A stretch of DNA of 64,000 nt from an uncultured cyanobacterium (GCA_963703315.1 OY969811.1:1-64000), one strand, 5' to 3'. Positions 1 through 64,000 are shown, numbered from the stretch's first letter. Notes: generated from the sequence alone by a model not told the origin. Numbers and translations: made by a program.

Positions 1-1098
1 GTGAGCCTCCAAGCTATTACCAACAGCAGTTTTAGCTTCACCACTCTGGGCGATGCTGTCGGTGACAGTTTCATCAGCATCGAAAATCTAGAAGGTTCAC
101 AATTCAATGACATCTTAATAGGAGATAAATATAACAACGTTCTCACTGGATTAGATGGCAATGACTCTCTTGAAGGACTAGATGGAGATGACACTCTCTA
201 TGGTAACAACGGAGATGATTATTTAACTGGAGGGAATGGCGATGATGCTCTCTATGGTGACTCAGGTAGTGACTATTTAGATGGAGGTAATGGCGATGAT
301 TATCTAAGTGGTGGATTTGGCAATGACACCCTATTTGGTGGATTTGGCAATGACTATCTCAATGGTGATGATGGTGATGACTATCTAGACGGTGGTTTGG
401 GGGATGATCTTCTCAATGGCGATAATGGGAATGACATTCTCAATGGCGGCGATGGTGACGACATTCTCAATGGCGGTACTGGTGACGACGTTCTCAATGG
501 TGGTACTGGTAACAATGAGCTATATGGCGAGGATGGTAACGACATTCTCACCGCAGGAACAGGGGCTGACACCTTAGATGGCGGTACTGGTGACGATCAA
601 CTCTCCGCAGGAACAGGGGCTGACAACCTATTTGGCGGCATTGGCAACGACTCTCTTTGGGGAGAAGCAGGCAACGATCGCCTAGATGGTGGTGATGGCA
701 ATGACAGTCTCTGGGGCGGTGCAGGAAATGACTATCTGACAGGTCAATCAGGAAATGATTTACTTGTTGGTGGTGATGGTAATGACAGCCTATTAGGTGG
801 CAATGGCGATGACATCCTCTTCGGTGGACTGGGCAATGACACTCTTTGGGGTGGTCAAGGTCGCGATATATTTGCGATTGCCTTAGGTAGTGGTGCAGAT
901 ATCATCAAAGACTTTGCGATCGCTCAAGACTCCTTCGGCTTAACGGCTGGACTGGACTTTAGTCAATTGACGATTAAGCAAGGTACTGGCAGTCAAAAGA
1001 AAGATACTTTGATTAGTCTCACCAATGGTGAATTGCTGGCTACCTTAACAGGCATTCAGGCTAATTCTTTAGGAGTCTCCAACTTTAAATCTCTATAG
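1..1098 (+). CDS. RTX/hemolysin-type calcium-binding repeat protein (probably 5'-truncated by window edge)
   Basis: Many GGxGxDxLx nonapeptide repeats; C-terminal 'GADIIKDF...LLATLTGI' tail typical of type I secreted RTX proteins; ORF open at position 1. Confidence 0.9.
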   Translation: MSLQAITNSSFSFTTLGDAVGDSFISIENLEGSQFNDILIGDKYNNVLTGLDGNDSLEGLDGDDTLYGNNGDDYLTGGNGDDALYGDSGSDYLDGGNGDDYLSGGFGNDTLFGGFGNDYLNGDDGDDYLDGGLGDDLLNGDNGNDILNGGDGDDILNGGTGDDVLNGGTGNNELYGEDGNDILTAGTGADTLDGGTGDDQLSAGTGADNLFGGIGNDSLWGEAGNDRLDGGDGNDSLWGGAGNDYLTGQSGNDLLVGGDGNDSLLGGNGDDILFGGLGNDTLWGGQGRDIFAIALGSGADIIKDFAIAQDSFGLTAGLDFSQLTIKQGTGSQKKDTLISLTNGELLATLTGIQANSLGVSNFKSL

Positions 1099-1120
1099 AT
1101 TCTGTCTTGAATGGGCGAAG

Positions 1121-1235
1121 TATAGTCATAGCCAAGCAAGTTAAGATATAAAACCCAAAAGAGAGGGGTGGCGCGAAGCGCCGCCCCTCTCTTTTGGGTT
1201 TTGGTTTTGTCCTAACATAACTGACTACAGCTATA
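1121..1235. mobile_element. MITE-like element, family A (TATAG...CTATA ends, central long hairpin with GCGAAGC loop)
   Basis: Ends TATAG/CTATA; hairpin ~1150-1202; right flank is a near-exact reverse complement of 12793-12825. Confidence 0.7.
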
Positions 1236-1275
1236 ATATCAAATCTCCAAATAGCAACGCTATTTGGAGATTATT

Positions 1276-2634
1276 CTAAGCAATAGTTCCAGCAGCGATC
1301 GCCTGACTATCAATCACATTAGTAACATCGATTAATTCGGCTTCAAAACTAACTTGGGCGCGATTGGTTTTACCACCGACATAGAGGCGATCGCCTACTT
1401 GTAAAGCCCAGACCTGTGAATGACTGATATAACTCATCACTACGCCCAACATCAATAATCCAAAGCCCGTATACACAATCGGAATCCCAGGGTCAGCTTT
1501 GATTTGTAAACCAGTACTACCGATCGCTTCTTTTAAGGTAAAAGTGACCCCATTCACTTCGGCGCTCCCATTGGTGCGAACAGTAGTGAGTAAGTTCCCT
1601 TTCTCGTCATAAATTAGGAATGTTCCTTGCAAATCGGGCGTAATCAGGGTCACCCCTGCACTAAGATCGGGCTTCGTGGGAATCCATGTTCCCCAAACTT
1701 GACGACCACCATTTTGGGACTCTAGCTTATTGACTGGCAATTGGAGAACAGGGCTATTATTGAGGGTGAATTTGATCGCATGAATATCCCAGTTCGCTTG
1801 ATAGAAGCTGACACCTTTGTATTTAAGCGGTTTGTTCACATGAATGGTTTGGCGATCGACTTCCTTCCCATCTTGATTAAGAACTGACAAATCTGAATAG
1901 AACTGATCAATCCGTCCTTGAGGAGTGTAATCAATCCAAAAGCGATTGACGCGCACTGACCAGTCTTTAGGAACTTGATTGGCTGACCATGCTCCAGCTT
2001 CCGTAATATTCTTAATCCGAAAAGTATCACCACTGGGAATCATTTCCTGTGCAATAAAGCCAGTCATCGAACCCCAAATCGAGCCAATTAGCACCAATAA
2101 CATACTGGCATGGACAATAATCGGACCAACTCTACCCACTAGTCCTTTACGTGCATAAAGGCGATCGTCGGCTTGGTAAACCTTATAATTTTTGCTTTGG
2201 AGAGACTGCGCTAGCTGCGTGAGATTACCACCAATAATTTCCGTCGCGAGGGGCAACTTGTTAAAACTTTGCGGCTTAGTGTAGTAAAACCAACGTTTGG
2301 AAGCTTTGAGAATTGGTAATTGGCGATTAAAAGTACAAGCAGTGAGACTCGTACCAAACAAAATTAAGAGCGTAAGAAACCACCAACTACCGTAAACACG
2401 TTCTAATCCGATCACCAAAATCACTTTGTACGACAAGAAACCAAACAGGGCAGGATGTTCAGGATAGTTTTCGCGATAAAAATCAAGGGTCTGTCCCTGC
2501 TCGATCACTGTGCCGAGGATACTAAACAGGGCGATTAGTAATAAAAGGGCGATCGCTACCTTGAGATTGGCAAGGACTGCTACTACCTGATGCCGCCAAA
2601 TTTGGTTTGCTTGAAATCGGATATTTTGAAACAC
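1276..2634 (-). CDS. ccsB: Cytochrome c biogenesis protein CcsB/Ccs1 (ResB family)
   Basis: 'SILGTVIEQ', 'SWWF...SLTACT', 'GPIIVH', C-terminal '[11 protein letters not shown]' motifs. Confidence 0.93.
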
Positions 2635-2829
2635 GTCACATCTATGATTACTACTTCTAGCCTAGATCTTAGCTCATAGAGGTTTTGAATTTGTCTACCA
2701 TCTTGTTAACAGAAGCGAGTGACGGTGCAAAGCGCCGCCACTCGCTTTTGGTTTTGTGATGTGGGGGCAAAATATTGGTCGTATGATAGCTTTTTTATAG
2801 CGATCGCCTCATCCAATTACGATTAATCT

Positions 2830-3741
2830 ATGAAATCAGTAATATCATCGATTTTTAAAATATCCATTAGGGTTCTGGGATTTAATAAAGAACCAGATTT
2901 TTTTTGGCGCGGCTTTGCCGCGCCAAAAAAAATTGGTTCTTTATATTACTTTGCGTCCCTTATTGCTTTATTGGGAGGAGCAACTTCTCTAGAGCTGTTC
3001 TCACAAAATCAAAGGGCGATCGCCTCAGAAAATAAATCATCAATTACCCCAGAAATAAATACTCTCGATAAGATTCAAAAACGGGGCAAGCTGCTGATTG
3101 GGGTCAAGGAGAATTTGTTGCCTTTAGGATTTCGCGATCGCCTCGGTAACTTAGCGGGTTTAGAAATTGATATTGCCCGTGAGTTAGCCAAGGAGTTAAA
3201 TTTTCAAGTTGAATTAGTACCATTAAAAAATCGCGATCGCCTCACCGCATTACAAAATCATCAAGTGGATTTAGCGATCGCCCAAATTACAGTGACGAAT
3301 AATCGTTCACGCTTAGTTGATTTCTCTCTGCCCTATTACACCGACAGCACCATTGCGATCTCTAAGCGGGGAATCACCTCTCAAGATCTCCGTCAACCTG
3401 TCGCCATTGGTGTTCTCAAAAATTCCGCCGCGATCGCCGTGATCCAATCACGATTTCCTAAGGCGGCGATCATTGGTGCAAGTTCCTATACAGATGGTTT
3501 AGCTGCTTTACAGTCTGGCAAAGTTCAAGCCTTTGTGGGCGATCGCACCAGTCTCGCACAATGGCTAATCGATCATCCTGATTATGAAATCATAGGACAA
3601 CCGCTTGCAGTCCATAGTTTAGCGATCGCCTTACCGCGTGGCTTGCAACATTTAGATCTACGTGATCGGGTATTTGATGTCGTGGAGAAATGGCGCAAAA
3701 ATGGCTGGTTACAGGAACGGGCAAAATATTGGAACTTATAA
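2830..3741 (+). CDS. Polar amino-acid ABC transporter substrate-binding protein (family 3)
   Basis: 'IQKRGKLLIGV', 'GLEIDIARELA', 'ITVTNNRSRLVDFSLPYY'; start uncertain because a palindrome lies in the 5' end. Confidence 0.85.
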   Translation: MKSVISSIFKISIRVLGFNKEPDFFWRGFAAPKKIGSLYYFASLIALLGGATSLELFSQNQRAIASENKSSITPEINTLDKIQKRGKLLIGVKENLLPLGFRDRLGNLAGLEIDIARELAKELNFQVELVPLKNRDRLTALQNHQVDLAIAQITVTNNRSRLVDFSLPYYTDSTIAISKRGITSQDLRQPVAIGVLKNSAAIAVIQSRFPKAAIIGASSYTDGLAALQSGKVQAFVGDRTSLAQWLIDHPDYEIIGQPLAVHSLAIALPRGLQHLDLRDRVFDVVEKWRKNGWLQERAKYWNL

Positions 3742-3772
3742 AAAAAGAGAGCGCTTAGCGCTCTCTTTTTTA
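3739..3772. terminator. Bidirectional terminator-like hairpin between convergent genes
   Basis: TAAAAAAAGAGAGCGC-TTA-GCGCTCTCTTTTTTA with A/T tracts on both sides. Confidence 0.7.
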
Positions 3773-3782
3773 GTTTTTGGGT

Positions 3783-4673
3783 TTAGTTGCGATCGCCTGT
3801 ATAGCCAGACTCATTCGCTAATTCATCTAGACTCCGCTCACCAGAAAGCATCTTGCCATTGATCTCCCAAGTGGGAAATCCCTTAATTCCTTTTTGTTGA
3901 CATAGTGCAGGTTGCGGATTTTCTCCTTTAGCATCACACTCCACATAAGGGATTAATTTCGCAGCTTCACCAAATTTTTTCTTTTGGTCAATGCAATGCG
4001 GACACCAATATGCACCGTACATCTTGGCATTAGTTACCGTCAAATGTTGAGCTAAGCGTCCTGCAAAGGAGTTACTCTGTGCCGCCAGTTTACCTTGGCT
4101 CGCATAAACGCCGAGAGTGCCTGTTAATGTGACAATCGCCACGATCGCCCCTGTAAAAAATAGATTGCCAATATCTTTCCATGCATTACCAAATACTGTA
4201 AGCAGCCAAATTGTGGTCATGGTGACGGCTGAGGCAATGCAATAGAGGCAGACCTGAGGCTGTCCACCAATACTACCTGAGGCTAGCAAATACATCAGGT
4301 ATCCACTAAATACAAAAGTTGCCGAAGAAACCATAAACATCAAGAAGTTTGCAGTTTCCTTGAGTTGGGCTTGAGCTTTGGGATCATCTTTCTTTAATAC
4401 CAAGGGCAATCCTGCCAAGAGTCCGAGCGTGAGATAGCCCAAAGCCCCAAAAATTGTCAGCGGAATCCCAAAGATTTTGGCGTATTCACTACTCAGTACT
4501 AAATCGCAGCCACTGCCTTGGACATCACAAAGGGCGACTTTCTGTCCAAAAAAATGAGTGACGGTCAAATAAGTTGTTAGAGAAAAGCCAAATAGGGTCA
4601 AAGCGACGATCGCAGGGCGCGACCACCGATGCAACCAAGGCTCAGAGCGTTTTCTTGTAGCTATTCCTGACAA
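3783..4673 (-). CDS. VKOR-thioredoxin fusion (DsbAB-like disulfide formation protein)
   Basis: 'C..VLSSEYAKIFGIP', membrane CLYC, C-terminal Trx 'YGAYWCPHC...GFPTW'. Confidence 0.92.
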   Translation of the reverse strand: MSGIATRKRSEPWLHRWSRPAIVALTLFGFSLTTYLTVTHFFGQKVALCDVQGSGCDLVLSSEYAKIFGIPLTIFGALGYLTLGLLAGLPLVLKKDDPKAQAQLKETANFLMFMVSSATFVFSGYLMYLLASGSIGGQPQVCLYCIASAVTMTTIWLLTVFGNAWKDIGNLFFTGAIVAIVTLTGTLGVYASQGKLAAQSNSFAGRLAQHLTVTNAKMYGAYWCPHCIDQKKKFGEAAKLIPYVECDAKGENPQPALCQQKGIKGFPTWEINGKMLSGERSLDELANESGYTGDRN

Positions 4674-4734
4674 TTTGTACCTACCTAATTAATAGATTTA
4701 AAACCAGAGATGCATAACACCTTTAGTTTTTATT

Positions 4735-5601
4735 TTATCCAATCGATACTGGCGGCGATCGCAATATTTGCTCTTCAGCAATATGCTTATTTTTTTGGTT
4801 GACAATCTCTAACCGCACCGCATCGACAAAACGGCTAACCCTTATCGGATCGATCGCCTGTTGAATCTGACCATTACGCTTGAGGGAGCTAGAGACAATT
4901 ACGCCGTCAGCATATTCCATCAACTGCGGTACGTTCTCCCATGTCGCACCAGAGCCAACAAATAGAGGTGTATTACCACAGGCAAGTTTTGCTTCCTTGA
5001 GATCTTCCGATGTGGGCGGATGCCCTGTCGCCCATCCTGACAAAATTACGGCATCGGCGAGTCCGCGATGGATCGTATCGTGAACGGCGGCAGAAATTTG
5101 CGGCACTGATATCGGTTGAGCGTGCTTCACTAAAACATCAGCAAAGATTTTTACCTCTGAGCCTAGCTCGCGGCGATAGCGTAGAAGTTTGTAAGCATCT
5201 CCTTCGATAATGCCTTGATCGGTTGCCATGACACCCATCAGCACATTGACACGAATAAACTGAGCGCCCACACAGGAGGCGATCGCCATTGCACTATGAC
5301 CATCATTTCTGAGGACATTAATCCCTACAGGAATGCCGACCATCTGCTTGACACGATGGACAACCAGACTCATAGCACTAACTACGGCAGGATCAACGCG
5401 ATCCTTGGTAAATGGAGCATCAAAAAAATTTTCTACAATAATTCCCTGCACTCCACCTGCGGCAAGTGCGGTTGCTTCCTGTTCTGCTCGATTGATCACC
5501 TCTTTGAGGCTGCTCCCCCAACGTGGCGAAGTAGGCAATGGCAAAAGATGGATCACCCCAATGACGGGCTTGGCTGTATCAAATAAACTATTTAAATCCA
5601 C
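4735..5601 (-). CDS. btpA: Photosystem I biogenesis protein BtpA
   Basis: 'VIHLLPLPTSPRW', 'VENFFDAPF', 'GINVLRND', 'DVLVKHA'. Confidence 0.93.
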   Translation of the reverse strand: MDLNSLFDTAKPVIGVIHLLPLPTSPRWGSSLKEVINRAEQEATALAAGGVQGIIVENFFDAPFTKDRVDPAVVSAMSLVVHRVKQMVGIPVGINVLRNDGHSAMAIASCVGAQFIRVNVLMGVMATDQGIIEGDAYKLLRYRRELGSEVKIFADVLVKHAQPISVPQISAAVHDTIHRGLADAVILSGWATGHPPTSEDLKEAKLACGNTPLFVGSGATWENVPQLMEYADGVIVSSSLKRNGQIQQAIDPIRVSRFVDAVRLEIVNQKNKHIAEEQILRSPPVSIG

Positions 5602-5742
5602 ATGCGTGACGTTTATAAAAATTTGGGTAAAAAGCTTAGTTACAAGCTTCTCATTTAACTGGATTATGAACGCATAATTTTATCGCGAATTCGATCCCCT
5701 AATTTCAATTTTTCGCGATCGCCCCCTAAAGCTTAATTAAAT

Positions 5743-5817
5743 GTAGGATGCGTTAGTGCAACGTAACGCATCAATTGCTTAAAGATGATGGGTTACGCGA
5801 TCGCTAACCCATCCTAC
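5743..5817. repeat. GTAG-type REP doublet (REPIN-like)
   Basis: GTAGGATGCGTTA..TAACGCATC and inverted GATGGGTTA..TAACCCATCCTAC. Confidence 0.7.
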
Positions 5818-5841
5818 GTTTAATTCCAATAACTTACTTAG

Positions 5842-7143
5842 TTGCTACTATCTTTTAAGATAGTTTGCATAACTATGGCAAATATCTCTGAAAATATGGC
5901 AAGTATTCCCCCAGAAACCAATATTTCTACAGATATTTTAATTTTATCCAATGGACCTGGGGAGCTAACTACTTGGGTATATCCCTTTCTTAAGGCTTTA
6001 GCCACATATCCAGCGATCGCCAGCGTCCGTATTTCGATCGCCCTCTCCCCTTGTCAAAATGCCAGTGGACGCGAAGCCCAGCTAGCCGCCAGCTTTCCCA
6101 ATGTTGATCGCGTATTACCCAAAGAACAATTTTTTGATTTTTTACTGTGGGGCAGAACTCCCAACTGGCAATGGGCGAAACAGGGGATCGTGGTTTTTTT
6201 AGGTGGGGATCAGTTTTTTGCGGTGGCGATCGCCAAACGACTCGGTTACAAAACCATGATTTACGCGGAATGGGAAGCCAGATGGTATCAATGGGTCGAT
6301 TTATTTGCTGTCCGCAATCAAAATATTGTTAATAAAATCCCCGCTAAGTTTCGCCATAAAGCTACAGCGATCGGTGATTTGATGGTGGATCGTTTGAGTC
6401 AGGATGCTCAAAATGAAGTTTTAGAGACACCTAATCGCATTTGTTTGATGCTGGGATCGAAAGGCGTGAAACTCCAAATTGCCGTGCCGCTAATGCTGGC
6501 AGTTGCCGATATTCTCAAACAAAAGCGACCTGAACTCGAATTTGTCACTCCCCTTGCGCCAACGACTACGCCCGAAACCCTAGCCCAATACGCACAGTCC
6601 AGTTTTCCTACTGCTGATAGTGAAGGCTCAACGGCAATTTTGGTAAATGGAAATTTGTTAACCAGCCGAGGTACGGTCGTAAAGATTCATCATGAATTTC
6701 CTGCCCATGACTTACTCAGCAGTAGTCAAATTTGCCTTACCACTGTTGGCGCAAATACGGCGGAGTTGGCATCGTTGCATCAGCCCATGATGATTCTCTT
6801 GCCAACCAATTTTATGGATCTCAAAGTGGCGTGGGATGGTTTGCTGGGGCTATTGGCGACTACGCCCTTATTAGACAAAGTTTTCTCGAAATTAATCAAC
6901 TATATGTTGATTTCCCAAATCCAGAAAAAAGGTCAATTACTCGCTTGGCCAAATATCTGGGCTGGAGAAGCGATTGTGCCAGAGCTTTTAGGTGTACTTA
7001 CGCCCACTCAAATTGCCAATGAAATTTTGTTTTATCTCGATCGCCCTGATGAATTAATAAAAATGCGCGATCGGCTCAAAAAAGTATGTGGAGAAGCAGG
7101 TGCAGCGAGTAAACTCGCGGCAATGGTCATAAATGCCCTATAA
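5842..7143 (+). CDS. Lipid-A-disaccharide synthase (LpxB)-related glycosyltransferase
   Basis: 'DILILSNGPGE', 'FLGGDQ', 'TTVGANTAELA', 'LAWPNIWAGEAIVPEL'; start may be a downstream ATG. Confidence 0.75.
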   Translation: MLLSFKIVCITMANISENMASIPPETNISTDILILSNGPGELTTWVYPFLKALATYPAIASVRISIALSPCQNASGREAQLAASFPNVDRVLPKEQFFDFLLWGRTPNWQWAKQGIVVFLGGDQFFAVAIAKRLGYKTMIYAEWEARWYQWVDLFAVRNQNIVNKIPAKFRHKATAIGDLMVDRLSQDAQNEVLETPNRICLMLGSKGVKLQIAVPLMLAVADILKQKRPELEFVTPLAPTTTPETLAQYAQSSFPTADSEGSTAILVNGNLLTSRGTVVKIHHEFPAHDLLSSSQICLTTVGANTAELASLHQPMMILLPTNFMDLKVAWDGLLGLLATTPLLDKVFSKLINYMLISQIQKKGQLLAWPNIWAGEAIVPELLGVLTPTQIANEILFYLDRPDELIKMRDRLKKVCGEAGAASKLAAMVINAL

Positions 7144-7174
7144 AAGCCGCGCAAAGTGCGGCTTTTATAGGGTT

Positions 7175-7825
7175 TTAAACTGCAACAGCAGGATAGCAAA
7201 CGTTTGTGCCGCCCAAACCGCAATAGCCATTAGGGTTCTTAGCGAGATATTGCTGATGGTAGCCCTCAGCATAGTAAAACTCACCAACATCACGAATTTC
7301 TGTGGTAATGCCTTGTTTCATGCCTGAAGCCTTGAGTGCATCCTGATACACTTCTCGTGAATCCTCAGCTAGCTTGCGTTGGACATCGTTGTACACATAG
7401 ATCCCCGAACGGTATTGTGTACCCTTATCATTACCCTGTTGCATCCCTTGGGTAGGATTATGGGATTCCCAAAAGACCTTCAGTAAATCTGCATAGCTAA
7501 TCAACTTGGGATCATAGACAACTAATACAACCTCATTGTGTCCTGTCATGCCTGAACAGACTTCTTCATAGGTGGGGTTAGGTGTTAAACCTGCGGCATA
7601 ACCTACTGCCGTCACATAAACACCTTTCTGTTGCCAAAACTTACGTTCTGCTCCCCAAAAGCAACCTAAACCAAAGACCGCCGTTTCCGTGCTTTCAGGA
7701 AAAGGTGGTTTCAAAGCATGACCATTGACAAAATGGTGGGATGCTGTGGGAATTGCCGAACTTCTTCCTGCTAGGGCATCTGCCGCAGTGGGGAGGGTTA
7801 ATTTTTTGCCAAGTCCAAATAACAT
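7175..7825 (-). CDS. msrA: Peptide methionine sulfoxide reductase A
   Basis: GCFWG active site, '[12 protein letters not shown]', 'AEGYHQQYL'; start placed at MLFGLGKK. Confidence 0.95.
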
Positions 7826-7988
7826 GATGCTCACTCGAAAACTGTTTTTATAAGTACGAGAGTTACACCCCAAAAGGATGTACCCACTAAATATGCAGCG
7901 CAAAGCTCTGCATTATTCACTATGCATTTATCTCAAAAAATTAGGGGCTGTAACCCCTGAATTTATTTATCATTCATTAATTGAGTGA

Positions 7989-8285
7989 TTACAGAGTCTG
8001 ACCGCTAAACGCAGCAAAGAGGTCAAGCTTAAAATCCAGTGAATCATCATAAATAGTTAAACTTTCAGGCTTGCAGCGCTTAACCATAACTGCTAAACCT
8101 TTGGAACCTTCGGCTTCTAAATCTTCGATATAACCGACCTTAGCTGCCTCTGCTTCAGACTCACTGGCAAAAGGTCCAAAGTAATAGGTGCATCTTGGTG
8201 AATCGGTAATAATTTCGATCCATACTGCCAAACCGACTGTTTCGAGAAGTGATGTAAAGATATTCTTAAACAAATTACCACCCAT
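7989..8285 (-). CDS. DUF1816 family protein
   Basis: 'WIEIITDSPRCTYYFGPF...GYIEDLEAEG...KRCKPESLTI'. Confidence 0.85.
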   Translation of the reverse strand: MGGNLFKNIFTSLLETVGLAVWIEIITDSPRCTYYFGPFASESEAEAAKVGYIEDLEAEGSKGLAVMVKRCKPESLTIYDDSLDFKLDLFAAFSGQTL

Positions 8286-8435
8286 GATTTTACGTAACTT
8301 ATAGTGAATGGTTTCGATGAGTTAGAAAGACTTCGATTCAAGGCTTTTCTGATATCTTTAATGTAACTTAAAAAATAGTAAAGCCCTGTATCTATATCTT
8401 TTCTTCCATATCTTTATATAACTTAAAACATGACT

Positions 8436-9962
8436 TCAAGACAAATTGTTCAGGTTTAACGTATTGACCCAACGTTGTCTAAAGATCTCGTATAGAGCCA
8501 TTCCTGTTGCTACGGATGCATTTAAACTTTCCACTTTTCCTTCTAAAGGAATAGAAACGAGAAAATCACAATTCTTCTGAATGGAAAGGCTCAAACCTTC
8601 TCCCTCTGCACCAATCACTAGAGCGATCGCCCCAGAGAATTTGGTTTTATGGATAGCATTACCTGAATCGGTCATGGTTCCATAAACCCAGAAGCCAGCT
8701 TCTTTAATCTTTTCAAGAGCGCGGTTGAGATTGACAACGCGGGCAACGGGAAGGATTTCCAATGTACCTGCGGCAACTTTCGCGACGGTGGCAGTGATAC
8801 CTGCGGCACGACGTTGAGGAATCACAAGGGCTTGCGCTCCGAGAGCCGCCGCACTACGAATGATTGCACCTAAATTATGGGGATCAGTAATTCCATCAGC
8901 AATCACAATGACGGGCTGAGTGGATTTCTCCTTAGCACTGGCAATTAATTCATCAAGATCGACATATTCGTAAGCAGAAACTTGAACGGCAATGCCTTGG
9001 TGTCTGCCATTGTCAGTAATGCGATCCAGACGAGTATTATCGACTTCATCAACGACGGCTCCTGCTGCCTTGGCTTCATCAATTAGGGGTAAGAAGTCAG
9101 GGGCGTAGCGCAATCTGGCAGTTACCCAAACACGGTTAATGCTGCGATCGCTATTCAGTACTGCTTCAACGGCATGGCGACCATAGACGATATCAGGATT
9201 TTCAGGATTATGCACGGGAGGCGCAATTCCTAATTCACCATCGGGATCAACATTACGCGAGACTGGTGGTAAGGAGCGACGCTCGAAGTTGGGAACTTCA
9301 CGCTCTCCGAAATTGCGATCGCCGAAATTACGATCACCAAAGCTGCGATCGCGATCAAATTTGCGATCACCAAAATTCCGTTCAGGACGATCCCCGAAAT
9401 TACGATCCCCACGATCAGAACGTTCAGGGCGATCGCTACGTTCAAACTTTTTGTCGCCAAATTTTTTATCGCCGAACTTCTTGTCACCAAACTTCTTGTC
9501 ACCAAACTTTTTATCACCAAATTTCTTCTCAGCGAATTTGTCACCGATTCTCTTGGCGATCGGCTTATCAAACTTGCGATCGCCTCTGTCGCTAGACGAG
9601 TCAGCGCGATTCTCATAACTCTTGTCAGGACGACGATCTGAGTATTTGTCGGATTTACCTGCATATTTTGAGTCAGAGCCACGATCAGAACGCTTGTCAA
9701 AACTGCGATCTGAAGATTTGTAAGGCTTCTCAGACTTGTAAGGTTTGTCAAAGGAACGGTCAGCAACTCTCTCTGGACGGCTATCAGAACGATTGTCAGA
9801 GCGCTTATCAGCATATTTACCAGTGCTGTGATCAGAGCGCTTATCAGCACGTTTATCTGAATATTTATCGAAGGACTTGTCGGAGCGTTTCTCGTAGCTC
9901 CTGTCTCCGTCTCTGTCGGAATTTTTGTCGGATTTAGATTTCAGTCTAGGTTGCGTTGTCAT
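8436..9962 (-). CDS. rlmB: 23S rRNA G2251 2'-O-methyltransferase RlmB with long low-complexity N-terminal extension
   Basis: SPOUT motifs 'DPHNLGAIIRSA', 'GAEGEGL', 'ESLNASVA'; ~250 aa D/K/R/S-rich N-terminus. Confidence 0.92.
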   Translation of the reverse strand: MTTQPRLKSKSDKNSDRDGDRSYEKRSDKSFDKYSDKRADKRSDHSTGKYADKRSDNRSDSRPERVADRSFDKPYKSEKPYKSSDRSFDKRSDRGSDSKYAGKSDKYSDRRPDKSYENRADSSSDRGDRKFDKPIAKRIGDKFAEKKFGDKKFGDKKFGDKKFGDKKFGDKKFERSDRPERSDRGDRNFGDRPERNFGDRKFDRDRSFGDRNFGDRNFGEREVPNFERRSLPPVSRNVDPDGELGIAPPVHNPENPDIVYGRHAVEAVLNSDRSINRVWVTARLRYAPDFLPLIDEAKAAGAVVDEVDNTRLDRITDNGRHQGIAVQVSAYEYVDLDELIASAKEKSTQPVIVIADGITDPHNLGAIIRSAAALGAQALVIPQRRAAGITATVAKVAAGTLEILPVARVVNLNRALEKIKEAGFWVYGTMTDSGNAIHKTKFSGAIALVIGAEGEGLSLSIQKNCDFLVSIPLEGKVESLNASVATGMALYEIFRQRWVNTLNLNNLS

Positions 9963-10354
9963 GGCGGCGCTGGGTTATCGATGTGGCTAAGTAGCTGAGT
10001 GAAAATTTGGTCAAGGCGATCACGATCGGTTAGATAAAGATAACCAATCAAAGCCTCAAATCCTGTTGCCTTTTGGTAAATCTTGGGATCAACTTTACGT
10101 GGGACAGATCCTGTAGCATTGCGTCCGCGTCTGACCAGATCGGACTCAAAATCTGTGAGATCAAGTTTTTCGAGAAGTCTGGCTTGTTGCTCGGCTCTAA
10201 CTTGGCTGACTACAAGTTGGTGATACTGTTTGGCGGTGCGTGGCGGGAGTAAATAATGCAACCGCATTTGCATTTCATAAACAGCATCTCCAATATAGGC
10301 TAGAGACGAGATTGGGATCTCAGCGATGTTTTCAACTATGGGGCTAAGAGACAT
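9959..10354 (-). CDS. mrnC: Mini-ribonuclease III
   Basis: 'LAYIGDAVYE', 'RRGRNA', 'ATGFEALIGYLYL'; overlaps rlmB start. Confidence 0.93.
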   Translation of the reverse strand: MSLSPIVENIAEIPISSLAYIGDAVYEMQMRLHYLLPPRTAKQYHQLVVSQVRAEQQARLLEKLDLTDFESDLVRRGRNATGSVPRKVDPKIYQKATGFEALIGYLYLTDRDRLDQIFTQLLSHIDNPAPP

Positions 10355-10726
10355 TACAAAATAATGCCATTACAGAATAATCAGGTTAGTTAATTTGTGT
10401 TTCAACAGAGCGTGTGGATGTCTGACACATTGGCTTTTGTTTCAGACAAGGATGGGCAGACTCAGCCTGCCCATCCTTAGCCTAAAAATTTTGCTCTACA
10501 TTACATCATAGGTTGATTTTGACTAAATCGTGAAAATATCAAAATTATCAACTTGAATACAAACCAAACCTCATTACCAAAGCTACTACAAAGCTCATCT
10601 TTAGAAAATCTACCCCACTTCATCTTTCTAAACGTTTAACATAAAACTTTGCTAAATTTTCGGGTTTGAGTTATGGTTCGGATCTGAATTGGTTTGTGGC
10701 TTATATTACTAGTGTATTGATTTTAG

Positions 10727-11167
10727 CTAGTCCTTTTTAGCTTGATCAAGCTTTGCTAGAGCTTCATCGATTGATGTCTGAAGTGACAAAAATTGATCTA
10801 GTCGCACCAATTTTACAGTCTGGGTAACTCTAGGATTAGTAATAATTTGCAGAGTGCCACTCAGACCCTGAGTTTTTTTTGCCATTTGCACTAAAACCCC
10901 AAGTCCAGAGCTATCGATAAAATCAATGGTTGACAGATCTAAAATCACGTTGGTAGGTCCATCCTCGACGCATTTGCCAATCACTTTTTTAAAGGCTGGC
11001 TCAGAGAAAGCGTCTAGAAGACCTGTGAGGCGGATCAATTGATAGGTGTCCTTGACTTCGCGGCTGCCTCTTAAACTCACAGTCAGGGTTAGCGGTTCAG
11101 GAATAATGACCTCCAAAGGGTGCGAACGTACCTTAATTTGCGGATATATTGTATTTGCTTTCTCCAC
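10727..11167 (-). CDS. STAS-domain anti-sigma factor antagonist
   Basis: 'LDLSTIDFIDSSGLGVLV' with phosphorylatable Ser; start uncertain. Confidence 0.88.
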   Translation of the reverse strand: MEKANTIYPQIKVRSHPLEVIIPEPLTLTVSLRGSREVKDTYQLIRLTGLLDAFSEPAFKKVIGKCVEDGPTNVILDLSTIDFIDSSGLGVLVQMAKKTQGLSGTLQIITNPRVTQTVKLVRLDQFLSLQTSIDEALAKLDQAKKD

Positions 11168-11261
11168 ACTTGTCCAGAAAATTGTTAAATTCCCCCTTCG
11201 TTAGCATTAGCTAGTTTGGTTTTATAATTGGGATTCTGCCCAATAACCCATCAGATTGTTT

Positions 11262-12722
11262 ATGTCATCGATCGCCCAAATTCGTCAAACCTTATTAAGT
11301 AAAGAGCGATCAGCAACTGAAATTGCTCAAGAGTTTTTAGATCGCATTGATCGGCTAGAGCCGAAATTACATAGTTTTGTCACTGTTACACCAGAAGTAG
11401 CGATCGCCCAAGCCCAAGCAATCGATGCGGCGATCGCGGCAGGGGAAACATTGCCCGCATTAGCAGGTGTCCCCCTTGGCATGAAAGATAATATGTGCGT
11501 CAAGGGGATGCCCACCACCTGTGGCTCAAATATGTTGCGAAATTTTGTACCACCCTACGAAGCGACGATTACCGCTAAATTGCGTGAGGCTGGAGCCGTA
11601 ATGGTCGGTAAGACGAACCTCGATGAATTTGCGATGGGTAGCTCGACCGAAAATTCAGCGATCGCCCAAACGACAAATCCTTGGAATACGGATTATGTCC
11701 CCGGAGGATCATCGGGTGGTTCGGCGGCAGCCGTTTCCAGTGGTGAATGTGTAATTGCTACAGGTTCCGATACAGGCGGATCAATCCGTCAACCTGCGTC
11801 CTATTGTGGTGTAGTGGGACTCAAGCCAACTTACGGATTAGTCTCAAGATTCGGGTTAGTTGCCTTTGCTTCGTCCCTTGATCAAATTGGTCCTTTTGCG
11901 AACACTGTTGAAGATGCCGCGATATTTTTGGGGGCGATCGCAGGTTACGATCCTAAAGACTCAACGAGCATCAATACCACAATTCCCGACTACGCCGCTT
12001 TATTAACCCCAGATTTGACTCAATCCCTCAAAGGTAAAAAAGTCGGTGTGATTACCGAAACCTTTGGGGAAGGTTTAGATAGTGAAGTGGAAGTTGCCGT
12101 GCGAAAGGCGATCGCTCATTTCGAGAGCATGGGTGCAGAGGTCTATGAAATTTCCTGTCCGCGCTTCCGTTATGGCTTACCCACCTATTACATCATTGCC
12201 CCTTCAGAAGCTTCCGCCAACCTTGCCCGTTATGATGGCGTGAAGTATGGCTTGCGCGATCAAAATGCGGAGAACCTGCTGAGTATGTATGAGAATACTC
12301 GCGAACTAGGATTTGGAGCAGAAGTCAAGCGACGGATCATGATTGGAACATACGTTCTATCGGCTGGTTATTACGACGCTTATTATCTCAAAGCTCAGAA
12401 GGTTAGAACTCTCATCGTTCAAGATTTCCAAAAAGCTTTTGAGCAAGTGGATGTTTTAGTTTGTCCAACTGCGCCAACCACTGCTTTTAAGGCGGGTAGT
12501 AAAACTGAAGATCCATTAGGAATGTATCTATCCGATTTGATGACAATTCCTGTAAATCTCGCGGGTTTACCTGGTATTAGCATTCCCTGTGGATTTGACT
12601 CAAAGGGAATGCCGATTGGTCTACAAATGATCTCAAATGTATTGAGAGAAGATTTACTGCTCCAAGTTGCCTATGGCTATGAGCAGTCAACGGAATGGCA
12701 TAAACAACAACCCTCTATCTAA
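11262..12722 (+). CDS. gatA: Asp/Glu-tRNA amidotransferase subunit A
   Basis: Amidase signature '[11 protein letters not shown]', '[12 protein letters not shown]', 'SANLARYDG'. Confidence 0.97.
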
Positions 12723-12766
12723 ACGATAAAAGCCTTGCTTAGCAAGGCTTTTATCGTTTAGATAGA
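12714..12766. terminator. 25-bp perfect hairpin overlapping the gatA stop
   Basis: TCTATCTAAACGATAAAAGCCTTGC-TTA-GCAAGGCTTTTATCGTTTAGATAGA. Confidence 0.7.
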
Positions 12767-12792
12767 AGCAGCACTTCATTCTGCTTCTTTGT

Positions 12793-12895
12793 TATAGCTG
12801 TAGTCAGTTATGTTAGAACAAAACTAAAACCCAATAAGCGAGTTGCGGCGCGGAGCGCCGCAACTCGCTTATTGGGTTTTGTGTCCTAAGCAAAA
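12793..12895. mobile_element. MITE-like element, family A (inverted relative to the 1121 copy)
   Basis: TATAGCTGTAGTCAGTTATGTTAG end; 26-bp perfect stem 12826-12880 with GGA loop. Confidence 0.7.
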
Positions 12896-12913
12896 CTTTT
12901 TTGGGTTTTGTAT

Positions 12914-14203
12914 TTAGATGATCGTGTTATCGGGAATTACAGCATTTTTAACAACGACGACAATTCCATTACAAATGCAATAGCCTTGATCTTCGCGATT
13001 CACATCTTGGACGTGATCTTTGTTGATAATTTGGACATTCTTGCCAATGCGAGCGTTTTTATCAATAATTGCATGACGAATAGTCGTATTTTCGCCAATG
13101 CCCATTGGCACTTTGTTAGTCGAAAGGTCTGACTCGCGTTCTTCTTGTGGTTGATAGAAATCGCAACCCATCAATAGGGTGTCTTCAATTGTACAGTTGG
13201 GATCTACGTGCATCCGAATACCGACAACTGAATTAGTAATTGTTGCTTGGTTGAGGATACATCCTTCACCAATGATCGAATCTTTGACCTTACTATCATG
13301 CACTTTACTAGGTGGCAAGTAACGAGCGCGAGTATAGATCGGTTTTTTAGTTTCGTAGAAATTAAAACCAGTCGCAGGATGACGGGTTAATTCCAGATTA
13401 GCTTGATAGAAAGATTCAATGGTTCCAATATCTTCCCAATAACCGTTATATAGATAAGCCTGAACATTCAAATTGTGGATTGCGGAAGGAATGATTTCTT
13501 TGCCAAAATCTGTATGTTCTGGATTCTCACTGAGCAGCTTTAACATTGCCTGCTTGTTAAACACATAGATTCCCATCGATGCGATGAAAGGATTGGCGAT
13601 CGCTGAAGCTTGATCCAAACCAAGTTTAGTTGTATCAACGCGCATTCCCTCTAAGGCTTCACCTTTAGGCTTTTCAAGAAAGTTAATTACTTTGCCAGAG
13701 CTATCGGTTTTGAGCAAGCCAAACGCCGACGCTTTTTTCTGATCGACAGGCAATACTGATAGGGTAATATCTGCTCCCGTTTCGCGGTGATGTTCGACAA
13801 ACTTTTCATAGTCCATGTTGTACAGATGATCGCCAGATAGGATCAAGTACTCACTGACATCCCAAGATTCTAAAAGCCATGCATAACGACGCACTGCGTC
13901 GGCTGTGCCTTGAAACCAGTCTGGACTATCAGGGGTCTGTTGCGCCGCCAAAATTTCGACAAAGCCATCAGAATAGGATGCAGGGCGATATGCCTGATTG
14001 ACGTGGCGATTTAGTGACGCGGAGTTAAACTGGGTCAGGATATAGATCTTTTCAATACCTGAGTTAATACAGTTACTCACAGGAATGTCGATCAGTCGAT
14101 ATTTACCTGCTACGGGGACGGCGGGTTTAGCGCGTGTTTTAGTGAGGGGATATAGTCGGCTTCCCTGTCCGCCGCCCAGAATGATAGCCAGTACGTTTTT
14201 CAT
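12914..14203 (-). CDS. glgC: Glucose-1-phosphate adenylyltransferase
   Basis: '[21 protein letters not shown]', '[10 protein letters not shown]', 'LSGDHLY'. Confidence 0.97.
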
Positions 14204-14360
14204 AAATTATTCGGATTATCTTGGCTTTTTTATGTGCATATTTTTTCTGAATGCAAACATTGTCTATCTTTGCGGGGATCGTTGCAAGTAATGTAAGAAC
14301 ACAAACCAAAGAAGTTAGTGGCGGCGATTCTCGCCGCCACTAACTTCTTTGGTTTATTAA

Positions 14361-14446
14361 TAATTAAACCCTAGCGCTAAAACCTGTGGCGCACGCTGTG
14401 CGTGCGCCACAGGTTTTAGGGTTTTATACTTAATTGCACCTAGCTA
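14361..14446. mobile_element. MITE-like element, family B (left-truncated), preceded by a separate 25-bp hairpin at 14303-14355
   Basis: AAAACCTGTGGCGCACGC-TGT-GCGTGCGCCACAGGTTTT core shared with 22476, 28485, 47928. Confidence 0.75.
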
Positions 14447-14517
14447 ATTAGGAACAATATGAGTAATAAATATGTCTGGTCAGGGTAAGTTTAAAGCGAT
14501 GCGATTAGGGAGATTTT

Positions 14518-15840
14518 ATGATGCTTGTGAACAAAACGCTGGCTAATTCATGTTTCGCTGTACTGAGCTTAGGCGCGATCGCCATTTCTGCCATCTCTTC
14601 ACCACAGGCAGCTAGAGCCTCAGAGCAACCGAGTTTAGACAGCCTTGTGCAGCAAGCGGTTTCCAAAGACCAAGCAACTTCCCAACAGGCGATCGCTAAG
14701 TTACGTGAATTTAAAACTGTGGGTGTCGATGCATTTTGGAATACCTATCAAAAGGATTTGCCAAATAACCCGCAATTACGAGCAACTTTAGACGCAATTT
14801 GTCAGCAGAAAGACTGTGATGCTTCAAAGTTGTATTGGTACAAAGATTTAGAAGCAGCCAAGACTGCATCAAAAGAAACGGGTAAGCCGATTTTGTCTTT
14901 GCGCTTGTTGGGAAATCTTAATGATGAACTGAGTTGTGCCAATAGCCGATTTTTCCGCACGGCGCTTTATCCTAATGCTGCGGTGTCACAACTGCTGCGC
15001 GATCGCTTTATTTTGCATTGGCAGTCAGAGCGTCCTGTACCGAAGGTGACGATTGATTTTGGGGATGGTCGCAAGCTGGAGCAAACTCTCACGGGCAATA
15101 GCATTCACTATGTTCTTGATAGTGATGGTCGCCCGATTGATGCGATCGCAGGACTATATAGCCCCCAAGTATTTATGGAAAATCTTAAAGACGCTGATAG
15201 GGCAGTGCAATCGGTTAGTAATACTAATGGCAATTTGAATCTGCGGCGGGAAATCTTGGTTAAATATCATCGCGATCGCTATGCCAAGTTAGAAAAAAAT
15301 TGGCAGTCAGATCTCGCTCGGTTGCGTTTACCCTCACAGCCATTACTGCCATTGGCTGTTACCGATCCTAAAGCTAGTGCAATGTTGGCAAGTCGGTTAA
15401 CGGTAGGAAAAATGATGGTTGAATTGCCAACTTTAAGTCGTACTACTGGGGAGCCTCTGACTGAGGTTACGCCCCCTTCTCCATTTGCTAAGCTCAGTGA
15501 TGCTAATTGGGCAAGACTGGCAAGGCTGTATCAAAATCGGGTATATCTCGATCAAGGTAGCTTGAATGTTATGCAGCGTAAATTATCAGCCAATGCGTCC
15601 ATCTCAACTGTGGTTAATAGTTTTGAACGGGCGATCGCGCAAGATACAGTGCGTAATGAGTATGTATTTCACGCGCAGATTCACACTTGGTTTGCTAATG
15701 GTGAATTTATGAATGGAGATTCTGCTTTAACTGCTCTGAATCGCCGTGTTTACGATCAACTGTTTCTGACTCCTGCTAGTGATCCTTGGTTAGGTTTGGT
15801 CAATGAGAATGTATATACAGGTATTAGCAAAGTAAATTAG
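14518..15840 (+). CDS. Secreted hypothetical protein with a putative thioredoxin-like segment
   Basis: Signal peptide ending 'AARA-S'; 'KPILSLRLLG..ELSCANSRFFR..RFILHW' segment. Confidence 0.6.
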   Translation: MMLVNKTLANSCFAVLSLGAIAISAISSPQAARASEQPSLDSLVQQAVSKDQATSQQAIAKLREFKTVGVDAFWNTYQKDLPNNPQLRATLDAICQQKDCDASKLYWYKDLEAAKTASKETGKPILSLRLLGNLNDELSCANSRFFRTALYPNAAVSQLLRDRFILHWQSERPVPKVTIDFGDGRKLEQTLTGNSIHYVLDSDGRPIDAIAGLYSPQVFMENLKDADRAVQSVSNTNGNLNLRREILVKYHRDRYAKLEKNWQSDLARLRLPSQPLLPLAVTDPKASAMLASRLTVGKMMVELPTLSRTTGEPLTEVTPPSPFAKLSDANWARLARLYQNRVYLDQGSLNVMQRKLSANASISTVVNSFERAIAQDTVRNEYVFHAQIHTWFANGEFMNGDSALTALNRRVYDQLFLTPASDPWLGLVNENVYTGISKVN

Positions 15841-15909
15841 GACTAGCAATTTTTGAAACCGCCGCGAAGCGGCGGTTTCAAAAGCGGTTTCAAAGGTTTG
15901 CCTCCTTTT

Positions 15910-16860
15910 CTAGTCCTTAAAGCTATTAGAAGCAAGGTCGAGAGTTACTTGACGCATTTGTAAATAATCCATCGGATCAACAGAATTCTTGCCATCGGGT
16001 TGAATTTCAAAATGAAGATGAGGTCCTGTACTGCGTCCTGTCGTACCCACCTCGGCGATCGCTTGTCCCTTATTAATGCTCTGTCCTTTGGACACATATA
16101 CTCTGTTTGTGTGGGCATAGAGCGTTAATGCACCATTGTCATGGCGTAACTCGACGACATTGCCATAGCCATCATCCGTCCAACCTGAATAGGTGACAAT
16201 TCCATCGGCTGCCGCAAAAATTGGTGTGCCAGTAGGCGCGGCAAAATCAATTCCTTTATGTAATTTCCTTTGTCCTGTGATCGGATGTACGCGCCAGCCA
16301 AATCCCGAACTAATGGAACCTGTCACAGGCAGCGTAAAATTAGAGATGCTATTGAGATCGATCGCGGCGATATTTTCAGGTAGTTGCATTGTCCAACGCC
16401 CTGGTTGTCGAGACTTGAGGCGTAAGTCTTGAGGATTGAGCGTAACATCGGGCGAAAGCTCAACGACCATTCTGGTGGTATTGGCATCAACTTGACCGAC
16501 TCGAACTGCTTGTACGCCGCGCCCCACGCGCCGTCTTACTGTGGGTCCTTGATAGACAATCCCCGGCAAGTCAATCACAATGCGCGTAGGATTACTAATT
16601 ACTGTTCCCTTGGGTTCAATATCATTTTTTAGCGAAAACTCAATCTTGCTGTCGGTCAAATCGTACACAAAGGTTTCCAGACGATTTGCATGGGCAATTG
16701 GAGCAGCGATCGCTAAGCTACTAGCCAAACCACCAAGGGTGATTAACAGTAGGCGAAGATTCAGGGATTTTGGTTGATTGCTTAGTTTGTGACCATGTAA
16801 TTTGTGACCATGTAATAGATGGCGAGACAAATTTAAGCAGCGAGAGGTAAGTTTTTGCAT
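15910..16860 (-). CDS. AMIN domain plus M23 family peptidase
   Basis: 'NPTRIVIDLPG', 'HKGIDF' (HxxxD), 'STGPHLHFE' (HxH); start placed at MQKLTSR. Confidence 0.9.
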   Translation of the reverse strand: MQKLTSRCLNLSRHLLHGHKLHGHKLSNQPKSLNLRLLLITLGGLASSLAIAAPIAHANRLETFVYDLTDSKIEFSLKNDIEPKGTVISNPTRIVIDLPGIVYQGPTVRRRVGRGVQAVRVGQVDANTTRMVVELSPDVTLNPQDLRLKSRQPGRWTMQLPENIAAIDLNSISNFTLPVTGSISSGFGWRVHPITGQRKLHKGIDFAAPTGTPIFAAADGIVTYSGWTDDGYGNVVELRHDNGALTLYAHTNRVYVSKGQSINKGQAIAEVGTTGRSTGPHLHFEIQPDGKNSVDPMDYLQMRQVTLDLASNSFKD

Positions 16861-17188
16861 TAGAACGTTACGCTGTAGGACGGTTGAGAGCAAGCTACAA
16901 GCAGTACAAAAATGCACAATGAGCCTTGTAGAAGGCTGAAGATGATGCTCTGCGAATTTGTGTGATGAGAACGAGTGAGATTCTACATCACTTTTAAGGA
17001 AATATGACAACTTGCGATAATTAAGAAGACAAAAAATTGCTTTTGCCTACAAGTCCTTACAGGCAAAAGCCAACCTATTTCCTAAATAGTGGCGCGAAGC
17101 GCCACTATTTAGGAAATAGGTTTTCGCTTTTCATGAAGACGTAAGGAGTATATTTGTTGCAGACTTTTCAAAATTAGGCTTCCAAATT

Positions 17189-18685
17189 ATGAGCTTTGCA
17201 TCAAAACTCAGGACGGCGATCGCCACAAATCAGAGCATTTTGTGTTTAGGGCTAGACCCCAATCCTGAGGTGATGCCTGCTAAATATAAAGCGAAGTATG
17301 AATCTGAGATTAACTCTGAGGTATATCACGATCGCGCTGTAGCGGATTTGTGGGAATGGATGAATTTTATTATTCAGTCCACTGCTGATTTAGTCTGTGC
17401 CTATAAGCCAACTTTGGGGTTTTATACGGCTTTAGGAGCGGCAGGCTTAGATTTATTAGCCAAGACCTTAGCCGCGATTCCTCCTGAAATTCCGATCATT
17501 CTTGATGCAAAACACGCTGATCTCAATAGCAGCACGGTCATGGCAAGAACAGCTTTTGAGAAATGGGGTGTCGATGCGATTACCTTAAGTCCCTATATCG
17601 GGCAGGATTTGGCGGCGCGGTTTTTGATGTATCCCGACAAGGCTATTTTTGTAAGTTGCTATTCATCGAATACCACTGCTCAAGACTTTCAGGAATATCC
17701 TAGTCCCAATCAACCTTTATATTTAAACGTGGTGCAAACTTGCCAAGCTTGGGCAGGGTTGGAAAATTTGGGCTTAGAAATTGGAGCGGCAGTGCCTGAT
17801 GCTTTGGCGAAAGTGCGATCGCTAGCTCCTGAACGCTTCATTCTCGCCCGCAGTATTTGGGCGAATAGTCAAGATAATAGTCAAAAAATCGAGAATTTAG
17901 CCGCAATCCTGAATGCAGGGCTGGATGCTAATGGTAGTGGCTTGATCTTGCCAGTCAATCAGGATGCTCTAGCTAGTGGTGAACCATCACAATTATTGCG
18001 ATCGCTACGGGATGAGGTTAATCAGGCGATCGCCTTGACTGCCCATGATCGCCCCACCTGCGATCTGTGGGTGCCGAATGTTTGTTTGCTAGATCAACAA
18101 GCACATCCCCATGCCAATTTAATCTTGCAATTGTTTGATATTGGTTGCATCACCTTTGAAGAGACAGTCCAAGCTTCTGGGCAAATTTTCCCCTACTACA
18201 TTGATTTGCGGCGGATTATCTCCAATCCACAGGTGTTTGAGTCGGTCATTGGTACTTATGCCGAGATTTTACAAAATTTGAAATTTGATCGGATTGCAGG
18301 TATTCCTTATGGTTCACTTCCCACTGCTTCAGGGCTAGCTTTACGGCTCAATTTTCCACTGATTTTTCCACGTAAGGAAGTGAAGGCTTATGGAGCTAGA
18401 CGATTGATCGAGGGCAACTATGAATCTGGTGAAACCATTGTCGTCGTGGATGATATTTTGATTTCTGGTAAAAGTGCGATCGAGGGAGCGCAAAAAATTG
18501 AAAGCTGCGGTTTGAAGGTTCGCGATATTGTTGTATTCATCGATCATGAGTCTGGAGTATGCGATCGCATCCAAAAAAGTGGCTATTCACCCCACGCGGT
18601 GTTAAAAATCTCGGAAATAAATGAGACACTATATCAATCAGGGCGTATAAATGAGAAACAATTTCTTGCTTTGTCACATTCTTAA
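17189..18685 (+). CDS. pyrF: Bifunctional OMP decarboxylase / orotate phosphoribosyltransferase
   Basis: 'LCLGLDP', 'AYKP', 'ILDAKHAD' (PyrF); 'SGQIFPYYIDLR', 'VVVDDILISGKS' (PyrE). Confidence 0.9.
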   Translation: MSFASKLRTAIATNQSILCLGLDPNPEVMPAKYKAKYESEINSEVYHDRAVADLWEWMNFIIQSTADLVCAYKPTLGFYTALGAAGLDLLAKTLAAIPPEIPIILDAKHADLNSSTVMARTAFEKWGVDAITLSPYIGQDLAARFLMYPDKAIFVSCYSSNTTAQDFQEYPSPNQPLYLNVVQTCQAWAGLENLGLEIGAAVPDALAKVRSLAPERFILARSIWANSQDNSQKIENLAAILNAGLDANGSGLILPVNQDALASGEPSQLLRSLRDEVNQAIALTAHDRPTCDLWVPNVCLLDQQAHPHANLILQLFDIGCITFEETVQASGQIFPYYIDLRRIISNPQVFESVIGTYAEILQNLKFDRIAGIPYGSLPTASGLALRLNFPLIFPRKEVKAYGARRLIEGNYESGETIVVVDDILISGKSAIEGAQKIESCGLKVRDIVVFIDHESGVCDRIQKSGYSPHAVLKISEINETLYQSGRINEKQFLALSHS

Positions 18686-18768
18686 AGCGCTTCGCGCTTA
18701 AACCCAAACCGAGAAAATTTTTAAAAGTGTTGCTTAGCAACACTTTTAAAAATTTTCTCGGTGCTGTA
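18683..18768. mobile_element. MITE-like element, family C
   Basis: Small GCGC-TTC-GCGC hairpin, then 26-bp perfect stem 18708-18762, ending GCTGTA. Confidence 0.6.
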
Positions 18769-18840
18769 AGTGTATCAATTGGTCTCAGACAGATTGATAC
18801 ACCTCAAACCATCGTTACAGGTCATTGACTAGATTTACCC

Positions 18841-19716
18841 ATGTTCAAACGACTTACTCTGTTACTTATTTCTGCCGCAGTTACCGCGATCGCACCGATC
18901 GCGAATCCCGCACTTGCTGCCCAATCATCAAAACCTGCTCCACCTGAACTCTCAAATATTGTATATGCACTGGACAAAGCCGCCAGCAGTCAGGATATTG
19001 AAGGGGTGATGAAGTATTATGCCCCAACTTTTAATCATGCTGATGGGCTAAACCGCGATCGCTACAAGCAGGTATTACAGGAACTCTGGCAGCGCTATAA
19101 AAATATTAGCTATCGCACCGAAATTTCTAAATGGGACAAACAAGGCGACCTAATTACTGCGGAAACCGTAACGATGGTGCAGGGGGCAAGGGGGAATGAG
19201 AATGATAACTTCAAACTAGATGCGCGGTTGATTTCTACCCAGACCTATAAAAATATCAATGGTCAGTTACAGGTGGTATCACAGCAAGTCATTGCCGAGC
19301 AATCTTCACTGAGTACAGGTGATGCGCCTCCCCCTGTCAAGCTCAAAGTACCTGAGCTAATTGGTGTTGGTCGTCAATATGTCCTTGATGCGATCGTCAC
19401 GGAGCCACTTGGTACAAGTTTATTATTAGGAGCCGCGATCGAAGAGGCTGCCGAAGCTAAAAACTATCTCAATGCCAATACGATTAATCTACGTCCTTTA
19501 AGGGCTGGTGGTTTATTTAAGATCGGTCAAGCACCTTTTACTTCAGGCGATCGCTGGATTTCGGTAGTGTTAGTCCGTGAGTCTGGCATTACGATCGCTA
19601 GCCAACGCTTAAGGGTCAGCAAAGATTTTACGGGAAATCAGTACACACCATTGCCTGAGCCAGATACCACCCCAAGTCGTGTCCGTCCACGTCCTAACAA
19701 TGATCAGACTCTCTAA
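18841..19716 (+). CDS. Secreted NTF2/SnoaL-like domain protein
   Basis: Signal peptide; 'DIEGVMKYYAPTFNHADGL'; conserved cyanobacterial 'GGLFKIG' C-domain. Confidence 0.7.
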   Translation: MFKRLTLLLISAAVTAIAPIANPALAAQSSKPAPPELSNIVYALDKAASSQDIEGVMKYYAPTFNHADGLNRDRYKQVLQELWQRYKNISYRTEISKWDKQGDLITAETVTMVQGARGNENDNFKLDARLISTQTYKNINGQLQVVSQQVIAEQSSLSTGDAPPPVKLKVPELIGVGRQYVLDAIVTEPLGTSLLLGAAIEEAAEAKNYLNANTINLRPLRAGGLFKIGQAPFTSGDRWISVVLVRESGITIASQRLRVSKDFTGNQYTPLPEPDTTPSRVRPRPNNDQTL

Positions 19717-19720
19717 AACC

Positions 19721-19845
19721 CCGAAGCTTGTGCCACCCGCTACGCGGGCGGCACAAGCTTCGGTTAGAAGAGAGTGGCGGCGCGAAGCGCCGCCACTCTC
19801 TTTTTTGTCTAAATGAGATAGAGCGCTTTGCGCTCTATCTCATTT
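19721..19845. repeat. Three consecutive GC-NNN-GC hairpins between convergent genes
   Basis: 19721-19763 (TAC loop), 19768-19802 (GAA loop), 19811-19845 (TTT loop). Confidence 0.85.
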
Positions 19846-20424
19846 TTTAAAGATTGATTTCCATAGTTCTACTGTCCCTGCACCGACAGGAAAATCCGTC
19901 GTCTGATCATTATTCCAAACGGCACGCACTGTAATAGTTTCAGGAGGTAAATTCACCAAAACTTCTGCTAGCTCAAGATCGACGACTCCATCGGTATAGG
20001 TATAAATTTTGCCTTGAGATGCAAATAACAGAGCCTTTGGTGAACGCGATCGCGATCGCTTTTCTGTGACTGGCTCCTGCTCAGAATAACGCTCATTGAT
20101 ATAGCGATCTCCTTGGCGAATGCGACGATTTTTCCAGACCCGTCGATAACTAACCACCTCTGACCAATATTCGGTATAGGTGACCTTAATCGCCTGTTTT
20201 GACCAACTAGATACAAAGGCAAAATTATCAGTGAAGTGCTTGTCGTAAACTACTTTGCCATCAAAGGGATTTTCGACAATGCTCGACCACGACACATCTG
20301 AGTTTTGATCAATAGATGCAGGAGCTACAGCTAAACCCATCGATGGATTGACTAGCCATAAGCCGAAGCCAATCGATAGAGCTAACCATTTATGACGATA
20401 ATTATGAGAAAAACAGGAAAACAT
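19840..20424 (-). CDS. Hypothetical secreted protein
   Basis: 194 aa ORF with signal-peptide-like N-terminus. Confidence 0.65.
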   Translation of the reverse strand: MFSCFSHNYRHKWLALSIGFGLWLVNPSMGLAVAPASIDQNSDVSWSSIVENPFDGKVVYDKHFTDNFAFVSSWSKQAIKVTYTEYWSEVVSYRRVWKNRRIRQGDRYINERYSEQEPVTEKRSRSRSPKALLFASQGKIYTYTDGVVDLELAEVLVNLPPETITVRAVWNNDQTTDFPVGAGTVELWKSIFKK

Positions 20425-20500
20425 TGTAAATTCCTCGCTTATGGAAATATCGTTAATGTCACAATTTATTTGCGCCTCAGTGATTTATCGTAGCAAGACC

Positions 20501-20683
20501 GTAGGGGCTTAGCATTTGCGTCACAATTTTAAAACCCATCACAGAAATCCCGATCCGCAAATGCTAAGCCCTCTGTGCTTTTATAGATAATTTGTCCCTG
20601 CGTTGCAAGATTTTGGGCAGAGCATTCCCAAAGGAAGATTATCTAAAAATTTATAGATTGTGGCGGGAATGCTTTGCCCCTAC
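20501..20683. repeat. GTAGGGGC...GCCCCTAC REP-type composite element with two internal inverted repeats
   Basis: GGGCTTAGCATTTGCG/CGCAAATGCTAAGCCC and GGGCAGAGCATTCCC/GGGAATGCTTTGCCC. Confidence 0.7.
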
Positions 20684-20738
20684 AGTTGTATTCTATGGAC
20701 TGGGTTTATTTTTTGATGCCATGAAATATGACGATGCT

Positions 20739-22226
20739 TTATGGCATTAGGTTCACTTGCTTAACAGTCAGGTTATAAGCACCTTTGCCCGAACGGTCAA
20801 AGGCATTGACGATCGCCTGATATGTACCTGTAAATGGCAATTCCAAAGTTATCGATGCTTTCTGGCGACTAGGTAGCCCGTTGTTTTCCTTTAAAAAACG
20901 ACTATTGGGGGCAAATAAAACCAAATAGGGATGAAAATCTGGGCTAGTAACGTCAATTTGGACGATCTGTCCTGCGCGACCATTAAAACTAAAAGCTTCA
21001 AACAAGCTGCCATCTCTCGCTAAAATTCGACTTGATGTTCCTAATACCCCATTTTTTTGCAACAAGATCTGGCGATCGCCTGTAGATGCCGCCGTAAAGT
21101 TATTGCTCAGGCGACCTAAAAGCGTAAAGGAGCCTGCTTGTCCAACCTCATAGGAATTGGCATAGAGCGTATATCGACCTGTACTCGGCAATGTGGTGCG
21201 AATCCTTGCATTTTTGCCGCCAGCACCATCATCGTCCTCAGCAATTTTGCGTCCATTAGCATCAAATAGAACTAAATACGGATCAATGCCATTACCGCGC
21301 ATTTCAATTACTACCGATTGCCCCGCTTGTCCTTGAAATTGATAGGCTTTGAAATAACTGCCATCGGGTAAGGTGTTATCGGCGGCACTGAGAGAAGCCG
21401 TAATCGCTTTACCATCAAGGGTAAAGACTGAAGGAGTCGCGATCGCAGGAGTGGCATTATTGGCGATCACCCCTTGACGGACAGCCGCAATAAATTTCTT
21501 AACAGTGTCTACTTCGATCGCCAAGCCAATGCCGCTATTAGCCGAGCTTGCTGTAAAAATTGCCGTATTTACACCGACTAATTCACCACGACTATTTAGT
21601 AAAGGTCCACCCGAATTTCCGGGATTGAGAGCCGCATCGGTTTGTAACAATTTGCGATCGCTATCAATGCGACTAATAATCCCTGTCGTCAGTGTCCCTG
21701 CAAAACGTCCAAAGGGATTGCCGATCGCAAAAGCTCTTTGCCCGACTTGAATAGCACCTGAACTGGCAATCTGAATTGTCGGTAGGTTGTCGGTTACACC
21801 CTCTAGTTTAATTACCGCCAGATCAGGATTGCGAGTACTGGCAATGACCGTACCCCGAAATTGTCGTTTATCACTGAGGATCACATTCACCGTAGTTGAC
21901 CCACGTACCACGTGAGCATTAGTCAACACTAAGCCTTTTGGATCAATAATCGAGCCGCTACCATTCCCAGTGCGCGATTGGATGGATACTACGGCAGGGC
22001 TAGCTAATTTGTAAACACGGATATTCGTATCTTCGTCTGATTGGGCAGAAACTGGGTTGCTGGAGACGAGGGGAAGGGTGGCGATCGCACTCATGCCACC
22101 GCAAAGAACAAGGCTAGATGCCACAAAGTTAACTACACCCCTTTTCATAACTTTATTCATGCCTTTTTTCACAAAACCATCCTCAAACGCAGTCTTTTTG
22201 GTCGTAACTGATAGCAATATAGACAA
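20739..22226 (-). CDS. Trypsin-like (HtrA-type) serine protease with two C-terminal PPC domains
   Basis: 'LTNAHVV', 'DLAV', 'NPGNSGGPL' triad; two 'F.GQAGQ.V.I...DPYLVLF' PPC repeats; start uncertain. Confidence 0.9.
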   Translation of the reverse strand: MSILLSVTTKKTAFEDGFVKKGMNKVMKRGVVNFVASSLVLCGGMSAIATLPLVSSNPVSAQSDEDTNIRVYKLASPAVVSIQSRTGNGSGSIIDPKGLVLTNAHVVRGSTTVNVILSDKRQFRGTVIASTRNPDLAVIKLEGVTDNLPTIQIASSGAIQVGQRAFAIGNPFGRFAGTLTTGIISRIDSDRKLLQTDAALNPGNSGGPLLNSRGELVGVNTAIFTASSANSGIGLAIEVDTVKKFIAAVRQGVIANNATPAIATPSVFTLDGKAITASLSAADNTLPDGSYFKAYQFQGQAGQSVVIEMRGNGIDPYLVLFDANGRKIAEDDDGAGGKNARIRTTLPSTGRYTLYANSYEVGQAGSFTLLGRLSNNFTAASTGDRQILLQKNGVLGTSSRILARDGSLFEAFSFNGRAGQIVQIDVTSPDFHPYLVLFAPNSRFLKENNGLPSRQKASITLELPFTGTYQAIVNAFDRSGKGAYNLTVKQVNLMP

Positions 22227-22303
22227 GAAGCTAAAGCCCCTTGTTTCCAGTTTCTCTAGAATTAGAATTTAACTAAAGTTACTTACTTCATTATCGCTAT
22301 TTT

Positions 22304-22579
22304 TATAGCGATCGCCAAACCCCAGAAGATGAGTTGCGCCGCAACTCATCTTCTGGGGTTATGTCCTTGTGCAAATTGTGATACAGCGCTTTGCTCTGAC
22401 TTGAAACCCAGAGAAATTTTTGAAAGCGCGGCTTCGCCGCGCTTTCAAAAATTTCTCTGTACTACTTTAAGGCTGTAAGTAGCTGGGCATAATTAAAAAC
22501 CAAAACCAAAACCTGTGGCGCACGCTGCGCGTGCGCCACAGGTTTTAGGGTTTTATATTTGATTGCGCCTAGCTACTTA
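22304..22579. mobile_element. Tandem stack of three MITE-like elements: family A (22304-22383), C (22382-22477), B (22476-22579)
   Basis: TATAG.., TACAG..CTGTA and TAAGTAGCT..AGCTACTTA ends abut, sharing TA dinucleotides. Confidence 0.75.
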
Positions 22580-22580
22580 G

Positions 22581-23552
22581 CTACATGGGAATAAATCCTA
22601 TCTTCTGAACAATTTGCTGTCCTTGTGGTGAAAGTGCAAACTCAATAAACTGCTTTGCCGCAGGACTAGTAGACTTTTTTGCACCCAAAAATAGACTGCG
22701 ACTGATAGGGTATTTACCAGATTTCACCGAGGCGATGTCTGTCGGACTAATTCCATCAATAGGGATAATTCGGACTATTTCCTGCTTTTCTAACTGTGAG
22801 ACTGTGGCGTAACCGATGCCGTTATCGCCTAAATTTTGTAAAATTGCCGTTGTTTCATCTTGTTTCCATGTGATGAAGTTAGGGCTATCAGGTGGAAAAT
22901 TTTGACCGAGTAAAACAATATCTTGAAAAGCTTCTCTCGTACCACTGGAGAGCGCCCGATTGATCACTTTAATTGGTTGGTTAGTCCCCCCAACCTGCGA
23001 CCAATTCGTGATCTTGCCCAAGTAAATATCGCGGACTTGATCCTTAGTTAAGTTCCCTTTAAATGGATTATTAATGCCAACTACGATGCCGATCGCATCT
23101 TTGGCGATTGGGACTAACTGGATACCTGCTTGGGCTTCAGCAGCTTTGAGAGGTCGTGAAGTTGCGGCGATCGCGATCGACCCACTAATGAGATTTTGTA
23201 AACCTTGACTAGAACCAGTTGGTTTGCCATCGGGTACACCAAATGTAGTCGGAATATTGGGATTAGCTTGGCTATAACCATTACGCAGTTCCTTAATCAG
23301 TGCCACCATCGTGGTGCTACCATCAATTCCTAAAACATTCGGATTGGGTAAGGATGTATCAAAAGCCAAGCTAGTTGACAAGGGAGTACTAGTTGCATTT
23401 ACTGAAGTTGTGGGTTGGATTGTAGCTTCAGGTGTTACAGAAGAAGTTGGAGTTTTTCCATTTTGCGAAAAAAACCAGTAGCCACCACCTGCTAGTCCTG
23501 CTGTAACTAGTAATGACAGCACTAACACTGTAGTTTCTTTGCCCTGTGACAT
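22581..23552 (-). CDS. PstS-like phosphate ABC substrate-binding protein
   Basis: 'IDGSTTM', 'GSSQG', 'ATSRPLK', 'SGTREAF', 'YPISRSLF'. Confidence 0.85.
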   Translation of the reverse strand: MSQGKETTVLVLSLLVTAGLAGGGYWFFSQNGKTPTSSVTPEATIQPTTSVNATSTPLSTSLAFDTSLPNPNVLGIDGSTTMVALIKELRNGYSQANPNIPTTFGVPDGKPTGSSQGLQNLISGSIAIAATSRPLKAAEAQAGIQLVPIAKDAIGIVVGINNPFKGNLTKDQVRDIYLGKITNWSQVGGTNQPIKVINRALSSGTREAFQDIVLLGQNFPPDSPNFITWKQDETTAILQNLGDNGIGYATVSQLEKQEIVRIIPIDGISPTDIASVKSGKYPISRSLFLGAKKSTSPAAKQFIEFALSPQGQQIVQKIGFIPM

Positions 23553-23617
23553 ATTTCTAAATACCTAAAATATCTGGCATCACTTTAGCAAGTTTAGAGT
23601 AACGGCGCGAAGCGCCG

Positions 23618-24430
23618 CTACTCTAAATAAGAACACCAATCGCTCCAACTCCCCGCATACAGCTTGCCCGTCTCAAGTCCTGCAAGTTTCAGCGATAGCA
23701 AATTCACACAAGCCGTTACCCCTGAACCACAATAAACAATCACTTCTTCAGCATTCTGCACTGATTGCCAGCGATCGCCTTGATTGGCAATTACATAACC
23801 TTGCTCATTGGTAACTTCCATCCAAGGATAATTCACTGCCCCATCGATATGCCCAGCAACGGGATCGATCGGTTCGCGTTCACCCCGATAGCGATCGCCT
23901 TCTCGCGAATCCACTAAAACTACATTCGGTAAATCTTTCCGTGCTTTTACTGTCTCAATATCCACCACCCACTCAGTTTGTAATTTGGGGCTGAACTTGC
24001 CATTCTTATGCTGAGGGATTACAGGACTAATTGCATAATTATGAGCTTGCCATCCTGCAAACCCACCATCTAGCAATGCCACTTGCTCATGTCCCATATA
24101 TCGCAATAACCACCACAGCCTTGAAGCAAAAGCAAAGCGTGAGTCATCGTAAACCACTACCATCGTTTCGCTTGTTATGCCTAGGTGCGAAAGCTTCGTG
24201 GCTAGTTGATCAATATCGGGTAAAGGATGTCGTCCGCCATGCCTCTGGACAGGACTCGACAAATCCACATTGAGATCAAGATAATAAGCGCCCTCAATGT
24301 GACTCTCTTGATATTGCTTACGTCCCAGATCCTTATCTGCCAATGAAAATCGACAATCAACTACGACCACTTGAGGATCATGGAGATGCTGATGGAGCCA
24401 TTCAGATGAAACGATATGAGGATTATGCAT
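23618..24430 (-). CDS. sseA: Two-domain rhodanese / 3-mercaptopyruvate sulfurtransferase
   Basis: 'GRHPLP', 'YCGSGVTAC', 'LYAGSWSDW'. Confidence 0.9.
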   Translation of the reverse strand: MHNPHIVSSEWLHQHLHDPQVVVVDCRFSLADKDLGRKQYQESHIEGAYYLDLNVDLSSPVQRHGGRHPLPDIDQLATKLSHLGITSETMVVVYDDSRFAFASRLWWLLRYMGHEQVALLDGGFAGWQAHNYAISPVIPQHKNGKFSPKLQTEWVVDIETVKARKDLPNVVLVDSREGDRYRGEREPIDPVAGHIDGAVNYPWMEVTNEQGYVIANQGDRWQSVQNAEEVIVYCGSGVTACVNLLSLKLAGLETGKLYAGSWSDWCSYLE

Positions 24431-24450
24431 AGTTTATTTTATGGGGTAGG

Positions 24451-24470
24451 CAAGGGGCTTAAGCCCCTTG
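24451..24470. repeat. Perfect 20-bp palindrome CAAGGGGCTTAAGCCCCTTG (second copy 31971-31990)
   Basis: Identical copies in two intergenic spacers. Confidence 0.85.
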
Positions 24471-24481
24471 TTGATAAATTT

Positions 24482-25459
24482 CTAATTTTCTGGTTTGAGA
24501 TCGCGTTCCATTAGTCCCTCAACTGCCTGCTGTAAATTAATTTCACCCTTGAGCAGGCGATAAACATAGCGTGACACAGGCACACTAATTTTTTCGCGAT
24601 CGCTGATTTCGATCAATACATTAGCGGTGTTTACGCCCTCAGCCGTACCACTGACACTCGCGATCGCCTCTTCCAGACTTTTTCCCTGCGCGATCGCATA
24701 GCCCACTTGATAATTGCGACTGAGATTACTATTACAAGTTGCGAGTAAATCGCCTAACCCTGATAAGCCCCAAAAAGTTTCAGGTTGCGCTCCAAAATAG
24801 ACACCTACACGAATAATTTCAATCAGCGATCGCGTAATTAATGCCGACTTCGCATTTGTCCCCAAATTTAAGCCGTCACAAGCACCTACCGCGATCGCAA
24901 TTACATTTTTGAGTGTGCCACCTAGTTCCACCCCAATCGGATCAGAATTGGTATAAACCCTAAAATTTCTTGATGCAAAAATATTTTGAATAAATTGAGC
25001 CGCCGCTTCATCATTACTCGCCACCACTGTCGCCGCAGGTTGCCCCGCCATAATCTCTTTAGACAGATTCGGTCCTGATAAAACTACAAGTGGATGGTCA
25101 GGAAGCAGCGATCGCCAAATTTGGGATGGAGTCTGCCGCGTCGAAGGTTCGAGTCCTTTGGTTGCACTAACTAAAACTGCATGGGACATGAGATCTGCTT
25201 TATGTAATTGCTCAGCGATCGACCGCACTCCCTTTATGGATACGGCGGAAATGATCGCATCACTATTCTTGACAGTTTCCGCTAATGGAATTTGACTTTG
25301 GCGTGACCAGACTTGGATATGGTGATTATTTGTCTTAACTAGACTGGCTAGAGCCGATCCCCATGCACCAGAGCCAATGATTGTGACATTTTTGATATCT
25401 GATTTGATATCTAGTTGTGGATCTGAGTTTAGGTCTGAAGAATTAGTTGGTTGGGGCAT
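24482..25459 (-). CDS. gpsA: NAD(P)H-dependent glycerol-3-phosphate dehydrogenase
   Basis: 'IIGSGAWG', 'ATKGLE', 'LSGPN', 'LKNVIAIA', 'GLGDLLATC..SRN'. Confidence 0.95.
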   Translation of the reverse strand: MPQPTNSSDLNSDPQLDIKSDIKNVTIIGSGAWGSALASLVKTNNHHIQVWSRQSQIPLAETVKNSDAIISAVSIKGVRSIAEQLHKADLMSHAVLVSATKGLEPSTRQTPSQIWRSLLPDHPLVVLSGPNLSKEIMAGQPAATVVASNDEAAAQFIQNIFASRNFRVYTNSDPIGVELGGTLKNVIAIAVGACDGLNLGTNAKSALITRSLIEIIRVGVYFGAQPETFWGLSGLGDLLATCNSNLSRNYQVGYAIAQGKSLEEAIASVSGTAEGVNTANVLIEISDREKISVPVSRYVYRLLKGEINLQQAVEGLMERDLKPEN

Positions 25460-25510
25460 TCGGGCAGATTAGAGACAAAAATATCTAGGCAGATTCAGGA
25501 ACTTGAATTA

Positions 25511-25599
25511 TATAGCGATCGCTAAGACAAATCAAAACCCAGATGAAAGTGGCGCTTCGCGCCGCTTTCATTTATCGTCCTAATCTCGACGGTGATATA
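25511..25599. mobile_element. Degenerate family A MITE-like element
   Basis: TATAG start, AAAACCCA, hairpin with GCTTCGC loop, GTCCTAA, TATA end. Confidence 0.55.
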
Positions 25600-25733
25600 A
25601 TAACCAGCACAAGCCCTGAAGCTGCAAAACCCTTGCGAGTTAGATCTTGATAGGCTTTAATTGTCAATATAACATCAAGAGTTTTGATTGATGAGGGGTA
25701 CTTTCGCTCATTCCTTGAGGAAGGCTGGCAACA

Positions 25734-26231
25734 ATGATCGAAATGAAGGTGGCTGGTATCGCTATTGATGCTGTCAGCCGTAATCCTATCGTCCTACTGC
25801 GAGATACTTTAGAACGGAGAGCGTTACCGATCTGGATCGGTGAAGCAGAAGCCAAAGCAATCATCAGTGCTTTAGATGGTAGACCGCTAGAGCGACCCAT
25901 GACTCACGATCTCATGCTAAATTTTCTAGATGCATGGGGTGTAACTGTGGAACGGATCGTCATCCACGCACTCAAGAGCAGTACTTTCTATGCTGTGATC
26001 ACGGTTTCGCAAGGGGATATTAAAAAAGAGGTCGATTCTCGTCCTAGTGATGCGATCGCGATCGCCGTACGTGCAAAGTGTCCTATTTGGGTAATGGAGG
26101 AAGTCATTTTAGAAGCATCAATTCCTGTAGATCAAGATGCAGACGAAGCAGAAAGAAGAGCATTTCGTGATTTTCTCTCAAAGCTCACACCTGATGAACT
26201 AGTCAAAAAAAGCGGTCTTGAAAGTAATTAG
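25734..26231 (+). CDS. Bifunctional nuclease family (DUF151) protein
   Basis: 'LPIWIGEAEA', 'RPMTHDL', 'DSRPSDAIAIA'. Confidence 0.92.
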   Translation: MIEMKVAGIAIDAVSRNPIVLLRDTLERRALPIWIGEAEAKAIISALDGRPLERPMTHDLMLNFLDAWGVTVERIVIHALKSSTFYAVITVSQGDIKKEVDSRPSDAIAIAVRAKCPIWVMEEVILEASIPVDQDADEAERRAFRDFLSKLTPDELVKKSGLESN

Positions 26232-26237
26232 GAGTGC

Positions 26238-26286
26238 TTAAACTAATTCAATTGATCAATTAAACTAATTCAATTGATCAATTAAA
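26238..26286. repeat. 22-bp tandem duplication
   Basis: TTAAACTAATTCAATTGATCAA x2 plus TTAAA. Confidence 0.9.
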
Positions 26287-26287
26287 T

Positions 26288-27382
26288 TTATTGATTATTT
26301 CTACTAGCTGAAATTCCAATCAAGCCGCGCAACCCCGCACCATTAATATCGACATTGCTAGGTTGATTAGCACTAAAAGTTCTTTCGGTAACCTCTCCTT
26401 CTCTACCAAGCACCTTAATAGGCTGATTGTTATAACTTAAAGCTACTGAAGAAGCATTGCCGACTCGAATCGAAACTTGGCGATCGCCAGACCAAGCTAG
26501 TTTTTTGCCTTCATCTAGCACACCTTCAAACTCAGTCTGTCCATCGACGGTAATTCGTAACCAAGATTGACCTGTCATCACAACGCCAACATTAACGGGC
26601 TTATTACCAACAAAGTTAAAATCACCATTGGTAGCGATCGCCGAGCTATTAGCAACCCCATCACTTTGGAAAGCAGCACCGATTGCTAAAGCATTGAAAG
26701 TACTGTTGAAGCTAGAGTTTGCACCATTAGTTTCCGATTGGGGCTTCACACCAAGAGTATCTGGGGTGATGCTCTTATTTTGCGGAGTTGTTGGGAGGTT
26801 ATTGCCAGAAATATTAGGAACTGCTGCCATCGCCAATGGATCAACAACTGATTGCTTTAAAGCTTCTAATCCACCAACTTTAGGTAGCAGCAAATCAGTC
26901 AGTTCTGATGCTTTGTTAGATTTTGCCGACTTTATCTGAGCTGCATCTCCAAAATTAGTTTGGCTATCGTTAATTTTGGTAGCATCAGGCGCATTGAGAA
27001 ATGTAGCCAATAGGCTGACTGCCCCCGCAATCACTCCCACGTAAAGGGCGTATAAATGCAAAGGACGTAGTTCCGCAGCAGGACTACCGATCCACTTTTG
27101 TTCAGGTAATACAGGATTTAGAGGAAAATCTTCCGAAAGATCACCAACTCCTAAAGCCGTGCCGTACTTACGGATGAATCCACGCACATATACAGGCTCA
27201 GGTAGTGACTCGATCTCACCATCTTCAATCGCCCGCAAATAGCGCTCAGAAATTAATGTTGTTGCAGTTAGATGAGGAATCGATAGCTCTTTATCTTCTC
27301 GAACTCGCTTAAATTGCGCTCCGATTTCTGCTAATTTCTCTGCTTGCTTCGAGGTTGTAATATTCACAATACTCACAGACAT
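26288..27382 (-). CDS. rodZ: RodZ-like HTH / DUF4115 membrane protein
   Basis: 'YLRAIEDG...LPEPVYVRGFIRKYG', one TM helix, 'SWLRITVDG..IRVGNA'. Confidence 0.85.
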   Translation of the reverse strand: MSVSIVNITTSKQAEKLAEIGAQFKRVREDKELSIPHLTATTLISERYLRAIEDGEIESLPEPVYVRGFIRKYGTALGVGDLSEDFPLNPVLPEQKWIGSPAAELRPLHLYALYVGVIAGAVSLLATFLNAPDATKINDSQTNFGDAAQIKSAKSNKASELTDLLLPKVGGLEALKQSVVDPLAMAAVPNISGNNLPTTPQNKSITPDTLGVKPQSETNGANSSFNSTFNALAIGAAFQSDGVANSSAIATNGDFNFVGNKPVNVGVVMTGQSWLRITVDGQTEFEGVLDEGKKLAWSGDRQVSIRVGNASSVALSYNNQPIKVLGREGEVTERTFSANQPSNVDINGAGLRGLIGISASRNNQ

Positions 27383-27565
27383 ATAGGAAGAGATTGGACT
27401 GACTGACTCAAGCTGGCTTGCAGTCGAACTTGGACAACCACAAGTTCTATGTAGAGCGTTGGTGATGGGTTAAGGTAACTGAGGTAAGGTTACTTAACAT
27501 GAACTAATATAACATTCTGCAAAGTTTTCACTGCAACTTAACAACTAATAATTATTCTATAGCCC

Positions 27566-27640
27566 TACAACGCTTTGCGCTGAATAAAAAACCAGATAAA
27601 TTCGTGAAAGCGCCGCTTCGCGGCGCTTTCACGAATTTAT
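27566..27640. mobile_element. Family C MITE-like element (right end missing)
   Basis: TACAACGCTTTGCGCTG start, 21-bp stem with GC-TTC-GC loop. Confidence 0.6.
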
Positions 27641-27643
27641 GCG

Positions 27644-28417
27644 TTACGTTGCACTTTTGATTTCATTTGCTTTTAATAGCCGATAGGTTCCTGATTTGAG
27701 GGGGAATAGCAAAATTGAGCCGATCGCGACTCGGTGTAAAGCTAACACAGGATGTCCTAACTGCTCTGCCACTCTACGAATTTGCCGATTGCGCCCTTCT
27801 GACAAAATAATTTGTAACTGCGATCGCGGAACTTTGTGGAGATTCTGATTTTGGGGCTTTTGAATAGAAGATATAACTTTAGGAATAGATGGATCGATTA
27901 CTTGCAGAATATTTACGGAAGCGGGCAGGGTCTGTTTACCATCTAAGACAATTCCCTCTCTCCATTGCTGAATAGTTCGTTGACTAGGAATTCCCTTCAC
28001 CCAAACTTCATAGGTTTTGGGAATATGATGACGCGGGTGCATCAGGCGATTGGCAAAGTCTCCATCATTGGTCAGGAGCAATGCACCACTACTGTTGTAG
28101 TCCAGCCGTCCCACAGGATAAAGATGTTGGTATTGGGATGGCAATAAATCAAGAATGGTTTTGCGTCCTTGGGGATCATCACAGGTACTAACTACACCTG
28201 TGGGTTTGTGGAGTAATAAATAGACAAATTCTGGCGCGTTGATCTGTAATAACTTGCCATCAACTTCAATGCGATCGCTTTCGGGATCAGCTTTGGTTCC
28301 TAATTCAGTGATTTTTTGACCATTGACTGCCAATCGTCCTGCCAAAATGATCTGCTCGGCTTCTCGGCGGGAGGCAATTCCATGTCTAGATAGGATTTTT
28401 TGGAGGCGATCGAGCAT
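27644..28417 (-). CDS. RsuA/RluB-family pseudouridine synthase
   Basis: S4 domain 'RLQKILS..GIASRREAE', 'GRLD' catalytic motif, 'EGRNRQIRR'. Confidence 0.92.
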   Translation of the reverse strand: MLDRLQKILSRHGIASRREAEQIILAGRLAVNGQKITELGTKADPESDRIEVDGKLLQINAPEFVYLLLHKPTGVVSTCDDPQGRKTILDLLPSQYQHLYPVGRLDYNSSGALLLTNDGDFANRLMHPRHHIPKTYEVWVKGIPSQRTIQQWREGIVLDGKQTLPASVNILQVIDPSIPKVISSIQKPQNQNLHKVPRSQLQIILSEGRNRQIRRVAEQLGHPVLALHRVAIGSILLFPLKSGTYRLLKANEIKSAT

Positions 28418-28484
28418 ACGGAAATCGTAGTTGGGTTCAGGTATAACAATCTTAATAAATTTCTTTGTCCCTCACGTGATCAAC

Positions 28485-28588
28485 TAAGTAGCTGGGCATA
28501 ATTAAAAACCAGAGCCAAAACCTGTGGCGCACGCTGCGCGTGCGCCACAGGTTTTGGAGTTTTATATTTAATTGCGCTCAGCTACTTA
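28485..28588. mobile_element. MITE-like element, family B (complete, 104 bp)
   Basis: TAAGTAGCTGGGC...GCTCAGCTACTTA terminal inverted repeats; same length as the 22476 copy. Confidence 0.8.
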
Positions 28589-28623
28589 AGTCGTTGATTT
28601 CATCAGCAAAGATGCAAGTCATT

Positions 28624-28638
28624 ATGCAGTTAATGCAT
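28624..28638 (+). promoter_or_regulatory. NtcB (LysR-type) binding motif ATGC-N7-GCAT
   Basis: ATGCAGTTAATGCAT upstream of the NtcA box, as in cyanobacterial nirA promoters. Confidence 0.75.
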
Positions 28639-28675
28639 TAAATCGTTGCGATTATTAAATAAATATTAAAAATAT

Positions 28676-28717
28676 GTAGCTACTTATACGAATCGAGATC
28701 AAAACGTTAAGTAGTGT
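28676..28717 (+). promoter_or_regulatory. NtcA-activated promoter of the nir operon
   Basis: GTA-gctactta-TAC (28676-28689), 22 nt spacer, TAGTGT -10 box (28712-28717): exact GTAN8TAC-N22-TAN3T. Confidence 0.9.
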
Positions 28718-28826
28718 AAAGGTCATACAAAGTTGCAATCGCGCTTAAGAACTAGAAATTTGAGATTTTGCTTGATTGGCGATCGCTAAATCTAGAAACC
28801 ATAAGCATGAGCCAAGGATAAACGAC

Positions 28827-30533
28827 ATGGCAAACAAAATTGAAGCCCTCAAAGCGGAGAAAGACGGTCTGGCAGTCAAAGCGGAAATAGCTCGCTTTGC
28901 CGAGATTGGTTGGGAAGCGATCGAAGATGACGATCTCCAACATCGCTTGAAATGGCTAGGCGTATTCTTTCGCAAAAGCACTCCTGGACGGTTCATGGTC
29001 AGGATGCGAATTCCCAACGGACTGCTGAGCAGCGATCAGATGCGTGTACTTGCTTCCGTAGTTGAGAAGTGCGGTGAACATGGTGTTGCCGATATTACTA
29101 CTCGTCAGAATATTCAAATGCGCGGTATTCGCATCGAAGATGTACCTGAAATGTTCGAGAAGTTTCGCTCCGTTGGACTAACCAGTGTCCAGTCAGCGAT
29201 GGACAATATTCGCAATATTACAGGTTCGCCTGTGGCGGGGATCGATGCCAATGAGCTTTATGACACTCGCGAATTAGCGATTCAAGTTCAGAATTTATTG
29301 ACTAATAATGGTGAAGGAAATTCGGCTTTTACCAATTTGCCTCGGAAGTTCAACATTGCGATCGCAGGTTGTCGTGATAATTCCACCCATGCCGAAATCA
29401 ACGATTTAGCCTTTGTCCCCGCCTTTAAAGAAGTATCTAGCTCTGCAAATACAGCCTCTCAGCCATCTTCTCAAGACTCTGATTGGCAAAGTCAGCCATC
29501 AGGATTTTGGCATATTTACAATCAGGAGCGTCAAGATTCTGCATCTCAAACAGAGGCGATCGCCTCTGAATCTACACCTACCTCTGCACCTCAATTTGGG
29601 TTTAACGTTCTCGTTGGTGGATTTTTCTCCGCCAAGCGGATTGCTGCTGCCGTCCCTCTAAATGTATGGGTTGCCCCTGAAGATGTCGTTGCCCTCTGTG
29701 AAGCCGTATTACTAGTATTTCGTGACAATGGGTTACGCGAAAAGCGCGACAAATCTCGTTTAATGTTTTTAATTGACGAATGGGGAATTGAGAAATTCCG
29801 TGCTGAAGTTGAAAAACAACTCGGTAAAGCGCTCGCTCCCGCCGCTCTCAAAGATGAGATCGAATGGGAAAAGCGGGATCACATCGGGGTGCATCCCCAA
29901 CAGCAAGCAGGATTGAGCTACGTCGGACTCCAAGTTCCTGTCGGTCGGATGTATGCTCCTGATATGTATGAGTTTGCGCGTCTTGCCGAAACCTATGGCA
30001 ATGGCGATATGCGTCTCACCGTAGAGCAGAATCTGCTGATTACCAATGTCAGTGACGAGAAATTACCAGCGCTTCTGCAAGAACCGCTACTTCAGAAGTT
30101 TCCCGTCAATCCTGACAACCTCATGCGGGGACTGGTTTCCTGCACAGGTAATCAATTCTGTCCTGTGGCGATCATCGAAACTAAAAATCGCTCTCTTGCC
30201 TTAACCAAGCAACTTAGCGAAGATTACCACCTTCCCAAAGTCGTTCGCATTCATTGGAGTGGTTGCCCGAATTCTTGCGCTCAGCCACAGGTTGCCGATA
30301 TTGGCTTCACAGGTTGCAAAGCGCGGAAAGAAGGCAAGGTTGTTGATGGTGTTGACATCTATATGGGTGGCACTGTCGGCAAAGATGCCCATCTCGGTAA
30401 ATGCGTGATGGAAAAAATTCCCTGCGAGGATTTGCGTGAAGTTGTCGGCAAGCTTTTAGTCGAACACTTTGGCGCAATTCCTAAACAACAGGCGATCGCT
30501 GAACCTTCAGCCGAACTAATCGCCGTTGGTTAA
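28827..30533 (+). CDS. nirA: Ferredoxin-nitrite reductase
   Basis: 'ITTRQNIQ', 'LPRKFNIA', 'SCTGNQFC', 'GCPNSCAQ' siroheme/4Fe-4S ligands; ATG 28827 with AAGGA RBS. Confidence 0.96.
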   Translation: MANKIEALKAEKDGLAVKAEIARFAEIGWEAIEDDDLQHRLKWLGVFFRKSTPGRFMVRMRIPNGLLSSDQMRVLASVVEKCGEHGVADITTRQNIQMRGIRIEDVPEMFEKFRSVGLTSVQSAMDNIRNITGSPVAGIDANELYDTRELAIQVQNLLTNNGEGNSAFTNLPRKFNIAIAGCRDNSTHAEINDLAFVPAFKEVSSSANTASQPSSQDSDWQSQPSGFWHIYNQERQDSASQTEAIASESTPTSAPQFGFNVLVGGFFSAKRIAAAVPLNVWVAPEDVVALCEAVLLVFRDNGLREKRDKSRLMFLIDEWGIEKFRAEVEKQLGKALAPAALKDEIEWEKRDHIGVHPQQQAGLSYVGLQVPVGRMYAPDMYEFARLAETYGNGDMRLTVEQNLLITNVSDEKLPALLQEPLLQKFPVNPDNLMRGLVSCTGNQFCPVAIIETKNRSLALTKQLSEDYHLPKVVRIHWSGCPNSCAQPQVADIGFTGCKARKEGKVVDGVDIYMGGTVGKDAHLGKCVMEKIPCEDLREVVGKLLVEHFGAIPKQQAIAEPSAELIAVG

Positions 30534-30608
30534 GCCCTCACCCCCTCTCCCATAGGAGAGTGGAACAAAAAAATTCAGTTATCACAGTTAAGGAAATCAA
30601 GAAAATTC

Positions 30609-31946
30609 ATGAGTACATTCTCTCGTCGCAAGTTTTTAACTACCGCAGGGCTTTCTACCGTTAGCGCGATCGCTTTAAATGCCTGTACAGGTGGTGGAGG
30701 CGAAGCACCTAAAGCTGATACAAAGACTACCAGTGCAGCTAGTAAGTCTCCCGAATCAAAAGTTAGTGCTGCTGACGCTCCTGAAATCACCAAAGCCAAG
30801 CTTGGTTTTATCGCCCTCACGGATGCTGCCCCTTTGATTGTTGCGAAGGAGAAAGGACTATTTGCCAAATATGGCATGAAAGATGTCGAAGTCCTCAAAC
30901 AAGCTTCTTGGGGAACTACTCGCGATAACATTGCCCTTGGTTCTGATGCTGGAGGAATTGATGGTGCTCACATTTTGTCACCCATGCCTTACTTACTGAA
31001 CGAAGGTAAGATCACCAATGGCAAAAAAGTGCCGATGTATATCTTGGCAAGATTGAATACCAATGGTCAAGCCATTTCCATCGCTAATGAATTTAAAGAA
31101 CTCAAAATCGCTCTCAAAAGTGACTCTTTAAAAGAAAGCTTTGCCAAAACTAAAGCTAGTGGTAAGGATGTCAAGTGCGCCGTAACCTTCCCTGGGGGAA
31201 CCCATGATTTGTGGATGCGTTATTGGCTAGCAGCAAATGGAGTTGATCCTGATAAAGATGTCAGTACAATCGTTGTACCACCTCCACAAATGGTTGCGAA
31301 TATGAAGGCTGGAAATATGCAAGCCTTTTGTGTGGGTGAACCTTGGAATGCTCGTCTAGTCGCTCAGAATTCTGGCTATAGCGCTCTGATCACAGGTGAA
31401 CTTTGGAAAGATCATCCTGAGAAAGCTTTCTCTCTACGCGCAGATTGGGTTGATAAAAACCCGAAAGCTGCTAAGGCTTTGCTAGCAGCAGTTCTCGAAG
31501 CCCAAGTATGGTGTGAGCAAGCTGAGAATAAAGAAGAGATGTGTAAAATCATCGGTGCTGACAAGTGGTTGAAAGTTCCAGCCGCCGAGATTTTAGGCAG
31601 ACAACAAGGCAAGGTGGACTACGGTGATGGTCGTACTCTAGACAATCTCGACCTATCGATGAAGTTCTGGAAAGATAGTGCATCCTATCCATTCAAGAGC
31701 CATGATCTTTGGTTTGTGACTGAAGATATGCGTTGGGGCTATTTTGACGCAGATACTGATGCGAAGAAGTTGGTTGATAAGGTCAATCGTGAGGATTTGT
31801 GGAAAGAAGCCGCGAAGATGATTGGCAAAGAAGCAGATATTCCGAAGAGTTCTTCCCGTGGTATTGAGACTTTCTTTGATGGAGTCAAGTTCGATCCTGA
31901 AAATCCTAGTGAATACCTGAAGGGATTGAAAATCAAGAAAGCTTAA
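30609..31946 (+). CDS. nrtA: Nitrate/nitrite ABC transporter substrate-binding lipoprotein
   Basis: 'SRRKFL' plus lipobox 'LNAC'; 'GFIALTDAAPL', 'CVGEPWN', 'HPEK'; operon context. Confidence 0.92.
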   Translation: MSTFSRRKFLTTAGLSTVSAIALNACTGGGGEAPKADTKTTSAASKSPESKVSAADAPEITKAKLGFIALTDAAPLIVAKEKGLFAKYGMKDVEVLKQASWGTTRDNIALGSDAGGIDGAHILSPMPYLLNEGKITNGKKVPMYILARLNTNGQAISIANEFKELKIALKSDSLKESFAKTKASGKDVKCAVTFPGGTHDLWMRYWLAANGVDPDKDVSTIVVPPPQMVANMKAGNMQAFCVGEPWNARLVAQNSGYSALITGELWKDHPEKAFSLRADWVDKNPKAAKALLAAVLEAQVWCEQAENKEEMCKIIGADKWLKVPAAEILGRQQGKVDYGDGRTLDNLDLSMKFWKDSASYPFKSHDLWFVTEDMRWGYFDADTDAKKLVDKVNREDLWKEAAKMIGKEADIPKSSSRGIETFFDGVKFDPENPSEYLKGLKIKKA

Positions 31947-32028
31947 CTACAACCTAGATTTTGCTCAGCACAAGGGGCTTAAGCCCCTTGTCATCATACT
32001 CATCAATATCCATCAGGAGATCAAGAAA

Positions 32029-32958
32029 ATGGCGACAGGAAGCTTAAGTTCCAAATTTTCGGCTAACAAGATAGGTGAATGGTTTCAGCAGCAGGCTAGA
32101 TTTATTATCCCGCCCGTCATAGCTTTAATATTTATTTTAGGAACATGGCAAATTCTTTGCTCAGGCAAAACCCCACCATTGCCACCACCGACCAAAGTTT
32201 GGCAAGAGACTCAAGAATATATTTGGAATCCTTTCTTCGATCGCGATTATTTTGATGTCAGTGCAGCAGACAAAACTGATAGTCCTGCCCGTCAAGAGTT
32301 AAAGGAAAAACTCACCATCGAAAAAGGTTTGGGCATAAAAACGATGGTCAGCTTACGGCGTGTAGCGATCGGCTATACTGCTTCCGCGATTATTGGGATT
32401 TCCTTTGGCATTGCGATCGGTACAAACGTATTCCTCTATCGCGCCTTTGACCCGATTTTCCAAGTTTTACGCACGATTCCACCCCTTGCATGGCTACCGA
32501 TCGCCATGTCCGCATTCCAAGGTGTGAATGAATCCCTGAAATCCGTTGGTTTAGATGTTACAGAAGCCGCCGCTTTATTCGTAATTTTTGTAACTTCGAT
32601 TTGGCCGATTCTGATGAACACGGCAGTTGGGGTACAGCAAGTTCCCCAAGACTATCGCAACGTTTCGCGTGTATTACGTTTGAGCAAGTTTGATTACTTC
32701 ATTACGATCCTGATGCCCTCGGCAGCACCCTATATTTTCACAGGTTTACGGATTGCTGTGGGTCTATCTTGGTTAGCGATCGTGGCGGCAGAAATGTTGA
32801 CTGGTGGCGTAGGTATCGGCTTCTTTATTTGGGATAGTTACAACAGCCAAAAGAGCAGCGAATTAATTCTGGCGCTTGTGTACATTGGCTTAGTCGGATT
32901 TTTGCTAGATAAAGTTGTTTACTACGTCAGCAAATTAGTTGCTCAGTCGGATGCCTAA
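32029..32958 (+). CDS. nrtB: Nitrate ABC transporter permease
   Basis: 'PPLAWLPI', 'IWPILMNTAVGV', 'GLSWLAIVAAEM'. Confidence 0.92.
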   Translation: MATGSLSSKFSANKIGEWFQQQARFIIPPVIALIFILGTWQILCSGKTPPLPPPTKVWQETQEYIWNPFFDRDYFDVSAADKTDSPARQELKEKLTIEKGLGIKTMVSLRRVAIGYTASAIIGISFGIAIGTNVFLYRAFDPIFQVLRTIPPLAWLPIAMSAFQGVNESLKSVGLDVTEAAALFVIFVTSIWPILMNTAVGVQQVPQDYRNVSRVLRLSKFDYFITILMPSAAPYIFTGLRIAVGLSWLAIVAAEMLTGGVGIGFFIWDSYNSQKSSELILALVYIGLVGFLLDKVVYYVSKLVAQSDA

Positions 32959-32962
32959 ATCC

Positions 32963-32990
32963 GTAGGGTCAATTCATGAATTGCCCCTAC
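32963..32990. repeat. GTAG-type REP palindrome
   Basis: GTAGGGTCAATTCATGAATTGCCCCTAC. Confidence 0.8.
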
Positions 32991-33031
32991 AGAATGTAAT
33001 TCCTTTTTTGAACTTCACTCATTACTCTCCT

Positions 33032-33868
33032 ATGCAGACTCTCGATCTTACAGACAATCAGCAGAAAAGAAATCAAGACCCCTTTCTGGTCATGGACGGA
33101 GTTTCTAAGGTCTATCCAACACCTAACGGACCTTATACCGTTCTTCAAGATGTTAACTTGACGATCTATGAAGGAGAGTTTATCTGCATCATTGGTCACT
33201 CTGGCTGTGGTAAATCCACACTACTCAACATGGTGGCTGGTTTTAATAGACCGACATCTGGCGAAATTTGTTTGCGATCGAAGCCAATTGTGCGCCCAGG
33301 TCCCGATCGCATGGTGGTCTTCCAAAACTATTCGCTCTTGCCTTGGATGAGTGCCTTTGAGAATGTCTACCTTGCCGTGAAGCAGGTTTATACCGACAAA
33401 TCCAAGGAAGAGAAAATCGCGATCGCCAAGAAGAGTTTAGAGTTAGTTGGCTTAACCGAAGCCATGCATAAAAGACCGAAAGAACTCTCAGGCGGGATGC
33501 GTCAGAGGGTCTCGATCGCCCGCGCTTTATCGATCCGTCCTGAAGTGCTGATCCTTGACGAACCTTTCGGTGCATTGGATGTCATGACCCGTGAAGAATT
33601 GCAGGAAGAATTACTGGCAATCTGGCGTGAAAATCGAGTGACCGCCTTGATGATCACCCATGAAATCGATGAAGCACTGTTCCTTGCCGATCGCATTGTG
33701 ATGATGAGCAATGGTCCCGCCGCCAATATTGCCGAAGTGATCGATGTCCCCTTTGCCCGTCCCCGCAATCGTAAAGCGATCGCCGATGATCCTCGCTACT
33801 ACACTCTGCGTAACTACATTCTCGAATTTCTCTATAACCGCTTTGCGTTGGCAGATGAAGCTGATTGA
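33032..33868 (+). CDS. nrtD: Nitrate ABC transporter ATPase, short subunit
   Basis: Walker A 'GHSGCGKST', 'LSGGMRQR', no C-terminal domain; start moved past the REP element. Confidence 0.88.
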   Translation: MQTLDLTDNQQKRNQDPFLVMDGVSKVYPTPNGPYTVLQDVNLTIYEGEFICIIGHSGCGKSTLLNMVAGFNRPTSGEICLRSKPIVRPGPDRMVVFQNYSLLPWMSAFENVYLAVKQVYTDKSKEEKIAIAKKSLELVGLTEAMHKRPKELSGGMRQRVSIARALSIRPEVLILDEPFGALDVMTREELQEELLAIWRENRVTALMITHEIDEALFLADRIVMMSNGPAANIAEVIDVPFARPRNRKAIADDPRYYTLRNYILEFLYNRFALADEAD

Positions 33869-33870
33869 TA

Positions 33871-33961
33871 AATTACGAATTACGAATTACGAATTTCTAA
33901 TTTGTAATTTGTAATTCGTAATTCCTAATTTTTAATCCCCAATTACCAATCCCCAATTACC
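33871..33961. repeat. Heptameric short tandem repeats (STRR-like)
   Basis: (AATTACG)n followed by inverted (TTTGTAA/TTCGTAA)n and CCCCAAT/TACCAAT units. Confidence 0.8.
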
Positions 33962-35983
33962 ATGTCCAAATTCCTTGAAATCGATCACGTCAGTCGTATT
34001 TTCAAAACCCAGAATGGGAAGCCTTATGTTGCGGTTAAAGATGTCTACTTTGAGATGAAAGAAGGCGAGTTTGTCTCGATTATTGGACATTCTGGCTGTG
34101 GAAAATCAACGGTTCTGAATATCTTGTCTGGGCTGGATAAGGCAAGTGCGGGCGGTATTGTTTTAGAAGGGCGCGAAATTCGGGAACCAGGTCCTGATCG
34201 GATGTTGGTGTTTCAAAACCATTCGCTATTGCCTTGGTTAACAGTGCGTCAAAATATTGGTTTGGCAGTTAATCGGGTTTTGAGAGATTTGCCAAAGGAA
34301 GAACGCAACCGCATTATTCAGGAAAATATTGATCTGGTTGGTTTAAGTCATGCGGCTGATAAGTATCCTAGAGAGATTTCGGGCGGGATGAAGCAACGGG
34401 TAGGTATTGCTCGCGCTTTATCAATTAAGCCCAAAATTCTCTTGCTAGATGAACCCTTTGGCGCATTGGATGCCCTAACCAGAGGTCGTTTGCAAGAGAA
34501 GTTAATGCAGATCTGTAATGAGCATAAAATCTCGGCGGTAATGATTACCCATGATGTTGATGAAGCTCTGTTATTAAGCGATCGCATTGTGATGATGACC
34601 AATGGTCCCGAAGCCAAAATTGGTCAAGTCCTTACCGTCGATCTGCCCCATCCCCGCAAAAAACTAGAAGCAGTTAATCATCCTAATTACTATCGTCTGC
34701 GCGGTGAAGTTGTTAACTTTCTTGATCGCCAGAAGCAAATTAAGCTGGAGCGGGCTAGAAACAAGAGCAATGCTGCGATCAGTCTCGGCAATATCGAGAA
34801 GACCAATCTCACCATTGGCTATATTGCTCTTACCGATTGCGCTCCCTTTGCGATCGCTCAAGAAAAAGGTCTATTTGCTAAATATGGACTTGATGTTACG
34901 CTCTCCAAAGAAAATAGTTGGAATGATCTAGCAGAGGGAATTCGCGAAGGGCGTTTAGATGCCGCGCAAATGGTCACAGGTATGCCCCTTGCGATCACTT
35001 TAGGCATGGGAAATCAAATTCCTGTACCTGTAGTGACTTCCTTAACGTTAAGTCGCAATGGCAATGCGATTACCCTCGGTAAAAGGCTCCAAAATGAAGG
35101 TGTCCATGATCTCGCATCACTCAAAGCTTACATTTTAGAAAAATACCAAGATGCTTATAACCCTGCATTGGGGATGGTGCATCATGCCTCTATGCATAAT
35201 CTCCTATTGCGTCACTGGCTGGCTAGTGGTGGCATTGAACCCGACAAGGATGTGGATGTGATTGTGATTCCGCCGCCACAGATGGTCTCGAACCTGATGG
35301 CAAATAATATCATCGGTTACTGTGTTGGTGAACCTTGGAATGTCCGTGCGGTAAATGATAACGTCGGTTTCGTTGTCGCCACTGACCTTGATATTTGGCG
35401 TGGACATCCAGAAAAAGTCCTCGGAGTTCGCAAAGACTGGGCAGAACAATATCCCAATACTCACCTTGAAGTTGTGAAGGCATTGCTAGAAGCCTGTCAG
35501 TTCTGTGAACCCCTACAAAATCGCGATGAAGTCGTCTTGACTCTCGCCAAGCCCAATTATCTCAATCTCGATCCTGTGTACATTCGCCCTGGATTTGCAG
35601 GACCTTATCGAGTTAGCACTACAACCGCAAAATACGATCAAGATTTCTGCCAATTTGGCGTGAGTAATATGCCTTCACGCAAAGAGCATCTGTGGGTGTT
35701 AACGCAAATGGCGCGTTGGGGACTAGTTCATTTCCCCGAAAACTATGCTGAGGTAATCTATAATCTGCTTGCTACGGATGTGTATAACCAAGCCGCCAAA
35801 GAATTAGAATTACCTTACGAGCAAGAAGACAAGGAGCTAATTTTACTGGCAGATGGCTCTACCTTTGATCCAAGTGACCCGATCGCAGCATTGCAATCCA
35901 TGCCATACTCACGATTTACTGAGACTAGCTATTTTGATCCCGTTAAAGGTTTCGCCACCAAAAAAGTAGCTGTTCGCCAATAG
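33962..35983 (+). CDS. nrtC: Nitrate ABC transporter ATPase with C-terminal NrtA-like regulatory domain
   Basis: N-terminal ABC ATPase; C-terminal 'GYIALTDCAP...VGEPWN...HPEK'. Confidence 0.92.
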   Translation: MSKFLEIDHVSRIFKTQNGKPYVAVKDVYFEMKEGEFVSIIGHSGCGKSTVLNILSGLDKASAGGIVLEGREIREPGPDRMLVFQNHSLLPWLTVRQNIGLAVNRVLRDLPKEERNRIIQENIDLVGLSHAADKYPREISGGMKQRVGIARALSIKPKILLLDEPFGALDALTRGRLQEKLMQICNEHKISAVMITHDVDEALLLSDRIVMMTNGPEAKIGQVLTVDLPHPRKKLEAVNHPNYYRLRGEVVNFLDRQKQIKLERARNKSNAAISLGNIEKTNLTIGYIALTDCAPFAIAQEKGLFAKYGLDVTLSKENSWNDLAEGIREGRLDAAQMVTGMPLAITLGMGNQIPVPVVTSLTLSRNGNAITLGKRLQNEGVHDLASLKAYILEKYQDAYNPALGMVHHASMHNLLLRHWLASGGIEPDKDVDVIVIPPPQMVSNLMANNIIGYCVGEPWNVRAVNDNVGFVVATDLDIWRGHPEKVLGVRKDWAEQYPNTHLEVVKALLEACQFCEPLQNRDEVVLTLAKPNYLNLDPVYIRPGFAGPYRVSTTTAKYDQDFCQFGVSNMPSRKEHLWVLTQMARWGLVHFPENYAEVIYNLLATDVYNQAAKELELPYEQEDKELILLADGSTFDPSDPIAALQSMPYSRFTETSYFDPVKGFATKKVAVRQ

Positions 35984-35998
35984 CTAAACACTTTGTCT

Positions 35999-38170
35999 AT
36001 GTCTGCAACCACTTCTGTTTTAACCAATACCACACCTCAAATCGTCAAAACCCTTTGCCCCTACTGCGGTGTTGGTTGCGGTTTAGAAGTGGTGGAAACT
36101 ACTAAAGAACCCACGATCAAATTTCCCGATCGCTTTAAAGTCCGAGGCGATCGCGATCATCCTTCTAGTCAAGGCATGGTTTGTGTCAAAGGCGCAACCA
36201 TTGCCGAGTCTATTCAAAAAGATCGGCTCTTACATCCGATGATGCGCGATCGCCTCGATCAGGAATTTCGTCAAGTCAGTTGGGATGAGGCTCTTGAGAC
36301 GATTACGCAACGCATTCAGCAAGTGCTAGCCACCAAAGGTGCAGATGCTCTCTGTATGTATGGTTCGGGGCAGTTTCAAACCGAGGATTATTACACAGCC
36401 CAGAAATTATTTAAAGGTTGTTTAGGAACCAATAATTTTGATGCCAACTCCCGTCTCTGTATGTCTTCCGCCGTGTCAGGCTATGTTAAAAGTTTTGGCT
36501 CCGATGGACCTCCCTGCTGCTATGAAGATTTTGATTTAACTGATTGTCTGTTTGCGATCGGCACAAATACCGCCGAATGTCATCCGATTATTTTTAATCG
36601 CTTTCGCAAACGCCACAAAAAGAATCCCCATGTCAAGCTAATTGTCATTGATCCTCGGCGGACGCAAACTGCTGAGGTTGCCGACTTACACTTAGCGATT
36701 CAACCCGGCACTGATATTGATTTATTAAATGGCATTGCCCACCTGTTATTGAAATGGGAGAAATGCGATCGCCAATTCATCGAAAACCACACCACAGGCT
36801 TTAGCGAATTTACGGAAATCACCCAACTCTATACTCCCGAATTCGTGGCAAGACGCTGTGGAATTAGTGTAGAAGATTTGGAACTAGCCGCGAAATATTG
36901 GGCAGAATCGCAGCGAGTTCTCTCAATATGGTCAATGGGAGTCAATCAGTCCACTCAAGGCACTGCCAAAGTCCAATGTATTATTAATCTGCATTTACTT
37001 ACTGCTCAAATTGGCAAAGCAGGAACAGGCCCTTTTTCGCTCACTGGTCAGCCCAATGCAATGGGAGGCAGGGAAGCAGGAGGCTTAGCCCATTTATTAC
37101 CAGGCTATCGCTTTGTCACGAATCCTGAACATCGTGCGGAACTAGAAACATTTTGGAATTTGCCTACGGGACAAATTTCCTCTCAAGTTGGACGTACCGC
37201 ATGGGATATGGTGCGCGGTTTAGAAACCGATGAAGTGGATTTGCTTTGGATTGCCGCCACTAATCCTGCGGTTAGTTTTCCTGACTTAGTACGAACTAAA
37301 GCGGCATTGAGGCGATCGCCTTTTACCGTTTATCAAGATGCCTATTACCCGACCGAAACTTCTGAATTCGCCCATATCTTGCTACCAGCAACCCAATGGA
37401 GCGAGAAGACTGGCACAATGACTAATTCTGAGCGTTGCGTTACGCTCTGTCAATCCTTTCAGCCTCCCCTCGGTGAATCCCTTGCTGATTGGGAAATTTT
37501 TGCCGCAGTTGGACGTAGATTAGGTTTTGCTGACAAATTCCCGTTCCAAAACTCCGCCGAGGTCTATGCCGAATTTGTGCAGATAACTCGCGATCGCCCC
37601 TGTGATATGACAGGTATCAGCCACGCTAAACTCACACAATTAGGCGCGATGCAATGGCAAGCTTCCGATCAACATCCTGAGCAAGATCAGGTTCACGATA
37701 AGCGTCTCTACACGGATTTACAGTTCTATACCCCTGACCGCAAAGCCAGATTTGGTATTTATCATTCCCAAGGTGTATTTGAAGTTCCCGATGAGCAGTA
37801 TCCATTTATTCTCACTACTGGCAGACTATACGGACATTGGCATACGCAAACTCGCACAGGTAGAATTGACAAGATTCGGCAAATGTATCCCAATCCATTT
37901 ATCGAAATCCATCCCAAGGATGCACATAAATTTGGTATTAATAACGGTGATCTAGTAGAAGTAAAGTCACGTCGCGGTTCTTCTAAGTTTCCTGCATTGG
38001 TGACGGAAGCGATCGCGCGAGGTGTATTATTTGTACCGATGCACTGGGGCGCACTCTGGGCAGACAATGCCGAAGCTAATGCCCTCACTCATCCTGAAGC
38101 TTGTCCCGACTCCAAGCAGCCAGAGTTAAAGGCTTGTGCAGTGGCGATCGCTCTAGTTAATTTGCATTAG
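35999..38170 (+). CDS. narB: Ferredoxin-nitrate reductase (Mo-bis-MGD)
   Basis: 'CPYCGVGCG', 'NSRLCMSSA', '[10 protein letters not shown]', 'SKQPELK'. Confidence 0.96.
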
Positions 38171-38386
38171 GAGAGAAGCTCTTGGTGTTTGTTATACAGT
38201 GCCACAATTAGCCGCATTGATGGTTGATTGTCAAAATCATGGCGATCTCCTTGATTTTGGCAGATAGTGAATACGCGATCGCTAAAATCCTCGATTCACA
38301 AAATAGTGGTAAAACTGCAACATTTTACTTTTTGGGTGAAATTTGCCATAATTAATTAAAACTTGCTAAATAATTAGTGAATTTAT

Positions 38387-38881
38387 ATGTCTTCTAAAGA
38401 TCTTGAGATGCTTGAGAAAAACATAGAGAGGTTACGTGAACAAATAGCGGGGGTGCAAGAAGCGCTGGTACTAGCTGAAAGACTTGACAAGCCCAGAATT
38501 AAGCAAGTAATTGGTAAATTACGTGAGGAACTTCTTGATTTTGAGCAGGAAAAGTGGAATCTGATTGCTGAGGTTACATCAGATGCAGAGATCGCTAATG
38601 ATGAAGCTGAGAACATCGTAGCGGAACTTGTGGCAAAAGCGACTAATCCTCCTGATGACGCTTCAACAGAAGTTTTGGCATTATTGCAACAAATCCTGAC
38701 GAAGATTAACGAACAAGATAAAACGGCGGCGGCAAAGTTAAAGGGGGCAATTTCACTTTTACCACCTTTTGTATCGCTGGTCTTTGAGACAGAAATGGAT
38801 ACAGAGAATACAGTTAAGAAATATTTTCCGACCTTTAGCCGTTGGATAAAAAAGGAGGCAGTAGGTCGCCTAAAAAAGTAG
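38387..38881 (+). CDS. Helical hypothetical protein; probable N-terminal module / short isoform of the downstream NLR-like protein
   Basis: 164 aa ORF ending at CTA AAA AAG TAG and overlapping the next ORF in the -1 frame. Confidence 0.75.
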   Translation: MSSKDLEMLEKNIERLREQIAGVQEALVLAERLDKPRIKQVIGKLREELLDFEQEKWNLIAEVTSDAEIANDEAENIVAELVAKATNPPDDASTEVLALLQQILTKINEQDKTAAAKLKGAISLLPPFVSLVFETEMDTENTVKKYFPTFSRWIKKEAVGRLKK

Positions 38882-41232
38882 CTTTTCCAGAAGAGCATAA
38901 TTCTGCAAAATCTGGTATCAAAATAGCGCAAAACATACAAACTGCTTTAGAAAATCCTGTGGCTGGTGGTGATATTAATGCACCCATCACACAGAAAATC
39001 GAGAACAACCCAAATAAGGTAGCTGAAAATATAGGGGTGCTGGCTCAGTCGGGTAGCAACGTAACTATTCAAAACCTGAATGTTGCTAGTAGCACACCAC
39101 AACTAGACGCTAATCCCTTTGCGCCGCCATCTGTGCGTGATAGTGGATTGTTTGGACGAGTGGACGATCTAAAACGATTGCATGAGTTGTTGCAAGGTGG
39201 AAAAAATGTCTGCGTGGTCACAGGTATGGGCGGTGCGGGCAAGACAGAACTGGTACGGGATTATGCGGGTAGTGCGGAATGTCGCGAGTTATTTGCGGGT
39301 GGGGTGTTTTATGTAGTTGTGCGCGATCGCCAAAATTTAGCGGCGGAAATTGTCACTTTGACTGAATGGCGGTTTAAGAGTCCGTTGCCCAAAAATTTGA
39401 CACTGAAACAGCAAGTTAAGGCTTGTTGGGATGTATGGAAACGTCAAAATGTAAAGTCATTGTTGATTTTAGATGATGTGTCTAAGTTGGCGGAGAATGT
39501 GAAACCCTATTTGCCAACCTCAGATTTGACATCGTTGCGCCTATTGATGACTTCGCGGGAAAGCCCAGACAGTGCTATTCAAAAGTTAGAACTACAGGAG
39601 TTATTGCCTGATCCTGCAAGGGAATTTTTGGCTTCAATTATTGGGGCGGCGCGGGTAGAACAGGAAAGCGAGCAAGCCGATTTGCTCTGTGAGGATTTGG
39701 GGTATTTGCCTTTGGCGTTGGAACTAGTGGGCTATTACTTGATAGATGATGACAATACTGAATTGTCACTGGCAGCGATGCGGGGCAAGTTACAGGAAAA
39801 GGTAAATCATGCTTCTCTCTCTCCTGAAGATATGCCGATGGGGATAGCTGCGGAAAGAGGTGTGATGGCTGCGTTTGACTTGAGTTGGGAGGAGTTGAAA
39901 ACAGAAGCGCAATATCTCGCCTGTGTATTAGGGGCATTTGCATCGGCTCCGATAGATTGGAGTCATGTGGAAGGCATATATGTTAAGTCGCAAGGAGAAG
40001 CATTTAATCCTGATAATCTAAAAGAGCGCTGGTTAAAATCCTTACTGAAACTACATTTAGTCAAGAAAACAGAGTCAGGTATTTTCGTTCTACATTCTCT
40101 CCTACGAGACTATTTTACTTCACAACTAAATAAGCATAGTGATCGAAGCCAAATTTTGTCTTCTTTTATCGCTGTCTTTGTCGATGTAGCAAAAATTATC
40201 GAGTTATATACAACTCTCGCAATTTTCAAACGACTCGAACCCCAACTTAAACAAATCATCTCTCTTCAAAATAACAAGGAAGATCCGCAACTTGCTATTT
40301 GCTTGAATGGCTTGGCAGGACTATATCAATCGCAAGGTAAGTACGGAGAAGCAGAACCACTCTTTGTTCATGCTCTATTGATTCGGGAAAAAAGACTAGG
40401 AGCATATCATCCCAATGTTGCAACCAGCCTTAACAATCTAGGATTACTGTACGAATCGCAGGGGAAGTATAGAGACGCAGAATTGTTCTATTTGCGATCA
40501 ATCGAAATTTATACAAGACAATTTGGCGTAGACCATCTCACTATCGCAGACAGTTTTAATAATTTGGCAGAACTATACCATACGCAAGGAAGGTACAACG
40601 AGGCACAACCTCTTTTTGTAAAATCTCTTTTAATTTATGAAAAAGAACTTGGTGCAGATCATCTTAATGTTGCTATTGTTCTTAATAATTTGGCATTACT
40701 TTATCAAACTCAAAAGAAATATAGCAAAGCAGAACCACTATTTGTAAAATCACTCTCAATCAGGAAACTGAGACTAGGAGTAGACAATTTGCTTGTCGCT
40801 ACTAGTCTAAATAATTTGGCATTACTTTATAAAGATCAAGGGAAGTACAACGAGGCAGAACCACTCTTCGTGCAATTACTTGAGATTTTAAGAGGACAGC
40901 TAGGAGAAAAACATCCTACCTTTGCTAATAGTCTAAACAATCTGGCATCACTTTACGATTTGCAGAAAAAGTATAGTGAGTCAGAACCTCTATATGTTCG
41001 ATCACTCGAAATTAAAAAACTTACATATCAAGGAGATCACCCTGAAATTGCAATAAGCATGAACAATTTAGCACTATGTTATAGATTTCAAGGAAACTAC
41101 GGCAAGGCAGAACAGTTCTATGTAGGAGCGATCCAGATTCTTGAACAAACATTTGGCTCTAATCATCCCAGCACGATACAAGTGAGCGAAAACTATAGGC
41201 TCTTACGCAATGCAATGTATGAATCCTCATAA
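38842..41232 (+). CDS. NB-ARC/STAND NTPase with C-terminal TPR repeats (bacterial NLR-like)
   Basis: Walker A 'GMGGAGKT', Walker B 'LLILDDV', 'LMTSR', 'GYLPLAL', ~7 'SLNNLA.LY..QGKY.EAEPL' TPRs; no ATG before the P-loop. Confidence 0.9.
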   Translation: MDKKGGSRSPKKVAFPEEHNSAKSGIKIAQNIQTALENPVAGGDINAPITQKIENNPNKVAENIGVLAQSGSNVTIQNLNVASSTPQLDANPFAPPSVRDSGLFGRVDDLKRLHELLQGGKNVCVVTGMGGAGKTELVRDYAGSAECRELFAGGVFYVVVRDRQNLAAEIVTLTEWRFKSPLPKNLTLKQQVKACWDVWKRQNVKSLLILDDVSKLAENVKPYLPTSDLTSLRLLMTSRESPDSAIQKLELQELLPDPAREFLASIIGAARVEQESEQADLLCEDLGYLPLALELVGYYLIDDDNTELSLAAMRGKLQEKVNHASLSPEDMPMGIAAERGVMAAFDLSWEELKTEAQYLACVLGAFASAPIDWSHVEGIYVKSQGEAFNPDNLKERWLKSLLKLHLVKKTESGIFVLHSLLRDYFTSQLNKHSDRSQILSSFIAVFVDVAKIIELYTTLAIFKRLEPQLKQIISLQNNKEDPQLAICLNGLAGLYQSQGKYGEAEPLFVHALLIREKRLGAYHPNVATSLNNLGLLYESQGKYRDAELFYLRSIEIYTRQFGVDHLTIADSFNNLAELYHTQGRYNEAQPLFVKSLLIYEKELGADHLNVAIVLNNLALLYQTQKKYSKAEPLFVKSLSIRKLRLGVDNLLVATSLNNLALLYKDQGKYNEAEPLFVQLLEILRGQLGEKHPTFANSLNNLASLYDLQKKYSESEPLYVRSLEIKKLTYQGDHPEIAISMNNLALCYRFQGNYGKAEQFYVGAIQILEQTFGSNHPSTIQVSENYRLLRNAMYESS

Positions 41233-41305
41233 ATTTGGCACAAAACTCTATAACAGTAAGGCATATAAAACGATACCAATCCTCAAAGTAACAGAAGAAA
41301 AATAT

Positions 41306-41626
41306 ATGAAAACCAAAGATATTTCGGCTAAATCTATGAATGTACTTAAATTGCGATCTAATCACCCAGAATCGATCAAGGAAATGATCGAAAGTGACCT
41401 CGCTAAAAGGTTACAAATCATTGAAGTAGCAATACAAACTACCCACAAAAAACTAAAACAGTTTGAATCCCAATATCAGTGGTCAACTGAAAAATTCGTT
41501 AATCTCTTCACCAGTGATCAATTGCAACATAGTCTAGATTTTGATGAATGGCTAGGAGAAGCGTGGATGTTAGAAAAATTGCAACAAAAACAAGCAATCA
41601 TCAAGGAGATCGAATTTGTTGATTGA
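41306..41626 (+). CDS. Putative antitoxin partner of the DUF6516 protein (TumA-like)
   Basis: Small acidic ORF 'LKQFESQYQWST..F....LDFDEW' overlapping the next gene. Confidence 0.6.
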   Translation: MKTKDISAKSMNVLKLRSNHPESIKEMIESDLAKRLQIIEVAIQTTHKKLKQFESQYQWSTEKFVNLFTSDQLQHSLDFDEWLGEAWMLEKLQQKQAIIKEIEFVD

Positions 41627-42005
41627 TAACTATTTTGAACGCATTAGGAGTGTACTTTCCCAGCCTTCAATTATTCAAAAAGTTGAACTTGAGACAGAAA
41701 AGCGCACAGATACACTTGGTTTTATTAGAGGTAATGTCTATTTTAAAGATGGCTCATTACTGCATATTCGAGAATTTGTTGATGTAGAAACATCCATTGA
41801 CAGAGGCAAATATACTTATCAGTACATGAATAAAGAAGGCGATCTAATTTTTCGTTATGACAATGCTCTCCATCATCAAAAGCTAAACCTGTCAACATTT
41901 CCCCACCACAAACATGATCGCCATGAAGACAATATAGTTATTTCGACTGCTCCTTTACTAGAGGCTATTTTCCAAGAAATAGAAAGAATTATAAGCCAAT
42001 ATTAA
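41616..42005 (+). CDS. DUF6516 family protein (TumE-like toxin)
   Basis: 'KYTYQY...IFRYDNALHH..LSTFPHHKH'. Confidence 0.75.
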   Translation: MLIDNYFERIRSVLSQPSIIQKVELETEKRTDTLGFIRGNVYFKDGSLLHIREFVDVETSIDRGKYTYQYMNKEGDLIFRYDNALHHQKLNLSTFPHHKHDRHEDNIVISTAPLLEAIFQEIERIISQY

Positions 42006-42099
42006 TAATGCCATCACCTATCCTGAAGCTGATCGCTATTCTAAGCAACCAGATTTAAAGGATTGTGCTGTAGCGATCGCTTCTTGTTAATTGCCTTAG
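42006..42099 (+). pseudogene. Degenerate duplicate of the narB 3' end
   Basis: Aligns with 38077-38170; translates NAITYPEADRYSKQPDLKDCAVAIA vs [25 protein letters not shown]. Confidence 0.85.
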
Positions 42100-42197
42100 T
42101 AGATTTGTAGCACCAAAGTGTTTCCCTAAGACTGATGTAAAATGAAAATATCAGTAGACTTGGTAGTGATGTTCCACTGATTTAGGAGATATATGCG

Positions 42198-42858
42198 ATG
42201 GAAGAATTGTTAGAACTTCAGGGATTTTTACTTGATGGCAATATCCATGAAGCTTTGCTGTTGGTTGAGGAAATGACGGAAATGAGCAAAGACGACAAGC
42301 TGAATAAAATCTCCAGTTTTGCCAAGCTCCTCTTGTTACATTTAACCCACATTCCGCTCGTAATGGAGGCCTAAAAATATTTACAACGAGACAATGAGGG
42401 TTTCAGCGATTTTCTGGAAAATTAATGATAATGACTCCTATTAGTACGTCATTATTGACAATATTAAGATAGTGTTATTTTTCTGACGAAAGCCCAAAAT
42501 ACTTACTGTATAAGGATTTGTTTTCTAAATATTTTTTTCAGTAAAATAAGAGCGGAATGTGGGTTTAATCAAACGCCAAGCAGAAGGAAGAACAACGAGA
42601 TCGTGGGATGCTTCCATTGAGAATGCTGTCTATGAAATTCAAAAAACCAATCGTCGCCGTAAAGCTGGTGGTAACTATCTATCAATCGAGGAATTGAGGG
42701 AAGCTATCAATGATGCCTATCGAGTGGCTTTGTCTGGTGCGGCGGCTGAGGCTTTTGGTGGTTGCTATACGGTGTCACAATTAGCCGCAATGGTTGATCG
42801 CAATACTATTGTCGATCAAGCGATCACCTTAATATTAGACTATCCAACTCCTCCATAA
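42198..42858 (+). pseudogene. DUF29-like gene interrupted by a MITE
   Basis: MEELLELQ...LLLLHL | IKRQAEGRTTRSW...; removing the insert restores a 145 aa ORF with AGGAG RBS. Confidence 0.85.
42346..42563. mobile_element. 218-bp MITE with 14-bp perfect terminal inverted repeats and 5-bp target duplication
   Basis: TTTAA-CCCACATTCCGCTC ... GAGCGGAATGTGGG-TTTAA. Confidence 0.92.
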
Positions 42859-43547
42859 ATCGCCAGTTTCTCATTACTAATCCACGCCCAAAGTTGATCA
42901 CCATAGGAGAAATGCCACCATTCATTAGGATGTCTCACAAATCCTCTATGGGTCATCACTTCGTTTAATAATTGCCGATCGCGATGAAACTCCACCGCTT
43001 GAGCATTACGGAAACTTGCAAAATAATCTGGTAAAGAGCGAGCGCTAATTTCATCAATTGGCGAACCCATATTTATTTCTTGCATAGAGTCCCCATTAAA
43101 GGTAGAGACTCTATACAGGGTGACATCGATCGCTGCACCCGTACTGTGAGGCGGCGGCGTTTTTGGGTCATGGCTAGGAATTGCCCAAAACTTCATCACT
43201 TCTGTCATGAGTGAATTTTTTTGCTCTTCAGAAAGAGAATCAACTTTTAATCCCTTACTTTCTACTAACTGAGTGAAACTGTAATCCACCATAAACTGCT
43301 GCACAGGAATCGGGCGATAAGCATCAAAAATGGCAATTTGATAATTAGGGCAAATCGTTTGCAAATAGGCTTGGGATTTTTGCAATCTTTCTAAAATGCC
43401 TTGACGTACAAAAAAAGGAGAGCGATCGCCATAGGGTGCGCCCAATGATATGTATGGATGCGGAGCGATGGTGATGATCTCTGCGGCGATTGCGACAAGT
43501 TGCTCACCACATTCTGCGATCGGAATACTTTGATAGGGTTTGATCAA
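42840..43547 (-). CDS. D-alanyl-D-alanine dipeptidase (VanX/M15D)
   Basis: 'FDAYRP', 'PPHSTGAAIDVTL', 'EWWHFSYGD'. Confidence 0.92.
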   Translation of the reverse strand: MIKPYQSIPIAECGEQLVAIAAEIITIAPHPYISLGAPYGDRSPFFVRQGILERLQKSQAYLQTICPNYQIAIFDAYRPIPVQQFMVDYSFTQLVESKGLKVDSLSEEQKNSLMTEVMKFWAIPSHDPKTPPPHSTGAAIDVTLYRVSTFNGDSMQEINMGSPIDEISARSLPDYFASFRNAQAVEFHRDRQLLNEVMTHRGFVRHPNEWWHFSYGDQLWAWISNEKLAIYGGVG

Positions 43548-43663
43548 TGATTTTATGGATTTATATTTAGGTTGCTAATTTTTAAGAAAATTAATAATTT
43601 TTTCGGATCTTGTAAATCTTATTTAATGATATCTTAGGCTCATTCAGCGCAGAGATAACTCGA

Positions 43664-44647
43664 ATGAAAATCGTGTCTAAAGTTGCAGCTTCAGTGACTG
43701 TTTTAGGGTTGCTTATATCAACCCCTTTTTTTGTCCCTACAGATATCTATGCTCAAGGCGTACAACAGCGCAAACAGGCTAAAAAACGTGTAGCTGTGCT
43801 TGACTTTGAATTTGCTAGCACAGGTCTAACAGGCTCCCAATTTAGTCTATTTGGTACTGGTGGTCCTTCTAAAGGAGTCAGCGATCTGATCACTAATAGT
43901 TTAGTGAAAGATGGAACTTATACCGTAATTGAACGTAGTCGCATCGATCAGATTTTTAAAGAACAGAATCTAGGTGCATCAGGACGGATTGAGCCAACGA
44001 CAGCAGCACAGATTGGGCGGGCTTTGGGAGCCGATGTCTTAATTATTGGGACAGTCACCCGATTTAATCTAGCATCAAGTACTTCTGGTGGCGGATTTTT
44101 AGGATTTGGTAGTACGAATACTACCAATGTAGCGGAAGTTAAGCTAACTGCCAGAGTAGTGGGTACGACCACTGGTGAAATCTTAGTTGTGGCTGACGGT
44201 GAAGGCAAAGAAGAACAGAATGATAGTTCTGTCTCTATTGGTGGTTTGGGTGGCGGAGGTTCTACTACAAACAATACCGATCGCCTACTAAGTGCTGCCG
44301 CCGAAAAGGCAGTTGGGCAAGTTGTTTCTCAACTGGCAAGTGCTGCACCTAAGCTCGCTGCTGTTGCTACTGTTGTACCGAATGTTAGTGCCTTAGTTGC
44401 CGATGTCACTGGCAATCTTGTTACCCTTAATAAAGGTGCTAAGGATGGATTTACCCCCGGGTTAATTGTTTCTGTGGAGCGTGTTGTCAAAGAAGTAAAA
44501 GATCCCTCTACTGGCAAAGTATTGCGGGTAATTTCTAACTCTGTGGGACGGATTCAGCTTACAGAAGTAGATGGAGGCTCTTCTCTCGGCAAGATTATAA
44601 GCGGCGGCGGCTTTAACGTTGGTGATATCGCGAAGCCCGTTGAGTAG
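43664..44647 (+). CDS. CsgG/HfaB family protein with C-terminal beta domain
   Basis: 'KKRVAVLDF', 'VIERSRIDQIFKEQ', 'AAQIGRALGAD..IIGTVT'. Confidence 0.85.
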   Translation: MKIVSKVAASVTVLGLLISTPFFVPTDIYAQGVQQRKQAKKRVAVLDFEFASTGLTGSQFSLFGTGGPSKGVSDLITNSLVKDGTYTVIERSRIDQIFKEQNLGASGRIEPTTAAQIGRALGADVLIIGTVTRFNLASSTSGGGFLGFGSTNTTNVAEVKLTARVVGTTTGEILVVADGEGKEEQNDSSVSIGGLGGGGSTTNNTDRLLSAAAEKAVGQVVSQLASAAPKLAAVATVVPNVSALVADVTGNLVTLNKGAKDGFTPGLIVSVERVVKEVKDPSTGKVLRVISNSVGRIQLTEVDGGSSLGKIISGGGFNVGDIAKPVE

Positions 44648-44658
44648 CTAGTTAAAAC

Positions 44659-44709
44659 AAACCGAAAATAGAGTTGCAACGCTTTGCGTTGCAACTCTAT
44701 TTTCGGTTT
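44659..44709. repeat. 24-bp perfect hairpin (family A-like remnant; probable terminator)
   Basis: AAACCGAAAATAGAGTTGCAACGC-TTT-GCGTTGCAACTCTATTTTCGGTTT followed by TTTGTCCT. Confidence 0.75.
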
Positions 44710-44729
44710 TGGGTTTGTCCTCATAAAGG

Positions 44730-45173
44730 TTGAGAATGAAAAAAATTAGATGCAAGGCGGTATGTGTTTTTTCTTACCAGCAATCAATATTAGTTGCTAA
44801 GGATGCAGATCCTCAAAATGGCGCAACATTCTATGTGCCTCTTGGTGGAGGAATTGAATTTGGAGAGACAAGTCAAGCTGCAATCGTAAGAGAAATTCAA
44901 GAGGAAATCGGGGCTGAGATTGCAGATGTAAAATTTTTAGGGGTTTTAGAAAATTTGTTTTGGTATGGAGGAGCGCCATGTCATGAGGTGATATTTATCT
45001 ATGATGCCAAATTTGTCGATCTGAGTTTTTACAAAAAAGAATCAATTATTGGTCAGGAGACTAGCGGTTTAGAGATAATCGCTACATGGCAAAAGCTTGA
45101 TGATTTTCCAGCACAAGGCAGACTTGTGCCAGATGGGCTATTTGAGTTATTGACAATGCGACTTAATCACTAA
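44730..45173 (+). CDS. NUDIX hydrolase
   Basis: Nudix box 'GGGIEFGETSQAAIVREIQEEIG'. Confidence 0.92.
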   Translation: MRMKKIRCKAVCVFSYQQSILVAKDADPQNGATFYVPLGGGIEFGETSQAAIVREIQEEIGAEIADVKFLGVLENLFWYGGAPCHEVIFIYDAKFVDLSFYKKESIIGQETSGLEIIATWQKLDDFPAQGRLVPDGLFELLTMRLNH

Positions 45174-45339
45174 TAATGAGTAAATACACTTACTGTACAA
45201 AAGTTAACAAGTTTTCGGATATACTCCGCTAAACTTTTAGCCACGTTAATTCTGATGTGAGGAGGATAAGGCGATCGTTTCTACAACCAATTCAAACAAT
45301 GCAGGTACAACCAGCACTCTACAGTCAACAATACAATCT

Positions 45340-46719
45340 ATGCAATCGACGATGGATCTCGGCAACGCTTCACAAATCATTGAGCCAATCGAATTAACCA
45401 CGCTCGAATCTTCGCAAATGCCCCAAATCGAACCCAACGCCCCAGTCCTCCGCATCATCGGCAAAGCGCCATTATCTGGTCATGTCTCCATTAGCGGCGC
45501 AAAAAACTCGATTCTTGCCCTCATGGCAGGTACACTTTTATCATCTGAAGGCTGCCGTATTCGTAATGTCCCCTATCTCGCTGATGTGCAGCGCATGAGC
45601 GACATTCTTGAAGCCCTCGGTGTCAAAATTTCTCGCAATGGTGAAGTCCTCGATCTTGATACTAGTAATCTGACCAAAAATTCTGCACCTTACGAATTGG
45701 TCAGTAAAATGCGAGCGAGTTTCTTTGCCCTAGGTTCACTGTTGGCAAGACTCGGTTCTGCCAAGATGCCATTACCCGGAGGCTGTGCGATCGGAGCGCG
45801 TCCTGTCGAACTGCACGTTCGTGGTTTGCAAGCACTAGGTGCAGATGTCCAAATCGACCATGGTATCGTCATTGCCCATGCCAAGAGCCGTAATGGACGT
45901 TTGCAAGGCGCAAAAATTTATCTCGATTGCCCCAGTGTTGGTGCAACCGAAACCTTGATGATGGCGGCAACATTAGCCGAAGGTCAAACAATTATTGAAA
46001 ATGCTGCCCAAGAGCCTGAAGTGATCGATCTGGCGGATCTTTGCATTGCAATGGGTGCAAAAATTTATGGTGCTGGCACAAATACGATCATCATTGATGG
46101 TGTGGATAAGCTCCACTTTGCCGATTTTACTGCGATTCCCGATCGCGTTGAAGCGGCAACATTTATGGTCGCCGCCGCCATTACGCGATCGACTCTATCC
46201 ATGTCGCCCGTAATTCCTGCACACCTCACCGCCGCGATTTCTAAGTTGCAAGATATCGGTGTCACTGTACGGATTGATTCGCCAGATACGATTACGGTGA
46301 TTGGGGGCGATCGCTATCGGGCTGTGGATATCGAAACCTTGCCTTACCCCGGCTTCCCCACCGATATGCAAGCGCAGTTCATGGCATTGCTGACCATCTG
46401 CGAAGGCAATGGCGTAGTCACCGAGACTGTATTTGAAAACCGTTTACAGCACGTTGCCGAACTCAATCGGATGGGTGCAAATATTCGCCTCAAAAATAAT
46501 GTGGCAGTCGTCACAGGTGTTACGCAGTTGTCAGGCGCTCCTGTCATGGCTACTGATTTACGTGCTTCAGCCGCATTGGTCATCGCAGGACTAGCTGCCG
46601 ATGGTGAAACGACAGTGATGGGCTTGCACCACCTTGATCGCGGCTATGATCGCATCGAAGAAAAGTTACGCAAGGTCGGTGCAAAGCTCTATCGCACCAC
46701 AGAAACGGTAATTGCTTAA
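45340..46719 (+). CDS. murA: UDP-N-acetylglucosamine 1-carboxyvinyltransferase
   Basis: 'SGAKNS', '[11 protein letters not shown]', 'PGFPTDMQ', 'TDLRASA'. Confidence 0.97.
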
Positions 46720-46721
46720 CA

Positions 46722-46766
46722 TCAAAATATTAGTAGCGGCGCGAAGCGCCGCTACTAATATTTTGA
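46722..46766. terminator. 21-bp perfect hairpin with GCGAAGC loop between convergent genes
   Basis: TCAAAATATTAGTAGCGGCGC-GAA-GCGCCGCTACTAATATTTTGA. Confidence 0.75.
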
Positions 46767-46770
46767 GCTT

Positions 46771-47787
46771 TTAAATTTTGAGTAACTCGATCGCTGATTC
46801 GGCGGCGGCAAGCCCTGAATGATAGGCAGCTTCGATATTTTTACCTGCACACCAATCACCAGCACAGACAAGGGCTAAAGGTATCGCCGTTGATAGGCAA
46901 GAAACCCCTAAAGACTCTTCGGCTAGGGCATAGCGCCAACGATGTACTTGCCACCATTCAGGATTGGCTAACCATTTTGCTAATAACTTGCCCACTTGAT
47001 TAAGCAAGGGTTTACCTGCAATTTCTAGATCAGGCTCTTCCATTGATTGTTTGGCAAACTCAGCAGTGCTTTGCAGCACAAAAACAGGTTGCGAGGATTT
47101 GTCAGGATGTTTGCTGCTATCGTAACTAATCCAGTCAAGAATCGGATCATTCACGCATCTAATTGCTTGCCATTCCACAGGCACAGCATTACTAGGATTA
47201 TAGCCAGCCATAATGGTGACGCTGGGTGCAAATTTGACAGATTGAACTGCTTGTAAAAAACTAGACGCGGGAGAAAGCACCTCCTCAAATACAGGTAGAA
47301 ACTGGGGTGCAGGCATAGTAGAGACGATCGCTTTAGTTTCTAGAACTTCTTGGCGATCGGTCAGTAATTGCCATCTAGTATCGTTGTGATTGACTCCAAT
47401 CACACGGGTATTGTTAATAATTGATAGTTCATTACTAAGGTATTTAGCGATCGCCGTCATCCCAAGAGGACAGCAATAGCGCGTATGTCGTTTGTCAGCA
47501 TCAGGAGGAAATAGACCTGCATCCGACAGTTGATAAACATTGCGAGTCCATTCCTGCACGATCTGCTTTTCTTGCAGTTTACGAATAAACCGATCAAAGC
47601 TATCGCTTTTGATCGATATTAACTGTGCGCCATGATCGACCCAAGTTCCTTGCAAGCGTCTAGTTGCCATCCTTCCGCCGACCCCTGCGGATTTTTCGAC
47701 TATGCTGACATCTAGACCTGCTTGTTTTAACTGTTGAGCGCAGATTAAGCCTGCCATACCTGCGCCGATCACGATTACATCTTTCAT
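46771..47787 (-). CDS. Renalase-like NAD(P)/FAD-dependent oxidoreductase
   Basis: 'IGAGMAG', 'GGRMATRR', 'DHGAQ', 'HRWRYA', 'AGDWC'. Confidence 0.9.
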   Translation of the reverse strand: MKDVIVIGAGMAGLICAQQLKQAGLDVSIVEKSAGVGGRMATRRLQGTWVDHGAQLISIKSDSFDRFIRKLQEKQIVQEWTRNVYQLSDAGLFPPDADKRHTRYCCPLGMTAIAKYLSNELSIINNTRVIGVNHNDTRWQLLTDRQEVLETKAIVSTMPAPQFLPVFEEVLSPASSFLQAVQSVKFAPSVTIMAGYNPSNAVPVEWQAIRCVNDPILDWISYDSSKHPDKSSQPVFVLQSTAEFAKQSMEEPDLEIAGKPLLNQVGKLLAKWLANPEWWQVHRWRYALAEESLGVSCLSTAIPLALVCAGDWCAGKNIEAAYHSGLAAAESAIELLKI

Positions 47788-47927
47788 AAAGTTTCAGTTC
47801 ATGCCTCTTGAAGAGCTTAGCTCATGTTGAATTAATCGCAACCATCAAAAATAGTTTTTCACCGCTATGGCGATGCAAAACTAGGTAGTTATGTAATTGT
47901 GTCGCAGCCACGAAGCACCCGTAACAC

Positions 47928-48015
47928 ATTAAAAACCAGAGCTAAAACCTGTGGCGCACGCGCAGCGTGCGCCACAGGTTTTAGGGTTTTATATCTAATT
48001 GCGCCTAGCTATTTA
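47928..48015. mobile_element. Family B MITE-like element (left-truncated; loop inverted)
   Basis: Same flanks as other B copies but loop GCA instead of TGC. Confidence 0.75.
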
Positions 48016-48885
48016 TAGAGTATCTTGCATTTTCTCACCGTCATGATACGCAGCGAACAATACGGGACAAGTTTTACCCCATGCGATCGCGCCAGTAGCA
48101 TCGAGACAAATTGCGCCAAAATCGCGATCGCGACTTTTTGCCTCATTAATCGACTTTTCAACTGCTTGCTGAAGGGTCATCCCATCGGTGACCCGTACCA
48201 CCACTCTAGTCGCAAAGCCTTCATCGAGAATGTCTTCACCAACACCTGTACAGCTTACGCCTGCAAATTTAGTGGCATAGTTCCCCGCAGGGGTTGCCGA
48301 GTCGCTGACTCGACCAATCCGTTCAAAGCCACGTCCACCCGTCGATGTCCCCGCACAAATGCTGCCATATTGGTCTAGCACCACTGCTCCGATTGTTCCC
48401 ATCGCCACATCTGCCATTTTGCGAGTGAAGTTAGTCTTGCGTTCCTCCACCCATTCCGCAAGGCGTTCATCGGTGAGGGGATTATAAATCGGGATACCAA
48501 GTTCGCGAGTGAGTTCCGCTGAGCCGTAATCAGAAAGAACGCGATCGTCGCTAGTTTGCAAATGTTTAGCCAGATCAATCGGATTCTTAACTCTTGCGGT
48601 ATTAATGACACCACTAAAACTTTGGCGATCGCCATCCATAATCGAGGCACTCATCCGCACCTGTCCATCGGACTGCAAGACAGAGCCAGTCCCCGCATTA
48701 AATCGGGGATCGTCTTCGAGCATTTGACAAGCTTTGACGACAGCATCGATCGCCTTCGTGCCATTAAGCAGCATCGGATAGACAGTTTCGAGAACTGCAA
48801 ATAATGACTTGCGAACAGGTTCGTAGCCGCCTTTGCTTTCGACAGTGCTACCCGCACCGCCATGAATGATGATTTTTGGTTGCAT
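48013..48885 (-). CDS. Isoaspartyl peptidase / L-asparaginase (Ntn hydrolase)
   Basis: 'IIHGGAG', 'FNAGTGS', 'GTIGAV' nucleophile Thr, 'TSTGG..GRVSDS'. Confidence 0.92.
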   Translation of the reverse strand: MQPKIIIHGGAGSTVESKGGYEPVRKSLFAVLETVYPMLLNGTKAIDAVVKACQMLEDDPRFNAGTGSVLQSDGQVRMSASIMDGDRQSFSGVINTARVKNPIDLAKHLQTSDDRVLSDYGSAELTRELGIPIYNPLTDERLAEWVEERKTNFTRKMADVAMGTIGAVVLDQYGSICAGTSTGGRGFERIGRVSDSATPAGNYATKFAGVSCTGVGEDILDEGFATRVVVRVTDGMTLQQAVEKSINEAKSRDRDFGAICLDATGAIAWGKTCPVLFAAYHDGEKMQDTL

Positions 48886-49004
48886 TTTTTGTTTGGTGAT
48901 TGGGAATTGGGAATTGGTCTCTTAGAATTTAAATTATTGATTGCCTATAGACTCAATAAACTTGAGTGTAGCTAAATCTTTTTATGTGGCATTAGATCTA
49001 AATT

Positions 49005-49340
49005 TCAGATCGTATTGACATTACAAGAATTTGGACAATTCGATTGATTCTTAATGTCACTATTTCTTATAGTCCAATTTTCTTTACACCATAAACAAAT
49101 ATACTCACGAGGGTAAGGATGCTCACTATATTCCCTCCAAGTTGGAGATGCTACACCTGCCCTGATAATTTCAGGATATCTGTTGTAGCTGTTCGGCTTT
49201 GTAACAAGAAGCTGAAAAGTCTTTTTTAGATTTAACTCAACTTCGGGACTAAGTTTTTGTAACTCTTTTAGTTTCTCTCTCAAATCTAGGAGCGCATATA
49301 AGGCAGGTGCTGACTCCCGATCATCTTTCATTTTACTCAT
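49005..49340 (-). CDS. Hypothetical protein with C-terminal Cys cluster
   Basis: 111 aa; CLWC...CPNSC. Confidence 0.5.
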   Translation of the reverse strand: MSKMKDDRESAPALYALLDLREKLKELQKLSPEVELNLKKTFQLLVTKPNSYNRYPEIIRAGVASPTWREYSEHPYPREYICLWCKENWTIRNSDIKNQSNCPNSCNVNTI

Positions 49341-49387
49341 AGCAATTGATTAAACCTACTCAATAAATAATTTAGAATTAAAAAATT

Positions 49388-50047
49388 CTAAGCGCGAAAT
49401 TGTTCCATTAGCCATGCAGTGATAGAGCTTTGATTTTCTTGGCGGCTACGTTGGAGAGCTTGTTCGAGAATTTCTAGCTTTAATCCTGTTAAAACCAATG
49501 ATTCGCGAATACGCCTAATGCTTCCATCATTTCCATGCGTGAAAGCAAAAATTTGCATAGTTTGAACATTCACAATCCAATATTCGGAGATTCCTAAATC
49601 CTCATATTGCAAGCGTTTTGCGCCTAAGTCATCGGCAAGAGAAGTATCTGAGATTTCAATAACTAGATCGGGTAATGGATACTGATCTAAGTCAATGATT
49701 CTCGTTCCCCAAGGGATAACATCGGCATTTGCACCAACATAGTATGAGGCATCAGGCTGAAATTCCGTATATCCTTTTTTGCGAAAGGAGCAGTCATTAT
49801 GTCCATTGATTGGAATACCTTGCAAAGATGCAAATAGACCAACACTCATAATGATGGTCATGTGGTCTTTGGAATGGTCGGAGCCTGTGGATATGGGTTC
49901 AAACCTCATCTTGCCGTTGTAATAGTAGCTTTTGAGTTTGGTGGAATCTGGAGCATCGGCAATATTCACAAATTCTTGCCAAGGGGCTGATATCCATGTT
50001 TCTAATGGTGTTTGGGTTTGTAGTAGGGGCATAGGTTTCACCTGCAC
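49388..50047 (-). CDS. Uma2 family (PD-(D/E)XK) endonuclease
   Basis: 'QPDASYY', 'PDLVIEIS', 'YEDLGISEYWIVN'. Confidence 0.9.
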   Translation of the reverse strand: MQVKPMPLLQTQTPLETWISAPWQEFVNIADAPDSTKLKSYYYNGKMRFEPISTGSDHSKDHMTIIMSVGLFASLQGIPINGHNDCSFRKKGYTEFQPDASYYVGANADVIPWGTRIIDLDQYPLPDLVIEISDTSLADDLGAKRLQYEDLGISEYWIVNVQTMQIFAFTHGNDGSIRRIRESLVLTGLKLEILEQALQRSRQENQSSITAWLMEQFRA

Positions 50048-50071
50048 TCATTTGGTGCTTTAAGTCTGTTG

Positions 50072-50236
50072 TCAATCCCAAAATTTAGCATTCAACATTG
50101 TGTCAATCTCCTCTATCAATTTCTCAACATCAAGATTTTGGAAATCACCCGCTTTTAATTGGGCGATCGCTGTCTCTAACCATAGGTCAAGATCGCGATC
50201 GTACAAGCTTAGTGGAGGTGCTATTGCCTGTGACAT
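50072..50236 (-). pseudogene. Truncated DUF29 family gene (N-terminal ~45 aa only)
   Basis: Manual translation MSQAIAPPLSLYDRDLDLWLETAIAQLKAGDFQNLDVEKLIEEIDTMLNAKFWD*. Confidence 0.75.
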
Positions 50237-50278
50237 TGGTGCTGCTCCCTACTCAAGACGTTATTCAAGATATTGCTT

Positions 50279-51712
50279 TTACAACTCTCCAAAACCCTTC
50301 TTCTTTTTCTTCTTCTTGCCATAGGCAGGATTGCCCGATGGAGCTTGGTTACCCATGCCACCCATGCCAGGGAATCCACCGCCACCCATGTTTGGCATTC
50401 CTGGGAAGTTGGGCATTTTACCTTGTCCCATTTGCTGCATGAGCGATCGCATCTTCTGGAAGTCAGCAACTAGTTTGGTGACATCTTGCAGCTTATAGCC
50501 AGCACCATTAGCAATCCGTTGTTTACGGCTAGGACTTTTGGCGATGAGATCGGGATCTTTGCGTTCCTGTTTGGTCATCGAAGAAATCATTGACTCACAG
50601 CGTTTCAGTTGCTTTTCCGCTTCTTGAATTTGCGCGTCATTGATTTTCATGCCGGGCAGCATTTTCAACATTCCACCGAAAGAACCCATGTTTTTCATCA
50701 TGCGGGTATTCTTCAGGAAGTCGTCAAAGTCGAACTTGGCGCTGAGAATTTTTTCTTGAAGTTTTGCAGCATCAGTAATGTCAATTTCTTCTTGAGCTTT
50801 CTCCACCAGAGTCAGCACATCACCCATGCCCAAAATCCGCGAAGCCATCCGCTCAGGATAGAAGGGTTGTAACGCCTCAACCTTCTCACCGACACCGATA
50901 AATTTAATCGGCTGTCCCGAAATCTGCCGCACCGATAGCGCTGCACCACCACGAGTATCACCATCCATCTTGGTCAAGATTGCACCCGTAACCCCAATCT
51001 CATCATGGAAAGTACGGGTCAGCGTTGCCGCCTCTTGCCCTGTCATCGCATCGACAACCAGCAGCACCTCATCGGGATTAATCGCATCCTTGACGCGCTT
51101 GAGTTCATCCATCATGTCGCGATCGATCTGCAAGCGTCCCGCCGTATCGACGATCACGGTATCAACGCCTAATTCCTTCGCCTTAGCCAAGCCTTGACGG
51201 GCAATCTCCACAGGGTCAGCATCAGCACCCATTTCAAAGACTGGCACATTGATTTGCTTACCAAGAGTGATCAACTGATCGATCGCCGCAGGACGATATA
51301 CGTCAGTCGCCACCAGTAAAGCCGTGCGCTCTAATTTGCGTAAATGTAAAGCTAATTTGGCGGTAGCCGTCGTTTTACCCGTACCCTGTAAACCCGCCAT
51401 CAAAATTACGGTTGGCGCATTGTCTGCCTCGGCAAGTGGCACATTTGCCTCGCCCATCGTCCTTACCAATTCGTCATAGACGATCTTGATAAACTGCTGA
51501 TCGGGGCGCACACCTGCGATTACATCAGCGCCTTGAGCCTGTTTGGAGATTTCTTCAACAAATTCTTTGACAACCTGTAAGTTGACATCTGCCTCTAAGA
51601 GCGCCCTGCGTACTTCACGAATTGCGCCTTGGATATTGGAGTCGGAGATTTTGTCCTGTCCGCGTAACTTTTTCCAAGCCGCCTCAAATTTATCGGCGAT
51701 TTCATCAAACAT
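50279..51712 (-). CDS. ffh: Signal recognition particle protein
   Basis: 'GLQGTGKTT', 'DTAGR', 'TKMDGD.RGGAALS', Met-rich M domain. Confidence 0.97.
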   Translation of the reverse strand: MFDEIADKFEAAWKKLRGQDKISDSNIQGAIREVRRALLEADVNLQVVKEFVEEISKQAQGADVIAGVRPDQQFIKIVYDELVRTMGEANVPLAEADNAPTVILMAGLQGTGKTTATAKLALHLRKLERTALLVATDVYRPAAIDQLITLGKQINVPVFEMGADADPVEIARQGLAKAKELGVDTVIVDTAGRLQIDRDMMDELKRVKDAINPDEVLLVVDAMTGQEAATLTRTFHDEIGVTGAILTKMDGDTRGGAALSVRQISGQPIKFIGVGEKVEALQPFYPERMASRILGMGDVLTLVEKAQEEIDITDAAKLQEKILSAKFDFDDFLKNTRMMKNMGSFGGMLKMLPGMKINDAQIQEAEKQLKRCESMISSMTKQERKDPDLIAKSPSRKQRIANGAGYKLQDVTKLVADFQKMRSLMQQMGQGKMPNFPGMPNMGGGGFPGMGGMGNQAPSGNPAYGKKKKKKKGFGEL

Positions 51713-51928
51713 ATCTAGTTTTGCTTTTGCTGTTGGTTCTAACTACTAATTTACCGTTACCACCGTTACATTGATCGCGATTGCTGAAAATTACGATGCA
51801 GCGCAAAGTGCTGTAATTGTCTGCAAGCTTTATGTAATATCCATCTACTCCTCATCTGACACTCATTTTTCTCAACTTTAATAAATTTAGTCTTAAATCC
51901 AGCCCCATATTTTATCTAAGCAATTTCT

Positions 51929-52426
51929 ATGAAAGCTAAGTATCTGAACACTTTGACCGCGATCGCCTTGTTAACTGTTGGCACAGCGATCGCTTCAGTA
52001 AAGCTAGAATCGATCCCACAATCTTTGTCTGAGGCGATCGCAGGTGAAGCCGCCTATGCCCAATCAACTTCTGTCGGTGGCTCGCTCGCCAAAAAGTTGC
52101 AAGGAAAGCCCGTTGTGGTTGATATCTATGCTAGTTGGTGTTCTGCTTGCAAAAATATTGCTCCAACTCTTTCCCAACTGAAACAACAATATGCAGGTAA
52201 AGTTCACTTTGTGGTGCTAGATGTATCAGATCGATCCACTACGGCTAAATCAGAGGCGATCGCTAGAGAGTTGGGACTCAGCGCTTTCTTTGCTGCCAAT
52301 AAGACTCAAACAGGTTCATTAACAATCGTCGATCCATCTACAGGCAAAATCTTATCGCAACACCGCAATAATGCTAATAAAGCTACCTATACCAAGGTCT
52401 TAGATGCAGCTTTGGCTAAGAAGTAA
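51929..52426 (+). CDS. Exported thioredoxin-like protein
   Basis: Signal peptide; 'YASWCSAC'. Confidence 0.85.
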   Translation: MKAKYLNTLTAIALLTVGTAIASVKLESIPQSLSEAIAGEAAYAQSTSVGGSLAKKLQGKPVVVDIYASWCSACKNIAPTLSQLKQQYAGKVHFVVLDVSDRSTTAKSEAIARELGLSAFFAANKTQTGSLTIVDPSTGKILSQHRNNANKATYTKVLDAALAKK

Positions 52427-52531
52427 TACCAAATAAAGAAATGGCTACGTCATTTCTTTATTTGGTATTACGCCCTTTCCAGTCTAAAAACAGACACCAA
52501 CATCTAACAATATTCACCACCTAAAAAATCC

Positions 52532-53050
52532 ATGAAAATTAAGTATCTTGCTTCATTAGCAGCGATCGCACTCTTGAGTACGGGCGTATTTATAGCTTGC
52601 GCCACACCTGAAGTGCCTAAGGACAATGCTGCCAGCACCACAAGCACTGCCGCAGCTAAACCTGATCCTTATGCTGTAAAATCTGCCTCTGCCGCCTCTA
52701 TTGGTGGACCTCTTGCTCAAAAGTTGCAAGGCAAACCCGTTGTGGTTGATGTTTATGCGAGTTGGTGTTCAAAATGTCAAAACATTGCCCCAACTGTCTC
52801 TGAACTAAAGAAACAATACGATGGCAAAGTTGAATTTGTGGTACTAGATGTAACGGATAGAACCACTACGGCGGCGGCGGAAGCTAACGCTCAGGAGCTA
52901 GGACTGAGCAAGTTTTTGGCAGAGAATAAAACCCAAACTGGTTCGCTCACAATTGTTGATCCAGCCACAGGCAAGATCTTGGCGCAATATCGTAATAATC
53001 CTGACAAAATGGCTTACAGCAAAGTTTTGGATGCTGCTCTAATTAGATAA
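52532..53050 (+). CDS. Thioredoxin-like lipoprotein (paralogue of the preceding gene)
   Basis: Lipobox-like 'FIAC'; 'YASWCSKC'. Confidence 0.85.
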   Translation: MKIKYLASLAAIALLSTGVFIACATPEVPKDNAASTTSTAAAKPDPYAVKSASAASIGGPLAQKLQGKPVVVDVYASWCSKCQNIAPTVSELKKQYDGKVEFVVLDVTDRTTTAAAEANAQELGLSKFLAENKTQTGSLTIVDPATGKILAQYRNNPDKMAYSKVLDAALIR

Positions 53051-53175
53051 TTTCAAAACTGTTCATTCACTTACAGCGTTTTGCGTTGACTTCAAAACTC
53101 TCTCTGGACTACTCAAAGCCTTCGTAAGTTGTAAATGGATGGAAAGTTTTTCATCTTTCGTATGAGAATATTTGC

Positions 53176-54042
53176 ATGAACAACCTTCACAAGCCCGATC
53201 TCGACAGTACCCTAGCTACGGCAACCAAAAAGACTAGCCCTAAAATTCCTAAAAAATGGTTTGTTTTTGGAGGATTAGCACTTCTGGGTTTTGCACTCGC
53301 CCTATTGATTACGGGACCAGTATCCCAAGCACTAGAATATGCCATCTCTGTTGTGGAAAATCGCTATCAGGAATGGTTCGATCAACAAGATACAGCTAAT
53401 CCATTGGTACTAATGCCTCTCGCATTTACTGGTGGCTTGATCGCTAGCATTTCTCCCTGCATTCTGGCGATGCTACCGATTAATTTGAGTTATATCGGCA
53501 CGCGCAACATTACTTCTCGTAAAGATGCTTTTATCAAAGCGGGAATGTTTGTGCTTGGCAATGTGATTGTTCTTAGTCTATTTGGATTAGTTTCTTCCTT
53601 CGCAGGATTAGTAATTGTGGAATATCGTGGTCACATTAATGTGGTTGTCGGAGCGATTATTTTAATCATGGGACTCGGTTTGTTGGGCTTGATTAAGATT
53701 CCATTACCTCGAATTAATGTTGGTGGAACTAATTTTGGTCCTTTTGGCGTTGGTTTAACCTACGCCTTGGTTAGTTCTCCTTGTGCAAGCCCTGTCCTGT
53801 TTGCAGTGCTTGCGGCTTCGGCGGCAAGTGGTTCGCAAGTTCTATCGGTGCTGACGATGGTAAGTTATGCTTTGGGCTACACGATCATCATCTTTTTATC
53901 TAGTCTGCTGACTGGTTTTGCCAAGCAAGCGAAGCTACTGCTGAAATACTCAGAAGGAATTACCAAGTTTGGAAGTATTGCGCTGATTTTAGCAGGAATT
54001 TACTATCTGTTTATAGGGATAAAGTGGTTTATTGGCGTTTAA
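53176..54042 (+). CDS. ccdA: CcdA/DsbD-type transmembrane electron transporter
   Basis: 'SISPCILAMLP' and 'SPCASPVL' membrane cysteines. Confidence 0.88.
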   Translation: MNNLHKPDLDSTLATATKKTSPKIPKKWFVFGGLALLGFALALLITGPVSQALEYAISVVENRYQEWFDQQDTANPLVLMPLAFTGGLIASISPCILAMLPINLSYIGTRNITSRKDAFIKAGMFVLGNVIVLSLFGLVSSFAGLVIVEYRGHINVVVGAIILIMGLGLLGLIKIPLPRINVGGTNFGPFGVGLTYALVSSPCASPVLFAVLAASAASGSQVLSVLTMVSYALGYTIIIFLSSLLTGFAKQAKLLLKYSEGITKFGSIALILAGIYYLFIGIKWFIGV

Positions 54043-54118
54043 GTTCTATTAAAACCAACCATAAGCAAAGCTCTAAAAGTGCTTCTGAGTAACGCTTTTA
54101 GAGGCTTGCTTGATAGCT

Positions 54119-54814
54119 CTATCCTTGACTGCGTAAAACGTAGCCCACGCCGCGCACTGTATGTAATAACCGTTTAGAATTATGAACTTCTAATTTGATG
54201 CGTAAAGCCCGAATATAGACTTCAATAATATTTGACTCGCCCATAAAGTCATAGCCCCAAACCGATTCGAGGATCTGGTCACGGGTTAAGACTTGCTGGG
54301 GATGGCGCAGCATAAATTCTAATAAATCAAATTCTTTAGCGGTCAGATCGACCCTCTGCCCCGCCCGATGGACTTCGCGAGAAGTGTGTCTTAAAGTAAT
54401 ATCTTCAAACTGCAAATTGTCGATCGCTTCGGGATACATTCGCCGCATTCTTGCATTGATTCGGGCGAGTAATTCCTCAATGCTGAAGGGCTTCGTGAGA
54501 TAGTCATCGGCTCCTGCATTTAAACCAGTGACGCGATCGCAAATTTCATCCTTAGCTGTCAGCATAATGATCGGCACTCGTACCCCCGTTTTGCGTAACC
54601 TTGTGCAGATATCTAATCCCGATATTTCAGGTAACATCCAATCCAAAATCACTAGATCGGGCTGTGTATCACGGGCTAGTTGTAAACCGTCTAAGCCAGT
54701 CATCGCCACAGTTATCTGATAGCCTTCTAAACCAAGTTCCATTTCAATAAATTTCGATAACTTGGGGTCATCTTCAATCAGCAGAATGCGATTATTCATC
54801 GTTGCGGATTCCAT
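54119..54814 (-). CDS. OmpR-family response regulator
   Basis: 'LLIEDD', 'LDWMLP', 'DDYLTKPF', 'HTVRGVGY'. Confidence 0.95.
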   Translation of the reverse strand: MESATMNNRILLIEDDPKLSKFIEMELGLEGYQITVAMTGLDGLQLARDTQPDLVILDWMLPEISGLDICTRLRKTGVRVPIIMLTAKDEICDRVTGLNAGADDYLTKPFSIEELLARINARMRRMYPEAIDNLQFEDITLRHTSREVHRAGQRVDLTAKEFDLLEFMLRHPQQVLTRDQILESVWGYDFMGESNIIEVYIRALRIKLEVHNSKRLLHTVRGVGYVLRSQG

Positions 54815-56235
54815 AGCGGTAAACTGATTGTAAAAATACTACCCTCATTTGGTTTGGACATGAGGCTGATTTTGCCATTCATGCCTTCCACTAAGCTCTT
54901 GGCGATCGCTAAGCCCAGTCCAGTACCATCGCGGGAACGAGTGGAAGGATCGTCACTGCGATAAAAACGCTCAAACACTCGCTGTTGATGGGCAAGGGCA
55001 ATGCCAATACCGCGATCGCACACATGGATCATCGCTTGATCTTCTTTAGTTTCTAGTTGAATTTCTACTGGATCGGCGGAATATTTAATCGCATTATCCA
55101 CTAAATTAATCAAAACCTGTTGCAACCGATCTTGGTCTGCCAGAGCCACGATATCTTGATTTAGAGTTGTGGCTGTGACTGAGCGATCGCTAACTTTGGC
55201 ACTCATCGCCGCCACTTCCGTAACTAAGGTATTTAAAAAAACAGGAGCTTGCCGAAAATGCAAATTACCACTATCGGCTCTTGCCAGATCTAACAAATCT
55301 TGGAGCATCTGGATCGTGCGCTCGGTTTCTGCACTGGCGGTTGCGATCGCTTGTTTCTGGTAAATGCTGAGGTTATCGCCACGACGTAGCAAGCTTTGCA
55401 AATAGCCGCCGATCACGGTTAGAGGTGTGCGTAATTCATGGGATACATTACCGACAAATTGACGCTGCTGCTCCCAAGCACTCGACAATCTCTGGAGCAT
55501 TTCATTAAAAGTCTGCGCCAATCCCAAAATCTCATCAGGAGCCTTGGCTAGTTCCAATTTAGCGGCACTAAGATCATCAATGGAAATCAGACTTGCCATC
55601 TGACTCATTTCTTGCAAAGGCGAAAGGGCTTTGCGAATCCGCAGGGCAATCGCCACAATCAAGATCATCGTTGCGCTAATACTAACGATGATCAATCCAT
55701 AAATTCCATTATTTAACTGCAATTGGTCTTTGGTAATATCTTGAGAGAGATAAACTTTACCAACTATTTTGCCATTGACAGTTAGAGCGTTGCCACACAT
55801 CACCACATAGCGATCGCTGATTTGGATCACCTGTGGCGTGGTTGGGACTTCAGAATCGCCAATATTTTGTAAGTCTGCGGCTAGGTCATAATCATTCGCG
55901 GATTTGGCAAGAATTTCACCATTTTCATCCTTGACGAGAATCCCTAATCTTGAAGTGGAAACTTTATTTAATGTGCGTTCTATTCCTGCTTTAATGCCCC
56001 CAGTTTCCATATACATTTCTACTTGATCGGGAAACCGCATCGCCACATATTCCAGAATTTGCTTGTGACTATTTACTACTGTCTGCTCCATCCGCCAACC
56101 CGCCCAAACCGTCACCCCCGTTAAGCTAATTACCGAAAGCGCAATCAATTCTACGGTCAAACGAAACTGAAGTGAGTTTGGGGAAACTCGCTTACCAAAT
56201 ATATTCGCGATCGCAGTTCTAATTGATTTATACAT
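54796..56235 (-). CDS. Membrane HAMP sensor histidine kinase
   Basis: Two TM helices, H-box 'SHELRTPL', 'NLVDNAIKY', 'GTGLGLAI'. Confidence 0.95.
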   Translation of the reverse strand: MYKSIRTAIANIFGKRVSPNSLQFRLTVELIALSVISLTGVTVWAGWRMEQTVVNSHKQILEYVAMRFPDQVEMYMETGGIKAGIERTLNKVSTSRLGILVKDENGEILAKSANDYDLAADLQNIGDSEVPTTPQVIQISDRYVVMCGNALTVNGKIVGKVYLSQDITKDQLQLNNGIYGLIIVSISATMILIVAIALRIRKALSPLQEMSQMASLISIDDLSAAKLELAKAPDEILGLAQTFNEMLQRLSSAWEQQRQFVGNVSHELRTPLTVIGGYLQSLLRRGDNLSIYQKQAIATASAETERTIQMLQDLLDLARADSGNLHFRQAPVFLNTLVTEVAAMSAKVSDRSVTATTLNQDIVALADQDRLQQVLINLVDNAIKYSADPVEIQLETKEDQAMIHVCDRGIGIALAHQQRVFERFYRSDDPSTRSRDGTGLGLAIAKSLVEGMNGKISLMSKPNEGSIFTISLPLWNPQR

Positions 56236-56280
56236 TTATTTCATGGGTTCGGTAGTGACGCGAAGCGTCACCGCCGAATA

Positions 56281-56949
56281 TTAAAAAATTTTAGCGGTGT
56301 GCTGCTCTACATCAAACTCAAAACGTTGGCTATAGTCAGTTATGCCATAGATATTAAAACTAATCGTGGGTTCATCACCGATCGCTTCAACCTGATGAAT
56401 TGCCTCAGGCATCAGACAGAGAATATCGCCAGATGTAAGGATATGCTCTCCTGTTTTGACAATGCGATCGGGAAATTCAGCACTAGGCGATCGCTGCCAA
56501 AATGTATTCTTCTCCTCGCCATCAATCAGCGCCACAATTCCCCAAGTGGCATGATTATGAACCGATGAAACACGCTGCGGCGACCAAGCGACGGTCTGCA
56601 CCGTTAGCGCAAAATCTGGCTCATCATACATCATCTGCACCGACCAACCCGTTTCGCGATCGGGCATTGCAAAACTAGTCAAAATCCATTCTGATTCATT
56701 GAGTAAGCGGCGCACTAATGGGCAGATTTTTTGCAATCGTAGGCGATCATCTGATTCTTGCCAGATGATATTCTCGACATCCGTAAGAAATCGATAGAGT
56801 CGATAGGGGATGGGATATTTTTTTGTGAATGAATCTTCTGGCAGATCTTCCTGCATAGATGCAAGGGGAATACATTGGCTTTCATTAGTAACTAACCAGT
56901 CTTGAGCGATCGCTTGCTTTGATTCTGTTGATTGCACTGGATTTTCCAT
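56281..56949 (-). CDS. Cysteine dioxygenase-like cupin
   Basis: 'SSVHNHATWG...GEEKN', 'EAIHQV', 'SFNIYG'. Confidence 0.8.
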   Translation of the reverse strand: MENPVQSTESKQAIAQDWLVTNESQCIPLASMQEDLPEDSFTKKYPIPYRLYRFLTDVENIIWQESDDRLRLQKICPLVRRLLNESEWILTSFAMPDRETGWSVQMMYDEPDFALTVQTVAWSPQRVSSVHNHATWGIVALIDGEEKNTFWQRSPSAEFPDRIVKTGEHILTSGDILCLMPEAIHQVEAIGDEPTISFNIYGITDYSQRFEFDVEQHTAKIF

Positions 56950-57161
56950 CCTTGAATGAAAGCCGCTATAGCCTGAAATATGGATTTGTTCTAGTCTAGA
57001 GCTAGTTTGAAGGTTACAGATGAGTAGTAAGTGACTCTAAGATAAATTTTTGATGAGGAGATTATATTCAGACATTTAATTTCATCGTGGTCACTTTTTG
57101 ATGGGTTTTGATTGTAGCGATCGCGCGTTGTGGATATTGAGTTGAGGAGCGATTGCACACC

Positions 57162-58595
57162 TTAAAAATCAGACAAGAGATTAGCTCCCAGAATATAAGC
57201 ATAGAGACTAGATGGACAAAATTCAAATCCTACCCCTTTATATTGAATGCCTCTATCTGAGATAGTTTGACTAGTTACCAAAATTGGCTGAGATATATTG
57301 AGATGCTTATTTACAAATTCAACGCAATTATCTAGTTCTGCAAGGGTTCTGTAAGGGCGATCGCTCCACTTCACTTCAACAATCCAAGAGGGTAATTGAT
57401 TAACCTTATCTAAGTGAACGATATCAACCTCCCCCGACTTCCATCGTGCATAATAAAGTTCAGTAATTTCACTGTGCTGCCATTGACTAAAAATTGCAGT
57501 TTCAGTCATAGCTCCCATAGCTTCGGAATTTGCATCAATTTGTCCAAACAAAGCAGCTCTCATGGATGGATTGGTCAAGTAGACTTTGAAACACATCGCT
57601 CTCTTAAATCTTTTAGCATTGTTGTCTATGCGCTCAACTCGCCGAATTAGGAAGGCAGCCTCAAGATATTCGAGATAACGCTTGATCGTGTTTTTAGCAA
57701 CACCAGAGGATTTAGATAATCCATCTAGACTTACTTCATTCCCAGAGTTATAAGCTAGTGTTGTAAACAGTCTATTTAATTCTTGAATATCATTGATACC
57801 ATAAAGACTTGGCAAATCTCGAAGTAATACCTTATCGATAATGTCACTTTTGATATACTGACTGGGGTTTTGCCTGATAGTTTCTGAAAAAACAGCCTCT
57901 GGATAGCCACCAAAGTTTAAGTAGTTTATGAACTCTTCATTGAGCGCTTTGATATTTGTAACAGAATATTCATTTTTCTCTAAATCAAAATCTTCAACTG
58001 GTGTGAACTTTATCAGTTCAGATTCTCTACCAATAAACATTAAGTACTCAGCAAAAGTTAGTGGTGGTAGAACATAATCGCTAAAGCGACCAGCACCAGA
58101 CTCATTACTCTTGAGTCTTAATGCTGCTGCCGCAGAACCTGTGGCAATAAAGCGATAGTCGGCATAGGAGTCAACTAGAGATTTGAGATGTACTTCCCAG
58201 TTACGCAAATACTGAATTTCGTCAAAGAAGACAAACAATTTTGCATTGCGTTTATGTTCAAAAAGTTTCTGAAAATAATTAAGTATCCTTTCTAGATGTA
58301 ATCCTGTATAGATTGGAGTTTCAAGGGAAATGTATAAAATATTTGTTGCTTCTACACCAGAGTCTAAGAGTTCGCGAATGGTGTGATAAACCATAACAGT
58401 TTTACCAACACGCCTTGGTCCCATTAAAACGATCGCTCGACGAACATTTGAGTCCAAAATATTTTTATAAAAAGTCTCGAAGTACTTACGTCGAGGTGTA
58501 TTTTCGTAAGTTATTTTTCCTTCTTTACCTTGTTCCCACCAAGGGTTATCAAACCGAAGTCGGGACAAAATATCTGCTTCTGAAATTTCAAGCAT
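57162..58595 (-). CDS. AAA_14 ATPase with C-terminal DUF4143 (PD-(D/E)XK-like) domain
   Basis: 'GPRRVGKT', 'FFDEIQ', 'GGYPE', 'GEVDIV...IVEVKW'. Confidence 0.88.
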   Translation of the reverse strand: MLEISEADILSRLRFDNPWWEQGKEGKITYENTPRRKYFETFYKNILDSNVRRAIVLMGPRRVGKTVMVYHTIRELLDSGVEATNILYISLETPIYTGLHLERILNYFQKLFEHKRNAKLFVFFDEIQYLRNWEVHLKSLVDSYADYRFIATGSAAAALRLKSNESGAGRFSDYVLPPLTFAEYLMFIGRESELIKFTPVEDFDLEKNEYSVTNIKALNEEFINYLNFGGYPEAVFSETIRQNPSQYIKSDIIDKVLLRDLPSLYGINDIQELNRLFTTLAYNSGNEVSLDGLSKSSGVAKNTIKRYLEYLEAAFLIRRVERIDNNAKRFKRAMCFKVYLTNPSMRAALFGQIDANSEAMGAMTETAIFSQWQHSEITELYYARWKSGEVDIVHLDKVNQLPSWIVEVKWSDRPYRTLAELDNCVEFVNKHLNISQPILVTSQTISDRGIQYKGVGFEFCPSSLYAYILGANLLSDF

Positions 58596-58773
58596 AGATT
58601 TTAAATAAGATTAGTTAACTAATCTTATTTTATCTTGATTTTGCAATCAAGGTCAATCAACTAATCTTATTTTTTGTTTTGTAAGTGTAGCGATCGCAGT
58701 ATGTAGAAATTTAAATGTGAAGAAATCGCCTTACAGCATCTAAAAATTCAAGCTAAAATCGTGACGTTAAGCT

Positions 58774-59361
58774 GTGAGTCTCCAAGCCATGATCCAAACT
58801 TTAACTGAGGGCGATCGCGAACATATTGTTAGGCAGTTCGTAACATGGGAGCAGTTCCAAGTCTTAGAATCTGCTTTTGCGGATATTGATGGTGTGCGCC
58901 TGATTTATTGTGAGGGAGTTTTAGAGATTGTGGGTATTGGACGACCTCACGAAATGATCCGTACTTTGCTTGGTGCGTTGTTAGGGCAATATTTCATGCT
59001 CAAGCGCATTCGTTTTGTATCTACTGGCTCATATACGCAGTCCTTGCAAGGACGTACCAAGTTTCAGGCAGATTTATCCTATAACTTTGATACGGAGAAA
59101 GAGATTTCGGATTTGTGTATTGAGGTGGTGGTGACGAGTGGGAATGTCGCTAAGCTCAGAAAATATCAATTGCTAGAGGTTCCTGAAGTTTGGGTTTGGG
59201 AAGAAGGGAAGATTAGTATTTTTTGCTTTCAGGATGGGGATTATGTGCAGAGTTCCCATAGCTTATGTTTGCCTGATTTGGATATTGAGCATTTGGAGCA
59301 ATGTCTATTAATGGATTCTCAGTTAGATGCGATGTTGGCTTTGGGTGATAGATACAAATAG
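58774..59361 (+). CDS. Uma2 family endonuclease
   Basis: 'RLIYCEGVLEI', 'QADLSY', 'DLCIEVVVTSG', 'VPEVWVW'. Confidence 0.88.
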   Translation: MSLQAMIQTLTEGDREHIVRQFVTWEQFQVLESAFADIDGVRLIYCEGVLEIVGIGRPHEMIRTLLGALLGQYFMLKRIRFVSTGSYTQSLQGRTKFQADLSYNFDTEKEISDLCIEVVVTSGNVAKLRKYQLLEVPEVWVWEEGKISIFCFQDGDYVQSSHSLCLPDLDIEHLEQCLLMDSQLDAMLALGDRYK

Positions 59362-59371
59362 GTTGGTTTTT

Positions 59372-59704
59372 ATGGATTCAGAAGTGCAACAATTTGAGCG
59401 TGTTTGTGTGTTGCTTGAGAAAGATATTGTTGAGGCGCTAAGGGTTGCTAATTCTACGCTCAAAAGCAAAAAATATTTTCAGGATTTGCTGGAAAGAGGG
59501 TTGGAGGTTGCTGATGCTAGTGAGATTGAGGTTTGGCTAAGGTATCTGGTTCCTTGGTTGGGAATGCGATATGTGATCAATGTGCTTGAGGGTAAGTTAA
59601 TTGAGAAACCGCAACAGGTGAAGAAGGCTATGTATTGGTTGCCAAAGTTTTTAAACAGGGCAAATGAAAAGGAGAAAAGTTTATTCAGAAATCTGAAAAA
59701 TTAA
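59372..59704 (+). CDS. Hypothetical helical protein
   Basis: ORF from ATG 59372, immediately after Uma2. Confidence 0.55.
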   Translation: MDSEVQQFERVCVLLEKDIVEALRVANSTLKSKKYFQDLLERGLEVADASEIEVWLRYLVPWLGMRYVINVLEGKLIEKPQQVKKAMYWLPKFLNRANEKEKSLFRNLKN

Positions 59705-59809
59705 ACGCTATGAGAACAATATAGATCTGTGATCACTTTTGATAAAGCATACAAATCCCCCTTTTTTCAATTCGCAATCTAAAATATTAGTAGTATAAAT
59801 AATAGTCTT

Positions 59810-61234
59810 ATGCCACAAAAAATAAGTGAAGTCTTTGGGATTCTTGATGACGATCTAAAAAAAGAAGGCGTATTTAATGGATTTATAGATTTCGATTCAA
59901 AGTTCTATGTTGATCCACACCTTCTTGGCATTACAAAAATTCCAGAACTTGAAAACTCTTATGGAGACTTTAAAAATCATTTTGCACAAATCGTTCACAT
60001 TTTAGAGAAAGCAAAAAGCACTGATGATATATTCTTTCGTGCTGCACACAAACGACTAATATTTCCAGAATCACAATTTGTATCTTTGGGCTATTCTACA
60101 GAAGGAAATTCAGGTAGTGGTATTGGGGAAAAAATAGCTTTAGGATTAACAAAAACAGCTTGGGAAATCATTAAGGTAGGTATATCTGATCCAGTCATCT
60201 TTGAGTTGGTAGGACTTATTGAAGAAAATATTGGCGCAGATCGAGTCAGTGATATGGCGATCCATGTCATTATCTTAGACTTGCTAGCTTATTCAGAGCG
60301 TGTTGCAAAAAATCTAAATCTAAACACAATAAAGGTTAAAGAACAAGGTAAAGAATTCTTACTCCCTGCAATTCCAAATAGTAATCATCCAACTGTGTTT
60401 ATCCCTAGTGAGATTCTTACAGATCTTCCTGTAGCAAATGGAGCGGGTGATATTGATCGTGTTTGCTCTCACAATGAAGATTTACGTAACCGTGTTAATG
60501 AAATTATTGGAGATTCGTTTAAGGATTCTAAAGGGAAGCCTCGGAGACCTTCAAAGCGAGAGTTGAAATATTTGCTTTTGCATAATCCTGAACTCTTACG
60601 AGAATTGGTTGAACAATACAAGAGAAATCCTGCTGAAAAATACGATTTTGATAAAGATCCATCAGGACAGATTATCTGGCACGATATTGCAAAAGATTTT
60701 GCAAACCGCTATCCCATTTCACTAGAGGTAGAGAAAGTAACTCCCGACAATATACTTCAAGTGGTTCTACAAATATGTAAGCATTTCAAAGTTTTAGTTG
60801 AGGATAATGGCTTATCTATACATTTATGGAATGACTCAGAGAATTTAAGAAATGAACGTTATGCACAGATGCTATTTTTTGGTATTGCAGATGCTTATTG
60901 CAAAGCTCATAATCTAGATTTAAATAGAGAACCGAACGCAGGAAGAGGTCCAGTTGACTTCAAAATTTCTAGTGGCTATACCTCACGAGTCAATGTCGAA
61001 ATTAAGTACACCTCAAATAACATTAAGTCAGGTTATGAGAAACAACTTCCCATATACAATGCTGCTGAACGTGCGGAACACAGCATTTTTTTAATTATTA
61101 AAACAACTGATACTTTCAAAGCTTTAGAGGAACTAATTAAATTTAGGCAAAATGAGGTGGCTTCTGGGAAGAGAATGCCAGAAATAGTTGTTGTAGACGG
61201 TAGGATTTTTCCTTCTGCAAGTAAAGTTAGATAG
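59810..61234 (+). CDS. Hypothetical protein with putative C-terminal PD-(D/E)XK nuclease motif
   Basis: 'REPNAGRGPVDFKIS...VNVEIKY'; AT-rich, no HIP1 site seen. Confidence 0.6.
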   Translation: MPQKISEVFGILDDDLKKEGVFNGFIDFDSKFYVDPHLLGITKIPELENSYGDFKNHFAQIVHILEKAKSTDDIFFRAAHKRLIFPESQFVSLGYSTEGNSGSGIGEKIALGLTKTAWEIIKVGISDPVIFELVGLIEENIGADRVSDMAIHVIILDLLAYSERVAKNLNLNTIKVKEQGKEFLLPAIPNSNHPTVFIPSEILTDLPVANGAGDIDRVCSHNEDLRNRVNEIIGDSFKDSKGKPRRPSKRELKYLLLHNPELLRELVEQYKRNPAEKYDFDKDPSGQIIWHDIAKDFANRYPISLEVEKVTPDNILQVVLQICKHFKVLVEDNGLSIHLWNDSENLRNERYAQMLFFGIADAYCKAHNLDLNREPNAGRGPVDFKISSGYTSRVNVEIKYTSNNIKSGYEKQLPIYNAAERAEHSIFLIIKTTDTFKALEELIKFRQNEVASGKRMPEIVVVDGRIFPSASKVR

Positions 61235-61261
61235 TTTCAGAAAATACATTTACAGAGATTA

Positions 61262-61410
61262 GATTTAGGGGCGATCGCTTTTTAATTGGTTGTGATTTAG
61301 GCGATCGCGGGTGGTTGAGATTGGGTTGAGAGGCGATCGCGGGTTGATGGGTTGTGATTTAGGCGATCGCTGGTTGTTGAGATTGAGTTGGGGGGCGATC
61401 GCGGGTTGTT
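61262..61410. repeat. Tandem HIP1-centred repeat (five GCGATCGC at 30/32/30/32 bp spacing)
   Basis: HIP1 at 61271, 61301, 61333, 61363, 61395 with alternating G/T-rich linkers. Confidence 0.9.
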
Positions 61411-61465
61411 TTGAATTAGATAGACGATAAATTTGTTAATATTTAGTAACTAACCGCGAAAAATC

Positions 61466-61666
61466 ATGACAAAAATAGAGCTAATAGAAAAGCAAATTGC
61501 TGATCTTGACTATGACTCATTTGCACAATTGCGTGAATGGTTTATTGAATTCGATCAATCCATTTGGGATAAAAAACTCGAATCAGATTCTAATTCTGGC
61601 AAACTTGACTTCCTGATTAATGCTGCACTTGCCGAACATCAATCGGGAGAAACGACAGATCTGTGA
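61466..61666 (+). CDS. Putative antitoxin
   Basis: Acidic 66 aa 'WDKKLESDSNSGKLDFL...ALAEH'; GTGA overlap with next gene. Confidence 0.7.
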   Translation: MTKIELIEKQIADLDYDSFAQLREWFIEFDQSIWDKKLESDSNSGKLDFLINAALAEHQSGETTDL

Positions 61667-61917
61667 AGCATAAAACAGCATCTAGCTTTTGGAAATATTA
61701 CGAGCATCTACCAGTAGACATTCGCGACCTTGCTGATAAAAACTTTCAGCTATTGAAAGATAATTCTTCGCATCCATCCTTACAGTTTAAAAAAGTTGGG
61801 AAAGTATGGTCTGTAAGAGTTGGTTCTAATTACCGAGCGATCGCTACCCAGATTGAAGAAGGATATTTATGGATTTGGATAGGCACTCATGCCGAATATG
61901 ATAAATTGCTGAGATAG
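61663..61917 (+). CDS. RelE/ParE-superfamily toxin
   Basis: 'HPSLQFKKV..VWSVRVG.NYRA...WIWIGTHAEYD'. Confidence 0.82.
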   Translation: MKHKTASSFWKYYEHLPVDIRDLADKNFQLLKDNSSHPSLQFKKVGKVWSVRVGSNYRAIATQIEEGYLWIWIGTHAEYDKLLR

Positions 61918-62175
61918 GTGCTAAATATGTTAACAAGTTCAGTAAAACTTTTAGATGTCGTAGCTCTGACTATCGATCTTCCCCAAGATAATCTATGGCG
62001 TGGACAGGTTGGCACAGTTGTTGAAATACTTGCCAATGGTCAAGCCTTTGAAGTCGAATTTAGCGATCGCAATGGGCGTACATACGAATCTCTAGGATTA
62101 ACTTCAGAAGAATTTATGATCCTACGTTTCGAGCCAACATTACCTAATCCAAAAGCTCCATTAGTCACAGCATAA
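61918..62175 (+). CDS. DUF4926 domain protein
   Basis: 'LLDVVALT.DLP..NL.RGQVGTVVE....AFEVEFSD..GRTY'. Confidence 0.85.
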   Translation: MLNMLTSSVKLLDVVALTIDLPQDNLWRGQVGTVVEILANGQAFEVEFSDRNGRTYESLGLTSEEFMILRFEPTLPNPKAPLVTA

Positions 62176-62305
62176 TCTCAGTAGAAATTGCTAGTATTTG
62201 AGGCGATCGCTGGTTGTTGAGATTGATTTGAGAGGCGATCGCTTGTAGCCATCACAACTATAGAAACTGGTATAATCCAAGAGTCAGTTTTAGCAAATTC
62301 GAGCC

Positions 62306-62509
62306 ATGTTGTTTGATTGGGATGAGGAAAAAGCCAAAAGCAATCTTGCTAAGCATGGAATCTCTTTCGATGAAGCCACTTCTGTATTTGACGATCCGTT
62401 ATTTTTAACCTTTGCTGATCCAGAACATTCCGTGCAGGAACAACGTTTTCTTATTATGGGAGAATCAGCCAGTCGCAAAGAACGTAAAGCATATGAATCA
62501 GGACTTTGA
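62306..62509 (+). pseudogene. BrnT-family toxin with apparent in-frame internal deletion
   Basis: 'FDWDEEKAKSNLAKHGISF' start and 'RKERKAYE' end, but central 'LVV..T.R...IRIISAR' absent; 67 aa. Confidence 0.75.
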
Positions 62510-62738
62510 AATGGAAGATGATTTACGCCCCGAATACGACTTTACTCAACTCACTGTTGTCGCTCGTGGGCAAGGTAGAAAGCGATCATCTCTCACAGTC
62601 CAACTAGATCCTGATGTTGCCAAACTTTTCCCAGATTCAGGAGCAGTTAATGAAGGCTTGCGCTTATTAATGAGACTGATTAAGCAATCTCCATCTCAAC
62701 CCAATGAACAGTCTTTAACAACATCCAACAACTCGTAA
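62493..62738 (+). CDS. BrnA-like antitoxin
   Basis: 'DDLRPEYDF', 'VQLDPDVAKLFPDSGAVNEGLRLL'; overlaps toxin end. Confidence 0.8.
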   Translation: MNQDFEMEDDLRPEYDFTQLTVVARGQGRKRSSLTVQLDPDVAKLFPDSGAVNEGLRLLMRLIKQSPSQPNEQSLTTSNNS

Positions 62739-62845
62739 ATATAGCTTTTCACATATTTTAGGCGATCGCGTGTTGTAGAGATGCAGTTGGGAGCGATCGC
62801 TTTTTGATGAGTTATGATTATTTTAATTGCTCTAGGTAATTGATT

Positions 62846-62980
62846 ATGGAATGGAAAGAGGTTTGTGAGAATAAACAGCTACAAGATTTACCCTTCAAAA
62901 TTGAGTTAAACAAGTGGGGGCAAATCGTCATGAGTCCAGTGTTTTGGATGGGTTGTGATTTACAGGCTATTGAAGCTTGA
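62846..62980 (+). pseudogene. N-terminal fragment of a probable Uma2-family gene
   Basis: MEWKEVCENKQLQDLPFKIELNKWGQIVMSP then runs into a repeat. Confidence 0.65.
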
Positions 62981-63065
62981 AGCAGTACAAAGACATTTTT
63001 GAAAGCGCGGCAGAGCCGCGCTTTCAAAAATGTCTTTGGGTTTTAATTTAGCGCAAAGCGCTGTA
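62961..63065. mobile_element. Family C MITE-like element (complete, inverted vs 22382 copy)
   Basis: TACAG...CTGTA ends; stem CAAAGACATTTTTGAAAGCGCGGC-AGA-GCCGCGCTTTCAAAAATGTCTTTG. Confidence 0.75.
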
Positions 63066-63178
63066 GGCGATTGCGGACATAACCTCAAGATAGCAAAATG
63101 TTATCCCCTAACTTAAAATCCATGACATTTGCGTTAAACTAAAAAAGATAAGTCTCTTAATTATGTAGTTGCTTTAAG

Positions 63179-63697
63179 ATGGAGTCACTGTTTTCTACTC
63201 AAGGCATCATGGTTATGCTACTTGGTGCATACGCTGTTGCTATGTGGATGTTCCTCACCAGCGCACCAAAAGTACATACGATCATGGTTTCTAATCTTGA
63301 TCAAGCACGATATTTTTATGAGGGTGAGTTAAAACTGGCGATCGCCGATGTGCCACTACATTATTACTATGGCTATGAGTATGGTATGGGCGCACCTGCT
63401 GACCCGATTTATATCCCTGCCGAAGCTAGAGTTGCCAAGTCAAAATATTCAGCAGACATGGAAGGCGCTTGGTATCAGTTAAAGAAAAACGTGCAACTGC
63501 ATATCGTTCCTGGGGCAAATATTACTGACCCAAATCGTGGGCGGCATATTTGTTTTAACCGTGATTGTGTAGAACAACTCTTGCTACAAATTCAGGTCAA
63601 AGGGATCAAGCACAAGATTCGGAGTGAAAAGCCATTAAATTTTTTAGTTAGAGACCCTGACGGACAGGTAATTGAAATCGCTGAAGTAATTAGTTAA
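63179..63697 (+). CDS. Membrane-anchored VOC/glyoxalase-like protein
   Basis: N-terminal TM; 'VSNLDQARYFYE', 'QLHIV', 'RHICF', 'VRDPDGQVIEI'. Confidence 0.8.
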   Translation: MESLFSTQGIMVMLLGAYAVAMWMFLTSAPKVHTIMVSNLDQARYFYEGELKLAIADVPLHYYYGYEYGMGAPADPIYIPAEARVAKSKYSADMEGAWYQLKKNVQLHIVPGANITDPNRGRHICFNRDCVEQLLLQIQVKGIKHKIRSEKPLNFLVRDPDGQVIEIAEVIS

Positions 63698-63705
63698 AAA
63701 TACAT

Positions 63706-63772
63706 TTAAAACCCAGAAAAAACTTGGAAAGTACGTCTCTGCCATACTTTCCAAGTTTTTTCTGGGTTTTAA
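63706..63772. repeat. Long hairpin (28-bp stem) downstream of the VOC gene
   Basis: TTAAAACCCAGAAAAAACTTGGAAAGTA ... TACTTTCCAAGTTTTTTCTGGGTTTTAA. Confidence 0.75.
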
Positions 63773-64000
63773 CAGTGGCAGCACTTCGCACAGCCACTCT
63801 CAACTATCCAAATTAGACTTGGTATAACTTTCATGAGATAGTGTGATTTGTAACGCAACATCAACAAACAATCAGCTAATATGCATAGAATCAAGCCAAG
63901 CTTGACTTTATGCATATTACTTATTTCTCACGATGCAACAATTAACACCCAACCCCAGCTTTAGCTTGACCTTTCGTGTACAGCTACTTAATCGCGCAGG

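Follow-up and report, generated by a model that had tools for sequence, protein, structure and literature searches.

The window, by which we mean the whole 64,000-nt stretch of uncultured cyanobacterial DNA analyzed here, carries on its plus strand a short reading frame, ORF1, that runs into a much longer reading frame in the -1 phase. The features of this locus are as follows.

38387..38881, plus strand: ORF1, 164 aa, the zero-frame product and proposed free adaptor (from translation, homologues and an AlphaFold model)
38836..38838, plus strand: TAG in the -1 frame, which is open from 38839, 33 nt before heptamer 2
38848..38854, plus strand: heptamer 1, A_AAA_AAG in the phase of ORF1 (from sequence)
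38852..38858, plus strand: AAGGAGG, an internal Shine-Dalgarno-like element 13 nt 5' of heptamer 2 that pairs with the 16S 3' end
38872..38878, plus strand: heptamer 2, A_AAA_AAG in the phase of ORF1, conserved (an equivalent is present in 25/25 loci with a long -1 ORF) and the proposed -1 shift site
38879..38881, plus strand: TAG stop of ORF1, directly 3' of heptamer 2 (from sequence)
38878..41232, plus strand: -1 continuation of 784 codons plus stop, comprising a linker, an NB-ARC domain and a TPR array (from frame translation and Pfam)
about 39178-39804, plus strand: NB-ARC NTPase (Pfam PF00931)
39223-39246, plus strand: P-loop, GMGGAGKT (from sequence)
about 40255-41211, plus strand: TPR array (Pfam)

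ORF1 ends TGG ATA AAA AAG GAG GCA GTA GGT CGC CTA AAA AAG TAG. A sequence-only reading of the locus had described ORF1, this 3' end, both in-phase heptamers and the AAGGAGG element, and every base and position that it gave was found again; the TAG at 38836-38838 was likewise confirmed as the point past which the -1 frame is open, and it stays so up to 41232. As a slip site, heptamer 1 is probably incidental or of secondary importance: in the alignment it belongs to a lineage-specific IKKE variant, the closest homologues alone having W-I-K-K-E and others W-T-K-E. A shift at heptamer 2 would join the 164 residues of ORF1 to the 784 of the -1 frame in a predicted fusion of 948 aa, with the junction ...GRLKK|VAFPEEH.

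The -1 ORF matches NB-ARC PF00931 at E = 1.7e-9 (37.7 bits against a Pfam cut-off of 23.5) and many TPR families, TPR_12 at E = 1.5e-72. This order, an NB-ARC domain with a P-loop and then a repeat array, is that of an NLR-like STAND NTPase with a TPR sensor. Many TPR proteins from Nostocales, 438-1065 aa long, were retrieved as homologues of the NB-ARC part. In PADLOC (PADLOC-DB dated 2023), whose models cover the experimentally defined antiphage STANDs (Avs, bNACHT), the one match was to a generic TPR model (PDLC01169, E = 1.9e-13). An immune role of the locus is suggested only by its domain families and by a neighboring candidate defence pair.

The bare heptamer occurs 31 times in the 64,000-nt window (both strands), close to the 28.9 matches expected from shuffles. 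At this chance frequency the window alone proves nothing, and the weight of the argument rests on other genomes. A search of the phylum with ORF1 gave 48 match rows in 37 of 401 cyanobacterial genomes, and the comparative set drawn from these 37 genomes holds 41 loci with an ORF1 homologue, the window included. A long -1 ORF, of 220-1175 codons, is present in 25 of the 41 (23 genomes, eight families), and each of these loci has an in-phase heptamer of the form X_XXY_YYZ: A_AAA_AAG in 21, A_AAA_AAA in two, and G_GGA_AAA and G_GGA_AAG in one each. A heptamer lies within four codons of the end of ORF1 in 22/25 loci with a long -1 ORF versus 4/16 loci without one (Fisher p = 1.2e-4, a value that overstates independence because the loci share kinship). 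For comparison, in-phase heptamers are found at 68 of 7,776 codons in the bodies of ORF1. The ORF1 stop directly adjoins the heptamer in 12/25 loci and follows one codon later in ten, and the phase of the heptamer is the same in all 25, among which the pairwise identity of ORF1 falls as low as 21% (median 38%). The codon before the heptamer varies in the residue it encodes (V, P, A, L, E, Q, K), and its third base always fits the heptamer, which points to a constraint on the nucleotides rather than on the protein. In the homologue L066 the end reads GCG AAA AAG TGA; here the two lysines lack the preceding A, and there is no -1 ORF.

What follows the slip site differs from locus to locus: the 25 downstream partners are NB-ARC-TPR, NACHT, nSTAND1 with FGE-sulfatase, nSTAND1 with WD40, nSTAND4, nSTAND5, AAA_35, TPR and VMAP-C. 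The downstream ORFs are intact, with full Pfam domain matches in all of the 25 but L058. The pattern that the sequence-only reading had proposed to look for among homologues, A_AAA_AAG or an equivalent in phase at or near the ORF1 stop, followed by a long -1 ORF with differing downstream domains, was thus recovered.

These comparisons bear on the suspicion that the locus is an in-frame ORF1-NB-ARC-TPR gene that has lost one A, through assembly error or mutation, and now lacks function or is phase-variable. Indels are frequent in homopolymers, the ORF1 domain is fused in frame in a few proteins (P0281, P0305, P0265), and four loci (L065, L067, L069, L010) retain the heptamer but have only a short -1 ORF, a sign that decay takes place. 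Against this, 25 loci from 23 genomes and eight families share both the heptamer and the frame relation, with the downstream ORFs unbroken, stand-alone forms of about 165 aa ending in KK far outnumber the in-frame fusions, and the hairpins and SD-like sites described below would be unexpected at a random lesion. Among Logan contigs, where coverage by the probable source run is confined to 39285-39400, contigs from two other DNA studies (X2 record 3 and X3 record 5) bridge the site with 0 gaps. The extra A that would have betrayed an assembly error is thus not seen in the bridging contigs of other studies; this independent, indel-free coverage and the conservation together argue against an error, and we consider a broken gene very unlikely.

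Two ordinary overlapping genes would be a second way to account for the arrangement. Here the NB-ARC-TPR protein would start by itself, through reinitiation or at one of three codons (TTG 38842, GTG 38959, GTG 39037); there would be no fusion, and the heptamer would do no more than encode a conserved Lys-Lys tail. It had been stated that the -1 frame has no ATG until the P-loop. This is correct as far as ATG is concerned, the first being the methionine codon of the P-loop itself, but the TTG and the two GTG codons had gone unmentioned; any of them might in theory serve as a separate start of the NB-ARC protein, and the NB-ARC domain of the window begins only about 100 residues past the slip site. 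The AAGGAGG element, for its part, lies downstream of TTG 38842, and no start codon stands at initiation distance after it. In most of the related loci the -1 frame offers no start codon before the conserved NTPase domain is reached. The frame opens 0-9 nt before the heptamer in 16/25 loci, and start-like codons upstream of the site are found in only three of the 25; otherwise the first lies 8-182 codons downstream, and one locus (L039) has none within 200 codons. The tightest cases are L045, L048 and L062, with only 0-3 nt between the opening of the frame and the heptamer. Two of these, L045 and L062, match nSTAND1 in Pfam from residue 8 or residue 6 past the site, and their first TTG is part of the conserved PYRGL motif. 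The base constraint before the heptamer, the joint absence of that base and of a -1 ORF in L066, and the in-frame ORF1-nSTAND1 fusions known among homologues also speak against separate genes.

The frameshift architecture is not universal in the family, being absent from 16 of the 41 loci. In L059, L061 and L064, which belong to a distant ORF1 subfamily, an ATG or GTG of the downstream gene itself lies 3 nt past the stop, so that separate making of both proteins is possible. Elsewhere the NB-ARC-TPR ORF is in the +1 frame (L055) or in frame 0 behind a TGA (L063). For the window and the loci that share its architecture, we regard two independently started genes as quite unlikely.

It appears that a single mRNA yields both a free adaptor and an adaptor-sensor fusion by programmed -1 ribosomal frameshifting, a reading to which we would give a probability of roughly 0.8. 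This is in essence what the sequence-only reading had proposed (a 164-aa module and a fusion of about 948 aa from one mRNA), and the conserved pairing of heptamer and -1 ORF supports it. The signals, their conservation, the missing alternative start codon and the domain architectures are direct observations; actual slippage, its efficiency, homotypic binding and the output are what we infer from them. Most ribosomes would translate ORF1, terminate at the TAG at 38879-38881 and release a helical protein of 164 aa. A fraction would move one base back on the A_AAA_AAG at 38872-38878, where the two Lys-tRNAs could re-pair from AAA-AAG to AAA-AAA so that GTA becomes the next codon, and these shifted ribosomes would go on to make the 948-aa ORF1-NB-ARC-TPR protein.

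In the window, two stimulators of such a shift are likely: the stop codon next to the heptamer and, through pairing with 16S rRNA, the AAGGAGG element 13 nt upstream. AAGGAGG is complementary to the 3' end of the host genome's own 16S rRNA (..CACCTCCTTA), and at -11.5 kcal/mol against the anti-SD it falls in the top 2% of background positions at the locus. A strong SD-like element upstream of the site is present in only 8/25 loci, and in most of the related loci a downstream hairpin appears to be the stimulator: in 15/25 loci, versus 2.6% of background positions, an uninterrupted stem of 6 bp or more begins 3-9 nt past the heptamer, and the 15 hairpins comprise nine distinct stem sequences. 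We relied on this positional test because a comparison of folding energies (MFE) with control windows is uninformative for TPR-rich loci, where the background itself is strongly structured. The same test found no perfect downstream hairpin in the window, where only a weak structure (CCAGA/TCTGG, -8.9 kcal/mol, z = -0.89) lies past the slip site, and an Rfam scan of 38000-41500 at E <= 1 returned no family. The host genome encodes both tRNA-Lys(CUU) and tRNA-Lys(UUU). From work in E. coli, tRNA-Lys(CUU) is expected to lower slippage on AAG, so the efficiency of frameshifting here may be low. Among the marks of a -1 frameshift site, the following are present: an in-phase heptamer, an overlapping -1 ORF, a stimulatory element, and conservation of site, phase and direction.

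A run of A residues also invites the thought that RNA polymerase, rather than the ribosome, does the slipping, adding an A so that some mRNAs carry the two parts in frame and are translated without a shift. Transcriptional slippage has a run-length threshold of about A8-A9. The runs of five loci are of the long kind typical for it (A9-A10 in L036, L039, L047 and L058; A10 in L052), but in the window, as in 16 other loci, the run stops at A6, a short one for slippage to be efficient. The available text of Antonov 2013 mentions run lengths of n > 7 for transcriptional slippage and describes the ribosomal and transcriptional kinds as possibly interchangeable in IS elements. Moreover, the phase of the heptamer never varies, the spacing of the hairpins is typical of ribosomal -1 sites, and the G_GGA_AAA and G_GGA_AAG loci have runs of only 3-4 bases, so that slippage on a homopolymer cannot explain these two. 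A single metatranscriptome contig crosses the site of the window and has no inserted A, though contigs hide rare RNA variants. Transcriptional slippage is on this evidence an unlikely account of the window, and some related loci may reach the same end by such a route (those with A9-A10) or by read-through of a TGA (L063).

The small protein at the front of this arrangement belongs to a family of its own. Its conserved core reads AAAKLKG..S..PPF...E...DTE....Y.PTF, and its AlphaFold model (pLDDT 78.4) is all-helical, with seven helices. ORF1 matched no Pfam, NCBIfam or PADLOC family, enzymatic or other, and a Protein Atlas search returned unnamed cyanobacterial clusters only. Foldseek gave no match for the model in the PDB at E <= 0.001. 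The wide VIA-align search led to no fold assignment: its matches were only generic helical hairpins covering residues 1-60, and their Z of at most 8.4 falls short of what counts as meaningful among helical proteins. Stand-alone homologues number 96 (90-287 aa), nearly all ending in ..LKK. The domain stands N-terminal to a C-terminal extension in about ten of the 150 representatives listed, six of which have a long C-terminal part; stand-alone forms of about 165 aa ending in KK are far commoner than in-frame fusions. Among the latter, P0281 is an ORF1-nSTAND1 protein collinear with the predicted trans-frame product, and P0305, P0265 and P0359 are ORF1-TPR and ORF1-TIR fusions. In other proteins the ORF1 domain lies C-terminal to TIR, SEFIR, Roc-COR, SNF2 or TRADD-like-N; fusions with TIR or SEFIR are P0337, P0312, P0345 and P0359, those with Roc-COR are P0356 and P0285, that with SNF2 is P0222 and that with TRADD-like-N is P0233.

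Effector-associated domains (EADs) are recognized as small, non-enzymatic helical domains with copies on core components and on effector or signaling fusions, and the ORF1 domain has these properties. ORF1 itself (P0001) did not match Pfam EAD9 (PF19962; curated cut-off 25 bits) at E <= 0.1. Sub-threshold matches of 13.9-20.2 bits were seen in 8/32 members of the family, over residues 4-55 and model positions 13-58 of 62, as would be expected if just the N-terminal hairpin were distantly related. ORF1 had earlier been called an effector; we find no support for this label, because the associations of the domain suit an EAD-like homotypic adaptor better. A profile search for a second copy in the complete genome found only this locus and one match of 62 positions (E = 0.008); free ORF1 protein from this very gene would then serve as the second copy. 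A homodimer prediction for ORF1 scored 0.01 against a mark of 0.42, which speaks neither for nor against binding.

If ORF1 is an adaptor of this kind, the fusion would be a STAND/NLR-like sensor with an N-terminal adaptor, and the same adaptor would also be made free and in excess. The TPR part might then recognize a ligand, upon which the NB-ARC domain would oligomerize and the tethered ORF1 domains would cluster; the cluster could engage the free ORF1 pool by recruitment or polymerization, or be buffered by it. The efficiency of frameshifting would set the ratio of sensor to adaptor. Going further, ORF1, heptamer and stop may be a portable adaptor-plus-recoding cassette carried by at least seven unrelated sensor families, pairing a rare tethered adaptor with an abundant free one, the free adaptor being a signaling or killing polymer that the activated sensor nucleates, in a stoichiometry fixed by the efficiency of the shift. 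This wider reading is tentative, and we hold it to be rather doubtful.

To our knowledge, programmed -1 frameshifting in bacterial chromosomal genes is confined to a handful of families, mainly dnaX, in addition to IS elements and phage genes. STAND and NLR-like sensors are central to research on prokaryotic immunity. Full-text literature searches gave no report of frameshifting in STAND, NLR-like or EAD genes; the cluster tables in the supplements to Antonov 2013 and Sharma 2014 lie outside these searches and could list the family. If the frameshift reading is true, it would add a widespread and conserved family of recoded cellular genes, and it would explain hundreds of 'hypothetical proteins' of about 165 aa ending in KK that precede apparently start-less NLR-like ORFs, the latter being cut short or given a wrong start by annotation pipelines. 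It would also be a new route to the adaptor shared by sensor and partner, the rule for Death-fold domains and EADs, with both coming from one gene at a fixed ratio. The slip site is short and portable, and if the cassette reading were true as well, it would be the first case of control by recoding in an NLR-like immune or cell-death system.

Among known recoded genes, E. coli dnaX is close in its signals, with an identical heptamer, an upstream SD-like element (13 nt from the slip site here; 6-17 nt is the range searched according to the accessible text of PMC4066793) and a downstream hairpin, as in most of the related loci. However, the shift in dnaX makes the shorter product (gamma), whereas at our locus it would make the longer fusion; the locus is not a replication gene, has no strong hairpin, and resides in a genome that also has tRNA-Lys(CUU). 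In topology the likeness is to orfA-orfB of IS3/IS911, in which a small ORF likewise ends at or just past A_AAA_AAG and is followed by a start-less -1 ORF; there the large functional protein is the trans-frame fusion and the short product is also made (PMC5009743, in the part available to us). The window and related loci differ in having no transposase domains by Pfam, and in keeping the upstream ORF1 module constant while the downstream partner comes from at least seven sensor families.

For the supposed products, there are two further precedents. The phage tail assembly chaperones G and GT are a short and a long product of one gene that have a common N-terminus, and frameshift efficiency sets their ratio. 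Our locus shares the scheme of short and long products with the same N-terminus from one gene, but the proteins are unrelated, the locus is chromosomal and cellular, and its short product is adaptor-like. In fungal NWD2/HET-S and bacterial BASS/Bell, the N-terminus of a sensor and a separate small protein have the same short amyloid motif and are encoded by two genes. The likeness lies in a sensor whose oligomerization templates a free protein carrying the same module; the difference is that no amyloid motif is seen here, and the module would be a whole helical domain of 164 aa, supplied in both forms by recoding of one gene.

Known counterparts in architecture are the EADs (Kaur, Burroughs, Iyer, Aravind 2020, PMC7159879), as far as the accessible text of that paper describes them; it contains no match for 'recoding' or 'slippage'. 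Like them, ORF1 is small, helical and non-enzymatic and takes up the N-terminus of STAND NTPases and VMAP-C proteins; it is also found on TIR, SEFIR, Roc-COR, SNF2 and TRADD-like-N proteins and has weak similarity to EAD9. It is larger, at about 160 aa against the 62 positions of the EAD9 model, and no member reaches the Pfam cut-off. Another departure is in where the second copy of the adaptor resides: it is not on a separate effector gene, and would instead come free from the same gene by recoding.

The sequence-only reading had proposed that ORF1, a 164-aa module, and the NB-ARC/TPR reading frame behind it are joined by programmed −1 ribosomal frameshifting, and all of its statements about the sequence were confirmed on reading 38200–39100 together with the ORF listing. 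The features are:

38387–38881, + strand: ORF1, 164 aa, with the 3' end TGG ATA AAA AAG GAG GCA GTA GGT CGC CTA AAA AAG TAG
38848–38854, + strand: A_AAA_AAG heptamer 1, in ORF1 phase
38872–38878, + strand: A_AAA_AAG heptamer 2, in ORF1 phase and adjoined by the TAG stop
38852–38858, + strand: AAGGAGG, 13 nt 5' of heptamer 2
After the TAG at 38836–38838, open to 41232, + strand: the −1 frame
39223–39246, + strand: P-loop GMGGAGKT, in the −1 ORF

By Pfam, the −1 ORF product carries NB-ARC (37.7 bits; cut-off 23.5) and then a long TPR array, ORF1 matches no family, and the predicted product of a shift at heptamer 2 has 948 aa (164 + 784). The first ATG of the −1 ORF does lie in the P-loop, as had been claimed, but a TTG (38842) and two GTGs (38959 and 39037) are also present in that frame. 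The window contains 31 copies of A_AAA_AAG, where 28.9 would be expected; the heptamer by itself is at chance frequency, which leaves the evidence from other genomes to carry the case.

Of 401 genomes searched in the phylum, 37 have the ORF1 family (48 match rows). We analyzed 41 loci, comprising the 40 rows for which longer stretches were fetched and the window; seven rows were left out, one at a contig end (G216:C160, where the heptamer is present and the −1 ORF has only nine codons) and the others partial matches (G154:C226, two rows of G300:C315, G346:C33, G095:C52 and G380:C280). With the family HMM run on six-frame translations, a −1 ORF of 220–1175 codons from the ORF1 end was seen at 25 of the 41 loci, in 23 genomes and eight families. 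The expected conservation of the heptamer in such ORF1 homologues holds throughout: an in-phase X_XXY_YYZ is present at 25/25 (21 A_AAA_AAG, two A_AAA_AAA, one G_GGA_AAA and one G_GGA_AAG), with the ORF1 stop directly after it at 12 loci and one codon further at ten. It lies in the last four codons at 22 of the 25 loci with a long −1 ORF versus four of the 16 others (Fisher p = 1.2e-4, which overstates independence, the loci being related); the background of in-phase heptamers within ORF1 bodies is 68 in 7776 codons. ORF1 identity among the 25 loci is 21%–92% (median 38%). The codon leading into the heptamer specifies V, P, A, L, E, Q or K, with a third base that agrees with the heptamer in every case; since the residue varies and the third base keeps to the heptamer, the constraint is on nucleotides, not protein. 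This conservation of architecture contradicts an assembly error or pseudogene as the source of the split frame, and the site is bridged without a gap by contigs from two other studies (X2 record 3 and X3 record 5) and by one RNA contig (X6 record 8).

The same architecture recurs even where the downstream domains differ, again as had been anticipated, from NB-ARC+TPR to VMAP-C.

Partner domains assigned by Pfam on −1 ORFs
NB-ARC+TPR: window, L032, L034, L035, L037, L038, L040, L041, L043
AAA_16+TPR: L031
NACHT: L033, L042
nSTAND4: L036, L039
nSTAND1+FGE-sulfatase: L045
nSTAND1+WD40: L062
nSTAND5/AAA_16: L047
AAA_35: L048
TPR only: L044, L046, L050, L051
VMAP-C: L054, L057
No Pfam family: L058

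Sensors of many types thus share one upstream module with its recoding site. ORF1 itself belongs to a genuine and widespread protein family whose members finish alike. Of 96 homologues of 90–287 aa from a word-indexed search, most have 162–168 aa, and of 32 that were aligned nearly all end in ..RLKK or ..KK. Profile search of 1.84 billion representatives matched 297 clusters; the 150 representatives listed are mostly stand-alone proteins of ~165 aa, about 28 are longer proteins that end with the domain, and in about ten the domain stands N-terminal to an extension (long in six). A search for longer forms gave only three proteins longer than ORF1 with the domain, which is C-terminal in both of the two longer proteins compared with ORF1.

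Could the −1 ORFs be initiated independently? Taken by itself, the window would allow it; the other loci contradict it. The −1 frame opens 0–9 nt 5' of the heptamer at 16 of the 25 loci, just three loci (L044, L050 and the window) have a start-like codon 5' of the site, and elsewhere the first ATG, GTG or TTG lies 8–182 codons 3' of the site, L039 having none within 200 codons. For L045 and L062, the match to nSTAND1 begins at residue 8 or 6 past the site, with the first TTG encoding the Leu of the conserved PYRGL motif. From these reading frames, independent initiation of the −1 ORFs appears difficult. In the window, no start codon stands at initiation distance 3' of AAGGAGG.

At 15 of the 25 loci a perfect hairpin (6 bp or more) begins 3–9 nt 3' of the heptamer, the stems falling into nine different sequences; 2.6% of control positions in these ORFs are positive by the same test. 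By that test the window has no perfect hairpin, only CCAGA/TCTGG (−8.9 kcal/mol, z = −0.89). Its Shine-Dalgarno-like site, which pairs with the 16S 3' end of its own genome (..GGATCACCTCCTTA), is the strongest of the 25 loci (−11.5 kcal/mol, top 2% of its own background), and strong sites are present at only eight of the 25. It is as if an upstream Shine-Dalgarno-like site and a downstream hairpin may substitute for each other. In L045, L048 and L062 (nSTAND1/AAA_35), the hairpin 3' arm consists of the P-Y-R-G motif codons (CCG TAT CGG GG), so that RNA stem and protein motif use the same bases. Stronger Shine-Dalgarno-like sites appear to fall preferentially in hairpin-less loci (window, L037, L040, L050, L054 and L057).

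We consider ribosomal −1 frameshifting on A_AAA_AAG, which would yield a free adaptor and an adaptor-NB-ARC-TPR sensor, the best reading, with a probability of roughly 80%. Transcriptional slippage, which would also make both products, is a real alternative where the slip site is an A9–A10 run rather than A6G (L036, L039, L047, L058 and L052), as such a run suffices for it, and is unlikely for A6 and G_GGA_AAR sites; because of these runs, the family may use both mechanisms. The window genome encodes both tRNA-Lys(CUU) and tRNA-Lys(UUU). From work in E. coli, tRNA-Lys(CUU) should reduce slippage on AAG, and its presence is therefore a caveat on frameshift efficiency in the window.

Several loci depart from the common arrangement. 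L065, L067, L068 and L069 retain the heptamer and are probably decayed or cut, since their −1 ORFs are short. In a distant subfamily ending ..RLVRR (L059, L061 and L064), the downstream gene, with PPC, periplasmic-binding or GUN4 domains, has its own ATG or GTG 3 nt past the stop. L063 (G196:C73) has an ORF1-like end, ..GGA AAA TGA, with a 784-codon NB-ARC-TPR ORF directly behind it in frame 0, whose earliest start-like codon lies 31 codons from its beginning; the two may be coupled in a variant of the same manner, through read-through of the stop codon. L055 (G274:C1) has its NB-ARC-TPR ORF, of 1230 codons, in the +1 frame and no heptamer at the ORF1 end, and an ATG overlapping the TGA stop begins a third-frame ORF of 32 codons; a second shift, a lesion or some other mechanism could account for this arrangement. 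L052 and L053 have AAA_35 fragments in the +1 frame, and in L066 the domain closes a 669-aa ORF (GCG AAA AAG TGA) with no −1 ORF.

The ORF1 domain is also found in frame, N-terminal to nSTAND1 (P0281, collinear with the trans-frame product predicted for L045), TPR proteins (P0305 and P0265), TIR (P0359), GUN4 and a periplasmic-binding domain, and it lies C-terminal to TIR/SEFIR (P0337, P0312 and P0345), LRR-Roc-COR (P0356 and P0285), SNF2 helicase (P0222) and TRADD-like-N (P0233, 406 aa). The last ends ..AKALAKKS as in the frameshift group, which suggests a three-part arrangement of TRADD-N, adaptor and, past a putative shift, sensor. Kaur et al. 2020 (PMC7159879) define effector-associated domains (EADs) by such a fusion pattern. 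Because the architectures match it, and because eight of 32 members have sub-threshold EAD9 matches (residues 4–55, 13.9–20.2 bits; cut-off 25), we read ORF1 as a putative EAD-like homotypic adaptor, EAD9 membership not being demonstrated. The AlphaFold model of ORF1 from the family alignment is all-helical with a long N-terminal helical hairpin (pLDDT 78.4, pTM 0.60); fold searches with it gave no specific match. There is no second convincing copy of the domain in the window's complete genome, and the free ORF1 product is therefore the only would-be partner of the tethered domain. Sensor oligomerization would cluster tethered adaptors, which would then engage the free adaptor pool; alternatively, the free pool might buffer them.

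Directly 3' of the NB-ARC-TPR gene, two overlapping small ORFs (41210–42005) match a PADLOC candidate pair, PDC-M44A weakly (E = 8.5e-4) and PDC-M44B (E = 8.3e-16), the latter ORF being a Pfam TumE toxin (E = 7.2e-25). They are probably a toxin-antitoxin or candidate defence pair, and their position weakly fits a defence neighbourhood. The gene just 5' of ORF1 is a molybdopterin oxidoreductase (35993–38170) in which no in-frame stop was seen; the genome's 43 tRNAs include a tRNA-SeC (anticodon TCA).

In the available portions of the literature, recoding in STAND, NLR-like or EAD genes was not found, and the supplementary cluster lists of two large frameshift surveys might contain the family. 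We rate the recoding signal itself as known, and its setting, conserved across cyanobacterial families, as new.
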